Source of the DNA: a virus
Lineage: Duplodnaviria > Caudoviricetes
Length of the DNA: 64,000 nucleotides
IMG/VR virus record: IMGVR_UViG_2934356561_000002
Coordinates: 28,017 to 92,016 of that record
Direction: 5' to 3' (one strand)
Of this stretch, positions 1-64,000 are shown in pieces (positions within the stretch are counted from its first letter, which is position 1; each line of letters begins with the position of its first letter). Both the position numbers and the translations under genes were made by a program. Below the pieces are notes generated by a model that searched no databases, was not told where the DNA came from, and saw nothing but the letters and a program-made list of their open reading frames with translations.

Positions 1-320
1 TCCTCGCCCACGACAGGCGCGCTTCCCTCTTCGAGGACGCCGCCGGTGGCGAACCCGCCCTTCGGCGCCGGGTCGGGGTCGTACACCCGGTACTCGGCGG
101 CGTCGGTGGGGACGTACACGTCCAGGTCACCGTCGTCACGCAGAACGCAGAAGGCGCCCTCTTGCCGAGGGTGCTCCTTGACCCACCGCTCGGTGGTGTC
201 GAGCGAGGCGATGGCGCGGACCTGGTCGACGTGGTCCTGGTCGACGATCCCGCAGTAGGTCGTGGTGGTCTCGAGGGTGTCGGGGTCTATGTGGTCGACC
301 GCAGCGTGGAAGGTAGTCAT
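1..320 (-). CDS. hypothetical phage protein (runs off window edge)
   Basis: ATG at 320 overlaps the upstream stop; open frame MTTFHAAVDHIDPD... with high-GC codon usage. Confidence 0.6.
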   Translation of the reverse strand, partial: MTTFHAAVDHIDPDTLETTTTYCGIVDQDHVDQVRAIASLDTTERWVKEHPRQEGAFCVLRDDGDLDVYVPTDAAEYRVYDPDPAPKGGFATGGVLEEGSAPVVGE

Positions 321-1141
321 GGGCGGACTCCGTCGAGTCGGGGCTGGATGATGTCGACCTGGTCGCGCATGGCCAGGTAGGTGGCGAGGGTCAGGCGGCC
401 ATCGCCGTGGTCCGCCCAGGAGGCCGACCAGGAGTTCCGGAATCGGATGACGGTCTGGTCCGGCAGCAGCTCGCCGTCTCGGAGGGCGACGGTCTCGAGG
501 GCGGTCACGCAGACTTCATGGCCACCTTCGAGCGGGGACGACGCCCAGTTCGGCTCCGCATCCACGAATCCGTTGCTGTCCGGCTCGGAGAACGCGGCGT
601 ACCAACTCATGCCCATGAGAACGGGCCCGGCCTGCAGGAGCGTGCACAGCTCCTCGGCCGTGGTGGCGTGCCCGTACTGGTCGATGAGGCCGCGGTCGCG
701 GAGGACCTTGGCGACGCCGAGGCCGGACGAGCCGACGTCCTGGCTGGGCCACTGGGCATCGCGCCACTGGTCGCGTTCGGTGGCGTCGGCGTACAGGCCG
801 ATCGCGTAGTGCTCGGCAGCGGTGGCGTCGCCCGTGTTCAGCCCGGCCCCGGTGGCCTGCTCCTTGTTCAGAAGGATCGACAGGAGCGCGGTGCCGGCGT
901 TGCCGGTGCAGGAGGACAGGGCGTCGACGTCCTCGTCGAGGCCGTAGTCCTGGGATGTGTAGATGCCCTGTGCGATGAGGTTCTGCTGGTCGAGGACGGG
1001 GATGCGCGGTTCCCACTCGGTGGCGCGGAGGGGTTGCCCGTCGTAGGGGCGCCGGTAGGCGAGGCTGCGCGGGTCCATGACCTGCTGCCGCCCGAGGTGC
1101 GGCGGCGTGTTGTACGTGCGGATCGTGAGATCGGTGGGCAC
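317..1141 (-). CDS. papain-like (C1 family) cysteine peptidase
   Basis: LDQ...SCTGNA (Cys), GGHEV (His), FRNSWSASWADHG (Asn) motifs. Confidence 0.8.
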   Translation of the reverse strand: MPTDLTIRTYNTPPHLGRQQVMDPRSLAYRRPYDGQPLRATEWEPRIPVLDQQNLIAQGIYTSQDYGLDEDVDALSSCTGNAGTALLSILLNKEQATGAGLNTGDATAAEHYAIGLYADATERDQWRDAQWPSQDVGSSGLGVAKVLRDRGLIDQYGHATTAEELCTLLQAGPVLMGMSWYAAFSEPDSNGFVDAEPNWASSPLEGGHEVCVTALETVALRDGELLPDQTVIRFRNSWSASWADHGDGRLTLATYLAMRDQVDIIQPRLDGVRP

Positions 1142-1301
1142 TCGCCCGTGCTCCTGCACTCCCCGCGCCCAGAGCTGATGGCTGGTGTGCTGCGCCGGCC
1201 GGGCCGGGTGGCAGTCCCTCGGGGGTGGAGCGTGGGCGGAGGGTCGCCCTGTGGATCAGCGTACGGGCTGGCGGGCCGGGTGTTGCCCCCGCTCGGACCC
1301 G

Positions 1302-1532
1302 CTACATGACCTCGGGCTGCGGATCGAGGCGGGTGGCGCTGGTGATCGTCATGAGCTGGGAGCACAGACCGCACTGGACGGTGATGATGTGGCCGTCGTT
1401 GGAGTACAGCTCCGCGATGTCGAAGGTCTTGCCGATGTTCTCGCAGTCGGGGTTGGTGTCGGTCACGGTCGCGGAGTAGTACGTGGCGGGTTCAAAGGTG
1501 ATGCCGTCGGCGACGGGGCTAGTGGCGGGCAT
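1302..1532 (-). CDS. small hypothetical protein (Cys-containing)
   Basis: AAGGA RBS; follows the tail fibre gene; contains CGLC. Confidence 0.65.
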   Translation of the reverse strand: MPATSPVADGITFEPATYYSATVTDTNPDCENIGKTFDIAELYSNDGHIITVQCGLCSQLMTITSATRLDPQPEVM

Positions 1533-1554
1533 GGGGATGTCCTTCCGTTGCTGG

Positions 1555-3753
1555 TCAGATACCGATGAGAAGCCACCACACGGTGGTGGTGCCTGTGTTC
1601 GTCCGGTTCAGCCAGACAGTGAGGCCGCCGGCCGACTGGCCGTTCGCGGAGACACCGAGGAGCTGGGTTCCGGGCACGCCGCTTGCGGCGGTGACGAATG
1701 CGCGGAATGTGGTGCCTGCGACGTTGAGGCCGGACACGAGGGCGGAGGCGGGAACGCTGCCGGTGGTCGTGGTGACGGTCACAGAACCGAACGCGATGTT
1801 CTGCGCGGTGAAAATGCCGTTGGCTGTGAGCGCTGCGGACCGCATGTAGATCTCGTCGCCCTTGACCTGCAGGACGGAGCTGGCTCCCCCGTCGCCGTTC
1901 TGTGCCCACAGTTCAAGGAGTGACGGCCCGGCCGCGGCTCCGTCTTTGCCGGTGATGTAGGCGTAGTCGCGCGTGCTGGACGTCGCGACCTTGAACTGGC
2001 CGCCCTTGCCGACGGCTGGTGACGTGAGGTCGAGGTGTGCGCTTCCGGAGTCCACGTAGGGGGCTTGCACGGCCGTCATCGGTTGGGGTGTTGCCCCTAC
2101 ATTGACGACGGTTGACCACAGCAGTCCGGGCGAGGTCTCTGCGGATGCCCCTGAGTAGAGAGCGAGCCCGGGAACGTTGGTGCCTCCCGCGCTCGGTCCC
2201 ATCTCGAGGCGTGTGCCTGTGGCGCCGGTGCGAACAGTGGACCCGGTCACGGTGGCGCCGGTGATGGTGCCACCGGTGATTGATTTCCCGGTGATGGCGT
2301 CGGCGGCGATCGATGCGGCGGTGACGGCCCCGTTCGCAATGTTGACGGAGTTGACGACGCCGGTCGGCACGGTTTCGACCGTGACCTGGTCGATTTGCAT
2401 GGTGCCGCCCGTTGCACCCGTCAGCAGGCGTACCGAGGGGCGGACGTAGCGAGTGCTGGAGTGCATTCTGCCGGGGGCGGTCGGTAGCGGGCAGGCCGTT
2501 GTCGTGCCGGTTGCGGCGGTGCCCTGCACATAGCCGGTGAACGTCGTCCACGAGGTGCCAACGTTGATGGTGACGCCGTTGGCGGCGATGTAGTGCTGCC
2601 CTGTGACCGCGTTGTTCGCCCCGGTGGAGCTGACTCTGGTGATGGCGTCGGCGGCCACTCCGACGAGACCGATCGATACGACTGGCGTGCCGGCTGTGGG
2701 GGCGGCCGTGGTACGGACGCGGGCAGTGACCCGGTACAGGGCGTCCGGGTCGTAAGGCGTGTTGTCGACGCGCTCGATGGTGACAGGGCCCTGGCCCTGA
2801 ATGACGGTACCGCCAGCCGCAGCGTCGGTGACGCCGGAAAGGACGGACCAGGTGCCGGCGCCGATCGTGGTCGCCCACAGGGTGGCATCACCCATCGAGT
2901 CCGTGATCTTTGTCGCGATGGACTGGGCGATGCCGACGGTCAGGGCGTTGGTGGTGACGGCCCCCGCGGCGATCTTCCCCGTGGTGATGGCGTTCGCTGC
3001 GACCTTGTCCGCGGTCACGGCGAGGGCATCGAGTTTCGCAGTGGTGACGGCCCCTGCCGCGATCTTTGACGCGTTGACGGCGTCCGTGTCGATCTGCGCA
3101 GCCTGAATGGCGGCGGCCACGATCTTCGGGGTCGTGATCGCGTTTTCGGAGATTTTTGTCGTGCCGATTGCGCCGGTCGCGACCTTCGCCGCAGTGACCG
3201 CGTCGTCCGCGAGCTTCACCGTGGTGACGATCCCATCGAGGATGTCCGTGGCAACCACCGCCGTCGGTCCGACCGGTCCGACCGTGCTGGAGGGGGCCGA
3301 GGCGGTGCCGGAGGTGCTGCGCGCCACGAGCTGTACGTACACCGGATCAGGTGTGGCAATGACGACGGTGCAGCCCTGGGCCGTCTCAACCGTGGCTTTC
3401 AGCGTGGCGGCGGTCGGAGTGTAGGCGGCGAGGGGCGAGGCGTGGACCTCTACCCGGGACCAGTCCAGCGGCATCAGCGCCCCGTCAGCGAACAGCCCGT
3501 CCCAGGACACGGTGACTCCGCCGAGGACTGACGTGACTATCGGGGCGGACGGCTGTGGCGGCGGCGGACCGTTGACCACGTTGACCGCGGTCGTGCCATC
3601 CCCTTGCTGGCCGACAATGCCCCGCAGAGATCCGTTGCCGTCTCGGACTTCGAGGGCGGTGTCGTCCAAGGAGGCGAAGGAGAGGCGGGCGGCACGCTGA
3701 AGGCGCTCGATGTCCTTCCTCATGCGGGCGAGCTCGGCACCGATGTCCGTCAC
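1555..3753 (-). CDS. tail fibre / receptor-binding-like protein
   Basis: GTG start overlapping the upstream stop; repeated AVTxxKIA low-complexity helical repeats, T/G-rich beta regions; position after the minor tail genes. Confidence 0.75.
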   Translation of the reverse strand: MTDIGAELARMRKDIERLQRAARLSFASLDDTALEVRDGNGSLRGIVGQQGDGTTAVNVVNGPPPPQPSAPIVTSVLGGVTVSWDGLFADGALMPLDWSRVEVHASPLAAYTPTAATLKATVETAQGCTVVIATPDPVYVQLVARSTSGTASAPSSTVGPVGPTAVVATDILDGIVTTVKLADDAVTAAKVATGAIGTTKISENAITTPKIVAAAIQAAQIDTDAVNASKIAAGAVTTAKLDALAVTADKVAANAITTGKIAAGAVTTNALTVGIAQSIATKITDSMGDATLWATTIGAGTWSVLSGVTDAAAGGTVIQGQGPVTIERVDNTPYDPDALYRVTARVRTTAAPTAGTPVVSIGLVGVAADAITRVSSTGANNAVTGQHYIAANGVTINVGTSWTTFTGYVQGTAATGTTTACPLPTAPGRMHSSTRYVRPSVRLLTGATGGTMQIDQVTVETVPTGVVNSVNIANGAVTAASIAADAITGKSITGGTITGATVTGSTVRTGATGTRLEMGPSAGGTNVPGLALYSGASAETSPGLLWSTVVNVGATPQPMTAVQAPYVDSGSAHLDLTSPAVGKGGQFKVATSSTRDYAYITGKDGAAAGPSLLELWAQNGDGGASSVLQVKGDEIYMRSAALTANGIFTAQNIAFGSVTVTTTTGSVPASALVSGLNVAGTTFRAFVTAASGVPGTQLLGVSANGQSAGGLTVWLNRTNTGTTTVWWLLIGI

Positions 3754-4850
3754 GAGACTCCTCCGTACTGGAATGAAGCGGCGGGCTTGAGGCTGATGAC
3801 GGCCTGGGGGCCGCCGGTGGCATGGGGTTTCACGGTCCAGCCGGTGATGCGGCACCAGCCGGTGTAGCTGGTCCATGAGTTGTGGACGCGGGTGTACACG
3901 TCGTCTCCGACTTGCCAGGACCCGAAGGGGGCTGCTGACGTGTTCCGGATGGTGATCTCGGAGACGGAGCCGAGGGTTTGCCGCCAGGCCCGTTCGGCGG
4001 CAGCGCGGGTGCCGAGGATGTCGGTGCCCTTGATGTCGGGGAGGTCCAGGGCGTGCTCCAGGCGGAGGCGGCCGTTGCGGACGGCGCTGATGGCGCGGCG
4101 CTTCGCGGACCCGTCGCCGGCGCCGTTCGCGATGACGACTTGGGCGTACTCGTCGGCGGCGAGCTCGATCTCCGGAGGCTCAATGATGTTCTGTCCGGAC
4201 GCGAAGCTGATGTCGGTGCGGCGGGCGCCGAGCCGCGGCCAGCCGAGCCGGATCCGGCGCACCGGTGCGGTTTTCGCTGAGTTCCAGGTGGTGGTGCACG
4301 TGTAGTCGGGGGTGGCGTCTCCGGACACCAGGTCGTCGACCGCGTCACCGAGGACGGGGAGCTCCCACCACAGGGACTTCAGCGGGTCGGCGGAGGTGCC
4401 GACGGTGGATGTGGACGTGGTGGAGTCGACGACGACACTGAGGTTCCCGTCGGTGACGGACTGGGCGTAGGCCCAGATGTCCCGGATCACTTTGCACCGG
4501 TCGGTGTAGGTGTAGGGGCCGCGGCCGCCGTAGTTGCCGTCGATGTCGTGCCGCCGCTGCAGGTACGACGACCACCCGGCGGCTTCGAGGGTGAGGGTGC
4601 TGTCCTGGGTACGGACGTCCCACACGAGCCCGCCCCACCGGAGCTGGCCGGCGGACTCCACGTAGATGAGGGTGGTGCCCGGGTCGATGAGGGTGGGGTT
4701 CTGGGCGATCAGGTGCGGCTCCAGCTTTCCTGTGAGGGAGCCGGGGCCATTGAGCTCGTCGCCGTACTCGATGTCGCCAAGCGGGAGGGCGAGGGACTGC
4801 CACTCCCCCGTCAGGGCGTGCTGGGTCAGGACACGGTCGGGGGCGGTCAC
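3750..4850 (-). CDS. minor tail protein (baseplate hub/Tal-like)
   Basis: Position downstream of Dit; LNGPGSL...WGG...GDDV pattern typical of actinophage minor tails. Confidence 0.75.
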   Translation of the reverse strand: MTAPDRVLTQHALTGEWQSLALPLGDIEYGDELNGPGSLTGKLEPHLIAQNPTLIDPGTTLIYVESAGQLRWGGLVWDVRTQDSTLTLEAAGWSSYLQRRHDIDGNYGGRGPYTYTDRCKVIRDIWAYAQSVTDGNLSVVVDSTTSTSTVGTSADPLKSLWWELPVLGDAVDDLVSGDATPDYTCTTTWNSAKTAPVRRIRLGWPRLGARRTDISFASGQNIIEPPEIELAADEYAQVVIANGAGDGSAKRRAISAVRNGRLRLEHALDLPDIKGTDILGTRAAAERAWRQTLGSVSEITIRNTSAAPFGSWQVGDDVYTRVHNSWTSYTGWCRITGWTVKPHATGGPQAVISLKPAASFQYGGVS

Positions 4851-5782
4851 CGGGGGGCCTCCACGAACTCAACGTCGTACACGAAGGTGGTGAATGTGCT
4901 GACGTTGATCCGGCCGGTGTTCCCGGAGGCGCCGTTGGCTTGGGCGCGCAGTAGCTGGGTGGTGCCTCGGTAGGCGGCGGGGATGGTGAGGGTGTCCGCC
5001 ACGATGGCGGGCAGCTTGCGGACGCCGGTGCCCTGGTTGTCGTCCAGGGAGATCGGCTGGAGGGTGAGGCTGGACCCGAGCGTGGCCTGCAACGCGCCGG
5101 TGTAGTTGGCGACGGAGTAGCGGATCGGGCTGACGTCGACTCGTGCCCGGATCTGGGTGGCCCAGTCGGGCACGTAGAAGCTCATGCCGGGTTCGGTGGA
5201 GAAGTAGGAGTACGTGGTCGAGGCGCCGATCAAGGCGCTGTCGGTGGTCGGTGAGTGGGTTTGCATCTGCCGGTCGCGTCGCGGGTTGGCCAGAAACCGC
5301 AGGTCCTTGATCATGGCGTCCGTGATCGTGGACGTGGACGCGGGAATGTCGATCCGGGCCAGGGGGATGCCGGTCCGGCCGTCGGGAATTGTTGTCGCGG
5401 CCGCAGACACGTTGCTGATGACCTGGAAGTAGTTGATCTGGTCGACGACAGGGTTGAGGGTGCCTTCGTACTCGGGGTCCTCGATGCGCAGGATGACCAT
5501 GTCGGAGCGTGCGGACCCGCCGGTGGCGGCGATCGGGACGGTGGCAGCGCCGATGTTGCAGACGGAATACGTGCCCTGGAAGGGGTTGACGCGGCCGCGG
5601 ACGACTCCGGACCCGTCTCCTACCTGGACGCTGGAACCGGGGGTGCTGAGCTGGGTGACCTTGAGGTCGGTGCCCTGCGTGATGCCCTCGGCGCCGGAGA
5701 CGAGGTCGCGGACCATCATGCGGAACTGCTGGGCACTGTGGGTGGCACCGTTGACGAGGATCGGCACGGGGAAAAGGGCCAT
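4847..5782 (-). CDS. minor tail protein
   Basis: RSDMVILRIEDPEY...IPLARIDIPA motif of actinophage tail proteins; synteny. Confidence 0.7.
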   Translation of the reverse strand: MALFPVPILVNGATHSAQQFRMMVRDLVSGAEGITQGTDLKVTQLSTPGSSVQVGDGSGVVRGRVNPFQGTYSVCNIGAATVPIAATGGSARSDMVILRIEDPEYEGTLNPVVDQINYFQVISNVSAAATTIPDGRTGIPLARIDIPASTSTITDAMIKDLRFLANPRRDRQMQTHSPTTDSALIGASTTYSYFSTEPGMSFYVPDWATQIRARVDVSPIRYSVANYTGALQATLGSSLTLQPISLDDNQGTGVRKLPAIVADTLTIPAAYRGTTQLLRAQANGASGNTGRINVSTFTTFVYDVEFVEAPR

Positions 5783-5794
5783 GGTGTGCGCTCC

Positions 5795-6700
5795 TCAGAG
5801 GGCGGTATAGGCGTCGCGCCAGATCAGGCGCAGGCGGGCGGTGTTCGTGTTGTCGAAGCCGGTCCAGCGCATCTCGGACTGGCCGGGCGGCAGGCTGAAC
5901 AGGTCGATCCGGGAGGCTGGGGACAGGAGGGTGGAGGCATTGCCGCCGGTCTCCCGCCGAACGGTGCGGTAGCCGGGCCGGGTATCGATCTGGATCCACT
6001 GGCTCGAGCTGGTGAGGTTCAGCGTCGGCAGGGACAGCTGCCGGCCGGACGCAACGTGGGTGATGGTGACCGTGGCGACGGGGCCGGTGATTCGGATGAC
6101 TGGCCACGCATCCCCTGTTCCCTCGTTGGTGACCCATCCCGGTCGGTCCGCGGCCGTCGTCCCGGACTGCACGTGGATCGGGGCGACCACGGGCGCCTTG
6201 AAACCGCCACCGGTCAGCCATCCCAAGGGGATCTCGGTGGTGGTTTGCTCGTCGGCGTAGAACGTCGGGTCGGTGGCGATGAACTCGATGTCGAGGGGGA
6301 CGTAGCCGTGAATGACCTGCTGGTACTCCGGGTCGAGTTTCCGGAGACGGCCGTGGAGTCGCTTCACTGGGCGGCCTGGCCGCAGGATCCGCAGTGGCAT
6401 CGTCGCCCCACCCGTCAGGCGTACAGCCGGGGCGTCCGCGGCGGCCTGCAGGGCGGCCACCACGTCGTGGCAGGCGCTAGGGTTCCCGGGGATACGGACC
6501 GCGGCGTCGATCTGGACCTGCCGGGCGGCGTAGTAGTCGGGGCCAGCGAAGACTCCGTCCATGGACGGCTGGTCGGCGTCGTTGTCCCGGACCGCGGGTC
6601 GGCCTAGCCCGGTTGTCTCGATGACCTGGACCGGCGTGCCGGCGCCCATGAGGACGCCCCCGAGTTCGTACTGCCAGTCCGTGAGCTCAAGCGGCGGCAC
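5795..6700 (-). CDS. distal tail protein (Dit-like)
   Basis: Immediately after tape measure; DGVFAGPDYY, FIATDPTFY, NEGTGDAWP motifs. Confidence 0.8.
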   Translation of the reverse strand: MPPLELTDWQYELGGVLMGAGTPVQVIETTGLGRPAVRDNDADQPSMDGVFAGPDYYAARQVQIDAAVRIPGNPSACHDVVAALQAAADAPAVRLTGGATMPLRILRPGRPVKRLHGRLRKLDPEYQQVIHGYVPLDIEFIATDPTFYADEQTTTEIPLGWLTGGGFKAPVVAPIHVQSGTTAADRPGWVTNEGTGDAWPVIRITGPVATVTITHVASGRQLSLPTLNLTSSSQWIQIDTRPGYRTVRRETGGNASTLLSPASRIDLFSLPPGQSEMRWTGFDNTNTARLRLIWRDAYTAL

Positions 6701-9700
6701 GGGCGTTCACCCCTCCCCTGCGCGCGCGCCGGACGCTGCGTCCGACCTGTGCGCCGATGTCCGACGCGCTGGCGCCGGTGCGTACGGCTGTGACGGTGAC
6801 GTTGGTGTCGCCGTCCTCGCGGATGATGACGACCGGGCGTGTGGCGCTCATGTCTGTGAGCCCGACTCCGAATCGGCCGGCGACGTCGCGGAGGACCTTC
6901 GTCGCGGCGGTGCGCTTCCCAGGGCCGAGGGGGATGAATGCCTCTCCCCCGGTGCTGGGCTCTGCGAAGGTCACGGCACCGCCGCGGGTGGCGTAGATGC
7001 CTTCCCGGATCCCGCCGTTGGCGTAGGACAGTCCCTTGTTGGCGCGGGCCAGGTCGGCGAGGAACTGCGTGGACCGCGATCCGAGGCTGCTCTTGATCTG
7101 GGCGGTGGCCTTGTTCGCGACGGTGATGATCTCGTCTTCGCCAAGGCCGGTGGTGTCGGCGACCGAGTGCAGGCCCGTCTTGGAAGTCTTCACCGCAGCG
7201 ATGATCTGGATGAGCTGTTCCAGTTCGTCCCCGGACAGCTGCTTGCCCGATGTTTTCGCCGCGGCGTTCGCAGAGCTGGCCTTGCCCTTGTTCTTCACGG
7301 CCTCGGCGGCGAGCTTCTGTGCTGCTTCGTCGCCCTGCCCGGCCAGCTGGGTGGCGAGGTCGCCGTACCCCATGGAGGCGAGCTTCGCGAGGTTCGCCTG
7401 GAAGGCGGAGGAGGTCTTGCTGGAGGCGTTGAGCTGCTTGGTGTAGTCCGCGAGGGACGCCTTGGCCAGCGGGCCGAGCTTCCGCAGGTTCGCGACGATG
7501 TCGTTGAACTGCTTCTTTGACGCTTTCGCCAGTGAGGCGACCAGCGCGGCGCCTTCTTCGCCGAGGTCCCGGAGCTGGTCGATGACATCGGCGCCGCCCC
7601 GGGTCGCGATCTTGGAGAGGTTCTTCTCGTACGCCGTATTCGCCGACACTGCGCTCTTCAGCGTCTTCTGCCAGTCGGAGAGGCTGAACGTCTTCTTGTA
7701 CCTGGACTCCGCCTTCCGGGCCGCATCTGTCGCCGTGGCCAGCGTGCGGCGGGCCTTCGCGACCCGGTTCTCGGCCGCCACCATCTGCGCGTGGGTGTGC
7801 TTCTTGCGGCGCAGCGCGGCAAGCGCCGCCTCCGCCGACCGGAGACTGTCGACCGCGTTCTTCCTCGCGCGGATCTTCTTGTTGTACGCGTCCTTGTCGA
7901 TCGGCTGGTGCGAGTCGGAGTACGCGGACTGGACGTAAGAGGTGTCCCGCCGCATCCCGGCCGGCGTGTAGGAGAAACCCCCGGAGTCGAACGCGACGAC
8001 GGCACCGTCCCCGTGCCACTGCACGGACTTCGGGTCGCCCCCGAGACGGCGGATCGTCTCCTCGGTGATGGCCCGGGACCGGCCACGCTTCGACGGGCTG
8101 AGGGGGATGTACGCCTCCCCGCCGGTCTCTTCCTCAGCCCAGACACGCCAGGCGCCGGCGGGAGCGATCTGTGCGGTGTGGTTCTCGCGGATCCCGCGCC
8201 GGTTGGTGCCGCCGTTGGCGTAGAAGTCGAGAACGCTGCCGCGGGCTTGGGGGGCCTGGACGTGGTCGGGGACGCCGTTGGCGTCCTTGTCGGCGCTGGT
8301 TGCCCTGTAGGAGAGGTAGACGCCGACGGTCTTGCCGTGGATGTTGTCGATGGCGGTCTGAATGATGCGGGCGTTGTACGTGGCGTCGCCGGTCGGGACG
8401 GTGATCGTGACGGTCTTGCCCTTGGTGTTCTTGATTTTGTAGCCGAGGGCTTCCAGGTTCTGGCGGGCTTCCTGGGTGGGCGCCTTGATGGAAAGCGTCT
8501 TGCCCTTGGTGGCCCGGACCTTGTCCTGGATCGTCTGCAGCTCCGCTTTAACCTTGCCGGTAGGCGCGGAAATGGTGAGAGTCTTGCCGTTGGTCTGGCC
8601 GAGCTTCGCGATGAGCAGGTCAAGGTCCGTGCGGGCCGCCTTCGTCGGGGCCGTGATCTTGTATTCGCGGGTGCCCGGGATCAGCTCAATCTTGTAGCCG
8701 ATGTCCTCGAGCTCTTTCTTCGCCTCGTCCCCGAGGGCATCGACCTTGATGGTCTTCTTGTCAGGGAACCGCTCGAACTCGGCCTGCACGCCAAGCAGCT
8801 CTGCGAGGACGGTGTCGACGCCTTCGGTCTGCAGAAGGATCGACACCCGGCCAGGGATGAGCCCCATGGCGTCCGCGACCCCGGCAGCCTGCTTCTTACT
8901 CAGCCCGTACCCCTCACCGAGCCTGATCGCCTCGTCTCGGGCGCGCTGCATCTCCTTCGTCGCAGCCTGGATCGACTGCGGAACGGTCTTGCCCTGAGAC
9001 TGCGCGAAGTCGTACGCCTTCACGGCCGCAGTGGTCGAGCTGTCGGCGATCGTGTCGAGGGTGCTGAACAGCTGCTGGCCGTTCTTCGTGGTCGTGCTGA
9101 GGGCCCCGTTCGCACCGATCAGGGCGTTGCCCCAGCCATCGGCCTTGTCGATCCCGGCGGCCATGGCCTCGTTGGCGTTGGTGACGGCTTCGTTGACTCG
9201 GGCTTGGGCGGCTTGGAGGCTGACGGATCCGCCGGAGAGGAGGTCGAGGGCTTCGCGCAGGGCGCGGGTGCGGGAGTCGGCGTCGGCGGTCTTGCTGGCC
9301 AGGGCCCCGACCGCGTCCTTCAGGCGGGTGTACGCGGACGTGTTACCGGCACCCTTCACGCCCTCGTTGAATGACTTGGCGTCGGCCGCCGCCTTCGCAA
9401 AGTCTCCGCCGAGCCCACCGAGCGACTTCCGGAGGTCGTCGGCGGCCCGGCCCTGGTCTGAGTACGCCTTGCCAGATGCGCCAGTCCCGTCGGGGCTGTT
9501 GTAGTAGAACTCAGAAGCCTTAGCAACCCCCAGCAGCCGCTCCTGAAGATCCTTCAAGGAGGAACCCTGGTTGGTGTAGGCGTCGACCAGGTCCGACATG
9601 GGGATTTTCGCCTCGCGAGCGACGTCAACGAGCCGTTGCTGTCCATCCGCCCACGTGTCGATCTTCTTTGACATCAGGTTCTCGGTCGCGATCGCACGCA

Positions 9701-12104
9701 CATTGACATCGACCGCGCCGTTCGACTCGCGAAGGGCCTGGGTGAGGCTGGAGATTTGCTGCTGGTGCTCGGCTGCGGCTGCGGCGGCTTTCTGCTGCCG
9801 TGTGGCGAGCATGCCGAGGCCGACGGTTGCTGCGGCGAGAGTGACGCCCCATGGGCCGCCCATGACGCCCATGAGACCGCCCATCGCCGAGCGGAATCCG
9901 GTGCCGGCTGCCGCGGTGACGCCGCGCAGCGCCCCGCCGAAGCCGGTCGCTCCTGCGGTCGCGGTACGGAAGCTGGCCCCCATGGCGCCAATGACCGGGA
10001 CTCTGGTCTGAAGTACCGCAAACGCGGCGCCGTACCGCCCGATCGATGCGCCGGATGCTGCGGCCAGGGTGCGCTGAACGGCCATCTGCTGGTTGAGGCT
10101 GCGGTAGGCGCCGGTGAGGCGGCCACCGACGGATCCGGCGACGCTCTGCGCGATGGGCCCGACGCGGCGCATGAGGAGCATTGCGAGGACAGCGGACTGT
10201 ACCGGGCCGGGCAGGGAGCCGAACATGCTCACCAGGCCGCCGACGAGGTGGCCGACTGGTCCGAGGACACCGGAGAGGAAAGAAAGTGCCTGGGCTGCGG
10301 CGTCCAGGGCGACGACGACGATGTCGAGTGTGCTGGCTACCCCGTCTCCCTCGCCAGTGACGTCTCCGAGCGCGGACACGACGGGTTCTGCGCCGTCGGC
10401 CAGGTTCTTCAGGACGTCGATGACCATCTGTCCTGCGGAGAGCAGAACGTGGAGGGCTGAGGCGACCGCGTCACCGCCGAGTTCCTTGAACGGGGCGAGC
10501 ATGTCTCCGGCGGCGTCCCCGATGTCGGCGAACTCGCGGCGGGCAGCTGCGGCAATGTCAGGGCCGAACAGGGTCGCTGCGTCGTTCATGTAGGCGAAGA
10601 AGTGCTCGATCTTCGGGGTGGCCTTGGACAGGCCTGACGTGATGCCGCGGGTGAGGAACTCCAGGCCTGGCGCCATCCCGTCGTAGATGGCGAGGCCGGT
10701 CTGCTTCGACTGGGTCTTCAACTGGAGCATGGCACCCGCGAGGCCCTTGCCCTTCGCCGCGGCGATCTGCGCAGCGGCCCCGGTCGAGGACACAGCCTGC
10801 ATCAGCGCGTCGAAGCTGTCGGTGCCCTGATGGGCCAGCGCGATGGCACCGGACATAGCGGGCTTGCCCATCGACTTCTTGACGGCGGCGGCGAAGTCCT
10901 GCTGTGTCATGGAGTGCTGGGCCTTGGACAGGCCCTCGATGACGTACCGCAAGCCCCTGAAGTTCCCCTGGGCGTCCCATGCCTGGATGCCCATGTCCTC
11001 GAGGCCCTGGGTCATCTGTTTCGTCGGGGAGGCCAGGTTCGCCATCATGCCCCGCAGGGTCGTACCGGCGGTCTGCCCGAGAATGCCCGCCTTACCGAGC
11101 ATGCCGACCGCGCTGGCGGCTTCCTGCATGTTGATGCCGAGACCATGCGCGACGGGCCCGGCGTACTTCATGGCGTAGTAGATGTCGGTGATGTCACCGG
11201 AGGCCGCGTTCGCCGTTGCGGCGAGGGTGTCGGCGGCGACTCCGGCCTGGTCGGCGCCCATGCCGAATTGATCCATCATGTCGCCGAGGTACTTGGCGGA
11301 GTCGGCGGCGTTGACCTGTGCTGCGCTGGCGAGAGTCAGGGAGGCCCGGGTCGCGCTGATCGCCTGATCGGTACGGAAACCAGCCTTGGCCAGCTCGACC
11401 ATGGACTCGGCGGCCTCGGCCGCTGTGGCGCCGGGCAGGGACAGGTCCGCACCGAGCTGACCGGCTGTCGCTGCGGCGCGCTGCATCTGCATCGCGGTAG
11501 CGCCCGCGACCGCCCCGAAGGTGTTCATCGACTGCTGGTACTCGTTGCCGTGCTTGATGAGGTCGCCAATCCCCATCACCAGCGCACCACCGGACAGGAG
11601 CGCGGCCGCACCTACGAGCTGGTGGCGGAGCCGGCCGGTGTCGGCGGCCATACGGCGGAGGCTGCCGTGGTCGTTGATGCCCCGCACGTGAGTGCTCGCG
11701 CGCCGGGCAGCGTCGGCGAGGCGCAGCAGGTCGCGGACGGCGGTGTCGATCTGCCCGGACATGCGGGCGAGCTGGCGGCCGGTGGTACGGGAGTTGTTGC
11801 CGAGGCTGTTGACGTGCCGGTTCGCGGTGCGGGCGGCGTCCCCGTACCGGCCCATCTGGCGGGCGGCGGTACGTGCATCGTTGCCGAGCGAGTTCAGGCG
11901 GCGTGCGGTGGTACGTGCGGCCGTGCCGAGGGTGCGGATGTGCCGGGTGGCGGCCTGGGACGCCTGCCCGAGCTCCCGCACTTCGGTCTTCGCAGTGCGC
12001 GCTGCGCCGCCGAGAGTCCGGGCGTGCTTGGCGGCGGACTTGAGGGACTGGGCCAGGTCGTTGCCGTGGCCCCGCAGGTCCACGGACAGGTTCCAGTTCG
12101 GCAC
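6687..12104 (-). CDS. tape measure protein (TP901-type core)
   Basis: 1805 aa, Ala-rich; GQTAGTTLRGMM..L core; two AxGG..EETGGEAYIPL motifs. Confidence 0.95.
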   Translation of the reverse strand: MPNWNLSVDLRGHGNDLAQSLKSAAKHARTLGGAARTAKTEVRELGQASQAATRHIRTLGTAARTTARRLNSLGNDARTAARQMGRYGDAARTANRHVNSLGNNSRTTGRQLARMSGQIDTAVRDLLRLADAARRASTHVRGINDHGSLRRMAADTGRLRHQLVGAAALLSGGALVMGIGDLIKHGNEYQQSMNTFGAVAGATAMQMQRAAATAGQLGADLSLPGATAAEAAESMVELAKAGFRTDQAISATRASLTLASAAQVNAADSAKYLGDMMDQFGMGADQAGVAADTLAATANAASGDITDIYYAMKYAGPVAHGLGINMQEAASAVGMLGKAGILGQTAGTTLRGMMANLASPTKQMTQGLEDMGIQAWDAQGNFRGLRYVIEGLSKAQHSMTQQDFAAAVKKSMGKPAMSGAIALAHQGTDSFDALMQAVSSTGAAAQIAAAKGKGLAGAMLQLKTQSKQTGLAIYDGMAPGLEFLTRGITSGLSKATPKIEHFFAYMNDAATLFGPDIAAAARREFADIGDAAGDMLAPFKELGGDAVASALHVLLSAGQMVIDVLKNLADGAEPVVSALGDVTGEGDGVASTLDIVVVALDAAAQALSFLSGVLGPVGHLVGGLVSMFGSLPGPVQSAVLAMLLMRRVGPIAQSVAGSVGGRLTGAYRSLNQQMAVQRTLAAASGASIGRYGAAFAVLQTRVPVIGAMGASFRTATAGATGFGGALRGVTAAAGTGFRSAMGGLMGVMGGPWGVTLAAATVGLGMLATRQQKAAAAAAEHQQQISSLTQALRESNGAVDVNVRAIATENLMSKKIDTWADGQQRLVDVAREAKIPMSDLVDAYTNQGSSLKDLQERLLGVAKASEFYYNSPDGTGASGKAYSDQGRAADDLRKSLGGLGGDFAKAAADAKSFNEGVKGAGNTSAYTRLKDAVGALASKTADADSRTRALREALDLLSGGSVSLQAAQARVNEAVTNANEAMAAGIDKADGWGNALIGANGALSTTTKNGQQLFSTLDTIADSSTTAAVKAYDFAQSQGKTVPQSIQAATKEMQRARDEAIRLGEGYGLSKKQAAGVADAMGLIPGRVSILLQTEGVDTVLAELLGVQAEFERFPDKKTIKVDALGDEAKKELEDIGYKIELIPGTREYKITAPTKAARTDLDLLIAKLGQTNGKTLTISAPTGKVKAELQTIQDKVRATKGKTLSIKAPTQEARQNLEALGYKIKNTKGKTVTITVPTGDATYNARIIQTAIDNIHGKTVGVYLSYRATSADKDANGVPDHVQAPQARGSVLDFYANGGTNRRGIRENHTAQIAPAGAWRVWAEEETGGEAYIPLSPSKRGRSRAITEETIRRLGGDPKSVQWHGDGAVVAFDSGGFSYTPAGMRRDTSYVQSAYSDSHQPIDKDAYNKKIRARKNAVDSLRSAEAALAALRRKKHTHAQMVAAENRVAKARRTLATATDAARKAESRYKKTFSLSDWQKTLKSAVSANTAYEKNLSKIATRGGADVIDQLRDLGEEGAALVASLAKASKKQFNDIVANLRKLGPLAKASLADYTKQLNASSKTSSAFQANLAKLASMGYGDLATQLAGQGDEAAQKLAAEAVKNKGKASSANAAAKTSGKQLSGDELEQLIQIIAAVKTSKTGLHSVADTTGLGEDEIITVANKATAQIKSSLGSRSTQFLADLARANKGLSYANGGIREGIYATRGGAVTFAEPSTGGEAFIPLGPGKRTAATKVLRDVAGRFGVGLTDMSATRPVVIIREDGDTNVTVTAVRTGASASDIGAQVGRSVRRARRGGVNARAAA

Positions 12105-12131
12105 CGGGCCCCTCCCCTCTTCTCTGGTTGT

Positions 12132-12545
12132 TCAGTCGTCGTCGGTGGTGCTGCGCCGCCTGCTGGCGACGAGTTCGCGCTGCGCTTCGATCGCTGCCGC
12201 CTGCGCTGCCGGGATCAGTGCGATCTTCATTCCGTTGTTGTCGGCGTCCTTGTCCCCTGCGAGCTCGGCCTGCTTGTCTGCGATGACCTGGCAGCCCACG
12301 CACCGCTGGACGGTGATGGCGTAGGCGTCTTCCTCGCCGGGGTGGCCGTGGTCCCAGTCGTCGTACCGGGTGCCGCACTGCGGGCACACGGTGCGCTGGT
12401 AGTCGCGGTAGGCGAGGGCTTTGGCCCGGTCGCGTGCCGTCCAGGTGCCGTCACCGATGCCTCGGAACAGGGAGTGCGGGATCCCCCACCGGTCGCAGAG
12501 TTCGAGCTCGCCACGGAGACGCTCATTCCTGATCAGCCTTTTCCC
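12132..12545 (-). CDS. tail assembly chaperone, -1 frameshift extension (gpT-like)
   Basis: Frame KRLIRNERLRGELELCDRWG entered via the GGGAAAA slippery site. Confidence 0.75.
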   Translation of the reverse strand, partial: GKRLIRNERLRGELELCDRWGIPHSLFRGIGDGTWTARDRAKALAYRDYQRTVCPQCGTRYDDWDHGHPGEEDAYAITVQRCVGCQVIADKQAELAGDKDADNNGMKIALIPAAQAAAIEAQRELVASRRRSTTDDD

Positions 12546-13105
12546 AGGTCCATGCGTGTCGTCTCCTGGACGTTCCACGCGGCGTTGAACAGCGCGGCGG
12601 CCTCGGCTTCAGACCAGGTGTCGAGATACTCGCGGGCATCGTCGACGGTCATGCCGTCGACCGAGGCGGCGGCAATCAGCTCGGGGCCGAGGGTTTCGAC
12701 GTTCAGGTCGTGCCCGTCCTCGGCCTGCTCCTCAGTCGCCGGGTGATCCTTCTTCAGCGTCTCGAACGCCAGCCTCGGCAACGCCCGGAACCGAAGGACG
12801 ATTGCCGCGGCGTCGAATGCGGTCTGTGCGGTTGCCATGTCCTGCTCGGCGGTCGCGACCGCAGCCTTGACGGCCTGGTCGTCGGGCCGGTCCTCGGCTT
12901 CGGCCTGGATGCGGCGCAGTGCGTACCGGGCGGTCTCCAGGGCGGTCTTGGCGTCGAGGTCGTCGCAGATCGTCAGCGCGGCCGTGTGCCGGGTGCGGTT
13001 GCGCAGACGTTCGCGGGTGGCCGCCCAGTGCAGGTCCTTCGCAACGACGGCGGCAGGCGGGGCGGGCGTGGTCTTGGCGGTGGCAGGCATGGGGTGGTCC
13101 TCCAT
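12533..13105 (-). CDS. tail assembly chaperone (gpG-like)
   Basis: Between tail tube and tape measure; ends ...DLGKG* on the slippery heptamer. Confidence 0.8.
   Translation of the reverse strand: MEDHPMPATAKTTPAPPAAVVAKDLHWAATRERLRNRTRHTAALTICDDLDAKTALETARYALRRIQAEAEDRPDDQAVKAAVATAEQDMATAQTAFDAAAIVLRFRALPRLAFETLKKDHPATEEQAEDGHDLNVETLGPELIAAASVDGMTVDDAREYLDTWSEAEAAALFNAAWNVQETTRMDLGKG
12539..12545 (-). other. programmed -1 ribosomal frameshift site GGGAAAA
   Basis: Minus strand CTG GGA AAA GGC TGA; the -1 frame stays open to 12132. Confidence 0.85.
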
Positions 13106-13193
13106 CAGAGGGGAAGGGGACCCCGGCCGGGCGCCAACAGGCGCCCCTTCCCGAACACCGTCGGGCCCGACCGGGAGTAATGGGGAGGTCGGG

Positions 13194-13664
13194 TCAGGTC
13201 GCCGGGATCGTTGCGTTGAGCAGCGGACGGTCCGTGATCGAGAACTTGACCATGATCTTGGCGGCCTCGTTGTCGGCGGTGATCGCTGCGGAGGTCGACG
13301 CGACGCGCACGGGGTAGACGTCGAGGCCCTTGGTGCTGGCCGCCTTGCCCTTGCGGGCGATCAGGATGAACCCGGTGGTGCCCTTGGCCAGGTCGGTCTC
13401 GACGGTGTCGGTGGTGTCGTCCTCGTAGAACGTCAGCGAGGAGTCCGCGGCGGAGTCGTCGCCGGGGATTTTCGCGACGAACGTGGAGTCCATGTCGGGG
13501 GTCTCGATCTCTTGGTTCTCGATGGAGAACCCGTCGACCGCGGCGATCTGCTTCGTGTAGTCGGTCGCGCCGGTGATCTCGACGAGCGTCGGCATGTAGT
13601 CGGCGGCGGCGATCGTCTCGGCGAAGAGGATCTTCGTTACGCCCTTGCGGTTGAACCTGGCCAT
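13194..13664 (-). CDS. major tail tube protein
   Basis: MARFNRKGVTKI...ETPDMDSTF...PG..SAADSSLTFYED; synteny. Confidence 0.85.
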   Translation of the reverse strand: MARFNRKGVTKILFAETIAAADYMPTLVEITGATDYTKQIAAVDGFSIENQEIETPDMDSTFVAKIPGDDSAADSSLTFYEDDTTDTVETDLAKGTTGFILIARKGKAASTKGLDVYPVRVASTSAAITADNEAAKIMVKFSITDRPLLNATIPAT

Positions 13665-13771
13665 GCTGGGGCCCCTTTTGGAATGCTCACGCGTGTGGGA
13701 GTCGGCCACCGGATGGGTGGCGCGTCCGCGCTGGGGCCGCCGCGGTGCGGTCGAAAATGCCTGGCCAGGGG

Positions 13772-14218
13772 TCAGGCTGGGGTCAGGGCGAGCCTGAACC
13801 GCTGCACATAACTGATGATCCCATCCGTGGGGTCGTTCGTTCCCCCTGGTTCGACGTCGAGCTCCCGGCACATGACCTTGATGCCGGGGATCGTGAGCGG
13901 GTGCAGCCACTCCCCCGACAGCGGGTCGCGGCCGAGGATCGCCGCACGGGCCTTGTCGGCGAGGAGTTCGGCCTGGTCGAGAGTGCCCATCGACGCGGGG
14001 CGGGACGGGTCGGGTCCGGACACGGACGTCACCTGGTAGACGACCACGAGGTCATCCAGAGTGTCGGTAAGCGGCGGCCCGTCGAGCCCGGTGTCGAGGG
14101 AGTAGAGCAGGTAGTAAGGCGGTTTCGCCTGCGGCATCCGTCCCTGCCCAACCGGGAACCCAGTAGCGGAGGCGAGGAGCGCTGTCAGTGCGTTGGTGAC
14201 GGATCGTCTGGGAATCAC
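13772..14218 (-). CDS. tail terminator / neck protein
   Basis: Position upstream of the tail tube; PPYYLLY, VYQVTSV motifs. Confidence 0.7.
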   Translation of the reverse strand: MIPRRSVTNALTALLASATGFPVGQGRMPQAKPPYYLLYSLDTGLDGPPLTDTLDDLVVVYQVTSVSGPDPSRPASMGTLDQAELLADKARAAILGRDPLSGEWLHPLTIPGIKVMCRELDVEPGGTNDPTDGIISYVQRFRLALTPA

Positions 14219-14601
14219 CGGAGCACCTCCACGACCGCGAACCGCATCTCCGTCATCAGCGTTGCCCCTATGTAGTCGATGGCGGGGCCGACGTGCGGGA
14301 ACGGGGGCTGGTTGTACACGCGGCCAAGGCTGTCCGGGCCGACGAACCCGAACTCCAGGCGCCGGCCCTGGGGGGCGCTCGTGCCAATGGTGCACAGCGC
14401 CCCGTACGGCAGGCGCCGGTTCGTCGTCTCCCATGAGCTCCGGTAGGCGCCGGTGATGACGCTCGGTCCTGGCCGACCGGACGCGTTGCCGCGGATACGA
14501 GCGCGGCCGAGCTCACCTGTGTGCTGGACGGCTCGCTGGATCGCGGGCCCGACCCGGGTGGCGGCCACTTCGAGGCGGTCCGCGAGTTGTTCAGGCGTCA
14601 C
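14215..14601 (-). CDS. HK97 gp10-like head-tail protein
   Basis: ITGAYRSSW...RLEFGF...PPFPHVGPA. Confidence 0.8.
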   Translation of the reverse strand: MTPEQLADRLEVAATRVGPAIQRAVQHTGELGRARIRGNASGRPGPSVITGAYRSSWETTNRRLPYGALCTIGTSAPQGRRLEFGFVGPDSLGRVYNQPPFPHVGPAIDYIGATLMTEMRFAVVEVLR

Positions 14602-15044
14602 GGGGTCACCTCGGCTTGCATCTGGTCGAGGGGGGTGATGCGTACGACTTCGACGGTTCCGGCACGGCCGGGGTCGGTGCAGATCCATGACCTGCCGAGG
14701 AGTCCGGTTCGGGCCGGATCGTGGACGGCGACGACGGTGATGACGGCGTCCTTGGGCGCGAGTGGTGCGTCGAGGGGGGTGAGGAGCCGGTACCGGGACG
14801 TTGTCTCTTGCACCCAGGGGAGGTTGTGGTTCGGTGTGGCGACGATTTCGGCCTGGGCGGATGAGCCCTGCACCCCACCGGGGCCCTCGTACAGGACTTC
14901 GCCTTCCGGGTACTCGAGCTGGCCCGTGTTCTCGTTGAGTACGGGGTCGCCGACGGCGGGCAGGGTGATGCGCACGGTGTCGATGAGGAGGTTCTCTCCG
15001 ATCCACCCGACAACTCCGGCGAGAGCATCGTCCAGGCCTTGCAT
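14598..15044 (-). CDS. head-tail adaptor/stopper (DUF6093-like)
   Basis: DTVRIT...NTGQLE...VLYEGPG motif; synteny. Confidence 0.7.
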   Translation of the reverse strand: MQGLDDALAGVVGWIGENLLIDTVRITLPAVGDPVLNENTGQLEYPEGEVLYEGPGGVQGSSAQAEIVATPNHNLPWVQETTSRYRLLTPLDAPLAPKDAVITVVAVHDPARTGLLGRSWICTDPGRAGTVEVVRITPLDQMQAEVTP

Positions 15045-15430
15045 CAGCCCCTCCCCTGCACCCAGTCGGCAAGTTGCTGGAGCATGGCGGTGGTGAGTTC
15101 GTGGCGGCTGCCGTCAAGGTCGTCACGTTCGAGCGCGGCTCGTTCCAGGGCGGCCGGTTCGATGCTCTGGAGGAACGCGGCAACGACCTGTCCATCGTCT
15201 TGCTCGGGCGCGGCAACGGCGACGTGGGCGAGGCCTTCGAAGTCGAGTCCCCGGTGTGGCACGGTGTGGAGCATGAGGACCGGGGGGCCGCCGACCTGGT
15301 GCTGGAGGCTGTACCCCTGGAGGGAGCGGCTGATGTCGACGCCGTCGACGACGACCTTCCCCATGGCACCGTCGACGGTGATGCGTACGTGGCGGGGCTC
15401 GTCAGCCATGCTCGGGGTGTCAGTCGTCAT
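15044..15430 (-). CDS. hypothetical phage protein
   Basis: Translationally coupled ORF in the head-tail region. Confidence 0.65.
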   Translation of the reverse strand: MTTDTPSMADEPRHVRITVDGAMGKVVVDGVDISRSLQGYSLQHQVGGPPVLMLHTVPHRGLDFEGLAHVAVAAPEQDDGQVVAAFLQSIEPAALERAALERDDLDGSRHELTTAMLQQLADWVQGRG

Positions 15431-15686
15431 CTCGGGCCACCTCTGCTCGCATGCGGGTGAGTGCGTAGTCCAGAAGGCCGATGAGTCGGTGGTAGGGCAC
15501 GGCGCCAGCGCCTTCGGGGACGAGCGTGCCCACCTGGGTGATACCGCCGTCCTCGTACCGTTGCGTGGACGTGACGACGATCCACTCGGTCATAACGCCC
15601 TGGAAGTCCTCAAGCCGCATGACGTTGTCGATGGCCTCTTCAAGGCGCTGGTACGCGGTCTTCAGCTCAGGGTTGGCCTCGCTCAT
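15420..15686 (-). CDS. hypothetical phage protein
   Basis: Coupled ORF with typical codon usage. Confidence 0.65.
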   Translation of the reverse strand: MSEANPELKTAYQRLEEAIDNVMRLEDFQGVMTEWIVVTSTQRYEDGGITQVGTLVPEGAGAVPYHRLIGLLDYALTRMRAEVARDDD

Positions 15687-16531
15687 GCAGTGTCTCCGGA
15701 TTCGATGTCGGTGCGGTTGTTCAGGTCGGGGCGGGGGATCCAGGACCGAACGCAGCCGTGGTGGGCGAGGGGGTACGTGTCGGCGTCGTCAATGCTGCGG
15801 ATCGTGCCGTCCGCGTGGTCAGTGTCGGCGTGATTCGTAAATCCGCACTCCGGGCCATCGACGCACTGCATCCACTGGGCGTCGAGCTCCCACCGGGCGG
15901 TGTTGATCGCGCCAGAGTTCGCGGCGACGACGCCCTGCCACGACAGGGCCGAGCATGCCCATGATTCGACGGGGTGCCGGGACTGGTCGGCGTAGATGAC
16001 GGTGGCGAGCGGGTGGTCGGTGGCCAGGCGGGCGCTGTCGATGCCCTCGTGGTTGCGGCCGCGGGTGACTTCGCGGGCGGCGTCCTGGGCGGTGCGGGCG
16101 AATGCCTGGGCGCGGCGTACGGCTTCCTGAACACGTCGCATCAGGTCAACGTAGAAGGTGGCGGTGATCGGAGTGATCGCGGCCTGGTGGTCGACAGTCC
16201 ACCGGAACAGGGTGACGTCCCGGTTCGCGCGGCGCAGTGCCTGTAAGGCGCCGTCGCGGTACGCGGTCGGCAGGTCGGTGGCCGCCCATCGTTCAGCGAA
16301 TGCACGGGCATCCCGTTCGAACTGGGCGACCTGGCGGTTGAACTCACTGACTGCGGTACGGACGCGGGTGGTGGAGCCGATGCCGGGCCGGATCCGTTCC
16401 AGGGTGCGGAGCAGCTGGTCCTGGGCGGTGATGAGGCGCCCCCAGTCGCGTGTGAGGCGGGCGACGGACAGGGCGATGAGGGTGAGGAGTTCTTCGCGGC
16501 TCCCGTGGCCCTGCTGTACGGGGGTGGTCAT
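15683..16531 (-). CDS. minor capsid / MuF-like protein
   Basis: C-terminal DGPEC...H...HHGCVRSW metal-binding motif. Confidence 0.7.
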   Translation of the reverse strand: MTTPVQQGHGSREELLTLIALSVARLTRDWGRLITAQDQLLRTLERIRPGIGSTTRVRTAVSEFNRQVAQFERDARAFAERWAATDLPTAYRDGALQALRRANRDVTLFRWTVDHQAAITPITATFYVDLMRRVQEAVRRAQAFARTAQDAAREVTRGRNHEGIDSARLATDHPLATVIYADQSRHPVESWACSALSWQGVVAANSGAINTARWELDAQWMQCVDGPECGFTNHADTDHADGTIRSIDDADTYPLAHHGCVRSWIPRPDLNNRTDIESGDTA

Positions 16532-16860
16532 CGGCGGGGCCGTTCGACGAGGTACATCACTCCGAACCCGCCCCCGGTGCCGTCAGGGTCGGTGGGGTCG
16601 TCCGGCGCGGGCGGGTCACCGGCCTGCAGGGCGGCGATCTGCCGTTCGTAGGCCTTGATGTTCTCGGTGTACGACACGGCCACGACGGAGGACACGTTGA
16701 CGGTGGACGGCTGAGTACGCAGCGCCGCAAGGCGTTCCCGAAGGATCTCAAGAGCCGTTGCCCGCGCAGTACCGAGCCTGGCGTACCGGGCGTCGAGGTC
16801 GGCCGGGTCCGTTTTGGGGCCGAGCTGTGAGATCAGCCAGGCGCGTACGGCTGCGTCCAC
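16528..16860 (-). CDS. head-tail connector-like protein
   Basis: GGAGG RBS; position after the capsid genes. Confidence 0.6.
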   Translation of the reverse strand: MDAAVRAWLISQLGPKTDPADLDARYARLGTARATALEILRERLAALRTQPSTVNVSSVVAVSYTENIKAYERQIAALQAGDPPAPDDPTDPDGTGGGFGVMYLVERPRR

Positions 16861-16951
16861 CAGGTCCTCCGGTCATGTGTGGGGCGGGAAGGGGTGAAGC
16901 AGGTGCGGGCCCGGCCTGGCGCCCCACCAGGGGGTCGGGCCCGCACACCGC

Positions 16952-17224
16952 TTACTGACCGCTGGTGCCCTCGGCAGCGGCCGTCCGGCCCCGGGCCGGC
17001 TTTCGGGCCGCCGTCTTACGGGCGGCCGGTTCGGTGTCCGCGTCGTCGCCCGTGGGCGTCGGCTCGGCGGGTGCGGTGTCGGGGAGCTTGCCGTCTTCCC
17101 ACGCTGCAGGGTTGGTGACCAGGGTGGCCAGGCGGGCCTCGGGGCTGGTCCCGGCCTGGAGGATGACGGTCTCGTTGGTGTCCGGGTCGGTGACGTACAC
17201 CGCCGCGGCGAGCTTGGCGGCCAT
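16952..17224 (-). CDS. hypothetical capsid-associated protein
   Basis: Directly follows the major capsid; basic C-terminal tail. Confidence 0.7.
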   Translation of the reverse strand: MAAKLAAAVYVTDPDTNETVILQAGTSPEARLATLVTNPAAWEDGKLPDTAPAEPTPTGDDADTEPAARKTAARKPARGRTAAAEGTSGQ

Positions 17225-17227
17225 GGC

Positions 17228-18280
17228 TCAGAACACCTTGGCTGTGATGTGGATGTCCGGTACGTACAGGACCGGCATGGCGACGGCGGCGCCCTTCGTC
17301 CACACCTGAACCGGGTCGTCGGTGTAGCCGTGGGTGACGACGATGCCGGGTGCCTCTTCCCGCAGGATGGCGGGGTTGCCGCCGGACGAGAGGACGAGGG
17401 ACTCGGCGGTGACGCCGTACTGGGTCTCGCCCCACGTCTGCGGGTTCGGCGGGAGCATCAGCCACCGGTCCTCGGGGATCGGGCGGACCATGGTGCCGTC
17501 GTCCTTCGGGATCTGCACGTCGTAGATCTCGATCGGCGGGAGGTTGTAGCGGGCGCGGACGGTGTCGACCTCGTTCGGTGCGAGGACCGCGGTGGGGATG
17601 GTGGACGCGGAGTTGACGCTGCCGTAGAACGCCGCCCGGTAGGAGTTGTTCGCGGCGAGGAGGCTGCGCGCCTTGTAGGAGGTTTTGACGCGGGCCGGGA
17701 GCGGGGCACCGGACGCGCGAAGCGTCTCGATCCACTTCATCTCGTCGGCGAGGGCGTCCGCGGTCGGGTCTGTCCACGCGGTTGCGGCGGTCGGCATGTT
17801 CGCCGCCGGGACGCCGGCGTCGTACTCGACAGTGAGGCCGTTCTCCCCGGTGAGGGTGAACTTGCCGTCGGTGAGGAGGTCGCCGACGGCAAGTTCGAGG
17901 CGGGACTTGATGGACTGCACGTGTGCGGCGATGTCCTGGTAGAGCAGTTCCACGAGCTCGGACGCGTCGGCGCCGCGGGAGGTGTCGAGGAGGATCTGCT
18001 CCAGCTCGCCGACCAGGTACTTCTGTCCGAGTGGGGGCAGCATGCCCTCGGTGACGATGCGCTTCGCCTCGCGGGTGGCGACCTTGGTCTGCGCGTCCCA
18101 CGCCCGGTAGTTCGCCGCATTGACTCGGCGGCTGGTGGACTTGATGCGGAACTTCACCGAGTTGATGGTGCGTTCCGGCATGACAGAGAGGGTCAGCGCG
18201 TAGTCCGCGGGGGTCTGTACGGCCCGCGCGAAGGCGTTGATCTCGGTGGCGTCGATGTCCCTGAGCAGGGTCTCAAGCAT
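17228..18280 (-). CDS. major capsid protein (lambda gpE-like family)
   Basis: 350 aa after the decoration gene; ends DPVQVWTKGAAVAMPVL. Confidence 0.88.
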   Translation of the reverse strand: MLETLLRDIDATEINAFARAVQTPADYALTLSVMPERTINSVKFRIKSTSRRVNAANYRAWDAQTKVATREAKRIVTEGMLPPLGQKYLVGELEQILLDTSRGADASELVELLYQDIAAHVQSIKSRLELAVGDLLTDGKFTLTGENGLTVEYDAGVPAANMPTAATAWTDPTADALADEMKWIETLRASGAPLPARVKTSYKARSLLAANNSYRAAFYGSVNSASTIPTAVLAPNEVDTVRARYNLPPIEIYDVQIPKDDGTMVRPIPEDRWLMLPPNPQTWGETQYGVTAESLVLSSGGNPAILREEAPGIVVTHGYTDDPVQVWTKGAAVAMPVLYVPDIHITAKVF

Positions 18281-18294
18281 GACTCAGGCCCCTA

Positions 18295-18705
18295 TCAGGC
18301 GAAGTGGATGAGGTCGGTGCGGGACTCGGCCGCCGGGACGGTCAGCGCGACGGGCAGCAGCGCCGTGGTGACGTCGCCGTGGACGAGGAGTGCCCCGCCG
18401 ACCTTGGTGGAGGCCGGGTTGAAGTGCGTGTCGGTGGCGAGCAGCCCGGCGAGGATCTGCGTGCCGTCGGTCGCGTCCGACTTGTACGGGGCGTACAGCC
18501 CGGATGCGGTGAGCTTCCCGAGGGGCAGCCCGCTCTTGAACACGGCCTGCGGGGTCTGGGCGCTGGCGGGCAGGTAGTGGGTGCCCGACGTGAACTTCGA
18601 GACGTCGAGGGTGATCGTGGCGTTCATGCCCGAGCCGTGCAGATTGCGCAGCCACCGCCGGTCGGCGGTCACGGTCTCGGTGGTGGTCATCGGCTGGATG
18701 TCCAT
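18295..18705 (-). CDS. head decoration protein
   Basis: KSGLPLGKLTASGLYAPY...DGTQILAGLL motif. Confidence 0.85.
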   Translation of the reverse strand: MDIQPMTTTETVTADRRWLRNLHGSGMNATITLDVSKFTSGTHYLPASAQTPQAVFKSGLPLGKLTASGLYAPYKSDATDGTQILAGLLATDTHFNPASTKVGGALLVHGDVTTALLPVALTVPAAESRTDLIHFA

Positions 18706-18818
18706 GCCGATCTCCTCCCGTGGATGTGGGATGGCACTAGAGGGGCGGGCAACCGGTGCTGGTGCCGTCCACGGGGTGGTGCGTGAGGGCGTGGTCCCTC
18801 GGTCTGTGGGTCGCCGGG

Positions 18819-19541
18819 TCAGGCGGCGTCGGTGCGGCGGAAGCCCATCTGTTCGGCGCGCTTGCGGGCGCGCGCGTTGATGTCGTCCTTGGTGGCCGCG
18901 ATGCGCGGCGGGCCTCCGGCGGGGGCACCGGCCGGCGCTGGGGGCAATGCTCCGGCGGGCGGTGGGGTGGTGCCGAAGAGTTCGGGGCGGCGGGTCTTGA
19001 GCGCGACGGCGGCTTCCTGGAGCGTCGCTTCGTCAGCGTCGTCCGGCACGCGGAGCAGGGCCGTGGCGTCGTCGAGGTCGTCGCCGGTCGCACCGAGCCC
19101 GACGAGGACGGCGCGGCGGTTCGCGGCACGCTCACGGGCCTCGGCGGCCTTCTCGCGGGCTTCTGCCTTCGCTTCACGGTCGGCAAGCTCGCGCTCGCGC
19201 TTCTCCTGCTCGGACAGGGCGTCGTCCTGCGCCTTCCGGGCTGCGGCGATGAACGTCTCAGCGTCCTCGATGCTGCTGAAACCGTGCTTCTCCGCGAACT
19301 CCTTGGCTGCGGACCGCTTCCCCTGGGCCTTCTCCTTCGCGGCGAGCGCCTCGACTTCGGCCTGAGTGAAGGTGCGCTGCGCGGGCGGGGAGGGCTTCGG
19401 CGGGTCTGTCGGGTCCGGGGCGCCCCCAGCGGGCGGGTCGCCGCCGTCGTTGTAGAACACGCCGAGTCCGGTGACGCCGGCGTAGGGGTGCGCCCACACC
19501 GTGTTGGCGGGGGTGGTGTGGTGCTGCGTGGGGCGACGCAT
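18819..19541 (-). CDS. capsid scaffolding protein
   Basis: TFTQAEV...LSEQEK coiled coil, RPELFG. Confidence 0.8.
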   Translation of the reverse strand: MRRPTQHHTTPANTVWAHPYAGVTGLGVFYNDGGDPPAGGAPDPTDPPKPSPPAQRTFTQAEVEALAAKEKAQGKRSAAKEFAEKHGFSSIEDAETFIAAARKAQDDALSEQEKRERELADREAKAEAREKAAEARERAANRRAVLVGLGATGDDLDDATALLRVPDDADEATLQEAAVALKTRRPELFGTTPPPAGALPPAPAGAPAGGPPRIAATKDDINARARKRAEQMGFRRTDAA

Positions 19542-19606
19542 GAGCGCAAGTCCTCCCAGACTCGTACCAGGCCCCGCGCCTTGATCCAAGGAAAGCACGA
19601 CTGTGT

Positions 19607-21466
19607 TCACTTGTTGCCCCCGCTCCCCCGCTGCCCATGCTGCGCAGGCCCGTTGCCCTGGTCATTGACGGGCACGGCGGGCAGCTGCACCGCGGGCGCG
19701 ACGGGCTCGGCCGGTGCTTGGCGACCGAGGAACTTGGCGACCTCCTCCGGGTTTCCGAGGGCGTCGGCGAGGAGACGGGCCTGCTCGAAGCTGCGGGCCT
19801 GAATCTGCTCGATCTCCTTCTCCGCGTCCTCGATCGGCCACCCGGCCTCGGCCAGCATGCGGATCGCGGTCTCGAGGCTGATGACCTTTGCCTGGTAGGC
19901 GGTGGTGACCTGCTCGAGGATGGCGGCCTTGTCGGTCGGCGTGTACGGGCCGCGGACCAACTTGGCGGGGAGCGGCGTGACACCGGCCCAGTCGGGGTGC
20001 TGGCCGGCGATAAACAGGCGCTGCACGAAGCGGAGCAGCAGCATGTCCTTGTGGGCGCGGGCGAGCCGCATCCCGGCAATGAGTGAGTCGAGCGGTCCGA
20101 GGGACAGCTGCAGGGCGTACCCGGACGGGACCTTGGACGGGTCCATGGTCCCGAGGGAAACGGCGGGGAGGCGGACGACGTTCGCGGCCCGGTCGGCAAG
20201 GTCGTGTCCGTGCTCCCGGAGTTCACGGAGCGCTGGGGACGTGTCGACGGTTGTCAGCTTGCCGTTCTCGCCCAACGTGAACATGGCGCCAGGGCCGACG
20301 GCATACTGCTGCCTGCCGTCGGTCACGCCGGAGATCCCGACCATCGGAAGTCCGGTGGTCGCGGAGGCGCGGGCACTGTCCGTGTCGGTGGAGGCGAGCT
20401 CGTCGAACGCCTGAAGGGCCTTCGCAAGGGACGACTGCCCCCAGTGCTCCTCGGCGGGCGGAACGGTGTTCGGGGTGTGGATGACCGGGATGAAGTCGAT
20501 GTACAGGTCGAGATGGTCCAGGACCTCCCCCGCGCCGTTCGACGCGAAGACCGCCCGGTCCATGGGCAGACTGTCGACGTCGACCGCGCCCTTCAGATCG
20601 CCGAGCTCCCACGTGGCGTCGGTGAGGTAGCACGTGCGGTAGCTGGGCCGGTCGTTCCACGCGTACTGGCGGGAGATGCCGCCCTGGGCGTCGACCTGGT
20701 CCCCGGCGCCCACTACCGGCGTGGGCGGGGTGGCCTCGGTCGTCACGGGGGCACGAACGGCCCGGCCTTGCTGGTCGACGCCGGATGCGGTGGCCGGGCG
20801 AATCCAGTCCATCTCGTACGTGATGCGGCGCAGCCGTGCCTTCAGGCCGCGCTTCGGGTCCTCGGGGAGCTCCCAGGCAAGGTGGACGCGTTCGGGGAAG
20901 TCCGCGCCGTCACCGTCCTCGGGCAGCACCGGGAAGTAGAACCCGGGGTCGTACGTCCGAAGGCGTGGCCGCTGCTTGTCCGGGTCCCAGTACAGGAGGT
21001 ATACCCCGTCCCCGAGGCCGACCGCTTTCCGCTCGCACTGGAGCATCCGCATCGGCAGGAGTTCGTCGTCGGCCCACTCCCGCAGCAGCTCCTGGACTCG
21101 ATCGGCGGCCGCGGCCTCGGTCTCGTCAGCGGTGTCGGTCTGCTCGGCGCCGGGCGCGGTGATGTGCTGCTCCCGGCCCATGACGTGGGAGACCAGCGTC
21201 TCGATGAACATCGACGGGTCGCCGAACTCGCGGCGCTCCCGTGCGGAAGCGCCGTCACGGATCTCGGCGAGCTCGGCGGCTTGGTTGTTGTCGTATGCGG
21301 CGAGCAGCTTGTACGCGGACAGGCGGCGTTCGTCGGCGGCCGGTACCCAGGAGGCGTGAGCTTCGGAGAACGCGCGGCGGTTGGGCATGCCGAGCGACGG
21401 GTCGCTGTAGATCGGCTTGTAGTTCAGCCACGACCATGCGTCGATGACCACGCTCTTGAGGCCCAC
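19607..21466 (-). CDS. portal protein
   Basis: Between TerL and scaffold; HTPNT...HWGQSSL, PSGYAL, ISLETA motifs. Confidence 0.8.
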   Translation of the reverse strand: MGLKSVVIDAWSWLNYKPIYSDPSLGMPNRRAFSEAHASWVPAADERRLSAYKLLAAYDNNQAAELAEIRDGASARERREFGDPSMFIETLVSHVMGREQHITAPGAEQTDTADETEAAAADRVQELLREWADDELLPMRMLQCERKAVGLGDGVYLLYWDPDKQRPRLRTYDPGFYFPVLPEDGDGADFPERVHLAWELPEDPKRGLKARLRRITYEMDWIRPATASGVDQQGRAVRAPVTTEATPPTPVVGAGDQVDAQGGISRQYAWNDRPSYRTCYLTDATWELGDLKGAVDVDSLPMDRAVFASNGAGEVLDHLDLYIDFIPVIHTPNTVPPAEEHWGQSSLAKALQAFDELASTDTDSARASATTGLPMVGISGVTDGRQQYAVGPGAMFTLGENGKLTTVDTSPALRELREHGHDLADRAANVVRLPAVSLGTMDPSKVPSGYALQLSLGPLDSLIAGMRLARAHKDMLLLRFVQRLFIAGQHPDWAGVTPLPAKLVRGPYTPTDKAAILEQVTTAYQAKVISLETAIRMLAEAGWPIEDAEKEIEQIQARSFEQARLLADALGNPEEVAKFLGRQAPAEPVAPAVQLPAVPVNDQGNGPAQHGQRGSGGNK

Positions 21467-21653
21467 GGGGCACACCTCCGCACCAGGCCCCGCGCCATGC
21501 GATCAGGTTACGGGCGCGAGCCCTGGATGCTGCCCCTGCCGCATTTCGGCGAATCTGTACCGAGCCGCTGTCCTGTGTGCATAGGGTGTCCACATGGCGA
21601 CCGTGTGTCGCAGCGTCACTTCCCCCTGCACGTCTATCGAAAGGGGAGCAGTG

Positions 21654-21776
21654 ATGGCTGGACGTCGCAGGAAGCCGCGTGTGAAACGAGGTGGGGCCCT
21701 GAGAACAGGGCTCGATGTTGCACTTTGGGTCCTACGCCTGGCTCAGTTAGCAGCCGACCAGGGGTGGATCTCCTAG
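21654..21776 (+). CDS. 40-aa basic/hydrophobic peptide
   Basis: AAGGGGAG RBS, ATG, followed by a hairpin. Confidence 0.5.
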   Translation: MAGRRRKPRVKRGGALRTGLDVALWVLRLAQLAADQGWIS

Positions 21777-21811
21777 CGCAACGGTCCCGGCTCAGGGCCG
21801 CCTCAACCGGC

Positions 21812-21845
21812 CCCCGGTGACCATCGGTCGCCGGGGGTCTTCTCG
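21812..21845 (+). terminator. intrinsic terminator-like hairpin
   Basis: CCCCCGGTGACC-ATC-GGTCGCCGGGGG followed by TCTTCT. Confidence 0.6.
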
Positions 21846-22066
21846 TGCAACTCGGGGCACTATTTAGTGCGCTGGTGTTGCCTAGGCCAATGTAGCCATG
21901 CGACACGATAATTGCAGCATGTTCTTGCGGGTTCCTACTCGGTTTTGCGATGCGCTACGTCAGCCCGTAATGCTCTCGCCTGCGATTTCGCCGATCCGGA
22001 TTCGCTGTTCGGGAATCACGTATTTCATACCCGTATTGCATCTGTCATATGCCAGAGGGATGCAGG

Positions 22067-23614
22067 CTACCGGCGTCCGGCCAGCCGTTGGTCGCTGTAC
22101 GGTCTGCTGCCAGTGGACAGGGAAGCGGGGTCGGCGAGTTCTGTAAGCCCGTGCACGGCGGCATCCATGCGGTCGGGGCTGTCCATGCCTGGGATCCAGG
22201 TGACCATCTGCCGCTCCAGCTCGGGGAACTCGCCGATGTGGTGCGCTTTCCCCTGTTCGTAGAGCTGGGCGATCGGTTCGGCGCGCAGTCTCTTGCCCTG
22301 CTTGGCGCTGACCTCCACGATCCGCGGCATCGACATGCCCTTGGTGAGGCCTTCACGCTCCAGCTCGGCCCAGGCCTGGAGGACGACTTGACGGGTCATG
22401 TCGCCACCAAAGTTCGTCTCCACGACGAAGGCGTCCGCGCCGAGCTCAATGGTCAGAAGGCAAGCTTCGCGACCCCACGCGTTGGCGCCGTGCCTGCCAG
22501 ACTTGTCGGCCAGTACGTACAGCTCGCCGTTCGTGTCCCGGCCTGAGGCGACGATGCCGGTCTCGTCGTGGGTGTGGCTGGAGCCACCGGAGGGGTCGAT
22601 GGCCACGACGATACGGGCGAGGTCGACGCCGCGGAAGGCGACGGAGGAGACGCGATTGCCGGTGATCCATGCCCACTGCCAGACGCCTCCTTCGAGCGGT
22701 CTCGGCTGCTGCTGATAGAGGGACCACCAGACGCGTTCGCCGACGCTCTTGCGGATACGGGCGTAGTCCTCTGTGGAGAACCGGTCTGGCCAGAGAGCTT
22801 CGCCGGGCTGTCGGCCGAGGGGGTCGTCGGAGGTGAGGGCGATGGCTGGCAGGTCGATGACGATCCAGTCTTCGGGTTCCTCTTTCAAGAGCCGGCCCGA
22901 GAGGTCGTCGTCGTCCCAGCGGGTGTTCACCAGCAGCACGGAGCCTTGGGGTTCGAGACGGGTGAGGAGAACGGCCTGCCACCAGTCCCACACACGGTCG
23001 CGCATGGTGGGGGATCCGGCGTCTTCGGAGCCTTTGAAGGGGTCGTCCACAGCCGCAACGTGCGCGCCGCGGCCCGTGAGCGCCCCTCCGACGCCTGCGG
23101 TGACCATGCCGCCTTCGTGGCCGTTGATGTCGAAGCGGTTGGCTGCCTGGGATCCGTAGCGGAGGTCGATGCCGAGAGTGGGGGCGTGTTCGGTGATGGT
23201 GTTGCGGACCCATCGCCCGTGGTCGTCGGCGAGGTGGGCAGCGTAGGAGGCGAGCATGAAGCGGTGGTCGGGTTGCCTGCGCAGGTACCAGACGGGGCCC
23301 CAGCGGGAGGTACGACGGGACTTCCCGGCGCGCGGCGGCATGGTCACCATGACCTTCAGGCGTTCGCCAGCGGCGATGCGCTGGTAAATCCGGTCGATGA
23401 TGTCCAGGTGGGGGGCCTGCATTTCGCGGCCGCCGGTGAGCACGCTGGACATGGCCCCGGGTGAGCGGTCCAGGGCCATGCCGCGCTCCACATGGGCGAG
23501 GCGGAGGCGTAGGTCGGGGGATGCGTGCCCGGCGATACGGCGCCGCTCTGCAACTGGGAGGGATCGGTAAAGGGCGAGGGCTTCCCCTTCCAGGTCAAGC
23601 GCCGTTGTCGTCAT
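22067..23614 (-). CDS. terL: terminase large subunit
   Basis: MPPRAGKS Walker A, AVDDP Walker B, VAIDPS and SPDRMDA nuclease motifs. Confidence 0.95.
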   Translation of the reverse strand: MTTTALDLEGEALALYRSLPVAERRRIAGHASPDLRLRLAHVERGMALDRSPGAMSSVLTGGREMQAPHLDIIDRIYQRIAAGERLKVMVTMPPRAGKSRRTSRWGPVWYLRRQPDHRFMLASYAAHLADDHGRWVRNTITEHAPTLGIDLRYGSQAANRFDINGHEGGMVTAGVGGALTGRGAHVAAVDDPFKGSEDAGSPTMRDRVWDWWQAVLLTRLEPQGSVLLVNTRWDDDDLSGRLLKEEPEDWIVIDLPAIALTSDDPLGRQPGEALWPDRFSTEDYARIRKSVGERVWWSLYQQQPRPLEGGVWQWAWITGNRVSSVAFRGVDLARIVVAIDPSGGSSHTHDETGIVASGRDTNGELYVLADKSGRHGANAWGREACLLTIELGADAFVVETNFGGDMTRQVVLQAWAELEREGLTKGMSMPRIVEVSAKQGKRLRAEPIAQLYEQGKAHHIGEFPELERQMVTWIPGMDSPDRMDAAVHGLTELADPASLSTGSRPYSDQRLAGRR

Positions 23615-24119
23615 CCTGTCCCTCGGTGCTACTGGTGGTCTCTGGGTCGCCTGCGGTGGCCATGAGGGAGGTCAGCTCGGCAAGGGTGTTGCCCAGCGGA
23701 ATGGCACCGCCTTCCGGCCCTGAGACCTCGTTCTTGACGGGCATGTCGAGGCCGTTGAGCTTGGCCCGGCGGTCCATGAGCTTGAGGACGGTATCGACGG
23801 CCTTCAGGTCGATTTCCCGGGCTATCTCGATGCCTTCGCGGTCGAAGACAGGGCTGGGGGTGGTGGCCTTGCCCCAGACGGCTTCGAGGAGGGAATCGAG
23901 GCGTTCGTTCTCCTGCTGCCGGTACACGCTGACCTCCGCGGCTTCGTCGTCGCGGCGTGCCTGGAGGCCGCGGATGACGTCCTTGCTCGCGGCACCGGGG
24001 GTGGAGTAGCCGAGGGCGAGAATCCGCGGGTCGTCGTACTTGACGCCCTGAAGGCGTAGCTGGAACAGCTTGGTGCGTCGTTCGGAGGTGAGGGCTTGCT
24101 TGGCTTTGGAGGCTGGCAT
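23595..24119 (-). CDS. terS: terminase small subunit
   Basis: Overlaps the terL start; ERLDSL...DRRAKLNGLD...EVSGPEGG. Confidence 0.8.
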   Translation of the reverse strand: MPASKAKQALTSERRTKLFQLRLQGVKYDDPRILALGYSTPGAASKDVIRGLQARRDDEAAEVSVYRQQENERLDSLLEAVWGKATTPSPVFDREGIEIAREIDLKAVDTVLKLMDRRAKLNGLDMPVKNEVSGPEGGAIPLGNTLAELTSLMATAGDPETTSSTEGQDDDNGA

Positions 24120-24230
24120 GGCGGTCGGGGCTCCCGCTTTGTTGTCGTCAGGCCCCGCGCCTGTTACTGATGATCCCCGATGTGGGGGTTTTCCTTCCCC
24201 CTGCCCGGCCTGGGTGGCATTCTGCGCCGC

Positions 24231-24917
24231 ATGAGACGTATGCGTGGGGTGGGGGCGGTCGTGGTGGGGATCGCCGCGGCGGTCGTGTTGTCCGGGTGTG
24301 GAAGTAGCGGCGGTGATGAGGCGAAGCCGGCCCCGTCTGCGTCGAAAGGGGCCGTCGATCCGAAGCCCTCGGAGCCGGAGCCGTCGGTGGAGTACCCAGC
24401 GACACCTGAGGGCGACGTCGACAGGCTTGCGGATGAGAAGGGGTGGGTTGTCGACGATCTGTACCCGTCGGCGTCGGACTTCGTGGCGGACATCTGTGAG
24501 TCGCTGCCGGTGAGCGCAGTGGATGGGGCGTCGCGGCCGCAGTGGCTGGCCGAGTCCGGGAACATGGACGGCGACGGCAAGGCGGTGCTGCAGGCGGGGA
24601 TCCCGAAGCTGTGCCCGAAGTGGACGTCGGTGCTGAAGCAGGCGGTGTCGGGGAAGTACGACCGCTGGTTCGGTGACGGCACGTATGTGGTGTCGAGCAA
24701 GCCAGCGGCCGCCGACGAGAACGAGGAAACGATCCCGCCGGGCACGTACCGGGCCAGGGGCAGCATGAAGGACTGCTACTGGGAGCGGACGGCAAAGTCC
24801 GGGGACATCATCGACAACCGTCTCGCGACATCGGCGCAGGAGATCAGGGTGACGATACGGGCGTCGGACGGGCAGTTCACATCGGAGCGGTGCGCGGTCT
24901 GGAAGCCGGTGAAGTAG
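24231..24917 (+). CDS. lipoprotein
   Basis: Signal peptide with lipobox LSGC; GDGTYVV...PGTYR...CYWER C-terminal domain. Confidence 0.85.
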   Translation: MRRMRGVGAVVVGIAAAVVLSGCGSSGGDEAKPAPSASKGAVDPKPSEPEPSVEYPATPEGDVDRLADEKGWVVDDLYPSASDFVADICESLPVSAVDGASRPQWLAESGNMDGDGKAVLQAGIPKLCPKWTSVLKQAVSGKYDRWFGDGTYVVSSKPAAADENEETIPPGTYRARGSMKDCYWERTAKSGDIIDNRLATSAQEIRVTIRASDGQFTSERCAVWKPVK

Positions 24918-25065
24918 GCACTGACACGAAGCCGGGTCTGGTGTTTGGGTTTCCGGGGGTTATGCGTGGCACGGCCTGGCCGGGGAGTGGGCGCGGGGAC
25001 ACCGGGGCTCCCTGGCCGGCCGTGCAGTTCAATCATGGCGTATGGATGGGGGTTTGTCCGGGCTG

Positions 25066-25542
25066 CTACTCCCCCGGCCGCGGCTTCGGGGTGATGGGCC
25101 GGTTGATGTGGGGGTGTTCGACTTCGACGCCGATGCCTGCGGCTCGGAGGCCGATGGCGATCTCCTCAGCAACTGCAACTGAGCGATGGCGACCTCCCCC
25201 ACACATCACGTGAATGTCGACGCGGAGAGCCTGCGGGCCTGCCCACTGGTGCAGGTTCTCAGGCGCGAGGAGGAAGCGGGCCTTGGCGACGACCTGGTCG
25301 ACGAGGCGACAGGCTCCAGGGGTCGCCATGACGTAGCGGCGGACTTCGGGGTTGAGACCGTTGGACTCCATCATGCGGGCACGGACGGCGGGGTCTTCGG
25401 GCGGGTTACGGAGACCTCGGGTGTCGACGTGGAGGGCGTTGCCGGTGGGGGTGTCGGCGTGGTTTTCGCCGTAGCTGGTGATGACGGTCTGGATGTGGCG
25501 GGTGCTGTAGAGGGCGGAGAGGTCGTCAGGGGCGGCGTCCAT
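25066..25542 (-). CDS. RapZ C-terminal-domain-like protein
   Basis: ITSYG...DTRGLRNP...CGGGRHRSVAVAE...VEH. Confidence 0.8.
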   Translation of the reverse strand: MDAAPDDLSALYSTRHIQTVITSYGENHADTPTGNALHVDTRGLRNPPEDPAVRARMMESNGLNPEVRRYVMATPGACRLVDQVVAKARFLLAPENLHQWAGPQALRVDIHVMCGGGRHRSVAVAEEIAIGLRAAGIGVEVEHPHINRPITPKPRPGE

Positions 25543-25570
25543 GTGTCCTCCGGGCGAGTGGTGGGCTGGG

Positions 25571-26206
25571 CTATTGGCCGGCGTGGGAGGCGCGGCGGAT
25601 GGTGGAGTCGATGAGGCCGAGGGCGTCGGTGGCAGTGCGGCCAGGGGCCCGGTTCCATCCGCCGATAAGTCCCGTCCACCCTTGGTGTCGGAGTTCGGTG
25701 AGGAGCCATGCGCCGGCCTGGTTCATGGTGTCGGTGGATCCATAGCCGAGGCGGTGCGCGGTGAGCATCCCGCCGCACACGCATCGGGCGCCGCGCCCGT
25801 TCCGAAGCCGGTACGGCTCGTTCATCCATCCCCACTCCACAATCACCTGACGGGCGTAGGCAAGGTGCGTGGAGGGTCGGATGTCGGCCTGTCCGATACG
25901 GCGCCAGGTGTGGAGGCGGTCGGGGAGGATCGCGCCGATACGGCCGGGGAGGGCGCGTTCGGTGGGCGGTAGGGCGGGGATGGAGCGGACGGCGTCGGTA
26001 ATGAGCTGGTCGACGGGAACGGAGAGAAGGTTCCGCCAATCCCCTGGTCCAGCGTCTGCCGGGGCCTGGGGCGCTTCGGCTGCCGCGCGCGGGGTGGGCT
26101 CGGGGGCGGTGTACTGCCAGTTGGTGACGATCTGCTGCCAGACGGCGGTGTCGTAGAGGCGGGCGGCCTTGAGGTCGAGCTGGTCGGGGGTCAGGGTGGC
26201 GGTCAC
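25571..26206 (-). CDS. hypothetical protein (DUF6197-like)
   Basis: WGW...GARCVCGG...WN..PGRT motif. Confidence 0.65.
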   Translation of the reverse strand: MTATLTPDQLDLKAARLYDTAVWQQIVTNWQYTAPEPTPRAAAEAPQAPADAGPGDWRNLLSVPVDQLITDAVRSIPALPPTERALPGRIGAILPDRLHTWRRIGQADIRPSTHLAYARQVIVEWGWMNEPYRLRNGRGARCVCGGMLTAHRLGYGSTDTMNQAGAWLLTELRHQGWTGLIGGWNRAPGRTATDALGLIDSTIRRASHAGQ

Positions 26207-26375
26207 AGAGTCTCCAGGGGATGGTCCCTTCTCGTGGTGAGGGGGATGTCGATGTGGTTGGTTCGGAGCGCCCGTCGTAGGGGCTTCGGTGTTCGGTGGT
26301 GTGGGGGGCGAGTTGTGTGATGAGGAGCCGCCCGCCGGGGAGGCGGGCGGCGATCACCTGGTGCGGGGTGGTGGT

Positions 26376-28778
26376 TCAGTTCTGGGGCTTGCGGAGTACG
26401 GGGTGGTTGCCGTGCTCGTCAGGGGTGGCGCTGATGACGCCGTCGGCGGCGAGGTCAGCGATGACCGTGTTGGCTACCTCCCAGCCGATGCGGAGGTTCC
26501 GCTGAAGGAATGCGGCGGAGGCGTGCTGCTTGGCCACCACCAGTTCCACGGCGTCACCCATGACGGCGATGACTTGGCTGGTGAGACTGTTGTTCGTGCC
26601 CGGCTGGTCTCCGGTGTTGCCTTTTTCGTCGGTGGTCCACACGTAGACGCCGCGGCCCGGCTTCTGGATGTTGGGGTGGGCTGTGAACCAGTTCTGCACG
26701 GCGGTGTCGGACGGGGGTGTTTCGCCCGGGTACAGGGCTTCGAGCCGGGCGCGGACGTCTGCGACGGTGATGCCGTCCTTGCCTGCGTCGCGGACCCAGT
26801 TGGTGACCTCGTCGCGCCGGGGGTGCCGACGGTTGTTCTTCGTCGGCTTGATGAGGTCGACGGCGGCCTGCTTGGTGAGATTTTCGGCCTCGCTGAGCAG
26901 GCGCTCAACTGCGGCGGGGTCCAGTGCGGGCTCGGCTTCGGCGGCGGCCGGGGCCTGGGCCTGCTCGTATTGCTTGGCGCGCTCGATGTAGGAGTCGATG
27001 GAGGGCAGCGGGGCGATGGTTCCCGTGGCCGCGGCAGCTGACGGGCGGGCGGGCCGGGCCGGGCCCTGAGGTGCCGGGGCGGGGGTTGCGGGTTCGGTGG
27101 TGTTGGCAGGGGTGGGGCGGCCGATGGCGTCGAGGAGCCAGTTGATGCGGTCGGCCGCCCAGCGGGTGGAGTATCCGTAGGGGGCGGCGTCAGCCTGAGA
27201 CTGCTTGTCGAGGTCGGGGCGGATGTCCCAGCGTTCGACGGCCTTCTCCTCGATGACGCGGGCTTCGGTGCCGTCGGGGTGCTCGTCGTCGTCATAGATG
27301 AAGTAGCCCTTGAACTTCTCGGGACCCATGCCGGTCTTGGAGCGCTTCTCGTCGAGGACGTAGAAGGATCCGTCGCCGGGCAGCTTGGACAGGTCGACGC
27401 GCTGGAAGTAGTCGGGGAACACGAACTGGCCTTCGCCCTTCTTGGGGAAGCGGCCTCCGATGACGGTGTCGTACTGGGACATGACTTCGCCGCCGCCGGT
27501 GTTGGGTCCGGTGCCACGCTGGGCTGCGTCGATGTAGTCGACGGCGGCCTTGCGGCCCTTCTTGATGCCGCGGATCTTCTCCTGGATCGCCTCGGGGACG
27601 CGGGACATGAGCTCGGGGTTCTCGTCGGTGATGACGATGAGGGCCGGGGTGGTGGCGGTGGGGCGGATCTTGCCTCCGGGCATGCGGCGGGCACGGCCGT
27701 CGGCGACGGCGACGGATGCCTTGAGGAGACGCACGGCTTCTTCGACCGAGGTGGCGACCCAGTCGAGGATGGGCCGGTCGATGAGCCGGTCGTGCTGGTC
27801 CTTCCACTGCTCGACCCAAGGCCGCAGCCACCGCTTGGCTGTATTGCCCTCGGCCATGTCGATCATCCAGATGACGGCGTCGGTGCAGCGGGTGATGACA
27901 CTGATGATGCAATGGAGCAGGACGGACTTGCCGCTCCCCTTCTTGCCGGCGATGAACACGCTGTTCTGCCGGAACTTGATCTCGAAGGGTTCGCCGGATT
28001 CCAGGGCGCCGAGGGTGAGGGGTTCGGTGATGGTGAGGGGGTGGGTGTCGTCGGGCAGGTCGATGGACTCGGACAGGACGTTGCGGGTGGAGACGTACAG
28101 GACGGCGTCGGAGGCGAGACCGCTGTCGCCGGGGCGGAGGTCGAGGGCGCCGGTACGCAGGTCGCCCTTCTTCGTCTCGATCATCGGCAGCATAGGCAGG
28201 ATCTGGGCGTACGGGGTGCCGGTGAGCTTGAGAGGCAGGGCGTATCCGCCGCGGGTGGTGAACGAGTCCGGCTGCACCTTGACGCCGCGGGCGCCGGCCT
28301 GCTCGAAGAGGCGCTCCCACTCGTTGCCGTCGACGACCTGGTTCTGCTTGGCCTCCTCGGCCCACTGGGCGGCGATCATGTCGTGGCGGAGGTAACGGTC
28401 AACGGCGTAGGCGGGGGTGAGGGCTGCGGTGGCGATCGCGACGGTCGCGGCGGAGGCCATGGTCCACGGGGAGTCGTGGGATGTCCAGGTGAGCCAGGCG
28501 TAGGTGGCGGCGGTCCAGGTCGCGGTGAACGCGGTGTGGAAGGTGCGGGCGGGGACGGTCTGGTGGCGGGTGCGGAACCAGCGGGATGCGGCGGCGGTGA
28601 CGATCCCGGTGATGGAGCCGAGGCCCATGAGAGCGATCGGGAGGCCGGTGCCGTCTGTGGCGAGGTCCATGGCGAGGCCGCCGGCGTACACGGTGGCCGC
28701 GGTGTAGAGCGGCGTGGTGATGGTGCCGTGCCGCCACGGGATCGGCTCGTGGTTGCGGGGGCGGTCGAACATGGACAC
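26376..28778 (-). CDS. traB: TraB-like FtsK/SpoIIIE conjugative DNA translocase
   Basis: N-terminal TM helices, GKKGSGKS Walker A, IWMID, LIVITDE Walker B, AAQR, C-terminal wHTH and FtsK-gamma-like domains. Confidence 0.9.
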   Translation of the reverse strand: MSMFDRPRNHEPIPWRHGTITTPLYTAATVYAGGLAMDLATDGTGLPIALMGLGSITGIVTAAASRWFRTRHQTVPARTFHTAFTATWTAATYAWLTWTSHDSPWTMASAATVAIATAALTPAYAVDRYLRHDMIAAQWAEEAKQNQVVDGNEWERLFEQAGARGVKVQPDSFTTRGGYALPLKLTGTPYAQILPMLPMIETKKGDLRTGALDLRPGDSGLASDAVLYVSTRNVLSESIDLPDDTHPLTITEPLTLGALESGEPFEIKFRQNSVFIAGKKGSGKSVLLHCIISVITRCTDAVIWMIDMAEGNTAKRWLRPWVEQWKDQHDRLIDRPILDWVATSVEEAVRLLKASVAVADGRARRMPGGKIRPTATTPALIVITDENPELMSRVPEAIQEKIRGIKKGRKAAVDYIDAAQRGTGPNTGGGEVMSQYDTVIGGRFPKKGEGQFVFPDYFQRVDLSKLPGDGSFYVLDEKRSKTGMGPEKFKGYFIYDDDEHPDGTEARVIEEKAVERWDIRPDLDKQSQADAAPYGYSTRWAADRINWLLDAIGRPTPANTTEPATPAPAPQGPARPARPSAAAATGTIAPLPSIDSYIERAKQYEQAQAPAAAEAEPALDPAAVERLLSEAENLTKQAAVDLIKPTKNNRRHPRRDEVTNWVRDAGKDGITVADVRARLEALYPGETPPSDTAVQNWFTAHPNIQKPGRGVYVWTTDEKGNTGDQPGTNNSLTSQVIAVMGDAVELVVAKQHASAAFLQRNLRIGWEVANTVIADLAADGVISATPDEHGNHPVLRKPQN

Positions 28779-28892
28779 TGAGGTCTCCTTGGTGGTCTGG
28801 GCCGGGGGTGGTGGCCGGGCCTGCGGGGGTGCGGGCCCGGCCGGTGGCGCTGTTCGGAACTGGTCCTGCGGCAAATCGGTTGCGGGTGTGGG

Positions 28893-30845
28893 TCAGTCGT
28901 TGATGTTGGCGCCGATGTCCCACTTCGCGGCCTGCGGGGTCGGGTTCTCCAGGTTCTCGAGCTGCTCGGCGTGGACCATCCGGAACAGGACGGGGATCGC
29001 TTCGAGGCGCTCGGCGAGGCTGTACCCGTAGGAGGCGGTGTCGTCGTAGGCGTCGCTGATGACGGGGTTGACCGCGAAGTTCTCGCGGGTGGAGGCCGCG
29101 GCGGCCTGGATGACCTGGCTGATCGCGGCCTGCACGTCGGACAGCTGACGGATGGTCGACTCGTAGCCGGCCATGTTCTCGGACGGGTTGATGATGAGCA
29201 TGATGCCCGCGTTACGGACGGCCTCTGCGGCGTAGACGAGCGGCATGGCGCCGGACAGGGAGGAGGACATGATGGGTGTTCCCTTCGGTGATGGTGCGTC
29301 CCACGGGCTGTTGACGGCCCGGCGGGCGGCGTGATCGCGGATGACCGCTGCAGCAACGGCTGCCGGGGAGACGGGCTTCAGCCTCGGACCGTTTGGGTCG
29401 GGCTGGGTGGTCGTGTTGCGGTACATCCACTTGTTGAGCCAGTTCCAGGAACCGGTGGCGTGGATGAGGCGGGCGACGGGGCTGGTGACGGCGTGCAGGA
29501 GCTTCGCGAGAGGCCTCACCCAGTTCGGGCCGAGGTCGGCGTATCGGATCGTGCCGAGCATCATGTGAGCCCGGGTGAAGGCCTGGCTGCCGAACCGCCA
29601 CACGTGGGCGGCCGCCCGTGAGAAGCGGCGGGTGACCGGGCGGACAGCGGTACGGACACGTGCAGCAGCTGTCTTGATCCGGAGCTTGCGCAGGCGCCAG
29701 AGGTCGGAGCGGGCTTCCTTGAGCTCCGCCTTGTCCCTCTGGAACTGCTTGATCCGCTTGACCTTGCCGCGGGTCTTGTCGAGCCGGTCCCGGACCTTGC
29801 GCTGACGGCGGGTGCCTTCGGCTTCCTTTCGCTTCCTGGCGTCCTTGAGCGCGTTCTTCGTCAGCTCAACAGCGGCGGCCCCGTTCTTATGGGCAGCCTC
29901 CTTCAGGGCCCGCTCCTTCTTGAGCTCGTTCTTGCCGAGCGGCCGGGTGGGAGTGCTGGTCTTCGGCGCGTCCTTGAACGGCTTCATGTTCGGGGCGCTC
30001 TGGGTGCTGGGGGTGTGCTTCCGATCGTGGATGCGGCTGAGCCGGTCGGCACCCGACGACTTCCGGTTCGTTCCGCCCTGGCCTCCCCGGTTGCCCGGCC
30101 CGGTGCCGGTTCCGACAGACCCGAGACCGGTGGACGTCGTGCCGCCGCGGTGCTTGGGCTGGTTCGGGATCCGGTTCTTCCCGCCACCGCCCACGCCGCC
30201 GGCACCGGCACCGGTGCGGCTGGGTGACGGGCTGAGCATGGCGCCCGACTTGCCCGACCCGTTCTTGGGCATGTTCAGGCCCGCGGGCTTCAGAGAGGCG
30301 GAACCGCCCGACCGGCCAGACCTCGTCGAACCTCCCTTCCCTCCGCCCCCGAACCCGCCCAGCGACCCGCCGCCGGACTTCCGACCACCGCCACGCCCGG
30401 AACCACCGAGAGAGCCCCCGCCACCGGACGAGCGAAGGAGCTGTCCGCCCCCGTCCTTACCGCGGCCAGGGCCCGCTCCCCCACCACCACCGCCGACGGC
30501 GCCCAGGGCGTTCTTCCGGGCGTTGCGAACGGACCGTGTGCCGCGCCGCGCCTTCGCGACGAGGGCAGCGCTCGCGGCCAGGGCGCAGGCGATGACGCCG
30601 GCGAGAACGGCCGGAAGCCCGAACTGGTGGATCATCCAGCACAGGCTGATGAGGCCGGTGAGCGCTGCGCCGGGAATGACAGCTCCGGCGACAGTGCCGT
30701 CGGCGGGGGTTTCGGGGGCCGAGTCCTTCTTCTTGGTCGTCTTCTTCGGAGCGTCGGCGCTGGCCTGGGGGGTCTGCTGCGGGGTCGGGGCGGTGAGTGT
30801 GGCACCGGCCTCGGCGGGTGCCAGATTGAAGCTGTCGGTGCTCAC
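28893..30845 (-). CDS. TraA-like transfer accessory membrane protein
   Basis: Directly upstream of traB; 2 TM segments, Gly-rich then Lys/Arg-rich linker, helical C-terminal domain. Confidence 0.6.
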   Translation of the reverse strand: MSTDSFNLAPAEAGATLTAPTPQQTPQASADAPKKTTKKKDSAPETPADGTVAGAVIPGAALTGLISLCWMIHQFGLPAVLAGVIACALAASAALVAKARRGTRSVRNARKNALGAVGGGGGGAGPGRGKDGGGQLLRSSGGGGSLGGSGRGGGRKSGGGSLGGFGGGGKGGSTRSGRSGGSASLKPAGLNMPKNGSGKSGAMLSPSPSRTGAGAGGVGGGGKNRIPNQPKHRGGTTSTGLGSVGTGTGPGNRGGQGGTNRKSSGADRLSRIHDRKHTPSTQSAPNMKPFKDAPKTSTPTRPLGKNELKKERALKEAAHKNGAAAVELTKNALKDARKRKEAEGTRRQRKVRDRLDKTRGKVKRIKQFQRDKAELKEARSDLWRLRKLRIKTAAARVRTAVRPVTRRFSRAAAHVWRFGSQAFTRAHMMLGTIRYADLGPNWVRPLAKLLHAVTSPVARLIHATGSWNWLNKWMYRNTTTQPDPNGPRLKPVSPAAVAAAVIRDHAARRAVNSPWDAPSPKGTPIMSSSLSGAMPLVYAAEAVRNAGIMLIINPSENMAGYESTIRQLSDVQAAISQVIQAAAASTRENFAVNPVISDAYDDTASYGYSLAERLEAIPVLFRMVHAEQLENLENPTPQAAKWDIGANIND

Positions 30846-30967
30846 GGACGGGTCCTCTTCCTCAAGGCTCAAACGACGGGGTGATTGCTGTGCGTGATGT
30901 TCGGGAGGCCAACCTGGAGACCAAGGTCAACGCCAACCCCAAGGCCAACCAGCGAGAAAAGCGCTGT

Positions 30968-31327
30968 TCAGAGGGCGATTTTCCGGAGGTTGGGGGCCTG
31001 GATGGGGGTGTGGGTTCCGAAGTTGGTGTTGGTCTTGGTCTTGGCCTCACCACTTCCGTCACCGTGTGTGGCGGCGGTGATGGGGCGGTAGACGGGCTCT
31101 CCGACATACCCGGAGGCCTCGTACGGGTGCTGGTTGCGCAGGTCCTCGATGCTCTGCAGGGCCGTGAACAGCTCGTCGCGGACCTCGTCCATGTCGACCG
31201 CGTACCAGGGCGCGGTGTCGACGTCCTGGTCGGTACTGGTGAGCCCGCTGGGCCGGATGTCGGGGCTCGTGAACGCGGACGAGCTGGCTGTCCGCAGACG
31301 CTTCTGATCGATGCTCACCTGGCTCAC
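30968..31327 (-). CDS. hypothetical protein
   Basis: GTG overlapping the upstream stop; 3' end overlaps hexamer repeats. Confidence 0.4.
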   Translation of the reverse strand: MSQVSIDQKRLRTASSSAFTSPDIRPSGLTSTDQDVDTAPWYAVDMDEVRDELFTALQSIEDLRNQHPYEASGYVGEPVYRPITAATHGDGSGEAKTKTNTNFGTHTPIQAPNLRKIAL

Positions 31328-31895
31328 AGGTACATCCCCGTTCCGTCGCTGATTCGGTCTCGTGCGTCCTTGAGCCGTCGGCCTGCGGTGGCCGGGCTCA
31401 CGCCGAGGAGCTGAGCCGCCGTGGTTTTGGTGAGCCGGTCGCCGATGGTGAGCCGGTGAGCCAGGGTTGCGATCTGCTGCTCCTTCTCGTCTGAGCCGGT
31501 CTCCGTCTCAGTGGGCTCACTGGTGGTCGGCTCAGCGTCGGCCTCGAGGGTCTTGGTGAGGGTCGGCTCAGCCGGGGTCAAGACGGGCTCACCGCGAAGC
31601 TGCTGGTCAGCCGGGGCGGTAATCGTTGTGGGGTCGGGAAGGGAGCGGGGGGTGGGGCCCTGGTTCGGCTCAGCGTTCTGGGCCAGGCTCACGCTGCCGC
31701 TGGTGAGCTCACGGGTCGGCTCAACGATCGGCTCACCCGATTCGACGGCCGGGCTCATGGGCTGAGCCGGGAAGGGCTCACGGGCGTCGGTGAGCATGGA
31801 CACGAGAGCCGCGTCGGCCCCCTTGGTGAGCCGGTCGCGCTGTACAGAGATGAGCCCTGAGCCGAGCTGGGTATCGCCGTCACCGACCTGGCTCA
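31321..31895. repeat. dispersed TGAGCC/GGCTCA hexamer cluster
   Basis: 23 exact copies counted by eye, in both orientations. Confidence 0.85.
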
Positions 31896-32493
31896 TGAGC
31901 TTCCACGCCCTGAGAGCCGACTTCTCACGCACCTTCTTGTTGGGGTGCCGTTCGGCCTGGGCGGCGTGGAAGGCGATCTCGCGCATCGTCTCGGCGTTGC
32001 GGCGCTGGGCTTCGACGTCGACTCCGGTGGTGTGGGAGACGATCCGGCGGGCGAGGAAGCTGATGCCTTCGGCGGCTGCGGTCATCGCGAGGGGGGTGAG
32101 GCCGTAGACGACGGCTTCCTTCATCGTGGGGGCGATGACGATGCCCATGGTTGAGGCGGCGGCGGGGAGGGCCCAGAGGGCGGCGCGGACGATGAGGGGG
32201 GCGGCCTGGCCGAGCATGGTGACGCCGATCATGACGATGGCGGCGACGAGGGTTGCGCCTTCGCCGGCGGCGACGACGCCGAGGGCGGTTGCGGAGCGGT
32301 GGAGTTCGGCGGTGGCGTTGGCGTAGGTGCCGATGGCGCCGGCGACTCCGACGGCGATCATCGGGATGGTGGCCAGGGCGAGCACCCACTTCTGCCCGCG
32401 GGTGAGAGAGCGGATGGTGTCGGCCCCGGCGGTGGGCAGGGCCTGGCCCGGGGTGGGGCTGGTGGTCGGCTCCAGAGCCGGGGTGCTGGTCAT
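31324..32493 (-). CDS. Spd-like (spread) membrane protein with C-terminal HTH
   Basis: 4 TM helices, EP-rich linker, LTKTTAAQLLGVSPATAGRRL HTH; lies in the tra operon. Confidence 0.7.
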   Translation of the reverse strand: MTSTPALEPTTSPTPGQALPTAGADTIRSLTRGQKWVLALATIPMIAVGVAGAIGTYANATAELHRSATALGVVAAGEGATLVAAIVMIGVTMLGQAAPLIVRAALWALPAAASTMGIVIAPTMKEAVVYGLTPLAMTAAAEGISFLARRIVSHTTGVDVEAQRRNAETMREIAFHAAQAERHPNKKVREKSALRAWKLMSQVGDGDTQLGSGLISVQRDRLTKGADAALVSMLTDAREPFPAQPMSPAVESGEPIVEPTRELTSGSVSLAQNAEPNQGPTPRSLPDPTTITAPADQQLRGEPVLTPAEPTLTKTLEADAEPTTSEPTETETGSDEKEQQIATLAHRLTIGDRLTKTTAAQLLGVSPATAGRRLKDARDRISDGTGMYL

Positions 32494-32530
32494 CGGTACT
32501 CGGTCCTTCCGGTGTGGGCGTGTCGGGCAG

Positions 32531-32902
32531 TCAGGCGGTCTTGGCGCGACGGGGGAGCCAGAGGCGGCGCTTCGGCTCGGGATTGATGGCCGGGGCCGGG
32601 GCCGGGGCGGTCGACGCTGAGGGCATCGGAAGGGCTCGGCACGTGTCGGCGTGGGACTGCGCCCAGGACCTGGCGTTGCGATCGCCCTTGTCCCGGTTCT
32701 GGAAGTCGACGTAAACACTGGTGCCGTAGCTGTGGTACTGGTCCGCCCACTTGGACTGCTGGGAGCCCTGGCAGCCGGTGCATGCGGCCTGCGTCGCCTT
32801 GGCTTTGTCCGACAGGTCCTCATGGCTCAGGTCGACGGTGGCGCCGCCGACGGTGAGGTAGCGGGCGATGACACCTTCGGGCCAGGTGGTCTGTGTGCTC
32901 AT
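32531..32902 (-). CDS. hypothetical transfer-region protein (zinc-binding)
   Basis: ARYLTVGGATVD...CTGC...WAQSHADTCRALP. Confidence 0.75.
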   Translation of the reverse strand: MSTQTTWPEGVIARYLTVGGATVDLSHEDLSDKAKATQAACTGCQGSQQSKWADQYHSYGTSVYVDFQNRDKGDRNARSWAQSHADTCRALPMPSASTAPAPAPAINPEPKRRLWLPRRAKTA

Positions 32903-32946
32903 CGGGGCTGGTGTCCTTTCCAGGTGAGTGTGGTGACGGCGGCTCA

Positions 32947-33168
32947 TCAGGCGGCGGCCGGGATGGCGGTCAGGTACGCGTCGGGGCCGTCGTCGGCGTG
33001 GTGGTTGCAGAACCCGCAGGTGTTTCGGGTGCGGGGGTTCTCGGCGGCGCAGAACCAGCAGGTGCGGGTGAGGTGGTCGATCTCGGCGAGGTTCTGCTGG
33101 GTCTCGATGTCGGTGGTGGTCCAGGTGGTGGGGTCGCCGTGCAGGGTGCGGAACTCGGTGCCGGTCAC
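32947..33168 (-). CDS. small zinc-ribbon protein
   Basis: CWFC...CGFC; GGAG RBS. Confidence 0.6.
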   Translation of the reverse strand: MTGTEFRTLHGDPTTWTTTDIETQQNLAEIDHLTRTCWFCAAENPRTRNTCGFCNHHADDGPDAYLTAIPAAA

Positions 33169-33247
33169 GGTGGTGCTCCTTCCGGGTCGTGCGGCGGGTG
33201 GGGTCCGGTCGTCTGTCGGCTCGGCGACCGGACCCCGGCGGGGGTGG

Positions 33248-33739
33248 TCAGTAGGTGAGGGGCTGGCGGGCCTCACGGTCGGCGAGCTGCTGCTGCGCGG
33301 CGTGGACGATCTCGGAGTGGTCGAACGCGAGCGGCGGCAGGGCGTTCAGGGGCCACCACTGGGCGTCGGCAGCGTCGTCACGGGCCTCGATGATCGTTCC
33401 GGGGACGACGGTCAGGTGGTAGGCGACGGTGACGTACCTGCCGCGCGGGTCGCGGTCGGGCTGGTCGAACACGCCGATCTGGGTCAGCTCGTTCGGCGCC
33501 GCGTACACTCCCGCCTCTTCGGCGAGTTCGCGGGCGGCGGCGGTTCGGCTGGTCTCGCCGGGGTCGACGTGCCCGCCGGGCAGCGCCCACTGGCCCTTGT
33601 GCGGGTCCCAGCCGCGCTCGATCAGCAGGACGTGGTCGTCGGTCGTGGTGACGACGGTGTCGGCGGTGTAGCGGATCGTCTCGAACTTCTCGGTCTCGTT
33701 GACTCGGTTGCCGGGGGTCATGCCGGTTGTCTCGGTCAT
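33248..33739 (-). CDS. Nudix hydrolase (pSAM2 Pif-like context)
   Basis: WALPGGHVDPGETSRTAAARELAEEAG Nudix box; RDPRGR, LAFDH. Confidence 0.92.
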   Translation of the reverse strand: MTETTGMTPGNRVNETEKFETIRYTADTVVTTTDDHVLLIERGWDPHKGQWALPGGHVDPGETSRTAAARELAEEAGVYAAPNELTQIGVFDQPDRDPRGRYVTVAYHLTVVPGTIIEARDDAADAQWWPLNALPPLAFDHSEIVHAAQQQLADREARQPLTY

Positions 33740-33758
33740 TGGCGTGCCTTCCTGCTGG

Positions 33759-34160
33759 TCAGTGGCTGCTGATGGAGCCGGATGCTTCGGATGCGTGCTG
33801 GTGAAGCCACGGGTCGGTGAGGTCGAACAGGGCCTGCTCGCCGTGCTGCTGGGTGGCCTTTTGGCGGTCGAGGGGGAGGTGGCGGAGGGCGGGGTTGGTG
33901 TCGGCGGTGGAGAGTCGGGCCACAAGGTGGGCGAGGGCGGTGAGGATGTCGGTGCCGTCGGAGGATCCGGCGAGCGTGGCGAGGAGGGTTTGGGTCTTGT
34001 CGGTGCTGTGGCGGTCGAGGGCGAGGAGGCGGATGCCGTTGCGGAGGAGGTCGATGCCGGGGTGGATGCCGGTCAGGTCGTCGAGGACGCCGGCGAGGTC
34101 GTCTTCCAGGGGCGGGACGGCGTTGCCGGTGGTGTGGACGGGTCCGTAGTAGGTGGCCAT
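33759..34160 (-). CDS. hypothetical transfer-region protein
   Basis: Coupled ORF in the operon. Confidence 0.65.
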   Translation of the reverse strand: MATYYGPVHTTGNAVPPLEDDLAGVLDDLTGIHPGIDLLRNGIRLLALDRHSTDKTQTLLATLAGSSDGTDILTALAHLVARLSTADTNPALRHLPLDRQKATQQHGEQALFDLTDPWLHQHASEASGSISSH

Positions 34161-34615
34161 CACAGCTCCCCGTCCCATTCGCCAGTGACGAGCTGGTCGT
34201 ACGCGGCGACGGATGCCTCGGCGTCGGGTCCGCTGAACACGTCCGTGAGGTACGACTCGGGGTCGACCTTCGCGAAGTGGTCCTCGATCGCGGCGACGAG
34301 GAGCGGGTCGGGTGTGGGGGTGTCGGCGACCGCGGACGCGGACCAGTCACTGGGCTCGCTGGTTGCCGGGGCCGGGGTCTGTGCGGCGCCCAGTACGGGG
34401 CTGACACCGGCCGGCCCGCCCAGGGCCTTGAGGATCCGGGCGAGGGCGTCGGCGGACACGTCGACGCTGAAGCAGTGCTCCCACGGGGCGTCCGTCTCGA
34501 CGTTCAGGGAGGCGAGGTTGATACGGACACCGGCCTGACCGCGGAGGAGTTCACCGCCGCCGATCTGGTGCAGCGCCACGACCAGGGCGCGGATGCCGTC
34601 AGGGATGTTCGCCAT
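34160..34615 (-). CDS. hypothetical protein
   Basis: Coupled ORF starting MANIPDG. Confidence 0.6.
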   Translation of the reverse strand: MANIPDGIRALVVALHQIGGGELLRGQAGVRINLASLNVETDAPWEHCFSVDVSADALARILKALGGPAGVSPVLGAAQTPAPATSEPSDWSASAVADTPTPDPLLVAAIEDHFAKVDPESYLTDVFSGPDAEASVAAYDQLVTGEWDGEL

Positions 34616-34869
34616 CACGCCACCGCCTTCGCGATGACGCTCAGGTCGACAACCAGGCGCAGGTCGCCCTGGGGGGACAGCTTCTTGATGAGCACGATCT
34701 TGGCGCCTTGGCTGACCTTCTCCTTCGCGTAGCGAACCGCCCAGCGACGGTCGTACGTGTCGAAGGTCCGGGAGGTCATGTCTGCGGAGCCCCAGACAAA
34801 GATCACCCGATAGCGGCGGTTGTTCGCGGTGCGGTCCGTGTGCCGGTTCGTACGACGCCTGGCGCTCAT
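34615..34869 (-). CDS. hypothetical basic protein
   Basis: Coupled ORF starting MSARRRT. Confidence 0.6.
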   Translation of the reverse strand: MSARRRTNRHTDRTANNRRYRVIFVWGSADMTSRTFDTYDRRWAVRYAKEKVSQGAKIVLIKKLSPQGDLRLVVDLSVIAKAVA

Positions 34870-35036
34870 GCCGCCACCGCCTTGATGACAAGGCGGCCGT
34901 TGCCGCGCTTCACGCCAGCGGCGATCAGCCGGCGGGGGGCGGGCACTGTGGCCGTGCGGCGCAGCGCCTCGTTGAAGTCGAGGTCGGAAGTGGTGGAGGG
35001 GGACGAACTGGCACTTGATGTGCGATCCTGCTTCAT
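34866..35036 (-). CDS. small hypothetical protein
   Basis: AGGAGG RBS; ATGA overlap with the next gene. Confidence 0.55.
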   Translation of the reverse strand: MKQDRTSSASSSPSTTSDLDFNEALRRTATVPAPRRLIAAGVKRGNGRLVIKAVAA

Positions 35037-35137
35037 GCGGATCACGCCTCCTGATTGAGCAGGTAGGGCTGGGTCTGTTCAGGGCCTCGGTCACCTGCGG
35101 TTGCGTCGCTGGTGTTCGGGGCCTTTTCGTTGTTGCG

Positions 35138-35341
35138 TCAGGCGACCACGGAGTCGACGAGGTAGCTGTCGACAGCCGCTCTGGGGATGCGCAGTCCGCG
35201 GCGCCTTACCGAGCCGCTGCCGAGCCGGTGCGCGTCAAGGCGCTTCTCGCGGACGAGCCGACGAACGGTCTGGGGGTGAAGGCTGAGAATCTGCGCGACC
35301 TGAATGGCATCCAGCAGGTCGTTGCTTCGGGCGTCGCTCAT
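35138..35341 (-). CDS. excisionase-like HTH DNA-binding protein
   Basis: LLDAIQVAQILSLHPQTVRRLVREKRLDAHRLG...LRIPRAAV. Confidence 0.85.
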   Translation of the reverse strand: MSDARSNDLLDAIQVAQILSLHPQTVRRLVREKRLDAHRLGSGSVRRRGLRIPRAAVDSYLVDSVVA

Positions 35342-35372
35342 GGCAAATCTCCTTTCCGGAGCCTGGAGCCAA

Positions 35373-35423
35373 CTCCCCTAGGGGAGCTCCTTGAGTTCAT
35401 TGAAGCTCAGTCCCCTATGGGAG
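35373..35423. promoter_or_regulatory. GntR operator pair over the tra-operon promoter
   Basis: Palindrome CTCCCCTAGGGGAG plus variant TCCCCTATGGGAG overlapping minus-strand TTGACT. Confidence 0.7.
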
Positions 35424-35461
35424 TCAAGCGCGCAGAGCGAACGCGCCCCCGGAACGCAAAA

Positions 35462-35492
35462 AAGCCCCTGCCAGCGGGGGCTGACAGGGGCT
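35462..35492 (-). terminator. terminator of the GntR gene
   Basis: AGCCCCTG-CCAGC...GCTGA-CAGGGGCT hairpin with an A-run on its left. Confidence 0.7.
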
Positions 35493-35503
35493 CAGGGGAG
35501 GCG

Positions 35504-36271
35504 CTAGTCGGTGAAGTCGTACTCCATGACGAAGCGGGAGGCGTCGAGGAGCATGTCGTTGACCTCCACAATTCGGCCGGACTCATCGGCCGCAGTGCGG
35601 ACGATGTGCATCACCGGCGTCCCTGCTCCCATGCCCAGGCTCGCGGCTTCCTCGGGGCTGGGCATCCGGGATCGCAGTTCCTCACGGAACCTCTTCGGCT
35701 CGTGTCCGAGGTCGGCAAGGCGCGCGTAGATACCACCGGGCCCGGTGTCCACCTGGGTGATCGGTGAGCCGGCGACGATGTCGACTGGCAGGTACGAAAC
35801 TGCCGTCATGACGGGAACGTCGTCGACCGTGTAGGTACGTGCGCGCTTGTAGACGAGTTCACCGCTCGGAAGACCCATGGTGCGGGCAACCTGGGCCGGC
35901 GGGGTGACTTCGACCGGCTCTTCATTCAGCGGGACCATGGGCCTGTCGTGTACGTCGACCGACCACATGGACTGGCCGCCGCCCCAGAGCTCCTTGGACA
36001 GCCTCTTGGTCGCATTGCGCCGGATCGGCTCGAAGGAGCGGACGAAGAATCCCTTGCCGTGGCGGCTCTCGAGGACGCCTTGATCTCGCAGGGACACCAG
36101 AGCGTTCCGGGCGGTCATTTTCGACACACCGTGGCGCTCTTTGAGCTCCATCTCGCTGGGCACCTTCTCGCCGGGCGCCAGGACTCCTTCCAGGATCATG
36201 GCGCGCAACTCCGCGGCGATCCGCTGGAACGCGGGCAGCTCGCGATCGTTCGGCGTCTTCTCGCCTGGCAA
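35504..36271 (-). CDS. GntR/HutC-family repressor (KorSA/TraR-like)
   Basis: PGEKVPSE...GVSKMTAR...GKGFFV wHTH plus UTRA domain. Confidence 0.92.
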   Translation of the reverse strand: MPGEKTPNDRELPAFQRIAAELRAMILEGVLAPGEKVPSEMELKERHGVSKMTARNALVSLRDQGVLESRHGKGFFVRSFEPIRRNATKRLSKELWGGGQSMWSVDVHDRPMVPLNEEPVEVTPPAQVARTMGLPSGELVYKRARTYTVDDVPVMTAVSYLPVDIVAGSPITQVDTGPGGIYARLADLGHEPKRFREELRSRMPSPEEAASLGMGAGTPVMHIVRTAADESGRIVEVNDMLLDASRFVMEYDFTD

Positions 36272-36289
36272 GAAATCCTCCTTGTGACT

Positions 36290-36384
36290 TGTCTAGGGGA
36301 CCACGCTAACGCCCTGATCTGGTGAGCGCCCGGCCGGTATGCCCTCGGCGTGCACGTCTAGAGTGACACACTCCCCTAGGGGAG
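36290..36384. promoter_or_regulatory. GntR autoregulatory operators
   Basis: CTCCCCTAGGGGAG at 36371-36384; half-site TCTAGGGGA near 36292. Confidence 0.65.
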
Positions 36385-36619
36385 CATAAGATGGGCGCTC
36401 CAAGCAGATACCTGTGCCCCCTCAAGATCGGACGAATGGGGAGGATGACAACAGATCCTGCATAGGCTTCTGACGGTCGACCGGTTCATCAGACCGGCCG
36501 ACCGCCCTTATGGCCGCCGACCTGCGAAGACAAGCGGCCACGTGAATCCCGACTAGGAGATCCGCCATGAGCCTATCTCTACTTTCCCGTGACGAAAGAA
36601 GTCGGTGCGAGGTGCACCG

Positions 36620-36913
36620 ATGACCACGTCGAAGGACCCCGACTACGTCTCGTTCACTGATGCCGCCAAACTCCTGGTACGTCATGGCTTCGTAGGGAGC
36701 ATGACTTCGCAAGGCCTGCGTTACATCGCCCGCTCACGAGGCAGCAGAGACGAGGGGCGCTGGCCGTTTGGTGACAAGCCCGGCCAGGAGCGCTACCTGA
36801 CCGCCGGAAACACCCGCCTCATGCGTACCGCCTTGCTTCTTGAGTACTTCGAGAAGCACCCGCCCACGGGGCGCGGCCCCGACCGGTCGTCGCGACGTCC
36901 CAGGCGATCGTGA
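36620..36913 (+). CDS. putative DNA-binding protein
   Basis: VSFTDAAKLL...TSQGLRYIAR...WP HTH-like; GAGG RBS. Confidence 0.65.
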   Translation: MTTSKDPDYVSFTDAAKLLVRHGFVGSMTSQGLRYIARSRGSRDEGRWPFGDKPGQERYLTAGNTRLMRTALLLEYFEKHPPTGRGPDRSSRRPRRS

Positions 36914-37132
36914 CCGGGTTATCTGGCCGGCGCCACGCCTGGCCCAGAACGCACGAAAGGCCGGGAAGTTCGCAGCTACCCCGGCCCTTCAAGCACCTCA
37001 GCGGATCGCAGCCCGCTGATCAAGCAAGTTCCAGCCTCTGAAAGTAGGAACTGCAGTGAGAACTGTACCCGCGCACAACCCGTCCCTCGCAAGCCCACGC
37101 TCCGTGATCGTCCGTACGGCGGGGGTGACGGC

Positions 37133-37717
37133 ATGAGTATCAAGCAGCCGTTTCGGCGAGTCAGGTCGTCCGAATTCGTCTCCATCGAGCGGGCCGTCCT
37201 CGAAGACTCCCGCCTGTCTCTCGCGGCCAAAGGCCTCTATGCCGTAGTGGCCGCATGGGAGGAAGGGCAGAGTTCTCCGTCCGATGAGTCCGTGGCCGTG
37301 CTTCTGGACGAACTGGTGGCCGCAGGGTACGCAACTGTCGGCGAGGACGGTGAGATCGAAGTTGGTTGGCCTGCTGAGGCCGGCGAGCCGGAGCCGCCCG
37401 AGGCTCGGCGCGTTCCCAGGCCTCGGGCGGACACGCAAAGCGCAGGTTGGGCTTACGCCATCAGCGACGCTGCCGCCAACCAGGTAAAGATCGGCTTCAC
37501 CCAGAACGTAGGGCGAAGGCTCAAGGGTCTTCAGACCGGGCATCATGTCGATCTGCGCGTTCTATGGCAGGGCGCTGGCGGGGTGGCGATGGAAGCTCAC
37601 CTGCACGCGCGCTTCGCACGACGCCACATCCGCGGAGAGTGGTTCGACTTCACTGGGGTCGACGCGCAGAAGCTGATCGCGCGGGCAGCAAAGTCGTTCC
37701 GGGGGGCGGCCCAGTGA
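37133..37717 (+). CDS. HTH + GIY-YIG/T5orf172-like domain protein
   Basis: DSRLSLAAKGLY; VKIGFT..RRLKGLQTG...EAHLHARF..RGEWF. Confidence 0.8.
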   Translation: MSIKQPFRRVRSSEFVSIERAVLEDSRLSLAAKGLYAVVAAWEEGQSSPSDESVAVLLDELVAAGYATVGEDGEIEVGWPAEAGEPEPPEARRVPRPRADTQSAGWAYAISDAAANQVKIGFTQNVGRRLKGLQTGHHVDLRVLWQGAGGVAMEAHLHARFARRHIRGEWFDFTGVDAQKLIARAAKSFRGAAQ

Positions 37718-39195
37718 GTCTCAACCCGGAAACCCGCCGTGGCCGCGTCCCCGACCACTCGGAAGAAGAAGTCCTTGTCGAGCTGTATGGCCCGGATAAC
37801 GACGGGTGGTACTCCTCTCGCATCCTCGACTGGATCGGCCTGTCCGACGACCTTCGCGACCCTGACACGCGGGGCTACCTGGTGCTGCGCGCTCTGGTCT
37901 ACGAGAAGTACAAGAAGCCCGTCCGCAATCTCACGCTCTCGCTTCTGTGCGAGCTGATCCCAGGTCCGAACGGGAAGGCCAGCAGCCAAGGGCGTGTCCG
38001 AGGAATCCTCAAGGCGCTGTCCGACGTCGGTCTCATCTCCACTCCGGAGGGAGGCCCCGTGAAGACCTCTTCCCGTGCCTCGGCGGCGGGAAAGCCGCTG
38101 CGTATCCGCATCAACGACATGCCGGAGGAGGGCTACTCGGGGTGGCGGAACGTCGAGGCCAAGCTCAAGTGGTTGCAGGCGGGCAAGCCCTCCATGAGGG
38201 CGGGTCAGAATTCTGACCCGGTGTCCAAGCCGGGCGAGGGTGAGACCGAAGCGGGTCAAAATTCTGACCCGGGGGGTTCGAATTCCGACCCGGACTCTGG
38301 GAACGACCTGCGGAAACGCGAGCACCCACTGGTTCCTTCTGTTGGTGCGAGCGATGCCCTTTCAGGGCGTAGCCCTGGGGACGCCCGGAGGGCATCTGAC
38401 CGTAGTAAGCGTGCGCGCGAGGAAGGCGGCTTTGCCGCGTCCGGCAAGACCAGCCCCTCCCCCGCACCGAACAACGACACCGACCGGCCGGCTCGAGGAC
38501 AGAAGAGCGGCAGCAAGAAGGCGGCCCACACCCGGGAGCAGCTCGACATCGTCCGCCGGGTGCGTGCCTTGTTCCCCCGTGAGCTCCTCAATGCCGCGGG
38601 TGGTCTCCCGGACGTCCCGACTCTGTCGTCGGCGATCCTGACGGCGATGGGTGAGGGCCGGACGGTGGAGCAGATGGGTGAGCGGATCTGGTACCGGTGG
38701 TCGAATCATGGGTTCGCGGACCAGTGGGCGGAGCTCGGCCGGTTCGAGAAGCCGGTCGGTGTCGCTGTCGCCTTGGTGCGGCCATTGCGCCGCGGGGACC
38801 GGTTCGCGTGCCCGGATCTGCGGTGCGAGAACGGGGCCAGCCTGGACACCGGTGCGCCGTGCGTCCGGTGCGAGGAGCGGATCGCGGACTGGAAGGCGGA
38901 GCGGGTCCGGAAGTACAGCCAGAAGCCGCCCTCGGGGGTTAACTCGGCCCCGGCCGCGCCTGGTTCACCCAGTCTGACGATGCCGCCTCAGCGGGCCTCA
39001 CAGCCCCGCACTGAGGACGACTGGCGCCAACAGGCCGCGGCCGCGGAGAAGGCTCTCATCGACTCGGAGTGCAGCGGCCGCGACAACATGTGCGGTCGGA
39101 TGCTTGCTCCCGGGAAGACCCTCTGCAGGGATTGTGCCGAGGACGCCGCGGAGCAGTACGCCCTCGAGAACGCGGGCGCACCCGCCCCGTTCTGA
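37714..39195 (+). CDS. putative replication initiator protein
   Basis: GTGA-coupled start; N-terminal wHTH-like region, internal iteron-like repeats, C-terminal Cys clusters. Confidence 0.65.
   Translation: MSLNPETRRGRVPDHSEEEVLVELYGPDNDGWYSSRILDWIGLSDDLRDPDTRGYLVLRALVYEKYKKPVRNLTLSLLCELIPGPNGKASSQGRVRGILKALSDVGLISTPEGGPVKTSSRASAAGKPLRIRINDMPEEGYSGWRNVEAKLKWLQAGKPSMRAGQNSDPVSKPGEGETEAGQNSDPGGSNSDPDSGNDLRKREHPLVPSVGASDALSGRSPGDARRASDRSKRAREEGGFAASGKTSPSPAPNNDTDRPARGQKSGSKKAAHTREQLDIVRRVRALFPRELLNAAGGLPDVPTLSSAILTAMGEGRTVEQMGERIWYRWSNHGFADQWAELGRFEKPVGVAVALVRPLRRGDRFACPDLRCENGASLDTGAPCVRCEERIADWKAERVRKYSQKPPSGVNSAPAAPGSPSLTMPPQRASQPRTEDDWRQQAAAAEKALIDSECSGRDNMCGRMLAPGKTLCRDCAEDAAEQYALENAGAPAPF
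38201..38292. repeat. three 20-bp palindromic iterons (candidate origin)
   Basis: CGGGTCAGAATTCTGACCCG (perfect palindrome), CGGGTCAAAATTCTGACCCG, GGGGTTCGAATTCCGACCCG. Confidence 0.75.
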
Positions 39196-39297
39196 CACCC
39201 TGCCCGGGTCGGCCTTCGTGGTCGGCCCGGATGACCTGTTCAGCGCGATGCCCCCGTCCCTGGTGAGGGTTCGGGGCATCGGCACGCCGAGAACACC

Positions 39298-39335
39298 AAT
39301 ACCCATTGCGTTCACCATGGGAATTCGGGTAGCTT
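39298..39335 (+). promoter_or_regulatory. 28-bp operator (family site 1) within a sigma70-like promoter
   Basis: AATACCCATT-N8-CATGGGAATT; TTGCGT-18-TAGCTT. Confidence 0.6.
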
Positions 39336-39452
39336 CAGTGCTGCACGGGGACGCCGCCATCCTTGCCAGACAACCGGCGCCCCCTACAGCACGGCCGGAG
39401 CCGAGCACGCCCATCATGCCGCCCTCACACCCAGAAAGGTAGTTGGCCCATC

Positions 39453-39602
39453 GTGCTCAGTTCCGGCCCCGGATCCGCCTACTACGCCCTCACCCCACTA
39501 CTCGCCGCCCTCGGCATCTTCCAGCCCGACGCACTCCAGGCTGTCGCTACCGCCTTTGGCATCGTCTTAGCTCTGATCGAGATTCAGAAGCGAACTGGCT
39601 GA
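39453..39602 (+). CDS. small hydrophobic membrane peptide
   Basis: GAAAGG RBS; two hydrophobic stretches; terminator follows. Confidence 0.45.
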   Translation: MLSSGPGSAYYALTPLLAALGIFQPDALQAVATAFGIVLALIEIQKRTG

Positions 39603-39608
39603 ACCCCC

Positions 39609-39646
39609 GTCGGCCACCACGCGCAGTGGTGGCCGACCGTTTGTTT
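39609..39646 (+). terminator. intrinsic terminator
   Basis: GTCGGCCACCAC-GCGCA-GTGGTGGCCGAC followed by GTTTGTTT. Confidence 0.75.
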
Positions 39647-39755
39647 GTCGCTGGTCAAGATGCCAGGCAGCGCACTATCCCTTCCGATCAGACCCGATTG
39701 TCGGACCCTGCCCGTAGCGTTGTTGGTCCTACTCGTATGGCTGCGGGGAGTGCTG

Positions 39756-41018
39756 ATGGACGACGACCTCGAGCGTGACAGCGACGAAGAGCTCTACCGG
39801 AACCCGGTCTACTACGAACCGGCCAGCCGCAACCTCGACCTGACCCGGGCCGACCTCGGCGTACCGAACGGCGAAGGCCTCCTCGACGAACTCCTCCGCA
39901 TGCGGAAGCGTGTCCCCGTCGACCGCCGCGGGCTGATCTGCCCCGACTGCCGGGACATCCGACGTCGGCGCGTCCCCATGTACCTCGTCGAGCGCGACGG
40001 CGTCTGGCTCGCCTCCCACTACCGCAAGCCCGGCGAGAAGCACATCAGCCACGAGTCCGACGAACACCTCGCCCGCAAGGAACGCGTCGCGAAGGACTCC
40101 GAAGACCACGGCTACCGAGCCAACATCGAGTCAAAGGCCGCTGACGGGCGTGCCCGCCTGGACGTACGTATCAGCGGCGCCAACGGCATCGTCCTGGGCT
40201 ACGAGCCGCAGCTGAGCGCGCAGACCGCTCGAGGAATGCGGGCACGCGAAGGGTTCCGGCGCCGCGACGGCATCCAGTCCGTGTGGGACTTCGCCGACCC
40301 CGACCACACAGGCATCGGCACGGTCCCGTACGTCCGCACCCCGAACCTGCCGGCCTCCGTCATCCGCGTACAGAAGAACCCCATCGCGATCCGGGACGGC
40401 AACTATGTCCTCGAGGAAGGGCACTGCACTCAGAGCGGTGCACTCGACCGCTGCCCAGAGAAGCCCTACGACCCGGAGAACCCCACCGCAACCGGGTACT
40501 GCGGCGGATGGCACCGCATCCTCGTTCCCGCCCACCAGTCGAGCTCGTACGCGGAGCAAGGTGACCGGGCGGGACTGACCCTGACCCAGTTCATCGTGGA
40601 GGCCGCAGCCGGCGAGCGGGTCCCATTCCAGCACAACGGTCACCACGGCTGGTTGCCGGCGCAGCAGTGGCAGAAGTACGTGGAAGCGAACGGCCCCACC
40701 GCGGGTGATCGGGAGCGTGCACCGTTACTCCGGCAGGGAGACCGGCGAGACCGTTGCACCGAGGACCGCCCGGCCTCGGACGTGCGGTCCGAACCGCAGG
40801 AGCGCCGCGGGAGCCGCATGGTCGTCCTCGAGACCCGTGCCGCCCCGGAAGCGGAGACCGTTGAGGTTTCGCGTGACGCGGCAGGCCAGCCGATTCCCAT
40901 GTGCCGCTTCAGTTGCGGAATGGCTGCCAGCATGACGGGACCGGAGGGGCTGCCGGAGCACTGGTCATGCCGCAGGAAGGACGAGGAGACGCGACGGGCC
41001 GCAGGGCAGGCTGCGTAA
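39756..41018 (+). CDS. CoiA-like PD-(D/E)xK nuclease
   Basis: CPDC...ESDEHLARK...ARLDV...GYEPQLS. Confidence 0.7.
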   Translation: MDDDLERDSDEELYRNPVYYEPASRNLDLTRADLGVPNGEGLLDELLRMRKRVPVDRRGLICPDCRDIRRRRVPMYLVERDGVWLASHYRKPGEKHISHESDEHLARKERVAKDSEDHGYRANIESKAADGRARLDVRISGANGIVLGYEPQLSAQTARGMRAREGFRRRDGIQSVWDFADPDHTGIGTVPYVRTPNLPASVIRVQKNPIAIRDGNYVLEEGHCTQSGALDRCPEKPYDPENPTATGYCGGWHRILVPAHQSSSYAEQGDRAGLTLTQFIVEAAAGERVPFQHNGHHGWLPAQQWQKYVEANGPTAGDRERAPLLRQGDRRDRCTEDRPASDVRSEPQERRGSRMVVLETRAAPEAETVEVSRDAAGQPIPMCRFSCGMAASMTGPEGLPEHWSCRRKDEETRRAAGQAA

Positions 41019-41438
41019 CGTCATCGCGATCCCCCTGCCAGCCTCGCGGACGCACTGCAGGACTGGCTGGGCGTGTCCTCGACACCGGATGAGGACGTGG
41101 CGGAGTTCGTCGGGTGGAGCGTGGAGGAAGTCGCCCGCCATCGCGAGGAAGCCTGACACTTGTCCGGGCGGGCCTCGGTCTGGCCTGTCTATCCGCTTCG
41201 CTTTGGAGAAACATTGAGCGACAACCCAGCCCACCACCTGGACGTCGCGTACGCCGGCTCGACCTGAACCGTCCGCCGGATACCGCGTGCCCGGCGCCCT
41301 GACGCGCTACCTCACCAACCCGCGCCAAGGCCACCCCAGTCACCTCCAGGGGTGGCCTTCCGTCGTTTTCCGGCAGGCGGTCAGTACCCGCTGTAACGCT
41401 GGCCGCCGTACACCCACACCCGATCAAGGAGTCGATCA

Positions 41439-41654
41439 ATGGACCAGGAACCCCGCCCCTCGACATGGTCGCGGTGCGCCGAGCTCCTTGACAGCCTGAT
41501 CCTGTGCTGCGACAAGGTGACCGGGACACTGCGTGCGGCGCGTAAGGCGGCCCAGGAGGCCACGAAGGCCTGGGGGCACGCGCAGCCCCTTGTGGCAGCG
41601 GTTGTGGCCCTGTTCAAGAAGCTCTTCGGATCAGCCGATCCCGGTTTCGCCTGA
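41439..41654 (+). CDS. small hypothetical protein
   Basis: AAGGAG RBS; amphipathic C-terminus. Confidence 0.55.
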   Translation: MDQEPRPSTWSRCAELLDSLILCCDKVTGTLRAARKAAQEATKAWGHAQPLVAAVVALFKKLFGSADPGFA

Positions 41655-41830
41655 TCCGCCGTGAACTGTTGGTGGCCGCGCAGGACTGGTCACCTGGGCT
41701 GCATCCGGGTCGACGGCCCTCACCCGTTCGGGGCCCGTGCTGCGTCTCCCGGACCCGTTCAACCTGGACCTGGACGCCAGCGGCCTGTCGCCTGCCTGAG
41801 CATGGCGCGGGTGCGGCGTACGGTGGAGAT

Positions 41831-42199
41831 ATGACCGGGCGGGTGCGCCGGTGCGCGTACATCCACTGTTCCAAGCCGCTGCCGGCGGGTGCCCGCAGCG
41901 ACAAGCAGTTCTGCAGCCCAGCTTGCAAGTCGGCAGCGCGACGGTGGCGCCACGATTACGCCGAGGCCGTCGCCATCGGCTTGTGGTTCAACCTGGGCGT
42001 AGAGACCGAGCTCGTGGCGCACTGCCCCGTATGCGGTCGGCGGTTCGCCCTGGGGCACGGACACCGACGCGATTCGATCTACGACCGTCCCGCGTGCCGA
42101 CAAGCCGCCTACCGGGCACGTCACCGGACAGAGCAGGTACGCGAAAGCGTCACTCGTAACGGATCGACGTACCCGCTTCAGGCCGCTGACCAGCGCTGA
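41831..42199 (+). CDS. zinc-finger protein
   Basis: C..HC..PL...QFCSPACK; CPVCGRRF...ACRQAAYR. Confidence 0.7.
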   Translation: MTGRVRRCAYIHCSKPLPAGARSDKQFCSPACKSAARRWRHDYAEAVAIGLWFNLGVETELVAHCPVCGRRFALGHGHRRDSIYDRPACRQAAYRARHRTEQVRESVTRNGSTYPLQAADQR

Positions 42200-42749
42200 C
42201 TCCGCTCGGGAAGATGGCGCGGGCGTGCCAGTTCAGCCTGGACCCAAGGCGCTGCTGCGCCGCGGTATGCCCCGTGTGGCGCCTGGGAGCCTCCCCGACA
42301 CGGGCTGACCGTGTAGCCGCCGGGTACCGTGTTCACTGGCTGGGTCTGTTTCACCACCGGTGATCAGCTTTTCACCCCAGCCCTCTGTACCCCGGATCAG
42401 CGCTCTGGCTCGGGGTACAGCCGCCTACCAAGCCGCCACGCTTACCTCTCAGTAGCGTGCGTAGGTCCTGTGTGCGCTTGCCCGGGGGCGAGTCGGTCTA
42501 CTGGCACCGCGGGGGAAGCGCGGCGCGCCCTGTCAAAGTGACCATCCTGCCTAACCTCGGCGGGTACAGTTGGGTCTACGGTCGTTGGGCCGTGGGCCCG
42601 GCTCGTGGCCCGGTGCATTCGGCCCAGACCGGACGCGCACGCCGAAGGTGCTCCGCGCCGAGCCGCCTTCCACACCTTTCGCCTTCGCTGGTCTCGCTCT
42701 TGAGCGGCCGGTGAGTCTGGGATCACCGCAGCCGCGGGAAGAGCTTGAG

Positions 42750-43163
42750 ATGCCGAAGGACCACGCCCGCAAGAAGGCCCTCGCCGCCATCAAGGGCGAG
42801 CTGGGCGTCAAGCACGCCGATGCCATCGCGCTCCTGGACCACCCCGACGCCGACGAGCGGGAAACCCTGGAGCGGTACCTGGCCGAGTACATCGACATCA
42901 ACACCTACGGTGAGGCCCTCGCCTGCCTCCGCCAGCAGCAGGCCGACCCGCGCAACCAACTCCTGTGTGAGACATGCGGCTGGACGAACAGCATGGTCTG
43001 TCCCGAGTGCCCCGGCTGCGGCTGCTACAACGACCAGTGCTCCGGCTGGAGGCACGCCGAGTACGAGGCGGAAATGCGCGCCGCGACCGGCGACTACGAC
43101 GCGGACAGTGACCCGTACGGCGAGTGCTGCTGCTACGAGGACGACGAGGAGCAGGCCGCATGA
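42750..43163 (+). CDS. Cys-rich hypothetical protein
   Basis: MPKDHARKKAL...CETCGW...CPEC.GCGC. Confidence 0.7.
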   Translation: MPKDHARKKALAAIKGELGVKHADAIALLDHPDADERETLERYLAEYIDINTYGEALACLRQQQADPRNQLLCETCGWTNSMVCPECPGCGCYNDQCSGWRHAEYEAEMRAATGDYDADSDPYGECCCYEDDEEQAA

Positions 43164-43888
43164 ACGAGCGCGACGTCCAGGCCGTCATCGAGGCCAGCGA
43201 CTACGTCCGCCACGGCAGCGTGACACGGCACGGAGGGTCGTACAGCACCTGCATCTGCCCGGCGGCCTGGTGCGGGGCCGTCGCCTCCGGCGACGAGCGG
43301 CACGACTGCCCAGAGCACAGCCTCAACCCGGTTCAGTACTGGCACTGGTCCGCCGAGTGCCCCCAGGTCCTCGCCGCCGCGCGCACAGCAGTCGGGCGGG
43401 GCCTGGCCGTCTTCCCGCTCCCCATCGGCGGCCGAATCCCCGAGCCCGGGTGGCAGCGCCAGGCCACCCTGTTCCCCGAGCAGCTGCCCGAGCTGCTCGC
43501 CGGGCGGGGCGTCGGCATCGGCTGCCGGGCCTCCAACACGGTCGTCCTGGACCTCGATGTCCACGCCGACGAAGACGGCCCCGGCGTCCTCGCGGCCCTG
43601 GCCAACCGGCTTGGGGAGACGGTGCCGGAGACGTTCGCCGTGGCCACGCCGTCCGGAGGCCGACACCTGTACTTCCGGGCGCCTATGGGCTGCACCATCG
43701 GCAGCGTCTCGGGCGGGCGCACAGCACTCGGGCCTGGGATCGACGTCCGCGGCCCTGGCCGCCGCAGCGGCGGATACCTCGTCGGCCCCGGCTCGCTCAT
43801 CGACGGACGGCCCTACACCATCGTCCGCGACGTGCCGGTGGCGCCGCTGCCCGACTGGATCGACCAACGCCTCCAGGCTCACAGGTAG
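43160..43888 (+). CDS. bifunctional DNA primase/polymerase (Prim-Pol) domain protein
   Basis: GLAVFPL, VVLDLD, TPSGGRHLYF, GIDVRG..GGYLVGPGS. Confidence 0.9.
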   Translation: MNERDVQAVIEASDYVRHGSVTRHGGSYSTCICPAAWCGAVASGDERHDCPEHSLNPVQYWHWSAECPQVLAAARTAVGRGLAVFPLPIGGRIPEPGWQRQATLFPEQLPELLAGRGVGIGCRASNTVVLDLDVHADEDGPGVLAALANRLGETVPETFAVATPSGGRHLYFRAPMGCTIGSVSGGRTALGPGIDVRGPGRRSGGYLVGPGSLIDGRPYTIVRDVPVAPLPDWIDQRLQAHR

Positions 43889-43925
43889 AAGATCCCCGCG
43901 CCCCACGACCTCTCCGGCCCCAGAC

Positions 43926-44276
43926 TTGTGCTCTGGCCCGGGGTACAGCCGTGTCTCCACCAGCAACGCCGGCCTTGCCCCCAGCAACGTCTCCTCCACC
44001 GTCGACGGTCTCGCCACGCTCCTTGAACGGCTCCCCCAAACCCTGGAGCAGACGTCCCGTGCCCTTCAGCATCTCGAGGAGCAGCAGGCGATTCGGATGG
44101 CGAACGATGGCGACCCGGGCGAGGAGGTGTCCGTGGTGCTGCGTGCATTGCTGAACGCGCAGCAGGCCATCGTGGTGGCTCATGGGCACATGCGGGAGGC
44201 GGCCGGCCCGCTGTCGGACATGGGCGGTCACTTCGTCGACGAAGACGGGCTCTGGGACGCCTATGCGACCATGTGA
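43926..44276 (+). CDS. hypothetical protein, possibly 5'-truncated
   Basis: Helical coding-like frame with no clear RBS or start. Confidence 0.4.
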   Translation: MCSGPGYSRVSTSNAGLAPSNVSSTVDGLATLLERLPQTLEQTSRALQHLEEQQAIRMANDGDPGEEVSVVLRALLNAQQAIVVAHGHMREAAGPLSDMGGHFVDEDGLWDAYATM

Positions 44277-44307
44277 GTGGCTGGCAGCCCACCACTAGGC
44301 TGCGGCA

Positions 44308-44925
44308 ATGAAGTTCGAATCCCCGGAACGCCCCAGCGAGGCTGAGCTGGCCGCGAAGAGCATGGTCCAGATCTGGGCAGAGGCAGTAGTCAGGCAGGCC
44401 GCGAGAGCTCGTACCATCCGAAAGAAGGACGACACCGACTTCCGGAATCACGAACGTGGCGAGGACTGGAGCGACGCCCTCAAAGACGAGCTCGGCCCGA
44501 ACTGGCGAACTAGGTGGGCTGAAGAACACACGCTGGTCTGGTCTGCCCACCAGCTTGAGCAATGGACCATCCGCCTGGCCAACATTCGGGGCGAAGACCC
44601 ACCCGCGGTCAACGAGAACCTGAAGAACGTGCGCGATGCTCTCGAGCACCTCAACGAGGTGGACCTGACCGAGACAACTGCCAGTGCGCCCTCGCCCCAG
44701 CGGAAGAAGGACCCCAGGGGGCGTTCGCTGCGTGAGCACTTCCCGAACGAGACCCTGGTACTGGGCCTCGGGGGCCAAACGCTCTTTCATTTCCTTGATC
44801 CCGAGGCTCTCGACAAGTCCGCAGTTGAGATTCTTCGGAAGGTTCGGGAGGACCTCGATGTCGAACGTCTCCGTCAGGAGGAGGCAGAGGTGAGCGCCTA
44901 CGTGGACATGCTGATGGAACGCTGA
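44308..44925 (+). CDS. hypothetical protein (possible HEPN-like RxxxxH)
   Basis: LKNVRDALEH motif; lower GC than neighbours; hairpin at 44941-44964. Confidence 0.6.
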   Translation: MKFESPERPSEAELAAKSMVQIWAEAVVRQAARARTIRKKDDTDFRNHERGEDWSDALKDELGPNWRTRWAEEHTLVWSAHQLEQWTIRLANIRGEDPPAVNENLKNVRDALEHLNEVDLTETTASAPSPQRKKDPRGRSLREHFPNETLVLGLGGQTLFHFLDPEALDKSAVEILRKVREDLDVERLRQEEAEVSAYVDMLMER

Positions 44926-44980
44926 GTTGTCTCTCTGGTGGCCCCGGACTGTATGGTCCGGGGCTTTGTTGCGCCTGCGG

Positions 44981-45517
44981 TCAGAGGTCGATGACGGCCC
45001 AGATGCGGCGCCCGTCAGGCCCGGTGTCGGTCCCGCACCCGGTGACGGCCTGGTGCGCGGTGATCCTGTGCAGGACATCCCCGCCCGCATCGTCAAGCCC
45101 AGTGGTGAGGGTGGTGTGGTGGGAGAGGGCGAGGATGCAGGCTTGCCCGTCCTGATCCGACAGGTGCACGGACACTTTCGTCCCACCGTCGGCGACCGCG
45201 GCCTCGACGAGCAGCGTCGTCACCGCTTCCACCGCGGTGACCATGTCCGGGGCTGGCCGGTACCGCCACTTCCCCAGCTGCACCATGACCGCGGCCCGTG
45301 CCTTCCCGGCCGCCCACGGGGCTGACTCCAAGGACCAGTTCGCCCCGCGCCGGTTCACCATGCCCACCCCGCGCCGCGCGGTCGGCATCACCTGGCTGGG
45401 TGGGGGCTTCGGGTCCTGCGGGTTCGGCCGGGGAGGGTTCGGCGGCTTCTTCGGCGGAGGGGGCGTCTTCGGCGGGTACGACGGCGGCGTCGGGCCGGCT
45501 TCCACGGGCAGTGACAC
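44981..45517 (-). CDS. HATPase-like (anti-sigma-type) protein with Pro-rich N-terminus
   Basis: GKARAAV...TTLLVEAAV...GCGT..GPDGRRIWA; GGGAGG RBS. Confidence 0.7.
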   Translation of the reverse strand: MSLPVEAGPTPPSYPPKTPPPPKKPPNPPRPNPQDPKPPPSQVMPTARRGVGMVNRRGANWSLESAPWAAGKARAAVMVQLGKWRYRPAPDMVTAVEAVTTLLVEAAVADGGTKVSVHLSDQDGQACILALSHHTTLTTGLDDAGGDVLHRITAHQAVTGCGTDTGPDGRRIWAVIDL

Positions 45518-45647
45518 GAGGGCCTCCCAGAGTGTAGGGCAGTGGGGTGTGCCCGTGCTCAGCGTAGAGGCGCAGCGGTTGCTGGGGACCGGTTCGGGCG
45601 GGATGAGCCCTGGACGGGCGGGAGTTGGGGCCAATTCACGATGTCGC

Positions 45648-45691
45648 TACCTCAATTCCCATGGCTATAGTCATGGGAATTGAGGTAAGGT
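45648..45691. promoter_or_regulatory. 40-bp near-perfect palindrome; operator family site 2 at a divergent promoter
   Basis: TACCTCAATTCCCATG-GCTATAGT-CATGGGAATTGAGGTA. Confidence 0.7.
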
Positions 45692-45774
45692 GGACTCTCT
45701 GGGATTGACCGGCGGCAACGAACTCCGCCACCAGGCCCACCCTGAGAACAGCCCCCTTCCCCAGGAGCCGCCAC

Positions 45775-46080
45775 ATGCCCGACACCCCGGCCACCGCCAC
45801 CGTTTCCCTGCCGATCCCCGTCGTCGTAACCCGACACCAGTGCCCGCACTGCCGGACCACTCGAGCGAAGAAGGCCGCCGCCGCTGCGCACATTGCACGC
45901 TGCTGGCAGAACCCGGACGCCCGCGCCTGCAAGACCTGCGCGCACTTCACCCCCGCCGACCCGGACGGCCCCTACCCCGAACACCCCGGCTGGCCCGAGC
46001 AGTGCGAAGCCGGGCGCAGCATCACCAGCGGACTTGTTACGGCCTGCCCCGACCACGCCACCGAGGAGACGGGCCGATGA
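45775..46080 (+). CDS. Cys-rich hypothetical protein
   Basis: AGGAG RBS; CPHC, HIARCW, CKTCAH. Confidence 0.7.
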   Translation: MPDTPATATVSLPIPVVVTRHQCPHCRTTRAKKAAAAAHIARCWQNPDARACKTCAHFTPADPDGPYPEHPGWPEQCEAGRSITSGLVTACPDHATEETGR

Positions 46081-46346
46081 GCGAGCACCCCATGGACCGG
46101 GCCTATCGACTCGGAGCCACCCGCATTCCCGAAGACCTGGTCATTGAAATCTGCGAGGCCACGAACTCCGGCCACCCGACCGGATGGCCCACCTTCCTCG
46201 ACCGCGACAGCGAAGTGTGGGGACTGACCGCCGAGAAGTACGACGGCGACACGGTGATGCTCCCCAGTGCGGGCGACATGGATCCCATGCTCCGCCGGGA
46301 CGTTGAAGCCCACTTCGGACCACTCGCCGAGGAGCCGACCCGATGA
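46077..46346 (+). CDS. phiSA1p31-like small phage protein
   Basis: DRDSEVW...V..HFGPL motif; ATGA coupling. Confidence 0.6.
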   Translation: MSEHPMDRAYRLGATRIPEDLVIEICEATNSGHPTGWPTFLDRDSEVWGLTAEKYDGDTVMLPSAGDMDPMLRRDVEAHFGPLAEEPTR

Positions 46347-46624
46347 GCGAGGTCCTGGCCGCCGTGCTGCTCCTTGCCGCCGGATACGGGCTCGGACGCT
46401 GGCGCCTTGGCACCCGGCTCTTTAACTGGGCCGACGACGCGTCCCGTCGCGGGCGCCGCTCCCCGGCCTGGTGGATCGCCCAGCCCATCGGCTTGATCGC
46501 CCTTGCATGGATGTTCACCGTCCACCCGCGGCGGTCCATTTCCAACGTCCGTGCTTGGCGCAAGGCCGATGAGACCCGCGCGCCCGTCCCCGCATACGAC
46601 CCGAACTGGAAGAACCGCCGATGA
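46343..46624 (+). CDS. small membrane protein
   Basis: Hydrophobic N-terminus; ATGA coupling. Confidence 0.6.
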   Translation: MSEVLAAVLLLAAGYGLGRWRLGTRLFNWADDASRRGRRSPAWWIAQPIGLIALAWMFTVHPRRSISNVRAWRKADETRAPVPAYDPNWKNRR

Positions 46625-46785
46625 GCACCCCGTCCAGCACCCCTCGGGGCGAGCGAGCCGGCCGCCCCGGCACCCAGTGGGGAACCGAGCTCCGCACCAC
46701 CGGCGAGCACGTCATACCCGACGACGCACCCACACCCCAGCCCAACCGGGCCGCCCGGCGAGCAGCACGACGGAGGAAGAAGTGA
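46621..46785 (+). CDS. small hypothetical protein
   Basis: Ends PNRAARRAARRRKK; coupled at both ends. Confidence 0.55.
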   Translation: MSTPSSTPRGERAGRPGTQWGTELRTTGEHVIPDDAPTPQPNRAARRAARRRKK

Positions 46786-47792
46786 CCGACCGGATCCCGC
46801 TTGGCGACCTCACCCTCGACGCCCTTGACGCCCTGTACGACCGCGTGGCCGAGCTGGAGGTCGAGCGGCAAAAAGCCGACGCCATTAACGCCGAGGTCGA
46901 CGCGGAAACTGAGCAGCAACTTAACGACGCCATCGAGGTCGCCCAGTACTACAAGGCCCTGGCCGAGCGGACGCAGGCGTGGGGCGAGCAGCACCGTGAC
47001 CGGGCCAACCGGTACCGGGCCCGCACCGACGCCGTCCGTGCCGAGCTCACCGCCCTCAACTCCGAGACGCGGGGGCTGAACCCGTTCGCCATGGCGGGCC
47101 GCCGTGACGCTGTCGCCTGCATCCGGGCCACGCTCCAGGCCATCAGCCACGACACCCCGGTCCCCGACGACCCCCGCGTCACCGCCCTGGAGGCGGAGCG
47201 CGACGCCGTGTACCGCGAGCGGGCCCACCTGGTCGCCCTCCTGGCCACCCTCCACCCCTCCCACATCGGCCACACCGACCCGAACGCCCCCGACTGGGAT
47301 GTCGTCACCATCGAAACCCCCGCCGGACAGATGACCTGGCACATCGCCGAACGGGACATGGACCTCTTCACCCACGTCCAGCCCACGAACCGGATCTGCC
47401 GGGGCTGGGACGGCCACACCACCGACGAGAAGTACCAGCGGATGCGCGACCTCACTCAGGCCACACCCAGCCTGCTGAAGCTGGAAGTCGTGGCCGACCG
47501 GCAAGCCGAACACATCAAGCAGCTCACCGCCCGCGTCGAGCAGGCCGGGGCCCGCGTGGCCGAGCTGGAGCAGCAGCTCGCCGACGCCGACACGGCTGCC
47601 GACCACACCGACCGCACCTGTGAGGCCGTCACTCGCGCTGAGACGGCCGAGGCCGCCATCGAACGCGTGCGGCGGCTGTGCGACCTCACCATCGGAGCTT
47701 CGGTCCGCGTCCAGGCCGTGCAGCAGGCCCGCGACACCCTCGCTGCCCTTGACGAGCAGCCGCAGCAGAGCGCTGCTCAGGTCTGCGAGTGA
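46782..47792 (+). CDS. coiled-coil phage protein
   Basis: DRIPLGDLT..ALDALY; YRERAHL...GQMTWH...WDGHTTDEKY. Confidence 0.7.
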   Translation: MTDRIPLGDLTLDALDALYDRVAELEVERQKADAINAEVDAETEQQLNDAIEVAQYYKALAERTQAWGEQHRDRANRYRARTDAVRAELTALNSETRGLNPFAMAGRRDAVACIRATLQAISHDTPVPDDPRVTALEAERDAVYRERAHLVALLATLHPSHIGHTDPNAPDWDVVTIETPAGQMTWHIAERDMDLFTHVQPTNRICRGWDGHTTDEKYQRMRDLTQATPSLLKLEVVADRQAEHIKQLTARVEQAGARVAELEQQLADADTAADHTDRTCEAVTRAETAEAAIERVRRLCDLTIGASVRVQAVQQARDTLAALDEQPQQSAAQVCE

Positions 47793-48252
47793 CACCGAGG
47801 TTTGTTCTGCCTGAACCCGCCTTCCCCCTACAGAAGCCGGGCGCACGCGAAGGTGCGGCCGGCAGGGGGGGCTGCCAGCCGCACCAGATCCGCCCAACCC
47901 GCAGCGCAAACCGGGGGCGACCAGAACGGGAAGGGCCGGATCGGCAGACCGTGCTGCGAAGCCCGCCCCACCGTTAGGGGACGGAATACGGTCTGCCCAT
48001 CAAGCCCTTCCCGCCCCGATTCAGGCGGGTACAGAATTTCGGCTGCAACAACCGCCAAGACACGACGGCACGAAATCCCGCACATGAGACGCCGTCATAT
48101 CGGCAACCAGAAACCGCAGTTCAGGGCCTCACAGGACCAGCATGGACGGCAAACAAACCGTTTTCTAGGTCGGATTCTTATCGCTAAATCCGGTACCGCA
48201 AAATAGGATCACGGCGCGCACTGGATGCCACATACACGGGGGCCTGCACCAC

Positions 48253-49077
48253 ATGAACAAGGAAGCACTGCGAGATCTCCTCAAGAGCCACCGAGACCGC
48301 ATAGATCCGGAGGATCACGGCTATAAACGGCTCAGCCGCCAGGGCCGCAGAGCCCCCGGCCTGACCCAACACCAAGTCGACCAGCTCCTCACCCGAGAAA
48401 TGGGCACCTACCGGCTCCTGGAGTCCGGCAGGAACCCCCGGCCGAAGACCGACCTCCTGCGGGACGTAGCGGCACTTTTCGGAATGGACGAACACGCCTG
48501 GGTGCTCCTCAACCGGTACGCGCTCGGCCAGGAACCCCCCGCCCCCCTCTACACAGACTCAGGGTTCCAGGTCCCCTCGTCATGGCAGCAGGCCGTCGAC
48601 GGGATCGAGCACATGGCATACGTGACGGACGCCGCGTGGAACATGGTCTGCCACAACAAGCACCTCCCGGGCATGTACCCGGGCCGGCGGGTCCCGCAGA
48701 ACATCATGCGGTGGATGTGCCTGGACCCCGAAGCGCGCACCGTCCTCGCGGACTGGGAAACAGAGTGGGCGCCCCGCATCCTCCCCCAGCTCCGTGCCGC
48801 CGTGGCGATCCACCACGACGCCACCGTCAAGCAGCTCGAGACCGACGTGATGGCCGACCCGGTCGCCGGGCCCCTCTACGAAGCGCGTGGTGCGGTCATC
48901 CACCCCGACGGCGACGAACGCCCTCTCACCCACCCCCTCCTCGGGCGTGGCTGGGTCACCATGTGCTCCGCGACACCCGAAGGATCCCCCGGCGCCCGCC
49001 TCATGATCCTCCTTTTCCGGCCAGGTACGGCCCGGCCCGCCCCGCACGCCATCCTCCGCGCACCCGGAACCCCCTGA
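48253..49077 (+). CDS. XRE/MmyB-family transcriptional regulator
   Basis: LRDLLKSHRDRIDP..GRRAPGLTQ HTH; AYVTDAAWN PAS-like ligand domain. Confidence 0.88.
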   Translation: MNKEALRDLLKSHRDRIDPEDHGYKRLSRQGRRAPGLTQHQVDQLLTREMGTYRLLESGRNPRPKTDLLRDVAALFGMDEHAWVLLNRYALGQEPPAPLYTDSGFQVPSSWQQAVDGIEHMAYVTDAAWNMVCHNKHLPGMYPGRRVPQNIMRWMCLDPEARTVLADWETEWAPRILPQLRAAVAIHHDATVKQLETDVMADPVAGPLYEARGAVIHPDGDERPLTHPLLGRGWVTMCSATPEGSPGARLMILLFRPGTARPAPHAILRAPGTP

Positions 49078-49184
49078 CCACACCAGCCCCACACACCCCA
49101 GCCCGGACAACCAGGGGCAAGGATCCAGCCACAAGCAGCTACTTTGAGGAAGTCTTTACCCCTAGCTGCCCCGTGGAGGACCCC

Positions 49185-50225
49185 TTGCCCGCCTACGTCA
49201 CCCTCCCGCAGGTCACCCTCCCCCCGCACAAGGTCACCACCGACGCGATCCTCGAAGACATCCGCGCCCACCACCCCGACCACCCCCGGCTCGAGGTCAT
49301 CACGCGGGCAATAGGCAACAGCGGAGTGAAAACGAGGCACTTCACGAGACCTCTCTCCTCCCCCACCGTGAATGGCACCGCAGGAGTCCTCGAGCGCACC
49401 ACCGCCGCGTTTGAGGACTCCCTGCACATGGCCACGGACGCCGCGCTCAAGGCCCTCGCGCACGCCGGCCTCACCCCCGACCAGGTCAATGTCATCATCA
49501 CGTCGCACGCCACCGGATGGGCCGTCCCAAATCTCGACGTCCGACTCATCGACCGTCTCGGGCTCCGGCCCACGGTGCGCCGCATCCCGATGACGACCCT
49601 CGCATGCGCCGGCGGCGTCCAGTCCCTCATCCGGGCCGCCGACCAGGTCACGGTCCGCCCCACCGACACCGTGCTCGTCGTCGTCACCGAGACCCTCTCC
49701 ACGTCGTACAACCACGCCGACACATCGGTCCCGTCGATGATCTACAAAGCCCTGTTCGCCGACAGTGCCGCCGCAGCCGTCGTCACCGCCGAGCCCCTCC
49801 AACCCGGGCTCCGCATCGACGACAGCCTCGAATACTGGCTCCCCGAATCCCTCGACCGGTACCGCGGCCGCCTCGACGACACCGGCATGCACTTCGACTC
49901 CGACCGGCGGGCCCCCGCCGCCGCATCCCACGCGATGCCCGCCGTTCTCCAGTGGATCGGTGACCGCATCCTCGACTGGGTCGCGATCCACCCCGGCGGC
50001 CCCAGCATCATCCACAACGTCGCCGAGGCCGTAGGGCTCGACGACCTGGACGCCCACCACTCCTACGCGTCCCTCGCCGAGAACGGGAACCTCGGCGGCG
50101 CATCGGTCCTCGACGTCCTCGCTCGCACACACACCACCCCGCCCGCAGGCGGCGCGGAAGGACTCCTCGTCGCGTTCGGCCCCGGTTTCACCACCGCAGC
50201 CATCCGCGGCGCCTGGCACGCCTGA
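49185..50225 (+). CDS. type III polyketide synthase (chalcone synthase-like)
   Basis: GGAGG RBS + TTG; LACAGG (Cys), LFAD, HPGG (His), GNLGGAS (Asn), FGPGF. Confidence 0.93.
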   Translation: MPAYVTLPQVTLPPHKVTTDAILEDIRAHHPDHPRLEVITRAIGNSGVKTRHFTRPLSSPTVNGTAGVLERTTAAFEDSLHMATDAALKALAHAGLTPDQVNVIITSHATGWAVPNLDVRLIDRLGLRPTVRRIPMTTLACAGGVQSLIRAADQVTVRPTDTVLVVVTETLSTSYNHADTSVPSMIYKALFADSAAAAVVTAEPLQPGLRIDDSLEYWLPESLDRYRGRLDDTGMHFDSDRRAPAAASHAMPAVLQWIGDRILDWVAIHPGGPSIIHNVAEAVGLDDLDAHHSYASLAENGNLGGASVLDVLARTHTTPPAGGAEGLLVAFGPGFTTAAIRGAWHA

Positions 50226-50394
50226 GCCGGGCCGCTGTCAGACCCTCGTGTCACGCTGTACCAGCCCGGTGGTGGTCTCACCTCGAAGCCGATGCCGCCA
50301 CCGGGCACAACGACAAGAACGCCCCCGCCCGGCTGCGAAGCCAAGCGGGGGCGTAGCTGCGTGTGGAAGTGCTCAGTCCTCGATGCCCAGGTAG

Positions 50395-50520
50395 ATGCCG
50401 CCAGCCGCATCCGCGAAGTGCACGTACCTCGCCGACTGGACCACTACGAAGCTCCGCTGGAAGCTCAGCGCGGACGACAAGGAGCGGGCCGCGCTGGAGT
50501 GCGGGAACCTCGTCGACGAT
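50395..50520 (+). pseudogene. remnant of an HNH/DUF1524-like nuclease C-terminus
   Basis: MPP...CTYLADWTTTKLRWKLSADDKERAAL with no N-terminal part. Confidence 0.55.
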
Positions 50521-50542
50521 CCGGAGCTTCGGCCAGATACGA

Positions 50543-50570
50543 CTGTGCCCCGCCAGCTGACGGGGCACAG
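50543..50570. terminator. hairpin at the distal end of array A
   Basis: CTGTGCCCCG-N8-CGGGGCACAG. Confidence 0.55.
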
Positions 50571-50764
50571 CACCCCGCATGGGCGGGGAGGACTTCTTCA
50601 TGTCCTCGAGCCAGCTGTTGCCCCAAGGATCAACCCCGCACGTGCGGGGACCAGTGCGATTTGCGGTCTGCCCAACTAAGTGGACTCGGACCAACCCCGC
50701 ATTGACGGGGATCGTTGCGCAGCACTATTCGCCCCATGGGCCAACCCCGCTCGGCGGGGAGGAG
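50566..50764 (-). CRISPR. degenerate type I-E-like mini-array A (4 repeats)
   Basis: Repeats at 50566, 50627, 50688, 50738 (periods 61, 61, 50); best copy reads CTGGTCCCCGCACGTGCGGGGTTGATCC on the minus strand; 33-bp spacers. Confidence 0.7.
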
Positions 50765-50826
50765 TGGCTTCACTGTAGCGCGGCTATCGAGGTGTCGTCA
50801 TTCGAACGCGGAGAGCGGTATCCGCC

Positions 50827-50859
50827 TTGACAACCTTGCATCACGTGATGCAAGGTTGT
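50827..50859 (+). promoter_or_regulatory. TTGACA promoter overlapped by a perfect 30-bp inverted repeat
   Basis: ACAACCTTGCATCACGTGATGCAAGGTTGT at 50830-50859; TTGACA at 50827. Confidence 0.8.
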
Positions 50860-50893
50860 GGGTGTCAGCAGCCGATCAGACCCCGGAGAAATC

Positions 50894-51196
50894 ATGAGCA
50901 CCGAGATCTACAACCAGAACTACGGCCGCAGCATCTCCTCCTACGAACTCCTCGACGAGACCCGCGAGACGTACGGCCTCAGCAGGCAGGACGCCCACGA
51001 TGCGATCCACGCCATGCTCAGCGGAATCATCGAGACCGATGGCGAGGAGACCGTGATCCTCGACCGCACTCCCGTCCGCCCCGAACTTCTGACGAGCAAC
51101 CCGCAGGACGTCGACATCGACCAGTGGATCACTGTGTCCGACGAGACCGCCGACGCCATCCGTGAGGCACTCGCCGCCGTATACGCCGAGCAGTAA
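50894..51196 (+). CDS. small acidic protein (anti-CRISPR/anti-defence candidate)
   Basis: GGAG RBS; 100 aa, 21 D/E versus 6 R and no K. Confidence 0.75.
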   Translation: MSTEIYNQNYGRSISSYELLDETRETYGLSRQDAHDAIHAMLSGIIETDGEETVILDRTPVRPELLTSNPQDVDIDQWITVSDETADAIREALAAVYAEQ

Positions 51197-51265
51197 CCCA
51201 CCGCCAACACATCACAGCCCGCCCCGGCGCAGCCAGGGCGGGCCGCTCCGCATGATAGGAACCCC

Positions 51266-51487
51266 ATGCCTGACGACCAGCCAGAACTCTGGACCATCGA
51301 ACAGGCCGCCGAACACCTCGGCGTCCAGCCAGGCAGCGCACGCGGACTACTCTCCCGCCGTGGGATCCGCCGCGCCGCCACCGGAAGCCATCCCGTCAGC
51401 GGCCGGATCGTAGCCCTCTACTCAGCCGACCAAGTACGCGACGTTGCCACCAACCGGCGCCCCGGCCGCCGCACCGATCTCGACTGA
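51266..51487 (+). CDS. small HTH DNA-binding protein (Aca-like position)
   Basis: LWTIEQAAEHLGVQPGSARGLLSR...RPGRRTDL. Confidence 0.8.
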   Translation: MPDDQPELWTIEQAAEHLGVQPGSARGLLSRRGIRRAATGSHPVSGRIVALYSADQVRDVATNRRPGRRTDLD

Positions 51488-51502
51488 CCCCGGCCATGAA
51501 GG

Positions 51503-51531
51503 CACCCCCTCCCGGGCTGCGGGAGGGGGTG
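51503..51531 (+). terminator. terminator-like hairpin
   Basis: CACCCCCTCCCG-GGCTG-CGGGAGGGGGTG. Confidence 0.6.
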
Positions 51532-52040
51532 GTCGCTCCCCGCGCCGGCTCGGCGGAGGTCACCGCATCCGGACCACGGTCAGCGTCCTGTGCCGCCCCG
51601 TCCCGGCGAGGACCTCCACGACCAGATCCGTCTCCACCCGCATGTACGGCTCATCCCCGGCCCGCCGCTCCTCAAGCGCCTCAGCACCGGCCAGCACAGC
51701 GCCAATCCCGGCAGCGAGGACCGGCTCCAGACGCCCCGACAGCCAGACCGGGCCACCCTCGTCCCCCACCGCCAGGACCAGATGGTGCGGCCTGACGCCA
51801 GAGCGGCCGAAACGGCCATCCCCGACAGGCCGGCTGGCACCGTGGCACGAGAAGCGGACACGCCCACGAACGAGTGACCCGTGGGCGGAGGCCGGCTACA
51901 AGAACTGCTGGCCAGGGCGCTTCCGACGGAGTCGCGAATCGAACACCGCGCGCCGAACAGCCAAAGGTTGCCGCCCTGTTGACTACGCTGAGCGCCTCGG
52001 CCGGAGCAGACCGCGATGTACTTGGGATGGAGGTGAGGGT

Positions 52041-53714
52041 GTGCCCACCACAGAGGTACTGAGGGCGTACAGATTCACCCTCGATCCGACCGACGCGCAG
52101 CGGTCCGATCTCGCCCGGCATGCCGGGGCCTGCCGGTGGGCGTACAACTACGCCCTGGCGAAGAAGCGGCAGAGCCACGAGGCGTGGGCGGCGATGCGCG
52201 ATGCGCACGTCGCCGCGGGTATGACGGAGGCCGGGGCCAAGAACGCGATCAAGCAGGCCGGGGCAGGCCTGCGGGACCGTATCGCGGTGTGGGATCACCA
52301 CCGCAAGTCCCTCATGGCGGCTGCCCGCGGCACGGCTGCGCCCGAACAACCCGCGGCCGCCGAACGGGAATCCGGTCTGGCCGGGCGGCTGCGCGGGCTC
52401 CGCGACGCTGCAACCCCCGAGACCGCGAAGACCCTGCTTGCCGAGGCCCGTCGAACCGTGAACGCCCTCAAGGCCGAGGCATTTACGGCCGGATTCCGGA
52501 CGCCGTCGTCCATGGACACCTGCGCCCTGTGGCGCACCGAGCGCGACCTGCCACGCGAGGAGGGGGGCTCCCCCTGGCACTCCGAGGTCAGCGTCTACGG
52601 GTTCACCGGGGGATTCGACCGTGCCGACGCGGCGTGGAAGAACTGGCTGGACTCCTTCAGCGGGAAGCGGGCCGGGCGCCGGGTCGGCTACCCGCGCTTC
52701 GCGGCCAAGCACCGCAGCCGCGACAGCTTCAGCCTCTACCACGATGTGAAGGCGCCGAGTATCCGACCGGACGGATACCGGCGTCTGACGCTGCCCTCCC
52801 TGGGCAGCGTCCGAATCCACAACTCGAACAAGCACCTGTCCAGGCTCCTCGACCGGGGCCAGGCTATGGTCCGGTCCGTCACGATCAGCCGCGGCGCGCA
52901 CCGGTGGTACGCGAGCGTCCTGGTCGCGGCCCAGCAGCACATCCCGGACAAGCCCACCCGCCGTCAGCGCACTGGCGGCCTGGTGGGAATCGATCTCGGC
53001 TCCCGCCATCTCGCCGCTCTCTCCTCACGGCTCGACCAGTCCGACCCCGACTCGACGCTCATCGAGCACCCCCGGTTCCTGAACCGGGACCTGGAGAAGA
53101 TTCAGCACCGTCAGCGGGCCCTCTCCCGTACCAAGAAGGGCTCCAGCCGGCGCAAGAAGGCCGCCGACCACCTCGCCCGCGCCCACCACGAGGTCGTCAT
53201 GCGCCGCACGACCTACCTCCACAAGGTGACCAAACGCCTCACGACCCGGTTCGCCCAGATCGCGATCGAGGACCTGGACCTGACCGGAATGACGGCATCG
53301 GCCCGCGGCACCGAGGAACAGCCCGGTACGAACGTCAAGGTCCAGGCCCAGTTCAACCGGCACCTCCTGGACGCCGGACTGGGTGAGCTGCGCCGCCAGC
53401 TCACCTACAAGAGCCCCTGGTACGGAGCACAGCTCATCGTCCTCGACCGAGCCGAGCCCGTCGCCAGTACGTGCGCGAAATGCGGGGAGCGAGACCCAAG
53501 CTCCACACCGTCGCGCGCGAGATTCACCTGCCCTTCGTGCGGGAACGCCGTGCCCCGCCACGAAAACGCTGTCGCGAACATCATTCGCACAGCACGCAGA
53601 CAAACGGCAGTCGCCTCCGACAGGGGGGAGACTCAAAACGCTCGCCGAGTCCCGATCCCCGGCGCCCGCAAGAGCGCCAGGGCCGAGACGCTGACGCGAG
53701 AAGACACCGGCTAA
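52041..53714 (+). CDS. tnpB: TnpB/Cas12f-like RNA-guided protein with RuvC-III D>H (predicted nuclease-dead), CRISPR-adjacent
   Basis: GGAGGTGA RBS; RAYRFTLDPT..HAGACRWAYNYAL; GYPRF; GIDLG (RuvC-I); IAIEDL (RuvC-II); CAKC..CPSC; PRHENAVANI in place of DRDxNAAxNI. Confidence 0.9.
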   Translation: MPTTEVLRAYRFTLDPTDAQRSDLARHAGACRWAYNYALAKKRQSHEAWAAMRDAHVAAGMTEAGAKNAIKQAGAGLRDRIAVWDHHRKSLMAAARGTAAPEQPAAAERESGLAGRLRGLRDAATPETAKTLLAEARRTVNALKAEAFTAGFRTPSSMDTCALWRTERDLPREEGGSPWHSEVSVYGFTGGFDRADAAWKNWLDSFSGKRAGRRVGYPRFAAKHRSRDSFSLYHDVKAPSIRPDGYRRLTLPSLGSVRIHNSNKHLSRLLDRGQAMVRSVTISRGAHRWYASVLVAAQQHIPDKPTRRQRTGGLVGIDLGSRHLAALSSRLDQSDPDSTLIEHPRFLNRDLEKIQHRQRALSRTKKGSSRRKKAADHLARAHHEVVMRRTTYLHKVTKRLTTRFAQIAIEDLDLTGMTASARGTEEQPGTNVKVQAQFNRHLLDAGLGELRRQLTYKSPWYGAQLIVLDRAEPVASTCAKCGERDPSSTPSRARFTCPSCGNAVPRHENAVANIIRTARRQTAVASDRGETQNARRVPIPGARKSARAETLTREDTG

Positions 53715-53761
53715 CACCGGTGCCACCCCCGGAGAGCGATCCCCGGGCCCCCGCAACGCAC
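53608..53761 (+). ncRNA. omegaRNA-derived scaffold / putative tracrRNA
   Basis: Hairpins GTCGCCTCC-GACA-GGGGGGAGAC, CACCGG-CTAACA-CCGGTG, CCCGGAGA-GCGA-TCCCCGGG; 3' CCCCCGCA complementary to the repeat. Confidence 0.55.
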
Positions 53762-53819
53762 CACCCCTAACTCAACAGAGAACCAACACGCAGCTAACCA
53801 AACTCACAGCTCATCCAGG

Positions 53820-54126
53820 GTGCTACCCATGCGCGTGCGGGGAGGTCCACCTGCCAAACATCACCCTCAGGGCAAGGTTTGTGCTACCCATGCGCGTGCG
53901 GGGAGGTCCGGAGTCGGCTCCGCGAGGTAACGGGATACGAGGTGCTACCCATGCGCGTGCGGGGAGGTCCCTGACCTACCAGAACATCACGACGCGAGGT
54001 TCAGCACCCTTAGGTGTGGCAAGCGCCATGGACAGTGTTCCACCCACGTGCTTGCGGGGAGGTCCTTGATTTTCACTACGGTGTGCAGACGGGCCGGGTG
54101 TCGCCCACATACGCGCGGGGAGCGAC
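53820..54126 (+). CRISPR. CRISPR array B: 3 identical 29-bp repeats + 2 degenerate, 32-bp spacers
   Basis: GTGCTACCCATGCGCGTGCGGGGAGGTCC at 53820, 53881, 53942; variants at 54035 and 54098. Confidence 0.92.
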
Positions 54127-54152
54127 GCGAGGAAGGCGCGGCCCGAACAGCC

Positions 54153-54482
54153 CTACCCACTGGCCAGCCCCGTCTGCGGATTACAGATCTGGCACGGCTC
54201 GATGTCTGGCTCGGCGAGCGCGATCAGGGCTTCCTCACGGTCGAGGAATCCGAGCTCGGACTTGAAGAGGGTGCAGCCGCCGCGGTGCAGCATCGCGGGC
54301 ATCCCGCCGCGTTGCGGCTGGATTTTCCAGGACTGCTCCGCCCGCGCCCGCTGCCGCGCCCGTGCCTCCTGCTGTTCCTTGACCTCAAGCTCCCGGATCC
54401 GGCCCCGGACCTGACGCAGCTGCCACTCCAGCCACTCGGCGAGGGCCCGGTTCTTGTCCAGGTCGGATATGCCGCCGGACAC
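54153..54482 (-). CDS. DUF6233-like protein
   Basis: LHRGGC...EEALIAL...IEPCQICNP. Confidence 0.8.
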   Translation of the reverse strand: MSGGISDLDKNRALAEWLEWQLRQVRGRIRELEVKEQQEARARQRARAEQSWKIQPQRGGMPAMLHRGGCTLFKSELGFLDREEALIALAEPDIEPCQICNPQTGLASG

Positions 54483-54484
54483 GG

Positions 54485-54780
54485 CTACGCCTCGGCCGGC
54501 TCGTGGGCGTGCTTGAGCGCCATGCGGGCCTTGACCACGTCCCCGCTCAGCGCCGCCCAGTACGGGTGCGTCATCACCTCGGCACTCAGCCGGCGCAGCT
54601 CATCCTGGAAGCGCTGGACTTCTGTGGCCTGCTCCTCCGTGTACCCGGGACTGTCCGACTTGGAGGAGATGTAGTTGCTGTGGAGCTGCTTGTCGCTCTC
54701 CCACCCGGGCATCGGCTCGGCCGACCACGGCAAAGTCTTGGCGTACTCCTCGTACGCGGCGCGGGCTGTTCTTTGGCACG
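54485..54780 (-). CDS. hypothetical protein (start uncertain, possibly truncated)
   Basis: LPWSAEPMPGW...SPGYTEEQ...THPYW...ARMALK. Confidence 0.55.
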
Positions 54781-54974
54781 CGCCAATGCTACGTCTGTTC
54801 GAATACCGGATGCGAATGGCGCGCCGGACACCCCCAGCCCCCACCTGCCACACTGACCGTGGTCCGCCACGTCACCCCCGCCGCGGCGGGCCACCCCCGT
54901 ACGCAGAAAAGCGGCCCACCATCCCCAGGGACAGTGGGCCGCTCGGCGGGGAGGCCAGGCCCGCACCGTACGAC

Positions 54975-55631
54975 TCAGCCACGCTCCGTGTACGGCAAAA
55001 GCACAGAATCCACCCTCCCGGCCAGCTGTGCCGCACGCTGCGGATCCCGGGCCTTCGGCGCCCCGGCCAGGGTCGGCACCAGCCAGTCCGGGCCCAGCAC
55101 GTGCACCACACCCCGCTGGCCCGGCACCCGCGCCTCCAGCCGGCCACCGGCTATCGGGGACCCGTGGACCACAATGAGCGGCCACACCTGATCCGGGCGC
55201 AGCCCGACCGCGGTCGCAACCACTTCTGCATACCCGGCGACCTTCTCGACCTGGTCGTGCCGGTCGTCCTCACCGCAGTGCACCCGGCCGCCGACCAGTG
55301 CCGTGGTGCGGCCGCGGTGCCAGTTCTTCGTATCAAGGACCACGACCGCGGTGCCGCACGGCGACGCCAGTGCCGTGTCGATGTTGAACCTGCGGCCCCG
55401 CAGCCGGAGGTCGTGACGGATGTGCCACCCGGCGGCCTCGAGCGGGGCCAATAACAGAGCCGTCGCCTCCTCCCCTGCAGCGCCGTGCGCCCACCGGGCC
55501 GCTGCCGCATTCGCGCACCGCACCTTCGCACCACCGAGGCCGAGGAACGCTAGCAGGCGCCGCCACAGGCCACGCCGGGCACCCGCACGCAGTTCCGCGG
55601 CACGGGCTGCAGCCGAGTTCCTCGTACTCAC
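54975..55631 (-). CDS. NERD (nuclease-related domain) protein
   Basis: GAAGEE..HDLRL..NID..VVLDTKNW. Confidence 0.85.
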   Translation of the reverse strand: MSTRNSAAARAAELRAGARRGLWRRLLAFLGLGGAKVRCANAAAARWAHGAAGEEATALLLAPLEAAGWHIRHDLRLRGRRFNIDTALASPCGTAVVVLDTKNWHRGRTTALVGGRVHCGEDDRHDQVEKVAGYAEVVATAVGLRPDQVWPLIVVHGSPIAGGRLEARVPGQRGVVHVLGPDWLVPTLAGAPKARDPQRAAQLAGRVDSVLLPYTERG

Positions 55632-56080
55632 CGCCCGCCCCCGGCGATCACGGCGGCGACGGCGATCCAGCCCTTGTGCCACGCCTGGTCCAGCAGCAGG
55701 CCGGCGCCCGGGTCGCGCTTCAGCCACTTGGTGTGTCCGGTACGTCGGGCGAACCGCACGAGGGCGGTCGACGGCCCCTTCTCCTGCCACCGGCCACCGG
55801 ACCGGTCAGCGACATAGTGCGTCACCGCGGACACGGCCAGCCCAGCGGCCGCACGCCGCCAGTCCAGGCCGAGGCGCAACGCCCGGTCTGCGGCGAGCAG
55901 GGCGACCGCCTGCGTGGCCGTATAGCTGGCAACATGCCTTGCGCATGCAGCCCTTCCTTCCCAGCCGCACTTGCCCTTCGCACTAGCGTCGGCGTCCCGC
56001 TGCCCCCAGAAGTCACCAACGTCGTGGGAGGCGTTCAGTGCCGCATAGGCGCCGATTGCTCGTACTGCTGTGGTGGTCAT
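55628..56080 (-). CDS. DUF3307-like membrane protein
   Basis: HDVGDFWGQ...HVASY...THYVADR...DQAWH. Confidence 0.75.
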   Translation of the reverse strand: MTTTAVRAIGAYAALNASHDVGDFWGQRDADASAKGKCGWEGRAACARHVASYTATQAVALLAADRALRLGLDWRRAAAGLAVSAVTHYVADRSGGRWQEKGPSTALVRFARRTGHTKWLKRDPGAGLLLDQAWHKGWIAVAAVIAGGGR

Positions 56081-56265
56081 GCTGCTCCTCCATTGGACTG
56101 GGTAGGAAAGCGCCGCTGGCACTCGGTGGTGCGGCGGTGGTGAACCCGCCCTTCGGGAAGCTGGCTTCCGCGCTTGTCGTAGCAGAAAGCGCCCGGAACG
56201 CTGCCGCAGTGCGGGCAGCGGACCATGAGGGCGCGGGTGTGAACGGTGGGTTCGCGGTGGGTCAT
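56077..56265 (-). CDS. small zinc-finger protein
   Basis: VRCPHCGSVPGAFC...HHRR. Confidence 0.7.
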   Translation of the reverse strand: MTHREPTVHTRALMVRCPHCGSVPGAFCYDKRGSQLPEGRVHHRRTTECQRRFPTQSNGGAA

Positions 56266-56367
56266 GCTGCGTACTCCTTCAGGTTGCAGAAATGTGACGG
56301 CGGGTTACGGGTAGGGGTAGAAAGCGGGTCTCAGCCCGGGAATCTGGAGACCCCACCCCCGTTCCGG

Positions 56368-56760
56368 TTACGCTGCGTTCGCCTTGGCTGCCTTCCGAAT
56401 GGCCCGCCGCTCCGCCCGGTACGCCCGCTCCCCGTCCCAGCACGCCTCGCACGGCTCCTCGCCCCGGTACGTGTGGGCGGCGTATCCCGCATGGTCGCCG
56501 TGTCGGCGCGGCTTCCCGTCCAACAGGCCGGCCCGGCAGGCTAGAAGCACGGCATGCGGGGCATTCGTCGCCCCGAGCTTCCGTATCGCCCGGTTCACCG
56601 TCGGGGTGATGCCCTTCCGTGTGATCACCAGCTGCCGGGCAATGTCCTCGTGGGTGTGGCCGTGGGCGACGAGTTCGAGGACCTGGAGTTCGTGGTCGGT
56701 GAGAGAGGCCACGGGCCCGCCACCGACCGGCGACGGGCCCACCTGTACGGGGGCGGTCAC
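56368..56760 (-). CDS. LuxR-type HTH regulator with C-terminal Zn motif
   Basis: LTDHELQVLELVAHGHTHEDIA...KLGATN. Confidence 0.8.
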   Translation of the reverse strand: MTAPVQVGPSPVGGGPVASLTDHELQVLELVAHGHTHEDIARQLVITRKGITPTVNRAIRKLGATNAPHAVLLACRAGLLDGKPRRHGDHAGYAAHTYRGEEPCEACWDGERAYRAERRAIRKAAKANAA

Positions 56761-57623
56761 AGGGCGCCACCCATGCGCGGCTCGACGCGGGTACGGCCCC
56801 GGTTGTAGTGCGGTACCGGGTCGGGACCATCAGCCACGAAGACCCGCTCGTTCGGGTCCATCTCCCGGCCGTCCTTGTCGTAGTAGGTGGGTGCGTCCAC
56901 CTCGTGTTCGTTCTTCCACTCGTTCAGGGCTGCCTCGTCGAGACCCTCCGGAGGGTTCTCGCCTGCGTACCAGTCCTGCTTGATGCCAGCCTCCTCGAGG
57001 AGGTCGAAGCCCATCTCGCTGACGATGACCTCTGCGCCGGTCTGAACGTCGTACGCCTCGGCCTGCGTGACGTGCTCGAACGCAGTGTTGAACTCCTCGA
57101 GCAGGGCGACGAACTTCGTCTGCCACTCGATCGGCATGGACTGGAGCAGGGTGCGCGGGAGTACCAGGTAGTTGGCGTACGAGAAGCTGAAGTGCGTGTG
57201 GATGTCGGTGGCCAATGTTGCGGGCGCGGCGGTGGCGTTGAGGCGATCGCGGAGATCCTTGGCGATGGCCGCGTACAGCTCCCGGTCGTCGATCCGGAGG
57301 GCGCTCTCCGCGAACTCGTTCAGCCGGGTGGCTAGACCGTGGGCCCGATCGACTGCGGTATTCAGCTGGGCAATGCGGCCCAGCAGGAACAGCACGTCCT
57401 CGCGGGCGTGGGCGGCGAAGCGGGCGTTGGAGTACGTCTGCCCATCGCCGTGCTCGCCGGCCAGCGTGGCGACGGCCCCCTCGTTGACGATCCCCTGGCC
57501 GGGGATGAGCCGCGGCTGGGCCTCGATGGTGTAGTTGCCCTTGCCGTCGTAGCTGGTGCCCCAGTGGCCCGGGGTTGCGGCGTCGGCGCGGGCGCGGATC
57601 TCTTCGATTCGGGTGTCGGTCAT
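56757..57623 (-). CDS. hypothetical phage protein
   Basis: IRARADAATPGHW...FAAHAREDV; YLVLPRTLLQSMP. Confidence 0.7.
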   Translation of the reverse strand: MTDTRIEEIRARADAATPGHWGTSYDGKGNYTIEAQPRLIPGQGIVNEGAVATLAGEHGDGQTYSNARFAAHAREDVLFLLGRIAQLNTAVDRAHGLATRLNEFAESALRIDDRELYAAIAKDLRDRLNATAAPATLATDIHTHFSFSYANYLVLPRTLLQSMPIEWQTKFVALLEEFNTAFEHVTQAEAYDVQTGAEVIVSEMGFDLLEEAGIKQDWYAGENPPEGLDEAALNEWKNEHEVDAPTYYDKDGREMDPNERVFVADGPDPVPHYNRGRTRVEPRMGGAL

Positions 57624-57625
57624 GG

Positions 57626-58069
57626 TCAGTTCTCCTTGTTGGTGTACTGGCGGCGGATGTTGGTGAGGCGTTGGCCGAGCGGGAGCCGACCGGACGGGGG
57701 CAGCAGCCGACGCCGCGGTATCAGGGCCGGGGATGGTGCGGGTACGGCGGGAAGGTCGTGGTGCCACATCTCGACCCACACCCCGTTCGACCGCCACACG
57801 CACACGACGCGGCCGGGCCGGAACTCGACCACGGGCCGCAGGTCACCGCTGCCACCGAGGGCGATGGGGTAGGCGGACGCGAAGTGGTGCAGCGCCTCCT
57901 GCGCGTGCTCGCCGATCACCTGAACGGTGAGGCGCGGCGCGCCGTCCTCCGCTGTACCAACCCGCCAGTCCGGTACCAGAGCGGACGGGTACCTGTCGCG
58001 GACCGCCAGGTACCAGGACCGGACAGCGGACAGCTTCGTCTCAATGAGGGCATCGGCAAGCTCAAGCAT
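57626..58069 (-). CDS. hypothetical protein
   Basis: AAGGAGG RBS. Confidence 0.6.
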   Translation of the reverse strand: MLELADALIETKLSAVRSWYLAVRDRYPSALVPDWRVGTAEDGAPRLTVQVIGEHAQEALHHFASAYPIALGGSGDLRPVVEFRPGRVVCVWRSNGVWVEMWHHDLPAVPAPSPALIPRRRLLPPSGRLPLGQRLTNIRRQYTNKEN

Positions 58070-58071
58070 GG

Positions 58072-58530
58072 TCAGACCTCCTTGACGGGAGCGGTCGGGG
58101 CCCAGATCGCGTCGAACTTCTCAACCTCGGCGCGGCGCAGCTCGGTCCATTCGGTGGACGACACCGGGCGCATCGTGGCCCGGTCCTGGAACTCGCCGTG
58201 GTAGGCAACGACCTGCCACAGGCCGACCTGTACTCCGGCGGCGGGCTCGGTCAGGTCCAGGTAGTCGCCGACGGCGAGGTCTTTGAGGTTCTCTCCGTTG
58301 TCGAGCTGGACGTCGAAGCAGTCCACGGTCACTTCGTGGGCGAGCGTGTCAGGCATGGTCAGTTCTCCTTCGGGAGCGGCGCGACGGGCACGCATGCGGG
58401 CGAGGATCTTGTCTTGGGTGGGCGGGGTCCACGTGTGCCAGCTGGCCGTCGGCTTCCATCGCTGCATGTGCTCGCGCTCGTCGAGACCGCAGTGACGGCA
58501 GGAGTTCGGGGACGAGATACGGGTGGTCAT
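58072..58530 (-). CDS. hypothetical protein
   Basis: CRHCG..H..W; possible internal start at MPDTL. Confidence 0.6.
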   Translation of the reverse strand: MTTRISSPNSCRHCGLDEREHMQRWKPTASWHTWTPPTQDKILARMRARRAAPEGELTMPDTLAHEVTVDCFDVQLDNGENLKDLAVGDYLDLTEPAAGVQVGLWQVVAYHGEFQDRATMRPVSSTEWTELRRAEVEKFDAIWAPTAPVKEV

Positions 58531-59029
58531 TCCGACACCAGCTCGAGCGGCCCGAAGTCGGCGACGATCTCCTCGAGCGGGCAGTCCTCGCCGGCGCCCT
58601 GCGGCAGCAGGAAGACGAGGGGCCGCCCCTGACGATCACGGTCGCTGGTGATGTGCCACACCGCGCCATCCCGGTCCCGGTAGTCCCTGCCCACGAGATA
58701 GGGCGCGTCGTCGTGGACGACGGCCAGGCCGTTCACTGTGGCCGCAAGGGCAATGCCGCAGTCACAGCGGTACTCACCGTGCCACTCGCTGCCGTCGCAG
58801 CTGCCGTACGGGTGGGCCTTGATGGTGACCGGGATCTGGGCCATCTCCACCAGGTCCATGTAGTCACCGCGAAGCTGCTTCCCGCATGCGCGATGGGCGA
58901 GGAACACGGCCCCGTTGTCGATCTCCAGCAGGTACTGGTCATCTGGATTGGGGCACGAGCATTCGTCGTCTCCTGCGGCGTATCCCTCGTCAAAGGGCGG
59001 CGGCTCGGAGAGTTGGAACAGGTTAGACA
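58527..59029 (-). CDS. hypothetical protein (phiSA1p31-like C-terminus)
   Basis: DRDGAVW...DFGPL. Confidence 0.6.
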
Positions 59030-59040
59030 TGGAATGCCTT

Positions 59041-59148
59041 TCAGGTGGTGGTCGACGTGTGGCCACCGGTGAGGGCGGTCAGGAACATGGCGGCAGCGAG
59101 GATGGGGCCGCGGACGGTCAGCCAGGTGTGGTGGGCGAACTGCTTCAT
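59041..59148 (-). CDS. 35-aa hydrophobic peptide
   Basis: ATGA coupling with the upstream gene; MKQFAHHTWLTVRGPILAAAMFLTAL. Confidence 0.45.
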   Translation of the reverse strand: MKQFAHHTWLTVRGPILAAAMFLTALTGGHTSTTT

Positions 59149-59366
59149 GCGGCATCACGCCTGCGGTGGCTGCGGGGGTCGTCCTTCCAGGACCAGCCCT
59201 CGATGGCCTCCTCGAGGACAAGTCGGTGTGCCAGCTGCTCGGCAGGGGTCCACGGGCTGCGGTCGACGTCGCCGTAAGTACCATCCGGGATGGATTCGTT
59301 GATGAGGCGCTCGAGCGGGCTCATTCGGGGCTCCAGGTGGCTGCGAAGTCTCTGGGGTGGTGTCAC
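59145..59366 (-). CDS. hypothetical protein
   Basis: SPLERLINESIPDG motif. Confidence 0.55.
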   Translation of the reverse strand: MTPPQRLRSHLEPRMSPLERLINESIPDGTYGDVDRSPWTPAEQLAHRLVLEEAIEGWSWKDDPRSHRRRDAA

Positions 59367-59460
59367 CGGCCCGCGCCCGCCGGCCGGTGGTTCATCGGCC
59401 GGCGGGCTGCCGACCAGGTTTGCCGCACCCTCAGGGGGCGAGGGGCGGCGGTCAGGGGGT

Positions 59461-59637
59461 TCAGGCGACGCGGTAGTTGCGGGCGTCGTAGCCGAAGTCG
59501 GCCCACTCGGCGGCGTGTGCGGGGGCGACCTCGGCGAGGAGGTGCTGCCGGATCTCGTCGGCGGCGCCGTCGGACACGGTGGTCACGGTGTCGGGGACGG
59601 TGTAGCCGTTCGGGTCGAGGAGTCGGAGTTCCTGCAT
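59461..59637 (-). CDS. 58-aa acidic protein
   Basis: GGGGGA RBS; first gene after the operator/promoter at 59690. Confidence 0.6.
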   Translation of the reverse strand: MQELRLLDPNGYTVPDTVTTVSDGAADEIRQHLLAEVAPAHAAEWADFGYDARNYRVA

Positions 59638-59679
59638 GAGTCCCCCGTGTGCCTTAGGTGGGTCGTTGTCGACATAACT

Positions 59680-59717
59680 AGACTACCCATATTCCCATGG
59701 TGCACACAATAGGAATG
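59680..59717 (-). promoter_or_regulatory. operator family site 3 within a promoter
   Basis: TATTCCCATG-N8-AATAGGAATG; minus strand TTGTGT-18-TAGTCT. Confidence 0.6.
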
Positions 59718-59795
59718 ACGGAGATGCGGCACCCGGGTACGACAAAGGGCCCGACCCCCGAACCGGGACCGGACCCTCAGCCACACACCTGCCTG

Positions 59796-60314
59796 TCAGA
59801 ACGGGGGAGCCTCGTCCGCGCCGCTCCCCCACCCGCCACCGCCACCCACGGGCGGCCGGCCCGTACCCGGCGTCCCCGACGCCCACGGATCCTCCGCCGA
59901 CGCCGCGCCCTGCTGGCGCCGAGCCTGCTGAACCTCCGGCGCACCCTTCCCCGCCACACGCGTCACCTTGGCGGTCGCGTTCTTCAAGCTGGCAGCCACT
60001 TCCTCAACGTCCAGCTCGAACACCGTCCGCTTCACGCCCTCACGGTCCTCGTACGACCGCTGCTTGAGTCGACCCTGCACGATGACCCGCATGCCCTTCT
60101 GCAGGCTCTCAGCAGCATGCTCGGCCTGCTGACGCCACACCGAGCACGGCAGGAACAGGGACTCGCCGTCCTTCCACTCGTTCGTCTGCCGGTCGAACAC
60201 CCGCGGTGTCGACGCCACCCGGAACTTGCAGACCGCGGCGCCGGCCGGAGTGAACCGGAGCTCCGGATCGTCGACCAAGTTCCCACACACAGTGATGACC
60301 GTTTCGCCGCTCAT
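59796..60314 (-). CDS. ssb: single-stranded DNA-binding protein
   Basis: [15 protein letters not shown]...VWRQQAE...DEAPPF. Confidence 0.95.
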
Positions 60315-61180
60315 GCTGCTTCCTCCATCTGGTTCTGACCCATGATTCGTTCACGCGTCACGTATGCGTCCGGCGTGCCAGCCTCCGACTGAGCAGCCCG
60401 GTACCGGCCCATTGACTTCTGCAGGGCGTCCTTCGAAACACCAAGCCGTGCCGCAGCCTGCTCCCGGGTGAACCCGTGCTGCTCCTCCAGCTCAAACCCG
60501 TTCTCAGCAAGCTCGACAAACCGGGGCACCTGCTCGCCACGGTCCGGTACCGCGGACGGGTCGTCGATCGTGTCGTCATCCCACGCCAACGGGCCGTCCC
60601 ACCCGTACTTGGTCGCATAGGCGCGGCCACGCCCCGAACCCCCAGGAGTCATTGAGAGACGGCCGTACAGGCGCTTGACCGCAAGATCGGTGGCCACGGT
60701 CACCTGCACCCGCCGGCCATGCGTCAGCATGCTGATGTACGTGTACGCACACGGCATGCCGTCCGCGAGCACCTGCTGCGAGTGCCCCATGGCCACCAGG
60801 GCACGAAGACGCCGAATGGCACCAGTTGCGTCGACCAGAGCTGTCAGATCAGGCGACACCCGAACGCTCATCAACTTCGCGGCGGTGCTGCGCCACAGTG
60901 TCGGGGAACGGACCGCATGAGCGTTGCTTACCGTCTTGACGTTCACCCCCGCCTCGCGAGCGATGCCGTCGAAGCTCCGGCCAGCCTTGACCAGCGCCCG
61001 AAGATGAGCCGCAACAGGTGCGGCAGGCACGAGACCGCTGATGCCCTGAGCCCGACGAAAGTCATCGCGCTTCCGCGCACGCCGCGTTCCCTGCACGCAG
61101 GTACGGCACCGGCATGCTGGACGCGACTTGCAGCCCAGGTAGCGTGCCCACGATCCGTGCGGCGGCATGGGCCTGCTCAT
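60311..61180 (-). CDS. multi-HTH phage regulatory protein
   Basis: CRCRTC; [12 protein letters not shown]; [12 protein letters not shown]. Confidence 0.7.
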
Positions 61181-61674
61181 GCCGTCACCTCCTCGGAGGC
61201 TGCATCGAGCTGTGCCTGCTCGGCCAGGGCGGCGAGGACGTTGTTCACGGTCTGCACGTTCGTTCCGAGCTCCCGGGCGATCTGCCCCGGCGGCAGGCCC
61301 TTTGCACGTGCCGCCTCGAACAGGTCCAGGCGTTCCGCCAGGATCTGCTGCACCGCCGATACTTCGCCGCGCCCGTACGCCCGCGGCTTCCGACGGTGCA
61401 GCGCACGCCGCTCCCGCTCCGACATGCCACCCCACACACCGAAGTCCTGCCGCGTCTCCACAGCCCACTCCAGGCACTGGGACCGGACCGGGCACTTCGC
61501 GCACACAGCCTTGGCCTCCTCGGCCTGCTTACGGGCGGGAGCACTCTCCCCCTGCGGCCAGAACAAGTCGGGGTCGATCCACCGGCACGCGGACTCGTAA
61601 CGCCACGACAGGTCGGTTACGGCGTTTCGCGGCCGGTCTCCTACTGCGGCGGATTCGGTGATGGTGGCGGTCAT
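61177..61674 (-). CDS. whiB: WhiB-family transcription factor with C-terminal HTH
   Basis: C..DPDLF...AKAVCAKCPVRSQC...GVWGGMSERERR. Confidence 0.93.
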   Translation of the reverse strand: MTATITESAAVGDRPRNAVTDLSWRYESACRWIDPDLFWPQGESAPARKQAEEAKAVCAKCPVRSQCLEWAVETRQDFGVWGGMSERERRALHRRKPRAYGRGEVSAVQQILAERLDLFEAARAKGLPPGQIARELGTNVQTVNNVLAALAEQAQLDAASEEVTA

Positions 61675-61908
61675 GACGGGTCTCCGGACTTGGTGTTGTC
61701 GACGACGGCGATGGGGATTGTGACCGGCCAGGCGATGATGACCAGGGTCATGAGCAGGGGGGCGAGTGCAGGCGACGCGGTGGCCATGAGGTCGAGGCGG
61801 GGGTCTTCTGCCTCGGAGTTCGTCCCAGAAGTGGCCGAGGAGTTGGGCCAGTGCCCCGATGCCTGCGAGGTAGATGACGAACGCTGCGTAGGCCAGCCAT
61901 GTGGTCAT
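61671..61908 (-). pseudogene. small membrane protein with an apparent frameshift near 61815
   Basis: MTTWLAYAAF... continues in another frame as EAEDPRLDLMATASPALAPLLMTLVIIAWP...*. Confidence 0.5.
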
Positions 61909-62417
61909 GACGGGTCTCCGAGGGTGTAGAGGCGGATGATGGCGCCGGGGCGGTCGAGGGCGTCGGGATGTTCGCCGGGGTAGACCTTGCGGCTGTGGTT
62001 CTCGATGACGCGCCCGTCGTCCTCCCATGCCTTGGCCTGCGTGATGGCGTCGTAAGTCGAGCGCTCAAGCTTGTCGATGTCGGGGCTCACGGCGGGGTAG
62101 GTCCGGCGGCGCTTGGGGGCGTTGACGGGCTTGGGCATGGTGAAGGTGATGTCGGCCCGGACGGGGCCGGCGAGGTGCTGGGCTTCCCCGGCAAGGATGG
62201 CTGCCTGGATGGCGGCCTGGACCTTGTCGCGCCAGGGCTTGACCTTGGCGGAGGACTCCCGCATGAGGGGGATGGTCTTGCCGGTCTTGCGGTTCTTGCC
62301 CCATCCGGCGGGGGACTTGCTGCCCTGCGGTCCGGCGAGGCCGTAGACGGCGACGAAGACCCGCGGGGTGGGGTTCCAGAGGTAGGTGCCGGTGAGGTCG
62401 GCGGCGGCGAGGGTCAT
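61905..62417 (-). CDS. rusA: RusA-family Holliday junction resolvase
   Basis: GPQGSK, PDIDKL..TYDAI..WEDD. Confidence 0.9.
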   Translation of the reverse strand: MTLAAADLTGTYLWNPTPRVFVAVYGLAGPQGSKSPAGWGKNRKTGKTIPLMRESSAKVKPWRDKVQAAIQAAILAGEAQHLAGPVRADITFTMPKPVNAPKRRRTYPAVSPDIDKLERSTYDAITQAKAWEDDGRVIENHSRKVYPGEHPDALDRPGAIIRLYTLGDPS

Positions 62418-62794
62418 GCGGCCCCTCCGAAGACGAGGCGGGCGAGGGGGTTGGCCTTCGGGTTGTCGAGGGCGGCGGAGATCTCGCTGTACGTGAGGCC
62501 GTCCGTGGCTTCGGCGGCGGCGCCCCAGCAGTTCATGCAGAGCCAGTGCACGGGCGGGTCGGTCTCGTCCCACGGCATCGCCTCGCGCTGGAACTGGAAG
62601 ACGGTGGCCTGCTTGGTGCAGTGCTCGCAGTTGCCTTCGTGGGCGGTGTGGAGTCGGATCTGTGCGGCCTGCCGGTCCAGTTCGGCCTGGCTGGCGGCGA
62701 AGGTGATACCGCAGCGGTCGCAGTCGCCGGGGCGGAAGAGCGAGCCGCCCGGGGCGATGACGGGGAAGCGGTGCTTGCAGAGGGAGATGGTCAT
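62414..62794 (-). CDS. Cys-rich hypothetical protein
   Basis: Three CxxC pairs; AGGAG RBS. Confidence 0.65.
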   Translation of the reverse strand: MTISLCKHRFPVIAPGGSLFRPGDCDRCGITFAASQAELDRQAAQIRLHTAHEGNCEHCTKQATVFQFQREAMPWDETDPPVHWLCMNCWGAAAEATDGLTYSEISAALDNPKANPLARLVFGGAA

Positions 62795-63012
62795 GCTGCG
62801 TACTCCTGTACGGGTATGGGGCCGTGTCGTCCGGCGCGGAGGTAGGTGGCGTGGCCGGGTGCGTGTCCGACGTGAACGCCGAGGCAGAACGGGCAGCGGT
62901 AGGTGTGGAAGCGGGGGCCGCCTTCGCCGCGTATTTGTCGGGCCCGGCGCCGTCCGGTGCTTCGGCTGGGGAAGCACGTCTTGCCGAGGCAGGCGATCTC
63001 GTACTCGGTCAC
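62791..63012 (-). CDS. small zinc-finger protein
   Basis: C.GK...YRCPFC.G.HVGH. Confidence 0.7.
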   Translation of the reverse strand: MTEYEIACLGKTCFPSRSTGRRRARQIRGEGGPRFHTYRCPFCLGVHVGHAPGHATYLRAGRHGPIPVQEYAA

Positions 63013-63248
63013 TGCGGCTTGGCTTGGGCGGCTGCGGCGCGGATGGCTGCTACGACCTCTTCGACATCACCGAGGGGGATGTACACGATCGGCGATTCCG
63101 GGTCTGTGTAGTCCGGGTGGATGTTCACGCCGAGGGATACGACCGGGATCTCGCCGTGGTAGACGGACGCTTCGACGGGCGCGACGGTCAGGGTGTTGCC
63201 GAAGGCGTCGGTGGGGTCGGCGTAGCTGTACGTGTCGGTGTCGTTCAC
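63009..63248 (-). CDS. hypothetical protein
   Basis: GGAGG RBS; GTGA coupling. Confidence 0.6.
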   Translation of the reverse strand: MNDTDTYSYADPTDAFGNTLTVAPVEASVYHGEIPVVSLGVNIHPDYTDPESPIVYIPLGDVEEVVAAIRAAAAQAKPQ

Positions 63249-63607
63249 GGCTGGTCCTCCTGGTCGCGGGTTTGGGTGATGGCGAGGGTGATGGGGACGG
63301 CTCCGTCGGCGTCTGCCGTACAGCGGGCCCATTCGCCGGCCGGGTTGAGGTGGGCGTGGCAGTGGTGGGCCATGTCGGCGTACATGCGGCCGGGGAGGAT
63401 GGCGTTGACCTCGAGGACGAACGGTCCGTGGTCGTGGTGTCCGATGCGGCAGAGGTTGCCGTTCCAGATGCGGTAGCCCGGGTGGCGTGGGTGGGGGCGG
63501 CCGAGCTGGTTGGTGCCGTTCTCGGCGAGGACGAGGGCATTGATGTTGGCCTGGGCGAGAGCGGCGCCGGGGATGACGATGTACGTCTGGTCGGGGTGCG
63601 TGCTCAC
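63245..63607 (-). CDS. hypothetical protein
   Basis: Coupled ORF. Confidence 0.6.
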   Translation of the reverse strand: MSTHPDQTYIVIPGAALAQANINALVLAENGTNQLGRPHPRHPGYRIWNGNLCRIGHHDHGPFVLEVNAILPGRMYADMAHHCHAHLNPAGEWARCTADADGAVPITLAITQTRDQEDQP

Positions 63608-63993
63608 CGGGTCGGCTCCTCGGCGTGGGTCACCGTGCAGCCGGTGCTCGCCATCACGTTGTCGACGGCGGCTCGTACCGCTGTCTGGATCTCTGCCACC
63701 AGGTCAGGGCGGAGGTCCGGGTGGGTGGCGATCTGTACTGCCGTATCCCATCCGCTGGTGGTGCAGTACCAGCCCACGGCAGGGTGCGGGGTGAGTCCTG
63801 CTGCGCCGAGCTGGATGGCCCACGTGGACACGTCGGCGGCGTTGGTAATCAGAGTGTGGATCTTCTGCTGCGCGGCACGGAACTCGTCGGTGTCGTCGCC
63901 CTCTGGGTCAAGGAGTTCGGCCCACGTGCGGGCGCTCCCGTCCTCCTCGGTCTCCACGGACGGCACCCGGCCGCGCTCCATGCCGTCGCCCAC
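63604..63993 (-). CDS. hypothetical protein (probably starts beyond the window)
   Basis: Open frame up to the window edge. Confidence 0.5.
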   Translation of the reverse strand: MGDGMERGRVPSVETEEDGSARTWAELLDPEGDDTDEFRAAQQKIHTLITNAADVSTWAIQLGAAGLTPHPAVGWYCTTSGWDTAVQIATHPDLRPDLVAEIQTAVRAAVDNVMASTGCTVTHAEEPTR

Positions 63994-64000
63994 GCACCCC

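Follow-up and report, generated by a model that had tools for sequence, protein, structure and literature searches.

Cas12n is regarded as the earliest step from TnpB toward the type V CRISPR systems, and is also employed as a compact genome editor. Chen et al. are said to have described the family (type V-U4, or V-N) in 2023, with AcCas12n and RdCas12n as examples. PMC12216341 ascribes to Cas12n a disordered C-terminus and a PAM of the 5′-AAN type, and presents Cas12m (V-U1) and Cas12k (V-U5) as naturally non-cutting type V effectors. The TldRs, according to Wiegand et al. (bioRxiv 10.1101/2023.11.30.569447), have often lost the C-terminal ZnF/RuvC part of the protein. The supplementary text of PMC12216341, as available, contains neither the word "Streptomyces" nor an RHENS or RHENA string; in the literature searched, no title or abstract describing native Streptomyces Cas12n systems was found, nor any work linking TnpB to ice-binding genes.

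The locus described here is a type V-U4 CRISPR-Cas module on a Streptomyces tailed phage of about 92 kb, and its effector has an altered nuclease site. The window, i.e., the whole stretch of 64,000 nucleotides of phage DNA that was analyzed, contains the effector gene with the following features.

52041..53714, + strand: effector gene, 557 aa, assigned to Cas12n (type V-U4), R-H-E-N subclade (ORF, Pfam, PADLOC, phmmer, tree)
52992..52994, + strand: RuvC-I Asp318 codon (GIDLG), intact; D in 38/45 clade members
53268..53270, + strand: RuvC-II Glu410 codon (IEDL), intact; E in 43/45 clade members
53559..53564, + strand: codons of His507 and Glu508 in the RuvC-III motif, where R-D-x-N has become R-H-E-N (alignments)

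The reading frame extends on the + strand from a GTG start at 52041 to a TAA stop at 53714, and the TnpB domain set (Pfam PF12323, PF01385 and PF07282) is present, with HTH_OrfB_IS605 at residues 6-47, OrfB_IS605 at 304-419 and Cas12f1-like_TNB at 448-514. A sequence-only reading had reported such a 557-aa TnpB-like gene with intact RuvC-I Asp and RuvC-II Glu, and D318 and E410 are indeed seen in the GIDLG and IEDL motifs. The PADLOC Cas12u4 model PDLC00933 matches residues 2-554 with 592.5 bits (E 1.7e-178), and the closest solved relative is RdCas12n (PDB 9j09; phmmer, 254 bits, E 3e-74), ISDra2 TnpB scoring 119 bits. Among the NCBIfam models, the cut-off of guided_TnpB is exceeded (214 bits vs 100), and those of IS607_TnpB (264 vs 350) and IS200_TnpB (161 vs 425) are not reached. 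In the AF2 model (pLDDT 79.7), the fold is that of TnpB/Cas12, the best Foldseek match being 8h1j (TM 0.79 on target), and a disordered C-terminus is predicted (residues 525-557, pLDDT <50). On these profile and sequence matches, the effector is a member of the Cas12n family, type V-U4 (V-N).

Further traits are shared with Cas12n: actinobacterial hosts, a size of about 500-560 aa, an array placed after the gene on the same strand, the lack of adaptation genes (for the phage, no Cas1 in its genome), a C-terminus that is disordered and a putative guide scaffold reaching into the 3′ end of the gene. The protein differs in its His at the RuvC-III Asp (D484 in RdCas12n), in a larger REC insertion (residues about 50-175), in being carried by a phage, and in a truncated tail, with the array 105 nt beyond the stop. 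Compared with its relatives, the tail has lost about 25 aa, and the truncated C-terminus is shared by the 72%-identical protein P0003; a closer protein relative, P0002, is 98% identical. Relatives with DNA context closer than 65% were not found in 401 Streptomyces genomes, nor closer than 53% in JGI metagenomes. One of these 401 genomes, G133, is unpublished and is not the basis of any claim. In RefSeq the relatives are labeled TnpB, and their arrays have no annotation.

The RuvC-III stretch of the effector reads PRHENAVANI. As the sequence-only reading had observed, the catalytic Asp is replaced by His: H507 (codon 53559-53561) is aligned opposite the D of "DRDlNAA" in RdCas12n, so that the D-E-D triad is incomplete, with D318 and E410 present and H507 in the third position. 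This column is D in 66/66 canonical relatives. The RuvC-III-altered proteins form one clade in the tree (SH-aLRT 100), whose motif is R-H-E-N and in which 44 of the 45 proteins carry the His, 42 have E or D directly after that position, and all 45 retain the four Zn-finger Cys. D318 is missing in seven of them, yet these proteins are 586-604 aa long. The sister group bears the motif R-R-D-N, in which the acid is again shifted by one position. Judged by these alignments, the Asp-to-His change is a mark of the whole clade, and is new here.

Downstream of the gene, the guide-related part of the module is arranged as follows.

53715..53819, + strand: 3′ untranslated stretch, stop to repeat 1 (downstream alignment, ORF translation, plasmid matches)
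53744..53760, + strand: candidate anti-repeat (tracr part), which could pair with repeat nt 13-29 (MFE fold, duplex energy)
53820..53848, + strand: repeat 1, 29 nt, exact copy
53849..53880, + strand: spacer 1, 32 nt; nt 1-22 matched by a single phage contig in IMG/VR
53881..53909, + strand: repeat 2, 29 nt, identical to repeat 1
53910..53941, + strand: spacer 2, 32 nt; unmatched in the searches
53942..53970, + strand: repeat 3, 29 nt, identical to repeat 1
53971..54036, + strand: spacer 3 and a badly decayed repeat unit, together 66 nt (array inspection)
54037..54065, + strand: repeat 4, degenerate, ~80% identical to repeat 1 (array inspection)
54066..54097, + strand: spacer 4, 32 nt; unmatched in the searches
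54098..54126, + strand: repeat 5, degenerate (~70%), trailer end (array inspection)

The array, earlier reported as 61-nt-periodic, on the effector strand and 105 nt past the stop, is found exactly so, with repeats starting at 53820, 53881 and 53942. Three exact 29-mers at an exact spacing of 61 nt cannot be a product of chance. The array decays toward its trailer, comprising three identical leader-side repeats and two degenerate ones, and the repeat has no further copies in the 92,016-bp genome. The 29 + 32 nt unit has type I-E dimensions; folded alone, the repeat performs no better than its shuffles. The first 20 nt of spacer 3 resemble spacer 1 (p about 0.001), and the two look like diverged duplicates. 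Searched against Rfam at the gathering thresholds, the window yielded no match, and a promoter and terminator scan gave nothing exceeding shuffles.

Between gene and array, the ~50 nt directly after the stop form a scaffold that is conserved throughout the His clade in the downstream alignment, and PLSDB plasmid matches to the locus cover nt 3-41 after the stop, leaving the spacers unmatched. Translation of the ORF at 53471-53770 shows that part of the ancestral C-terminal tail survives out of frame at 53714-53770. In most canonical relatives the array begins within about 30 nt of the stop, and its start at 105 nt in the phage follows from the truncation of this tail. The candidate anti-repeat lies in the tail-coding remnant, where the MFE fold is suggestive (z -1.9). 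Its duplex with the array's own repeat reaches -24.2 kcal/mol, against a mean of -20.6 with the repeats of other loci (rank 3/14), and in a family-wide cross-control the own repeat pairs better than the median in 10 of 14 loci; RNAduplex against shuffled repeats gave no discrimination in this GC-rich DNA.

No convincing target for the array was found among the phage's own genome, INPHARED, PLSDB, the Streptomyces genomes and IMG/VR. The phage genome contains no second spacer match (best 13 nt), the INPHARED phages contain no spacer target, and the 401 Streptomyces species genomes contain no full-length match, the partial matches of spacer 3 in Streptomyces (25-26/32 nt) being at chance level. 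Exact 22-mers of spacers 2, 3 and 4 gave 0 matches in IMG/VR. Spacer 1 has a single IMG/VR match of 22/32 nt, located at a gene start and flanked by TGA rather than AAN; the gene belongs to another phage and is absent from the present one. This match is treated as weak, since the remaining 79/80 homologues of the gene are at background level (<=20/32 nt). The comparison of homologues did not support the notion of spacers 1 and 3 each coding for the N-terminus of a single family of phage genes. A weak gapped likeness of spacers 1, 3 and 4 to the Ice_binding site region discussed below (p 0.05, 0.015 and 0.0035 over 10 tests) was likewise unconfirmed by ungapped scans of eight Ice_binding loci.

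In this phage-borne V-U4 module, the His-altered effector has about an even chance of serving mainly as an RNA-guided binder or silencer, or at most as a weak cutter. By analogy with the family, a tracrRNA would arise from the 3′ end of the gene together with the 105-nt untranslated remnant of the former C-terminal tail and would pair with the repeats, whereby repeat-spacer crRNAs would direct the monomeric protein to DNA beside an A-rich PAM. There the protein would chiefly bind or silence the DNA, with weak cutting at most, and the phage might deploy it against competing elements or host genes; a multi-guide silencer role of the module is possible. The sequence comparisons would favor binding over cutting only weakly, at about even odds, because the catalytic Asp is lost while part of the clade also lacks the RuvC-I Asp and is nevertheless full length, and because the fixed guide-like core of array-less relatives matches a gene of their own chromosome.

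These array-less relatives deserve closer consideration. The two traits which the sequence-only reading had named together as possible marks of a distinct clade part company here, for the Asp-to-His change holds in 44/45 members, while arrays accompany 0/16 of the other His-clade loci, the phage lineage being the only array-bearing member seen. In 11 array-less clade loci, a remnant of the repeat is followed by a common 13-nt core (identity 0.92, vs 0.28 beyond it). The same core occurs in host Ice_binding genes (PF11999) in 7/8 genomes of array-less relatives, behind AAC or AAT, which are flanks of the Cas12n PAM type given in PMC12216341. A broader reading, offered tentatively and with more doubt than belief, would make the R-H-E-N clade a nuclease-disabled or re-tuned binder, keeping on phage-plasmids a small multi-spacer array for silencing rivals or host genes, and reduced in Streptomyces/Kitasatospora chromosomes to a TnpA-less mobile unit, whose one fixed 13-nt guide would target an AAC-flanked site and thereby repress Ice_binding-like (PF11999) genes. 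A CRISPR effector would thereby have reverted to a single-guide regulator. The 13-nt core could instead be a small scaffold hairpin or the relic of an old insertion site.

It is possible, though in our judgment unlikely, that the effector is an active nuclease, in which His507 and the adjacent Glu508 complete a metal site of D-E-H type, the protein cuts DNA like other Cas12n enzymes and the array provides interference against rival phages or plasmids. The acidic residue after the His might substitute for the lost Asp, and the good conservation of D318, E410, H507 and E508 in the lineage of the phage fits a working, altered catalytic center better than a dead one. Other RNase H-fold nucleases also have His at the corresponding position, as in the DEDH tetrad of Argonaute. 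The shifted acid of the sister group and the match of spacer 1 to the gene start of a foreign phage are consistent with cutting, as is the retention of the ZnF/RuvC C-terminal part by the clade, unlike the TldRs of bioRxiv 10.1101/2023.11.30.569447. Against it, the seven D318-lacking members remain full length, and the sole protospacer candidate is weak and without an AAN flank. In addition, the guide-like core of the array-less relatives has its match, next to a suitable PAM, in their own chromosome, and an efficient nuclease with such a guide would therefore be self-destructive.

The preferred reading, that of a module acting mainly as a binder, invites comparison with nuclease-dead and non-cutting proteins. 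With the TldRs, the effector shares the loss of a RuvC active-site residue, the lack of a transposase and, as in the fliC-associated clade, a phage-borne location (Wiegand et al., bioRxiv 10.1101/2023.11.30.569447). Streptomyces proteins of the clade that also lack D318 (D318G type), so that two residues of the DED triad are gone, appear as putative nuclease-dead TldRs in Supplementary Dataset 1 of that work, and the one conserved, short guide-like core of array-less relatives is a further likeness. The phage protein differs from TldRs, however, in retaining a Zn-finger/RuvC C-terminal part that is complete and two catalytic residues out of three, in having an array of several spacers where TldRs have a single fixed guide, in lacking a conserved partner gene and in its descent from the Cas12n branch. 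Like Cas12m and Cas12k, it is a compact TnpB-derived effector with an array and may bind DNA under RNA guidance without dsDNA cleavage, but the sequence relation is distant (Cas12m, 22-24 bits) and Tn7 genes are absent.

The module may, alternatively, be a decaying relic, a Cas12n system without function, from which the catalytic Asp, the C-terminal tail and most of the array have disappeared; this we consider improbable. The C-terminal tail is ended by a frame change and a stop, its remnant being still readable out of frame; just three repeats are intact ahead of a degenerate trailer, spacers 1 and 3 resemble diverged duplicates, and spacer targets were not found in the databases searched. 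Yet the open reading frame is intact, and gene and array recur on contigs of four other related Streptomyces isolates at about 96.6-99.3% identity. Spacer content differs between isolates, one of which carries an additional 33-nt spacer unit. The truncated end is also kept in P0003, the three leader-side repeats are identical, and the 3′ untranslated scaffold is conserved clade-wide.

The arrangement of gene and array was earlier taken for an independent transition from TnpB to Cas12 which had borrowed I-E-like repeats and obtained its spacers in trans from a host I-E Cas1-Cas2. The dimensions of the array unit, the lack of Cas1 and CasE genes in the phage and the variation of spacers among isolates all agree with this proposal, which we nevertheless regard as very improbable. 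The protein falls inside Cas12n/V-U4, and in canonical (DRD) actinobacterial relatives an I-E-like array of 61-nt period directly follows the gene in 26/37 loci. Since this order is standard there, the layout of the phage locus is, by comparison of loci, an inherited Cas12n architecture and not that of a newly born CRISPR system. Acquisition of spacers through host I-E machinery fares no better, as the repeat occurs in 0/401 Streptomyces species genomes and Cas1 in only one of the five genomes that harbor array-linked relatives; every copy of the repeat in Actinomadura craniellae (9/9) lies in the Cas12n array. The likeness to type I-E extends to the 29-nt repeat and 32-nt spacers, and ends with the lack of a stable repeat hairpin, of CasE and Cas1, and of the repeat in Streptomyces genomes.

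An ordinary IS200/IS605 or IS607 TnpB that came by chance to lie next to what is left of a CRISPR array of the host is hardly credible: Pfam and NCBIfam TnpB models match and RefSeq calls the relatives TnpB, yet TnpA is absent from the genome and from the surroundings of all 29 relatives tested, the IS607_TnpB cut-off is unmet, and gene-array adjacency recurs across dozens of independent loci. The effector does resemble IS607/IS605 TnpB with its omegaRNA in domain architecture, fold and a putative guide scaffold at the 3′ end of the gene, and differs in the lack of TnpA and IS ends and in its array, which replaces a single flank-derived guide.

The claim of a newly born CRISPR system is thus corrected, and the RefSeq annotation as TnpB is seen to hide both effectors and arrays. 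What emerges as new is a large natural clade with His as the third catalytic residue, in array-bearing phage and putatively single-guide chromosomal forms. If its members bind without cutting, they would offer ready-made compact repressor scaffolds and a second route to RNA-guided transcription factors, one that passes through a CRISPR effector and does not start straight from TnpB, and the present case would illustrate the use of a minimal CRISPR module by a temperate or plasmid-like phage.

The carrier itself is siphovirus-like, with a 95-bp terminal repeat, a ParA-like gene and a tyrosine-recombinase match that is only sub-threshold, and the label of phage-plasmid ("plasmid-phage") is plausible for this record. 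The earlier statement that tnpA and cas1 are lacking holds for the whole genome of 92,016 bp, in which six-frame family searches gave no Cas1, CasE/Cas6e, Y1 TnpA (PF01797) or serine recombinase (PF00239). The neighbors of the effector (DUF6233, NERD, HTH) have no visible link to it, and the module itself is free of adaptation, Cascade and transposase genes. Among the 55 ORFs submitted to PADLOC, the cas effector models match only the 557-aa protein, and the ORF L099:8099-9649 has a weak, 27-bit match to the Csa3 signalling model, its Pfam matches being to HTH only.

The effector gene and its CRISPR array occupy the following positions in the window:

52041-53714, plus strand: effector gene, 557 aa, with three TnpB/Cas12f-type Pfam domains
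Starts at 53820, 53881 and 53942: identical 29-nt repeats with 32-nt spacers, the first 105 nt past the stop
53971-54036: badly decayed repeat unit
Starts at 54037 and 54098: degenerate repeat copies

The protein retains D318 (GIDLG) and E410 (IEDL), and its RuvC-III motif reads P-R-H-E-N-A-V-A-N-I, with the codon of H507 at 53559-53561, so that the observation made in the sequence-only reading (the gene, its intact Asp and Glu, the RuvC-III His and the array 105 nt past the stop) is confirmed in full. The array decays with increasing distance from the gene, as an array with its leader on the gene side should. The PADLOC Cas12u4 model matches residues 2-554 of the protein (592.5 bits, E 1.7e-178), and the closest solved structure by sequence is 9j09 (254 bits, versus 119 for ISDra2 TnpB), in which the Asp of 'DRDlNAA' is aligned with H507. 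According to PMC12216341, 9j09 is RdCas12n, with catalytic residues D287, E386 and D484, and Cas12n is type V-U4, exhibiting a disordered C-terminal loop, a tracrRNA region that overlaps its own ORF, and A-rich PAMs (AAG/AAV for AcCas12n and AAC/AAH for RdCas12n). An AF2 model based on 33 clade sequences (pLDDT 79.7) shows a TnpB/Cas12 fold with a disordered tail at 525-557; its best Foldseek matches are TnpB 8h1j (TM 0.79 on target) and other TnpB and Cas12f entries, the highest identity is to 9j09 (26% over its resolved 257 residues). The locus is very probably a Cas12n-family module with an inherited layout, of a kind already known, namely type V-U4.

Gene neighbourhoods were compared for 45 species-genome loci, 8 further non-duplicate Streptomyces loci, 4 from metagenomes, 1 from IMG/VR and 1 from a plasmid. 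A 61-nt-period array with I-E-like repeats lies 3' of the gene in 26 of the 37 relatives whose RuvC-III reads D-R-D-x-N or was not captured (17/25 in the first set, 5/7 in the further Streptomyces, 3/4 in the metagenomes and 1/1 on the plasmid), usually starting within about 30 nt of the stop, and Actinomadura craniellae, the source species of AcCas12n, is among these loci. No transposase-domain ORF was found upstream in 19 of them (two more had no testable ORF), nor in 10 loci of the His clade, that is, relatives with R-H-E-N at RuvC-III. The pairing of gene and array is the normal layout of the family and nothing special; therefore, the independent TnpB-to-Cas12 transition proposed in the sequence-only reading is unsupported. 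Relatives are also found on 35 actinobacterial plasmids (PLSDB matches H4-H28), of which 21 come from Streptomyces and several measure 110-120 kb. On one Streptomyces linear plasmid (L186, NZ_CP109371.1) the effector gene carries the name TnpB and is followed by an unannotated 7-repeat array (5286-5691 of the locus); a DciA-family gene lies immediately upstream there and in two other fetched loci, L023 and L026.

The C-terminal tail of canonical relatives reads, for example, '...KREDTGPPGLVPPQRSDP...', and the window's protein ends '...REDTG'. Translated in the next frame, 53714-53770 gives 'TPVPPPESDPRAPATHHP' with a stop at 53768-53770, a recognisable out-of-frame remnant of the ancestral tail. 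A frame change has thus shortened the gene, which accounts for an array at +105 rather than near the stop as in most relatives; the protein lost its tail and the DNA with the candidate tracr/anti-repeat part stayed. Over the first ~50 nt past the stop, members of the His clade share a conserved sequence, with one hairpin spanning the stop codon and a second hairpin, and this stretch also matches Streptomyces plasmids. Pairing is possible between 53744-53760, inside the tail remnant, and nt 13-29 of the repeat, which fits a Cas12n-type candidate tracrRNA. The duplex is included in the MFE fold of 53590-53848 (z -1.9), and folds at least as good arose in 11 of 200 shuffles. As a cross-control, the repeats of 13 other loci were set against the window's upstream region, which pairs less well with 11 of them than with its own repeat; the own repeat ranks above the median of the others in 10 of 14 loci (mean rank 6.0 versus 7.5 expected). 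The window's repeat alone forms a hairpin no better than its shuffles.

When the best 120 database matches were aligned with the window's protein, an R-H-E-N group of 45 proteins (P0001-P0045) emerged, carrying His in 44 cases and Tyr in one, followed by an acidic residue in 42 (39 E, 3 D). Each of the 45 has all four Zn-finger Cys; E410 is retained in 43 (with Asp in two) and D318 in 38. Seven proteins have another residue in place of D318 (Gly in five, Ala in one, His in one), yet measure 586-604 aa. Outside this group, 8 proteins form an R-R-D-N group, 2 have other residues, and Asp is present in 66/66 of the remainder. The altered RuvC-III proteins all fall in one clade (SH-aLRT 100) of an unrooted 60-row IQ-TREE tree, where the window groups with P0002 (100) and next with P0003 (99), within a 21-row R-H-E-N clade (97). 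The D-to-H change thus holds throughout a clade, as hoped in the sequence-only reading. The array adjacency coupled to it in that reading is not conserved: arrays were found in 0 of 16 other His-clade loci (of which L008 has just 73 nt of downstream sequence), the window's lineage being the only array-bearing member seen. In the R-R-D-N sister group (P0047-P0050, P0058, P0063, P0076, P0089; loci L019, L051) Arg occupies the catalytic position, with the acid one residue later and D318 and E410 intact in 8/8; at locus L051, a 59-nt direct repeat is present in two copies, 178 nt downstream.

Array-less relatives of the His clade, from Streptomyces, Kitasatospora and Catellatospora, carry a short remnant of the repeat and a conserved core:

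Loci L005-L014, L016 and L017, some 100-200 nt past the stop codon: remnant and core
Loci L073, L075, L077 and L181-L185, in the same genomes as the core: core-matching sites

In 11 chromosomal loci, a variable linker (8-106 nt, identity 0.45) comes after the conserved 3' scaffold, then a 10-nt remnant alignable to the 3' end of the repeat in the window (identity 0.92), then a 13-nt core (0.92); beyond the core, identity drops to 0.40, 0.38 and 0.28. Between these loci and the window, the anti-repeat-like segment and the remnant vary together, CGTCCC going with GGGACG in the relatives and CCCCGCA with TGCGGGG in the window. The flanking genes are different at all 10 array-less loci examined and include no transposase partner; four loci have a common left end some 150 nt upstream, and no motif is shared in front of it.

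A search with the core and the next bases (19 nt, at most 2 mismatches) located a second site in 3 of 5 of the same genomes, with one flanking coding sequence common to all three. The flank plus 23 nt (at most 3 mismatches) located a site in 4 of 5 further or repeated genomes, one of them exact (26/26), and reversed-pattern controls of this search gave no match. Overall, 7 of 8 distinct genomes hold a second core site. Both sites scanned with Pfam lie within Ice_binding genes (PF11999, E 5e-71 and 1e-66), and AAC or AAT, the Cas12n PAM type, precedes every core-matching site found. These matches suggest that the 13-nt core may be a fixed guide against the cell's own gene, and its protein a Cas12n-derived regulator; such a self-directed guide would be tolerable only if the protein were non-cutting or barely cutting. 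The conserved core might alternatively be a small scaffold hairpin or a relic of an ancestral insertion site; no such relic is seen in the left flank of the array-less loci.

Given a Cas12n module, the chance that the window's protein acts by binding or silencing is close to even; the loss of the catalytic Asp, the seven full-length relatives also lacking D318 and the self-matching fixed guides of the array-less relatives all point in this direction. An active D-E-H(E) nuclease is a less probable reading; in its favour, D318, E410, H507 and E508 are strictly conserved within the lineage of the window and the Zn finger is intact. A functionless relic is improbable.

New here are the His clade itself, the phage-borne member with an array, and the single-guide chromosomal form. 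No prior description of the three was found in the literature searched, a point on which the supplements of Chen et al. 2023 may bear. Of the papers found that join Cas12n with Streptomyces, none is on native systems by title or abstract; none was found that joins TnpB with ice-binding, and the string RHENS/RHENA is absent from the accessible text parts of the PMC12216341 supplements. The putative-TldR list of Wiegand et al. 2023 (Supplementary Dataset 1, bioRxiv 10.1101/2023.11.30.569447) includes Streptomyces proteins of the clade that lack two DED residues; the accessible TldR texts make no comment on them and no mention of Streptomyces.

Spacer uptake via a host I-E system, also put forward from the sequence, finds no support: the window's repeat (at most 3 mismatches) is absent from all 401 Streptomyces species genomes searched, and Cas1 was found in 1 of 5 genomes holding array-linked relatives. 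In A. craniellae the repeat is confined to the Cas12n array (9/9 copies), and family searches found neither Cas1 nor CasE in the phage. Spacers 1 (53849-53880) and 3 (53971-54002) are identical at 15 of their first 17 aligned bases (similarity score 22; shuffles 10.4 ± 2.1; p about 0.001), representing either related protospacers or an old duplication in an array without adaptation genes.

The region 52041-54160 is present in six DNA sequencing runs from six studies, one possibly this record's own source. The gene and repeat units occur in all four isolates whose contigs were compared (X2, X3, X4 and X6), the contigs tending to break at repeats. Long contigs differ at 15 positions over 2,293 nt in X2, 52 over 2,000 in X4 and 69 over 2,062 in X6; X3 yielded short contigs only (up to 541 nt), with 0-6 differences each. 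Spacers 1 and 2 contain substitutions and indels in X2, X4 and X6, and in one 13.3-kb contig of X4 an additional 33-nt spacer unit separates the second repeat from spacer 2. As read from assembled contigs, several strains thus retain the module, and their spacer content varies.

Searches of the phage itself, of INPHARED phages, of PLSDB plasmids and of the 401 Streptomyces genomes gave no spacer match. In IMG/VR, one 12.3-kb contig (57% G+C) matches spacer 1 over its first 22 nt, beginning two bases past the start-codon A of a phrog_6059-matching gene, with TGA as the flank and the last 10 nt unmatched. This gene has a weak, sub-threshold Pfam match to Tet_JBP, neighbours a TET-associated glycosyltransferase, a ParB-like gene and a terminase, and has no homologue in the window's phage; the other 79 of its 80 homologues match spacer 1 at background. 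Chance matches for such a search are roughly estimated at 0.01-0.05, and the match is a weak lead towards inter-phage targeting.

The phage record in IMG/VR (92,016 bp, 95-bp terminal repeat, 68% G+C, CheckV completeness 100%), of which the window covers bases 28017-92016, contains a complete siphovirus-type morphogenesis block by PHROGs (tape measure, major head, portal, large terminase). Pfam adds FtsK-gamma/Tra-like, primase-polymerase, SSB, RusA, ParA-like ATPase, DciA-like, C5 methylase and Rad52 genes. A family search found no serine recombinase, and a tyrosine-recombinase match is sub-threshold (23.1 versus a cut-off of 27.1 bits). A Streptomyces isolate encodes, on a 105-kb contig, a protein 98% identical to the window's effector, and the phage host is therefore Streptomyces. 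Plausibly, the record is a 'phage-plasmid'. Plasmid-style maintenance and transfer genes on this tailed-phage genome (G000:C1:4742-5809 and 20604-21755; window 26376-28874 and 35504-36271) comprise a ParA-like ATPase, a weak tyrosine-recombinase-like ORF, an FtsK/Tra-like protein and a GntR/UTRA regulator. At window 48253-50225, an MmyB-like HTH regulator (PF17765, HTH_31) adjoins a type III polyketide synthase-like gene with chalcone/stilbene synthase domains, phage cargo of an unusual kind. Directly past the array, on the minus strand (54153-55790), lie a DUF6233 gene, an unknown 122-aa gene and a NERD-domain gene, which could be an accessory or defence-type islet. Two further elements of ~92 kb, near the size of the window's phage (L004 / L095, an IMG/VR contig of 92,984 bp, and L098, a 92,214-bp metagenome contig), carry relatives, canonical (DRD) or unresolved, whose arrays have 3-5 repeats.

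Follow-up and report, generated by a model that had tools for sequence, protein, structure and literature searches.

The locus described here raises the question of whether a CRISPR array lying immediately behind a TnpB-like gene on a phage genome serves the product of that gene, its repeats supplying one strand of a guide RNA whose other strand is encoded at the 3' end of the gene. In the window, by which we mean the whole stretch of 64,000 nucleotides analyzed and which belongs to a complete 92-kb virus record of a Streptomyces-type phage, a TnpB-like gene is followed by a structured RNA scaffold of 150 nt, an A/C-rich leader, and an array of five repeats with a 61-nt period, the first repeat beginning 106 nt 3' of the stop codon (table 1). 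The original prediction, made from the letters alone, was that the repeat provides the missing 3' strand of the terminal omegaRNA stem. As detailed below, this putative tracrRNA:crRNA design is supported by covariation, by a preference for cognate partners, and by the closure of the same stem in cis in relatives, and we consider it likely, with a probability of about 0.8, that the phage carries here a type V CRISPR module of the V-U4/Cas12n kind that lacks adaptation genes of its own and has a TnpB-like protein as its base.

Table 1. Features of the locus, in window coordinates
Feature	Position	Strand	Basis or remarks
TnpB-like/Cas12n-like effector gene	52041..53714	+	557 aa, GTG start; translation, Pfam, motifs
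tracrRNA/omegaRNA-like scaffold, five helices	53611..53747	+	RNAalifold on homologous scaffolds
Final scaffold hairpin	53728..53747	+	CCCGGAGA-GCGA-TCCCCGGG; 8-bp stem, one A-C mismatch, GCGA (GNRA) tetraloop
Putative anti-repeat core CCCCCGCA	53748..53755	+	Duplex energy against chance, covariation at homologous position
A/C-rich leader or linker	53756..53819	+	Composition, conserved columns, I-E leader end
Repeat 1, 29 nt GTGCTACCCATGCGCGTGCGGGGAGGTCC	53820..53848	+	
Spacer 1, 32 nt	53849..53880	+	
Repeat 2, 29 nt	53881..53909	+	
Spacer 2, 32 nt	53910..53941	+	
Repeat 3, 29 nt	53942..53970	+	
Spacer 3 region, 66 nt	53971..54036	+	
Repeat 4, degenerate	54037..54065	+	Within 30-nt copy 54036-54065, 80% identical to reference copy
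Spacer 4, 32 nt	54066..54097	+	
Repeat 5, degenerate, terminal	54098..54126	+	Tail GGGGAGCGAC, the usual one in Streptomyces relatives

A Miniature TnpB-like Protein Encoded by a Phage

The product of the gene carries the Pfam domains HTH_OrfB_IS605, OrfB_IS605 (6.8e-22), and Cas12f1-like_TNB, and its size, together with its RuvC and zinc-finger (TNB) domains, fits the miniature TnpB-like effector class (400–700 aa). Its nearest solved relative is RdCas12n (PDB 9J09, E 3.3e-74, residues 153–536), and its best segment is 53% identical to locus L057 of Actinomadura craniellae, the species of AcCas12n. The open reading frame is intact, with a protein of a Streptomyces genome being 98% identical; the closest homologues, P0002 and P0003, show 98% and 72% identity, respectively. 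The recognizable motifs are GIDLG (RuvC-I), IAIEDL (RuvC-II), a CxxC...CxxC zinc finger, and PRHEN (RuvC-III), the last of which leaves the D-E-D triad of RuvC incomplete: D318 and E410 are present, and the third Asp is replaced by His507, which aligns with the catalytic D361 (DRD motif) of ISDra2 TnpB. Since a catalytic Asp is replaced, DNA cleavage becomes uncertain, and it is with this caution that we infer cutting by the effector, as opposed to binding only. The His is nevertheless kept at the RuvC-III site in at least 37 of 122 proteins (the query and 121 listed homologues), which speaks for selection and against decay, and PMC10691335 describes a conserved D-to-H change in other TnpB branches that may remain active.

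The locus is present as a single copy in the 92-kb record, in which a search for the adaptation gene Cas1, with a positive control matching 7 of 14 genomes, gave no match. None of five upstream ORFs examined contains a tnpA-like domain (no Pfam family matched in them), an Rfam scan of positions 51000–55000 with E up to 1 returned no family, and a scan for sigma-70 promoters, which is uninformative for Streptomyces, returned none either. With the locus as query, a distant BLAST search gave no match among 50,697 phage records. No relatives of the ORFs in the 3-kb flanks of a homologous viral locus, L002, were found in the window, and these two phage loci are thus not syntenic. The runs listed as containing the locus comprise four DNA runs and no RNA run; in one of the DNA runs, the array has an extra 33-nt spacer and repeat.

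A Conserved Scaffold RNA Followed by a Putative Anti-Repeat

The stacked hairpins that had been proposed to overlap the 3' end of tnpB, including a GCGA stem, are present: the scaffold takes in the final ~100 nt of the ORF, and it extends 33 nt beyond the stop codon. The consensus obtained with RNAalifold from 44 homologous scaffolds comprises 30 pairs, 24 of which display compensatory changes, and the window scaffold makes 27 of these 30. In the final hairpin, all eight pairs vary on both sides across 39 loci, with 90% of cells paired. Judged by comparison of homologous sequences, the RNA structure of the scaffold is conserved.

Directly 3' of this GNRA hairpin, within GGGCCCCCGCAACGC, lies the candidate anti-repeat, whose partner is the UGCGGGG(A)G of the repeat. 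The predicted pairing does form in RNAduplex, where the 14 nt past the hairpin and the 3'-terminal 17 nt of the repeat reach −20.9 kcal/mol, with 7 contiguous Watson–Crick pairs and one beyond a bulged A. It had been cautioned that such a GC-rich match can occur by chance. Among 11,900 random 14-mers (window, both strands), 0.44% reach −20.9 kcal/mol and 1.2% give a 7-bp run, and the 8-nt match by itself is only moderately beyond chance. What makes it convincing is its position and the covariation seen in relatives. The covariation between anti-repeat and repeat, whose absence was to refute the original prediction, is found across 39 array-bearing homologous loci, with 6 of the 8 pairs varying on both sides and 89.3% of cells paired. 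The covariation score is 0.58 against 0.20 for shuffles (reached by 0 of 500) and at most 0.13 for slid registers, bearing in mind that the sequences are related and that the structure derives from those same sequences, both of which inflate the controls somewhat.

Cognate partners are also favored over noncognate ones, the helix being 7.4 versus 5.3 bp long and the duplex −16.1 versus −11.0 kcal/mol, a difference matched by 0 of 20,000 permutations, also with 33 nonredundant repeat tails. The viral locus L002 offers a perfect 12-nt complement at the equivalent position. According to our reading of alignment A3, the window duplex is itself one base off the family register, with 4 of the 8 family-register pairs, or 7 + 1 with the A bulged. 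When left unconstrained, a search for duplexes of each repeat tail with 190 nt of upstream sequence, covering 40 loci, gave −20.3 kcal/mol for cognate and −19.7 kcal/mol for noncognate combinations (p 0.036); it was too noisy in GC-rich DNA, and the position-fixed test was therefore used instead.

Closure of the Stem in cis in Relatives without an Array

An array of at least three repeats with a 61-nt period is found 0–230 nt 3' of the gene in 40 of 80 sequences, comprising 78 genome loci (L057 of A. craniellae included), the viral locus L002, and the window. In a quick IQ-TREE phylogeny with SH-aLRT and no outgroup, the window falls beside array-bearing clades, in a clade that is starred and has 18 rows, 15 of these rows being array-less and two lacking DNA context. 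On this basis, the array of the window could be a late or a decaying acquisition. In the nearest array-less relatives, whose proteins are 57–60% identical to that of the split-form window, the same hairpin is followed by GGGCGUCCC, a variable A/C-rich loop, and GGGACGAUCC, such that the same stem is shut in cis; one of these relatives (L046) presents the compensatory change CAUCCC/GGGAUG. We also considered whether array-less relatives retain a whole fossil repeat in the 29 nt before GATCC, but clear likeness is limited to the last ~10 nt, and the best full-length score is 8 versus a shuffle maximum of 9, so that no whole fossil repeat is demonstrated.

An Array Close to Streptomyces Type I-E Arrays

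The A/C-rich linker or leader that had been noted is likewise present, with a GC fraction of 0.52, a GC skew of −0.55, and an AT skew of +0.59 over positions 53760–53819. Its 3' end, CAGCTCATCCAGG, resembles CAGGTCAnnAAGG, a motif that precedes repeat 1 in relatives, as it does in one Streptomyces I-E leader (L096). Repeats 1–3 are identical over 29 nt, and two of the five repeats are degenerate. The window repeat is identical in 26 aligned columns to a Streptomyces type I-E repeat, with the same 29 + 32 unit and 61-nt period, and one I-E leader ends in CAGGTCACGAAG, as do the leaders of the relatives of the window. The Streptomyces genomes with a matching I-E repeat carry Cse1, and since the repeat is so near type I-E, it might also serve a host Cascade. 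The window array differs from these I-E arrays in lying directly behind a TnpB-like gene, on a phage that has no Cascade or Cas1 genes.

Spacer 1 has no self-target; a 20-mer from it matched five viral contigs in three unrelated, lower-GC coding contexts, but these were rejected as targets, given that the matches end at 20–21 nt and lack an AAN flank, and are probably due to chance. The first 20–21 nt of spacer 3 match exactly the actinophage-type Phage_portal genes of two distinct high-GC viral contigs, the matches amounting to 23–24 of 32 positions with a 5' flank of AAG in one contig and AGC in the other. According to PMC12216341, AAG, which lies directly 5' of one portal match, is the AcCas12n PAM. 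The first 20 nt of spacers 2 and 4 found no match in viral contigs, nor did 26-mers of spacers 1 and 3 in metagenome contigs. The array had no match in the 50,697 phage records (distant BLAST, E up to 10), and the array region searched against 401 Streptomyces genomes gave repeat-driven matches and short GC-rich ones near E 0.001–0.01, with no full spacer match. Thus, no full-length protospacer was present in the viral contigs, phage records, metagenome contigs, and Streptomyces genomes searched.

Proposed Mechanism and Alternative Explanations

In the type V module that we favor, the DNA of the final ~100 nt of the gene and ~40 nt beyond it would encode a five-helix scaffold RNA ending in the GNRA hairpin, and the 8 nt past this hairpin would bind the 3' half of every repeat (UGCGGGG-A-G), by which pairing each repeat–spacer unit would finish the terminal stem and set its spacer as guide. 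As the array follows the scaffold on the same strand, with just 64 nt of leader between them, spacer 1 might be usable also in cis, omegaRNA-like, from a read-through transcript, and later spacers would require pairing in trans. We infer that these RNAs are transcribed and processed, that they form an RNP with the effector, and that adaptation proteins of the host are used: given that the array comes close to a copy of a Streptomyces I-E array in repeat, 29 + 32 unit, and leader end, the host I-E Cas1–Cas2 would most likely load new spacers. With at least one spacer apparently from a phage portal gene, the likely role of such a module would be competition with other phages or prophages.

Three other explanations deserve to be weighed against this one. 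It is unlikely, in our view, that the locus is a decaying or half-made relic, either an ordinary TnpB whose single cis guide consists of scaffold, leader, repeat 1, and spacer 1, or a nuclease-dead one, with the further repeats inert. Such a relic would agree with the 15 clade neighbors of known context being single-guide, array-less TnpBs, with the His in RuvC-III, with the degeneracy of 2 of the 5 repeats and the shifted duplex register, and with the lack of a full protospacer in the searches made. However, the intact ORF with its 98% identical counterpart in a Streptomyces genome, the 27 of 30 scaffold pairs retained, the three repeats identical over 29 nt, the variation of the array by one spacer–repeat unit among strains, and the persistence of the His in at least 37 of 122 proteins all argue against decay.

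We find it very unlikely that the phage carries a type I-E mini-array for the Cas6e and Cascade of its host, with the neighboring tnpB and the 8-nt match as coincidences, despite the 26 aligned columns, the 29 + 32 unit, the I-E-like leader end, the lack of Cas1 in the phage, and three genomes in which such I-E arrays and Cse1 occur without a close homologue of the window protein. In the window, the I-E palindrome is broken in its 5' half, leaving the CCCCGC/GCGGGG stem interrupted (hairpin of −8.6 vs. −14.3 kcal/mol); the linkage of array and tnpB recurs in 40 of 80 sequences; and the covariation of the post-hairpin segment with the repeat is left unexplained by host Cascade use. The array may still have a dual use, by a host Cascade and by the TnpB-like effector. 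As for pure chance, that is, a GC-rich 8-mer beside an unrelated repeat in 70% GC DNA, it is scarcely credible: 8-nt GC matches are not rare, as the 1.2% of random 14-mers with a 7-bp run illustrates, but the position is here set by homology, right after a conserved hairpin, and L002 has its 12-nt complement at the matching site. Both the cognate/noncognate permutations and the covariation of segment and repeat across 39 loci contradict an accident.

A more far-reaching scenario can also be sketched, which we regard as possible but doubtful when taken as a whole, namely that this lineage offers a close view, in a phage, of the switch between omegaRNA and tracrRNA + crRNA. In this scenario, a His-type RuvC-III would mark the clade of the effector, the other members of which join their scaffold in cis to a repeat tail through a leader-like loop; the phage copy would retain or have regained a live array borrowed from the I-E system of its host, and host Cas1–Cas2 would load AAG-flanked spacers aimed at the portal genes of rival phages. 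With its active-site His, the effector might then bind and silence instead of cutting. Whatever the outcome for this scenario, the split window and its cis-closed relatives at 57–60% identity constitute a matched pair for how a single guide RNA of a transposon turns into a tracrRNA and an array; a phage Cas12n-like module with an array that looks borrowed from host I-E is a concrete case in which to ask if type I machinery supplies type V systems that have no adaptation genes; and the conserved RuvC-III His is a natural variant for the question of cutting versus binding.

Comparison with Known Systems

TranC systems are reportedly transposon–CRISPR intermediates in which the omegaRNA of a TnpB-like protein is, in functional terms, divided between a tracrRNA and a crRNA. 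The window shares this split-omegaRNA concept and could possibly work in both cis and trans form, whereas LaTranC (PDB 9JFO/9JFQ) is only remotely related in sequence (C-terminal part, E 4e-07) and belongs to another lineage and another host group. With the IS200/IS605 TnpB–omegaRNA of ISDra2 (PDB 8H1J/8BF8), the window has in common the protein fold and motifs, a scaffold over the gene end, and a guide after the last stem, but the one guide of ISDra2 is set by the transposon end, where the window has an array. More generally, the window differs from transposon-borne TnpB–omegaRNA loci (IS605/IS607) in carrying an array in place of a single fixed guide, in occurring once in the record, and in showing no tnpA-like domain in five upstream ORFs. 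According to PMC10691335, omegaRNAs re-emerged in Cas12f-derived TnpBs by fusion of a tracrRNA with a half-repeat; the array-less sisters of the window resemble these fusions, with scaffold, loop, and repeat tail joined in cis, although the Cas12f-derived TnpBs form another lineage than that of the window.

The closest parallel is found in Cas12n (type V-U4/V-N; RdCas12n and AcCas12n), which, according to PMC12216341, uses a crRNA and a tracrRNA overlapping its ORF, so that the design principle of a split guide is already known from miniature Cas12n systems. The window differs in that its protein appears, in the quick tree, to group with array-less TnpBs and not with the array-bearing clades, in its RuvC-III (RHEN, against DRDxN in Cas12n), and in its location on a phage genome with an anti-repeat register shifted by one base. 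An A-rich (AAN) PAM is possible for the window, one partial portal match being flanked by AAG and the other by AGC. The window resembles Cas12n in its miniature TnpB-like effector without adaptation genes, in its multi-stem scaffold, and, by in silico prediction, in a tracrRNA that overlaps the ORF at its 3' end and would act together with crRNAs from a short array.

A single-copy TnpB-like locus with an array on a complete phage genome

The TnpB-like gene, its scaffold and its array occur once in an IMG/VR virus record of 92,016 bp that has direct terminal repeats and a 100% completeness rating, of which the window is bases 28017-92016, and ORFs near the locus match phage families (primase, SSB, RusA resolvase, sigma factor). 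All the elements listed in the original prediction lie where they had been placed (see the table). The interval between repeats 3 and 4 measures 66 nt rather than 32, a contig of one DNA run skips 54005-54053 around it, and this array unit may have suffered damage or partial loss. Three genes on the opposite strand adjoin the 3' side of the array (54153-55790). Further upstream, an ORF with type III polyketide synthase domains is overlapped by an ORF resembling an MmyB-like regulator (HTH_31 and MLTR_LBD), both of them uncommon cargo for what is classified as a complete phage.

Features of the locus and its surroundings (window coordinates)
Feature	Position	Strand	Remark
Polyketide synthase ORF	48253-50225	+	type III, chalcone/stilbene synthase-like
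TnpB-like ORF	52041-53714	+	557 aa; three TnpB domains (Pfam HTH_OrfB_IS605, OrfB_IS605, Cas12f1-like_TNB)
Motif PRHEN	~53553-53567		
His507 codon	53559-53561		
GCGA-tetraloop hairpin	53728-53747		downstream of ORF
Anti-repeat	53748-53755		CCCCCGCA
A/C-rich stretch	up to 53819		
Leader-motif version	53806-53819		CAGCTCATCCAGG
Repeats	starts 53820, 53881, 53942; degenerate copies 54037, 54098		n=5, 29 nt, period 61 nt
Repeat 3-repeat 4 interval	53971-54036		66 nt
DUF6233 protein	54153-54482	-	
122-aa ORF	54485-54853	-	without family
NERD protein	54975-55790	-	nuclease-related domain

Anti-repeat and repeat covary across array-bearing relatives

In the window, the 14 nt past the hairpin and the last 17 nt of the repeat form a duplex of -20.9 kcal/mol, an energy matched by 0.44% of random 14-mers from the window (n=11,900), 1.2% of which attain a 7-bp run. 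This is suggestive rather than decisive, and relatives were therefore examined. A protein search returned 766 relatives from 8,000 scored candidates, headed by Streptomyces proteins of 98% and 72% identity, the next being at ~60%. Eighty sequences were compared, namely the window, 78 loci from a one-genome-per-species scan (the best 80 of 232 confirmed stretches), and L002, a locus from a viral scan that lies on an unrelated contig of ~93 kb, has a protein 49% identical and is flanked by DNA with nothing in common with the window. An array (at least three repeats, ~61-nt period, 0-230 nt past the gene) is present in 40 of the 80, in hosts including Streptomyces, Kitasatospora, Actinomadura, Frankia, Nocardia and Mycobacterium-group genera, and several more loci have two repeats. 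Two of six further viral loci (L081 and L084) also carry arrays, and each of the two resembles a prophage region within an isolate genome.

At every array locus, the nucleotides right after the GNRA hairpin complement the G-run of the locus's own repeat and its next 3-4 nt: CGCUCCCC faces GGGGAGCG, CAUCCCC faces GGGGAUG, CCACCCCC faces GGGGGUGG, CUACCCC faces GGGGUAG and CAGCCCC faces GGGGCUG, and the complement in L002 is a perfect 12-mer. Over all 40 loci, cognate helices average 7.4 bp and -16.1 kcal/mol versus 5.3 bp and -11.0 kcal/mol for non-cognate ones, means that none of 20,000 permutations attained, as was also the case with 33 non-redundant repeat tails. Covariation between anti-repeat and repeat, the check put forward with the original prediction, is present when contiguous DNA is aligned from the hairpin through the whole of repeat 1 for 39 of the 40 loci (L040, which has an insertion in its first repeat copy, being omitted): six of the eight pairs change on both sides, one position reading CG 12, GC 12 and AU 11 times, and 89.3% of the helix's cells are paired; with the structure slid by 1-3 columns, pairing falls to 38-46%. 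The covariation score of the GNRA hairpin and this helix together is 0.58, versus 0.20 in shuffled alignments (0 of 500 attain 0.58), and because so many different pair types occur, a structural constraint is the only reasonable reading of these counts, even for sequences that are kin and from which the tested structure was itself drawn. The cognate-pair test and the covariation thus support a split guide in which, as predicted, the repeat would supply the 3' strand of the terminal stem. The window is an outlier in this family: four of the eight family-register pairs form, and its seven contiguous Watson-Crick pairs, with one more beyond the bulged A, lie one base further 5' in the repeat.

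The scaffold itself was aligned for 44 sequences (the window, L002, 33 array loci and nine array-less loci), with L023, L032, L041, L053, L079, L009 and L047, where no anchor was located, as well as L003, L006 and L012, standing outside. RNAalifold finds five helices with 30 pairs, 24 of them with compensatory changes; the window forms 27 of the 30, for a family mean of 27.3.

The terminal stem closes in cis in putative nearest kin

A quick IQ-TREE phylogeny with SH-aLRT support was built on 69 rows, leaving out three rows with internal stops and 10 loci whose match does not span residues 180-510. In it, the window and the 98% and 72% proteins belong to a starred clade that adjoins array-bearing clades and counts 15 array-less rows among its 18. 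The array-less members (~593 aa, 57-60% identity) have the scaffold and hairpin of the window, followed by GGGCGUCCC, a variable A/C-rich loop of ~10-130 nt, GGGACGAUCC and then GUGUUCUGGCAGA, with a compensatory CAUCCC/GGGAUG pair in one locus. On this basis, the terminal stem built from anti-repeat and repeat in the window is predicted to close in cis in its nearest kin, and the A/C-rich linker of the window corresponds to their loop. According to passages of PMC10691335, there have been ~50 independent TnpB-to-Cas12 transitions, and omegaRNAs have re-emerged through fusion of tracrRNA and half-repeat.

In ~593-aa relatives, GGGACGATCC, the 3' strand of the terminal stem, is followed by GTGTTCTGGCAGA (13 nt), kept across species ~30-150 nt past the stop codon (L004, L005, L007-L010, L012, L014, L016, L045 and L046) and in part of the array-less relatives followed by TCGACA; GTGTTCTGGCAGA may extend the scaffold or serve as a conserved guide or target site. 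The most basal loci of the array-less clade, L018 (~4897-4990) and L011 (past the stop codon), seem to hold two degenerate repeat-like units ~59-61 nt apart, so that mini-arrays may be commoner in this clade than the three-repeat cut-off shows.

Type I-E likeness of the array, and its spacers

Used as a query against 401 Streptomyces genomes, the array region matched large arrays whose repeat, GTGCTCCCCGCGCGTGCGGGGATGGTCCC, is the same as that of the window in 26 aligned columns. All three genomes checked among those with such arrays carry a Cse1 gene, and none of these three has a homologue of the window protein at E <=1e-20. The predicted fold of the type I-E repeat is a hairpin of 7 bp at -14.3 kcal/mol; in the window repeat the stem is interrupted, at -8.6 kcal/mol. 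In one I-E array, the leader terminates in GCAGGTCACGAAGA immediately 5' of repeat 1 (L096, 1487-1503). The same motif, as CAGGTCAnnAAGG, is located just 5' of the first repeat in most TnpB-linked arrays (columns ~128-141 of the contiguous-DNA alignment), and the window keeps a recognisable version of it. The phage genome has no Cas1. From this single I-E leader and the sequence likeness, we infer that TnpB-linked arrays would have originated from type I-E arrays and would rely on adaptation by the host's I-E system; the only analogous type V/type I proposal in our literature search pairs V-F with I-B (part of bioRxiv 10.1101/2024.04.09.587696).

Spacers 1 and 3 have no self-target in the phage's own genome, nor do their longer strings match metagenome contigs, and the first 20 nt of spacers 2 and 4 match no viral contig. 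Spacer 3 is identical over its first 20-21 nt to Phage_portal (PF04860) genes on two distinct high-GC viral contigs, where the protein motif LTYQNIT is encoded (total identity 23-24/32), with AAG as the 5' flank of one site and AGC of the other; these portal fragments have no relative in the phage. Spacer 1 has 20-21-nt matches only, in three unrelated contexts, which are probably due to chance. Its first 20-21 nt (from 53849-53868) are exact in five viral contigs (L090-L094) of lower-GC coding context, more than expected from uniform randomness. The locus is present in four DNA runs from four studies and in no RNA run among the matches listed. One DNA run is identical across 51900-54400, another shows 11 differences across the gene stretch (51900-53848) as well as three changes in spacer 2, its contigs leaving spacer 1 uncovered, and another has an additional 33-nt spacer and repeat within the array; array content thus differs between strains.

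Comparison with Cas12n and TranC

The nearest solved structure to the window protein is 9J09 (E 3.3e-74), which passages of PMC12216341 present as RdCas12n, of type V-U4/V-N, along with Cas12n guides made of crRNA and a tracrRNA that overlaps the Cas12n ORF, and A-rich PAMs (AcCas12n AAG, RdCas12n AAC). L057, from the AcCas12n species Actinomadura craniellae, has an array of nine repeats. In array-bearing relatives (L013-L079), the last ~60 codons of the ORF translate scaffold DNA into a ...KREDTGPPxPVPPQRSDPL tail, which fits the published Cas12n architecture; the window frame stops after ...REDTG, and the same nucleotides continue untranslated. The 593-aa clade likewise has its stop codon there, with the same DNA untranslated beyond.

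As for the active site, DRDEN of ISDra2 TnpB, whose second Asp is the catalytic D361, aligns with PRHEN, so that this position is His507 in the window protein, which retains the RuvC-I Asp, the RuvC-II Glu and the zinc finger. At least 37 of the 122 proteins checked (the query plus 121 listed homologues) have an xRHxN motif, as does the array-less clade, and a DRDxN-type motif is present in all 34 array loci where the motif was found, out of the 39 others. A His-type RuvC-III is common to a large clade of Streptomyces/Kitasatospora TnpBs. Passages of PMC10691335 report D-to-H at the same site in other TnpB branches and argue that conserved replacements may keep activity.

Overall, the observation behind the original prediction is confirmed, and its split-guide interpretation is supported at the sequence level; it amounts to a re-derivation of a published architecture, since crRNA and tracrRNA are described for Cas12n in part of PMC12216341. 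The window system is not classed as a plain Cas12n member, because His507 departs from the catalytic triad and the quick tree places the protein among array-less TnpBs. To judge from its sequence, it would work on the same split-guide principle as Cas12n or TranC, which is therefore already known; what distinguishes it from a plain Cas12n is the combination of a phage-borne locus, a His-type RuvC-III, a putatively I-E-derived array and a shifted duplex register.
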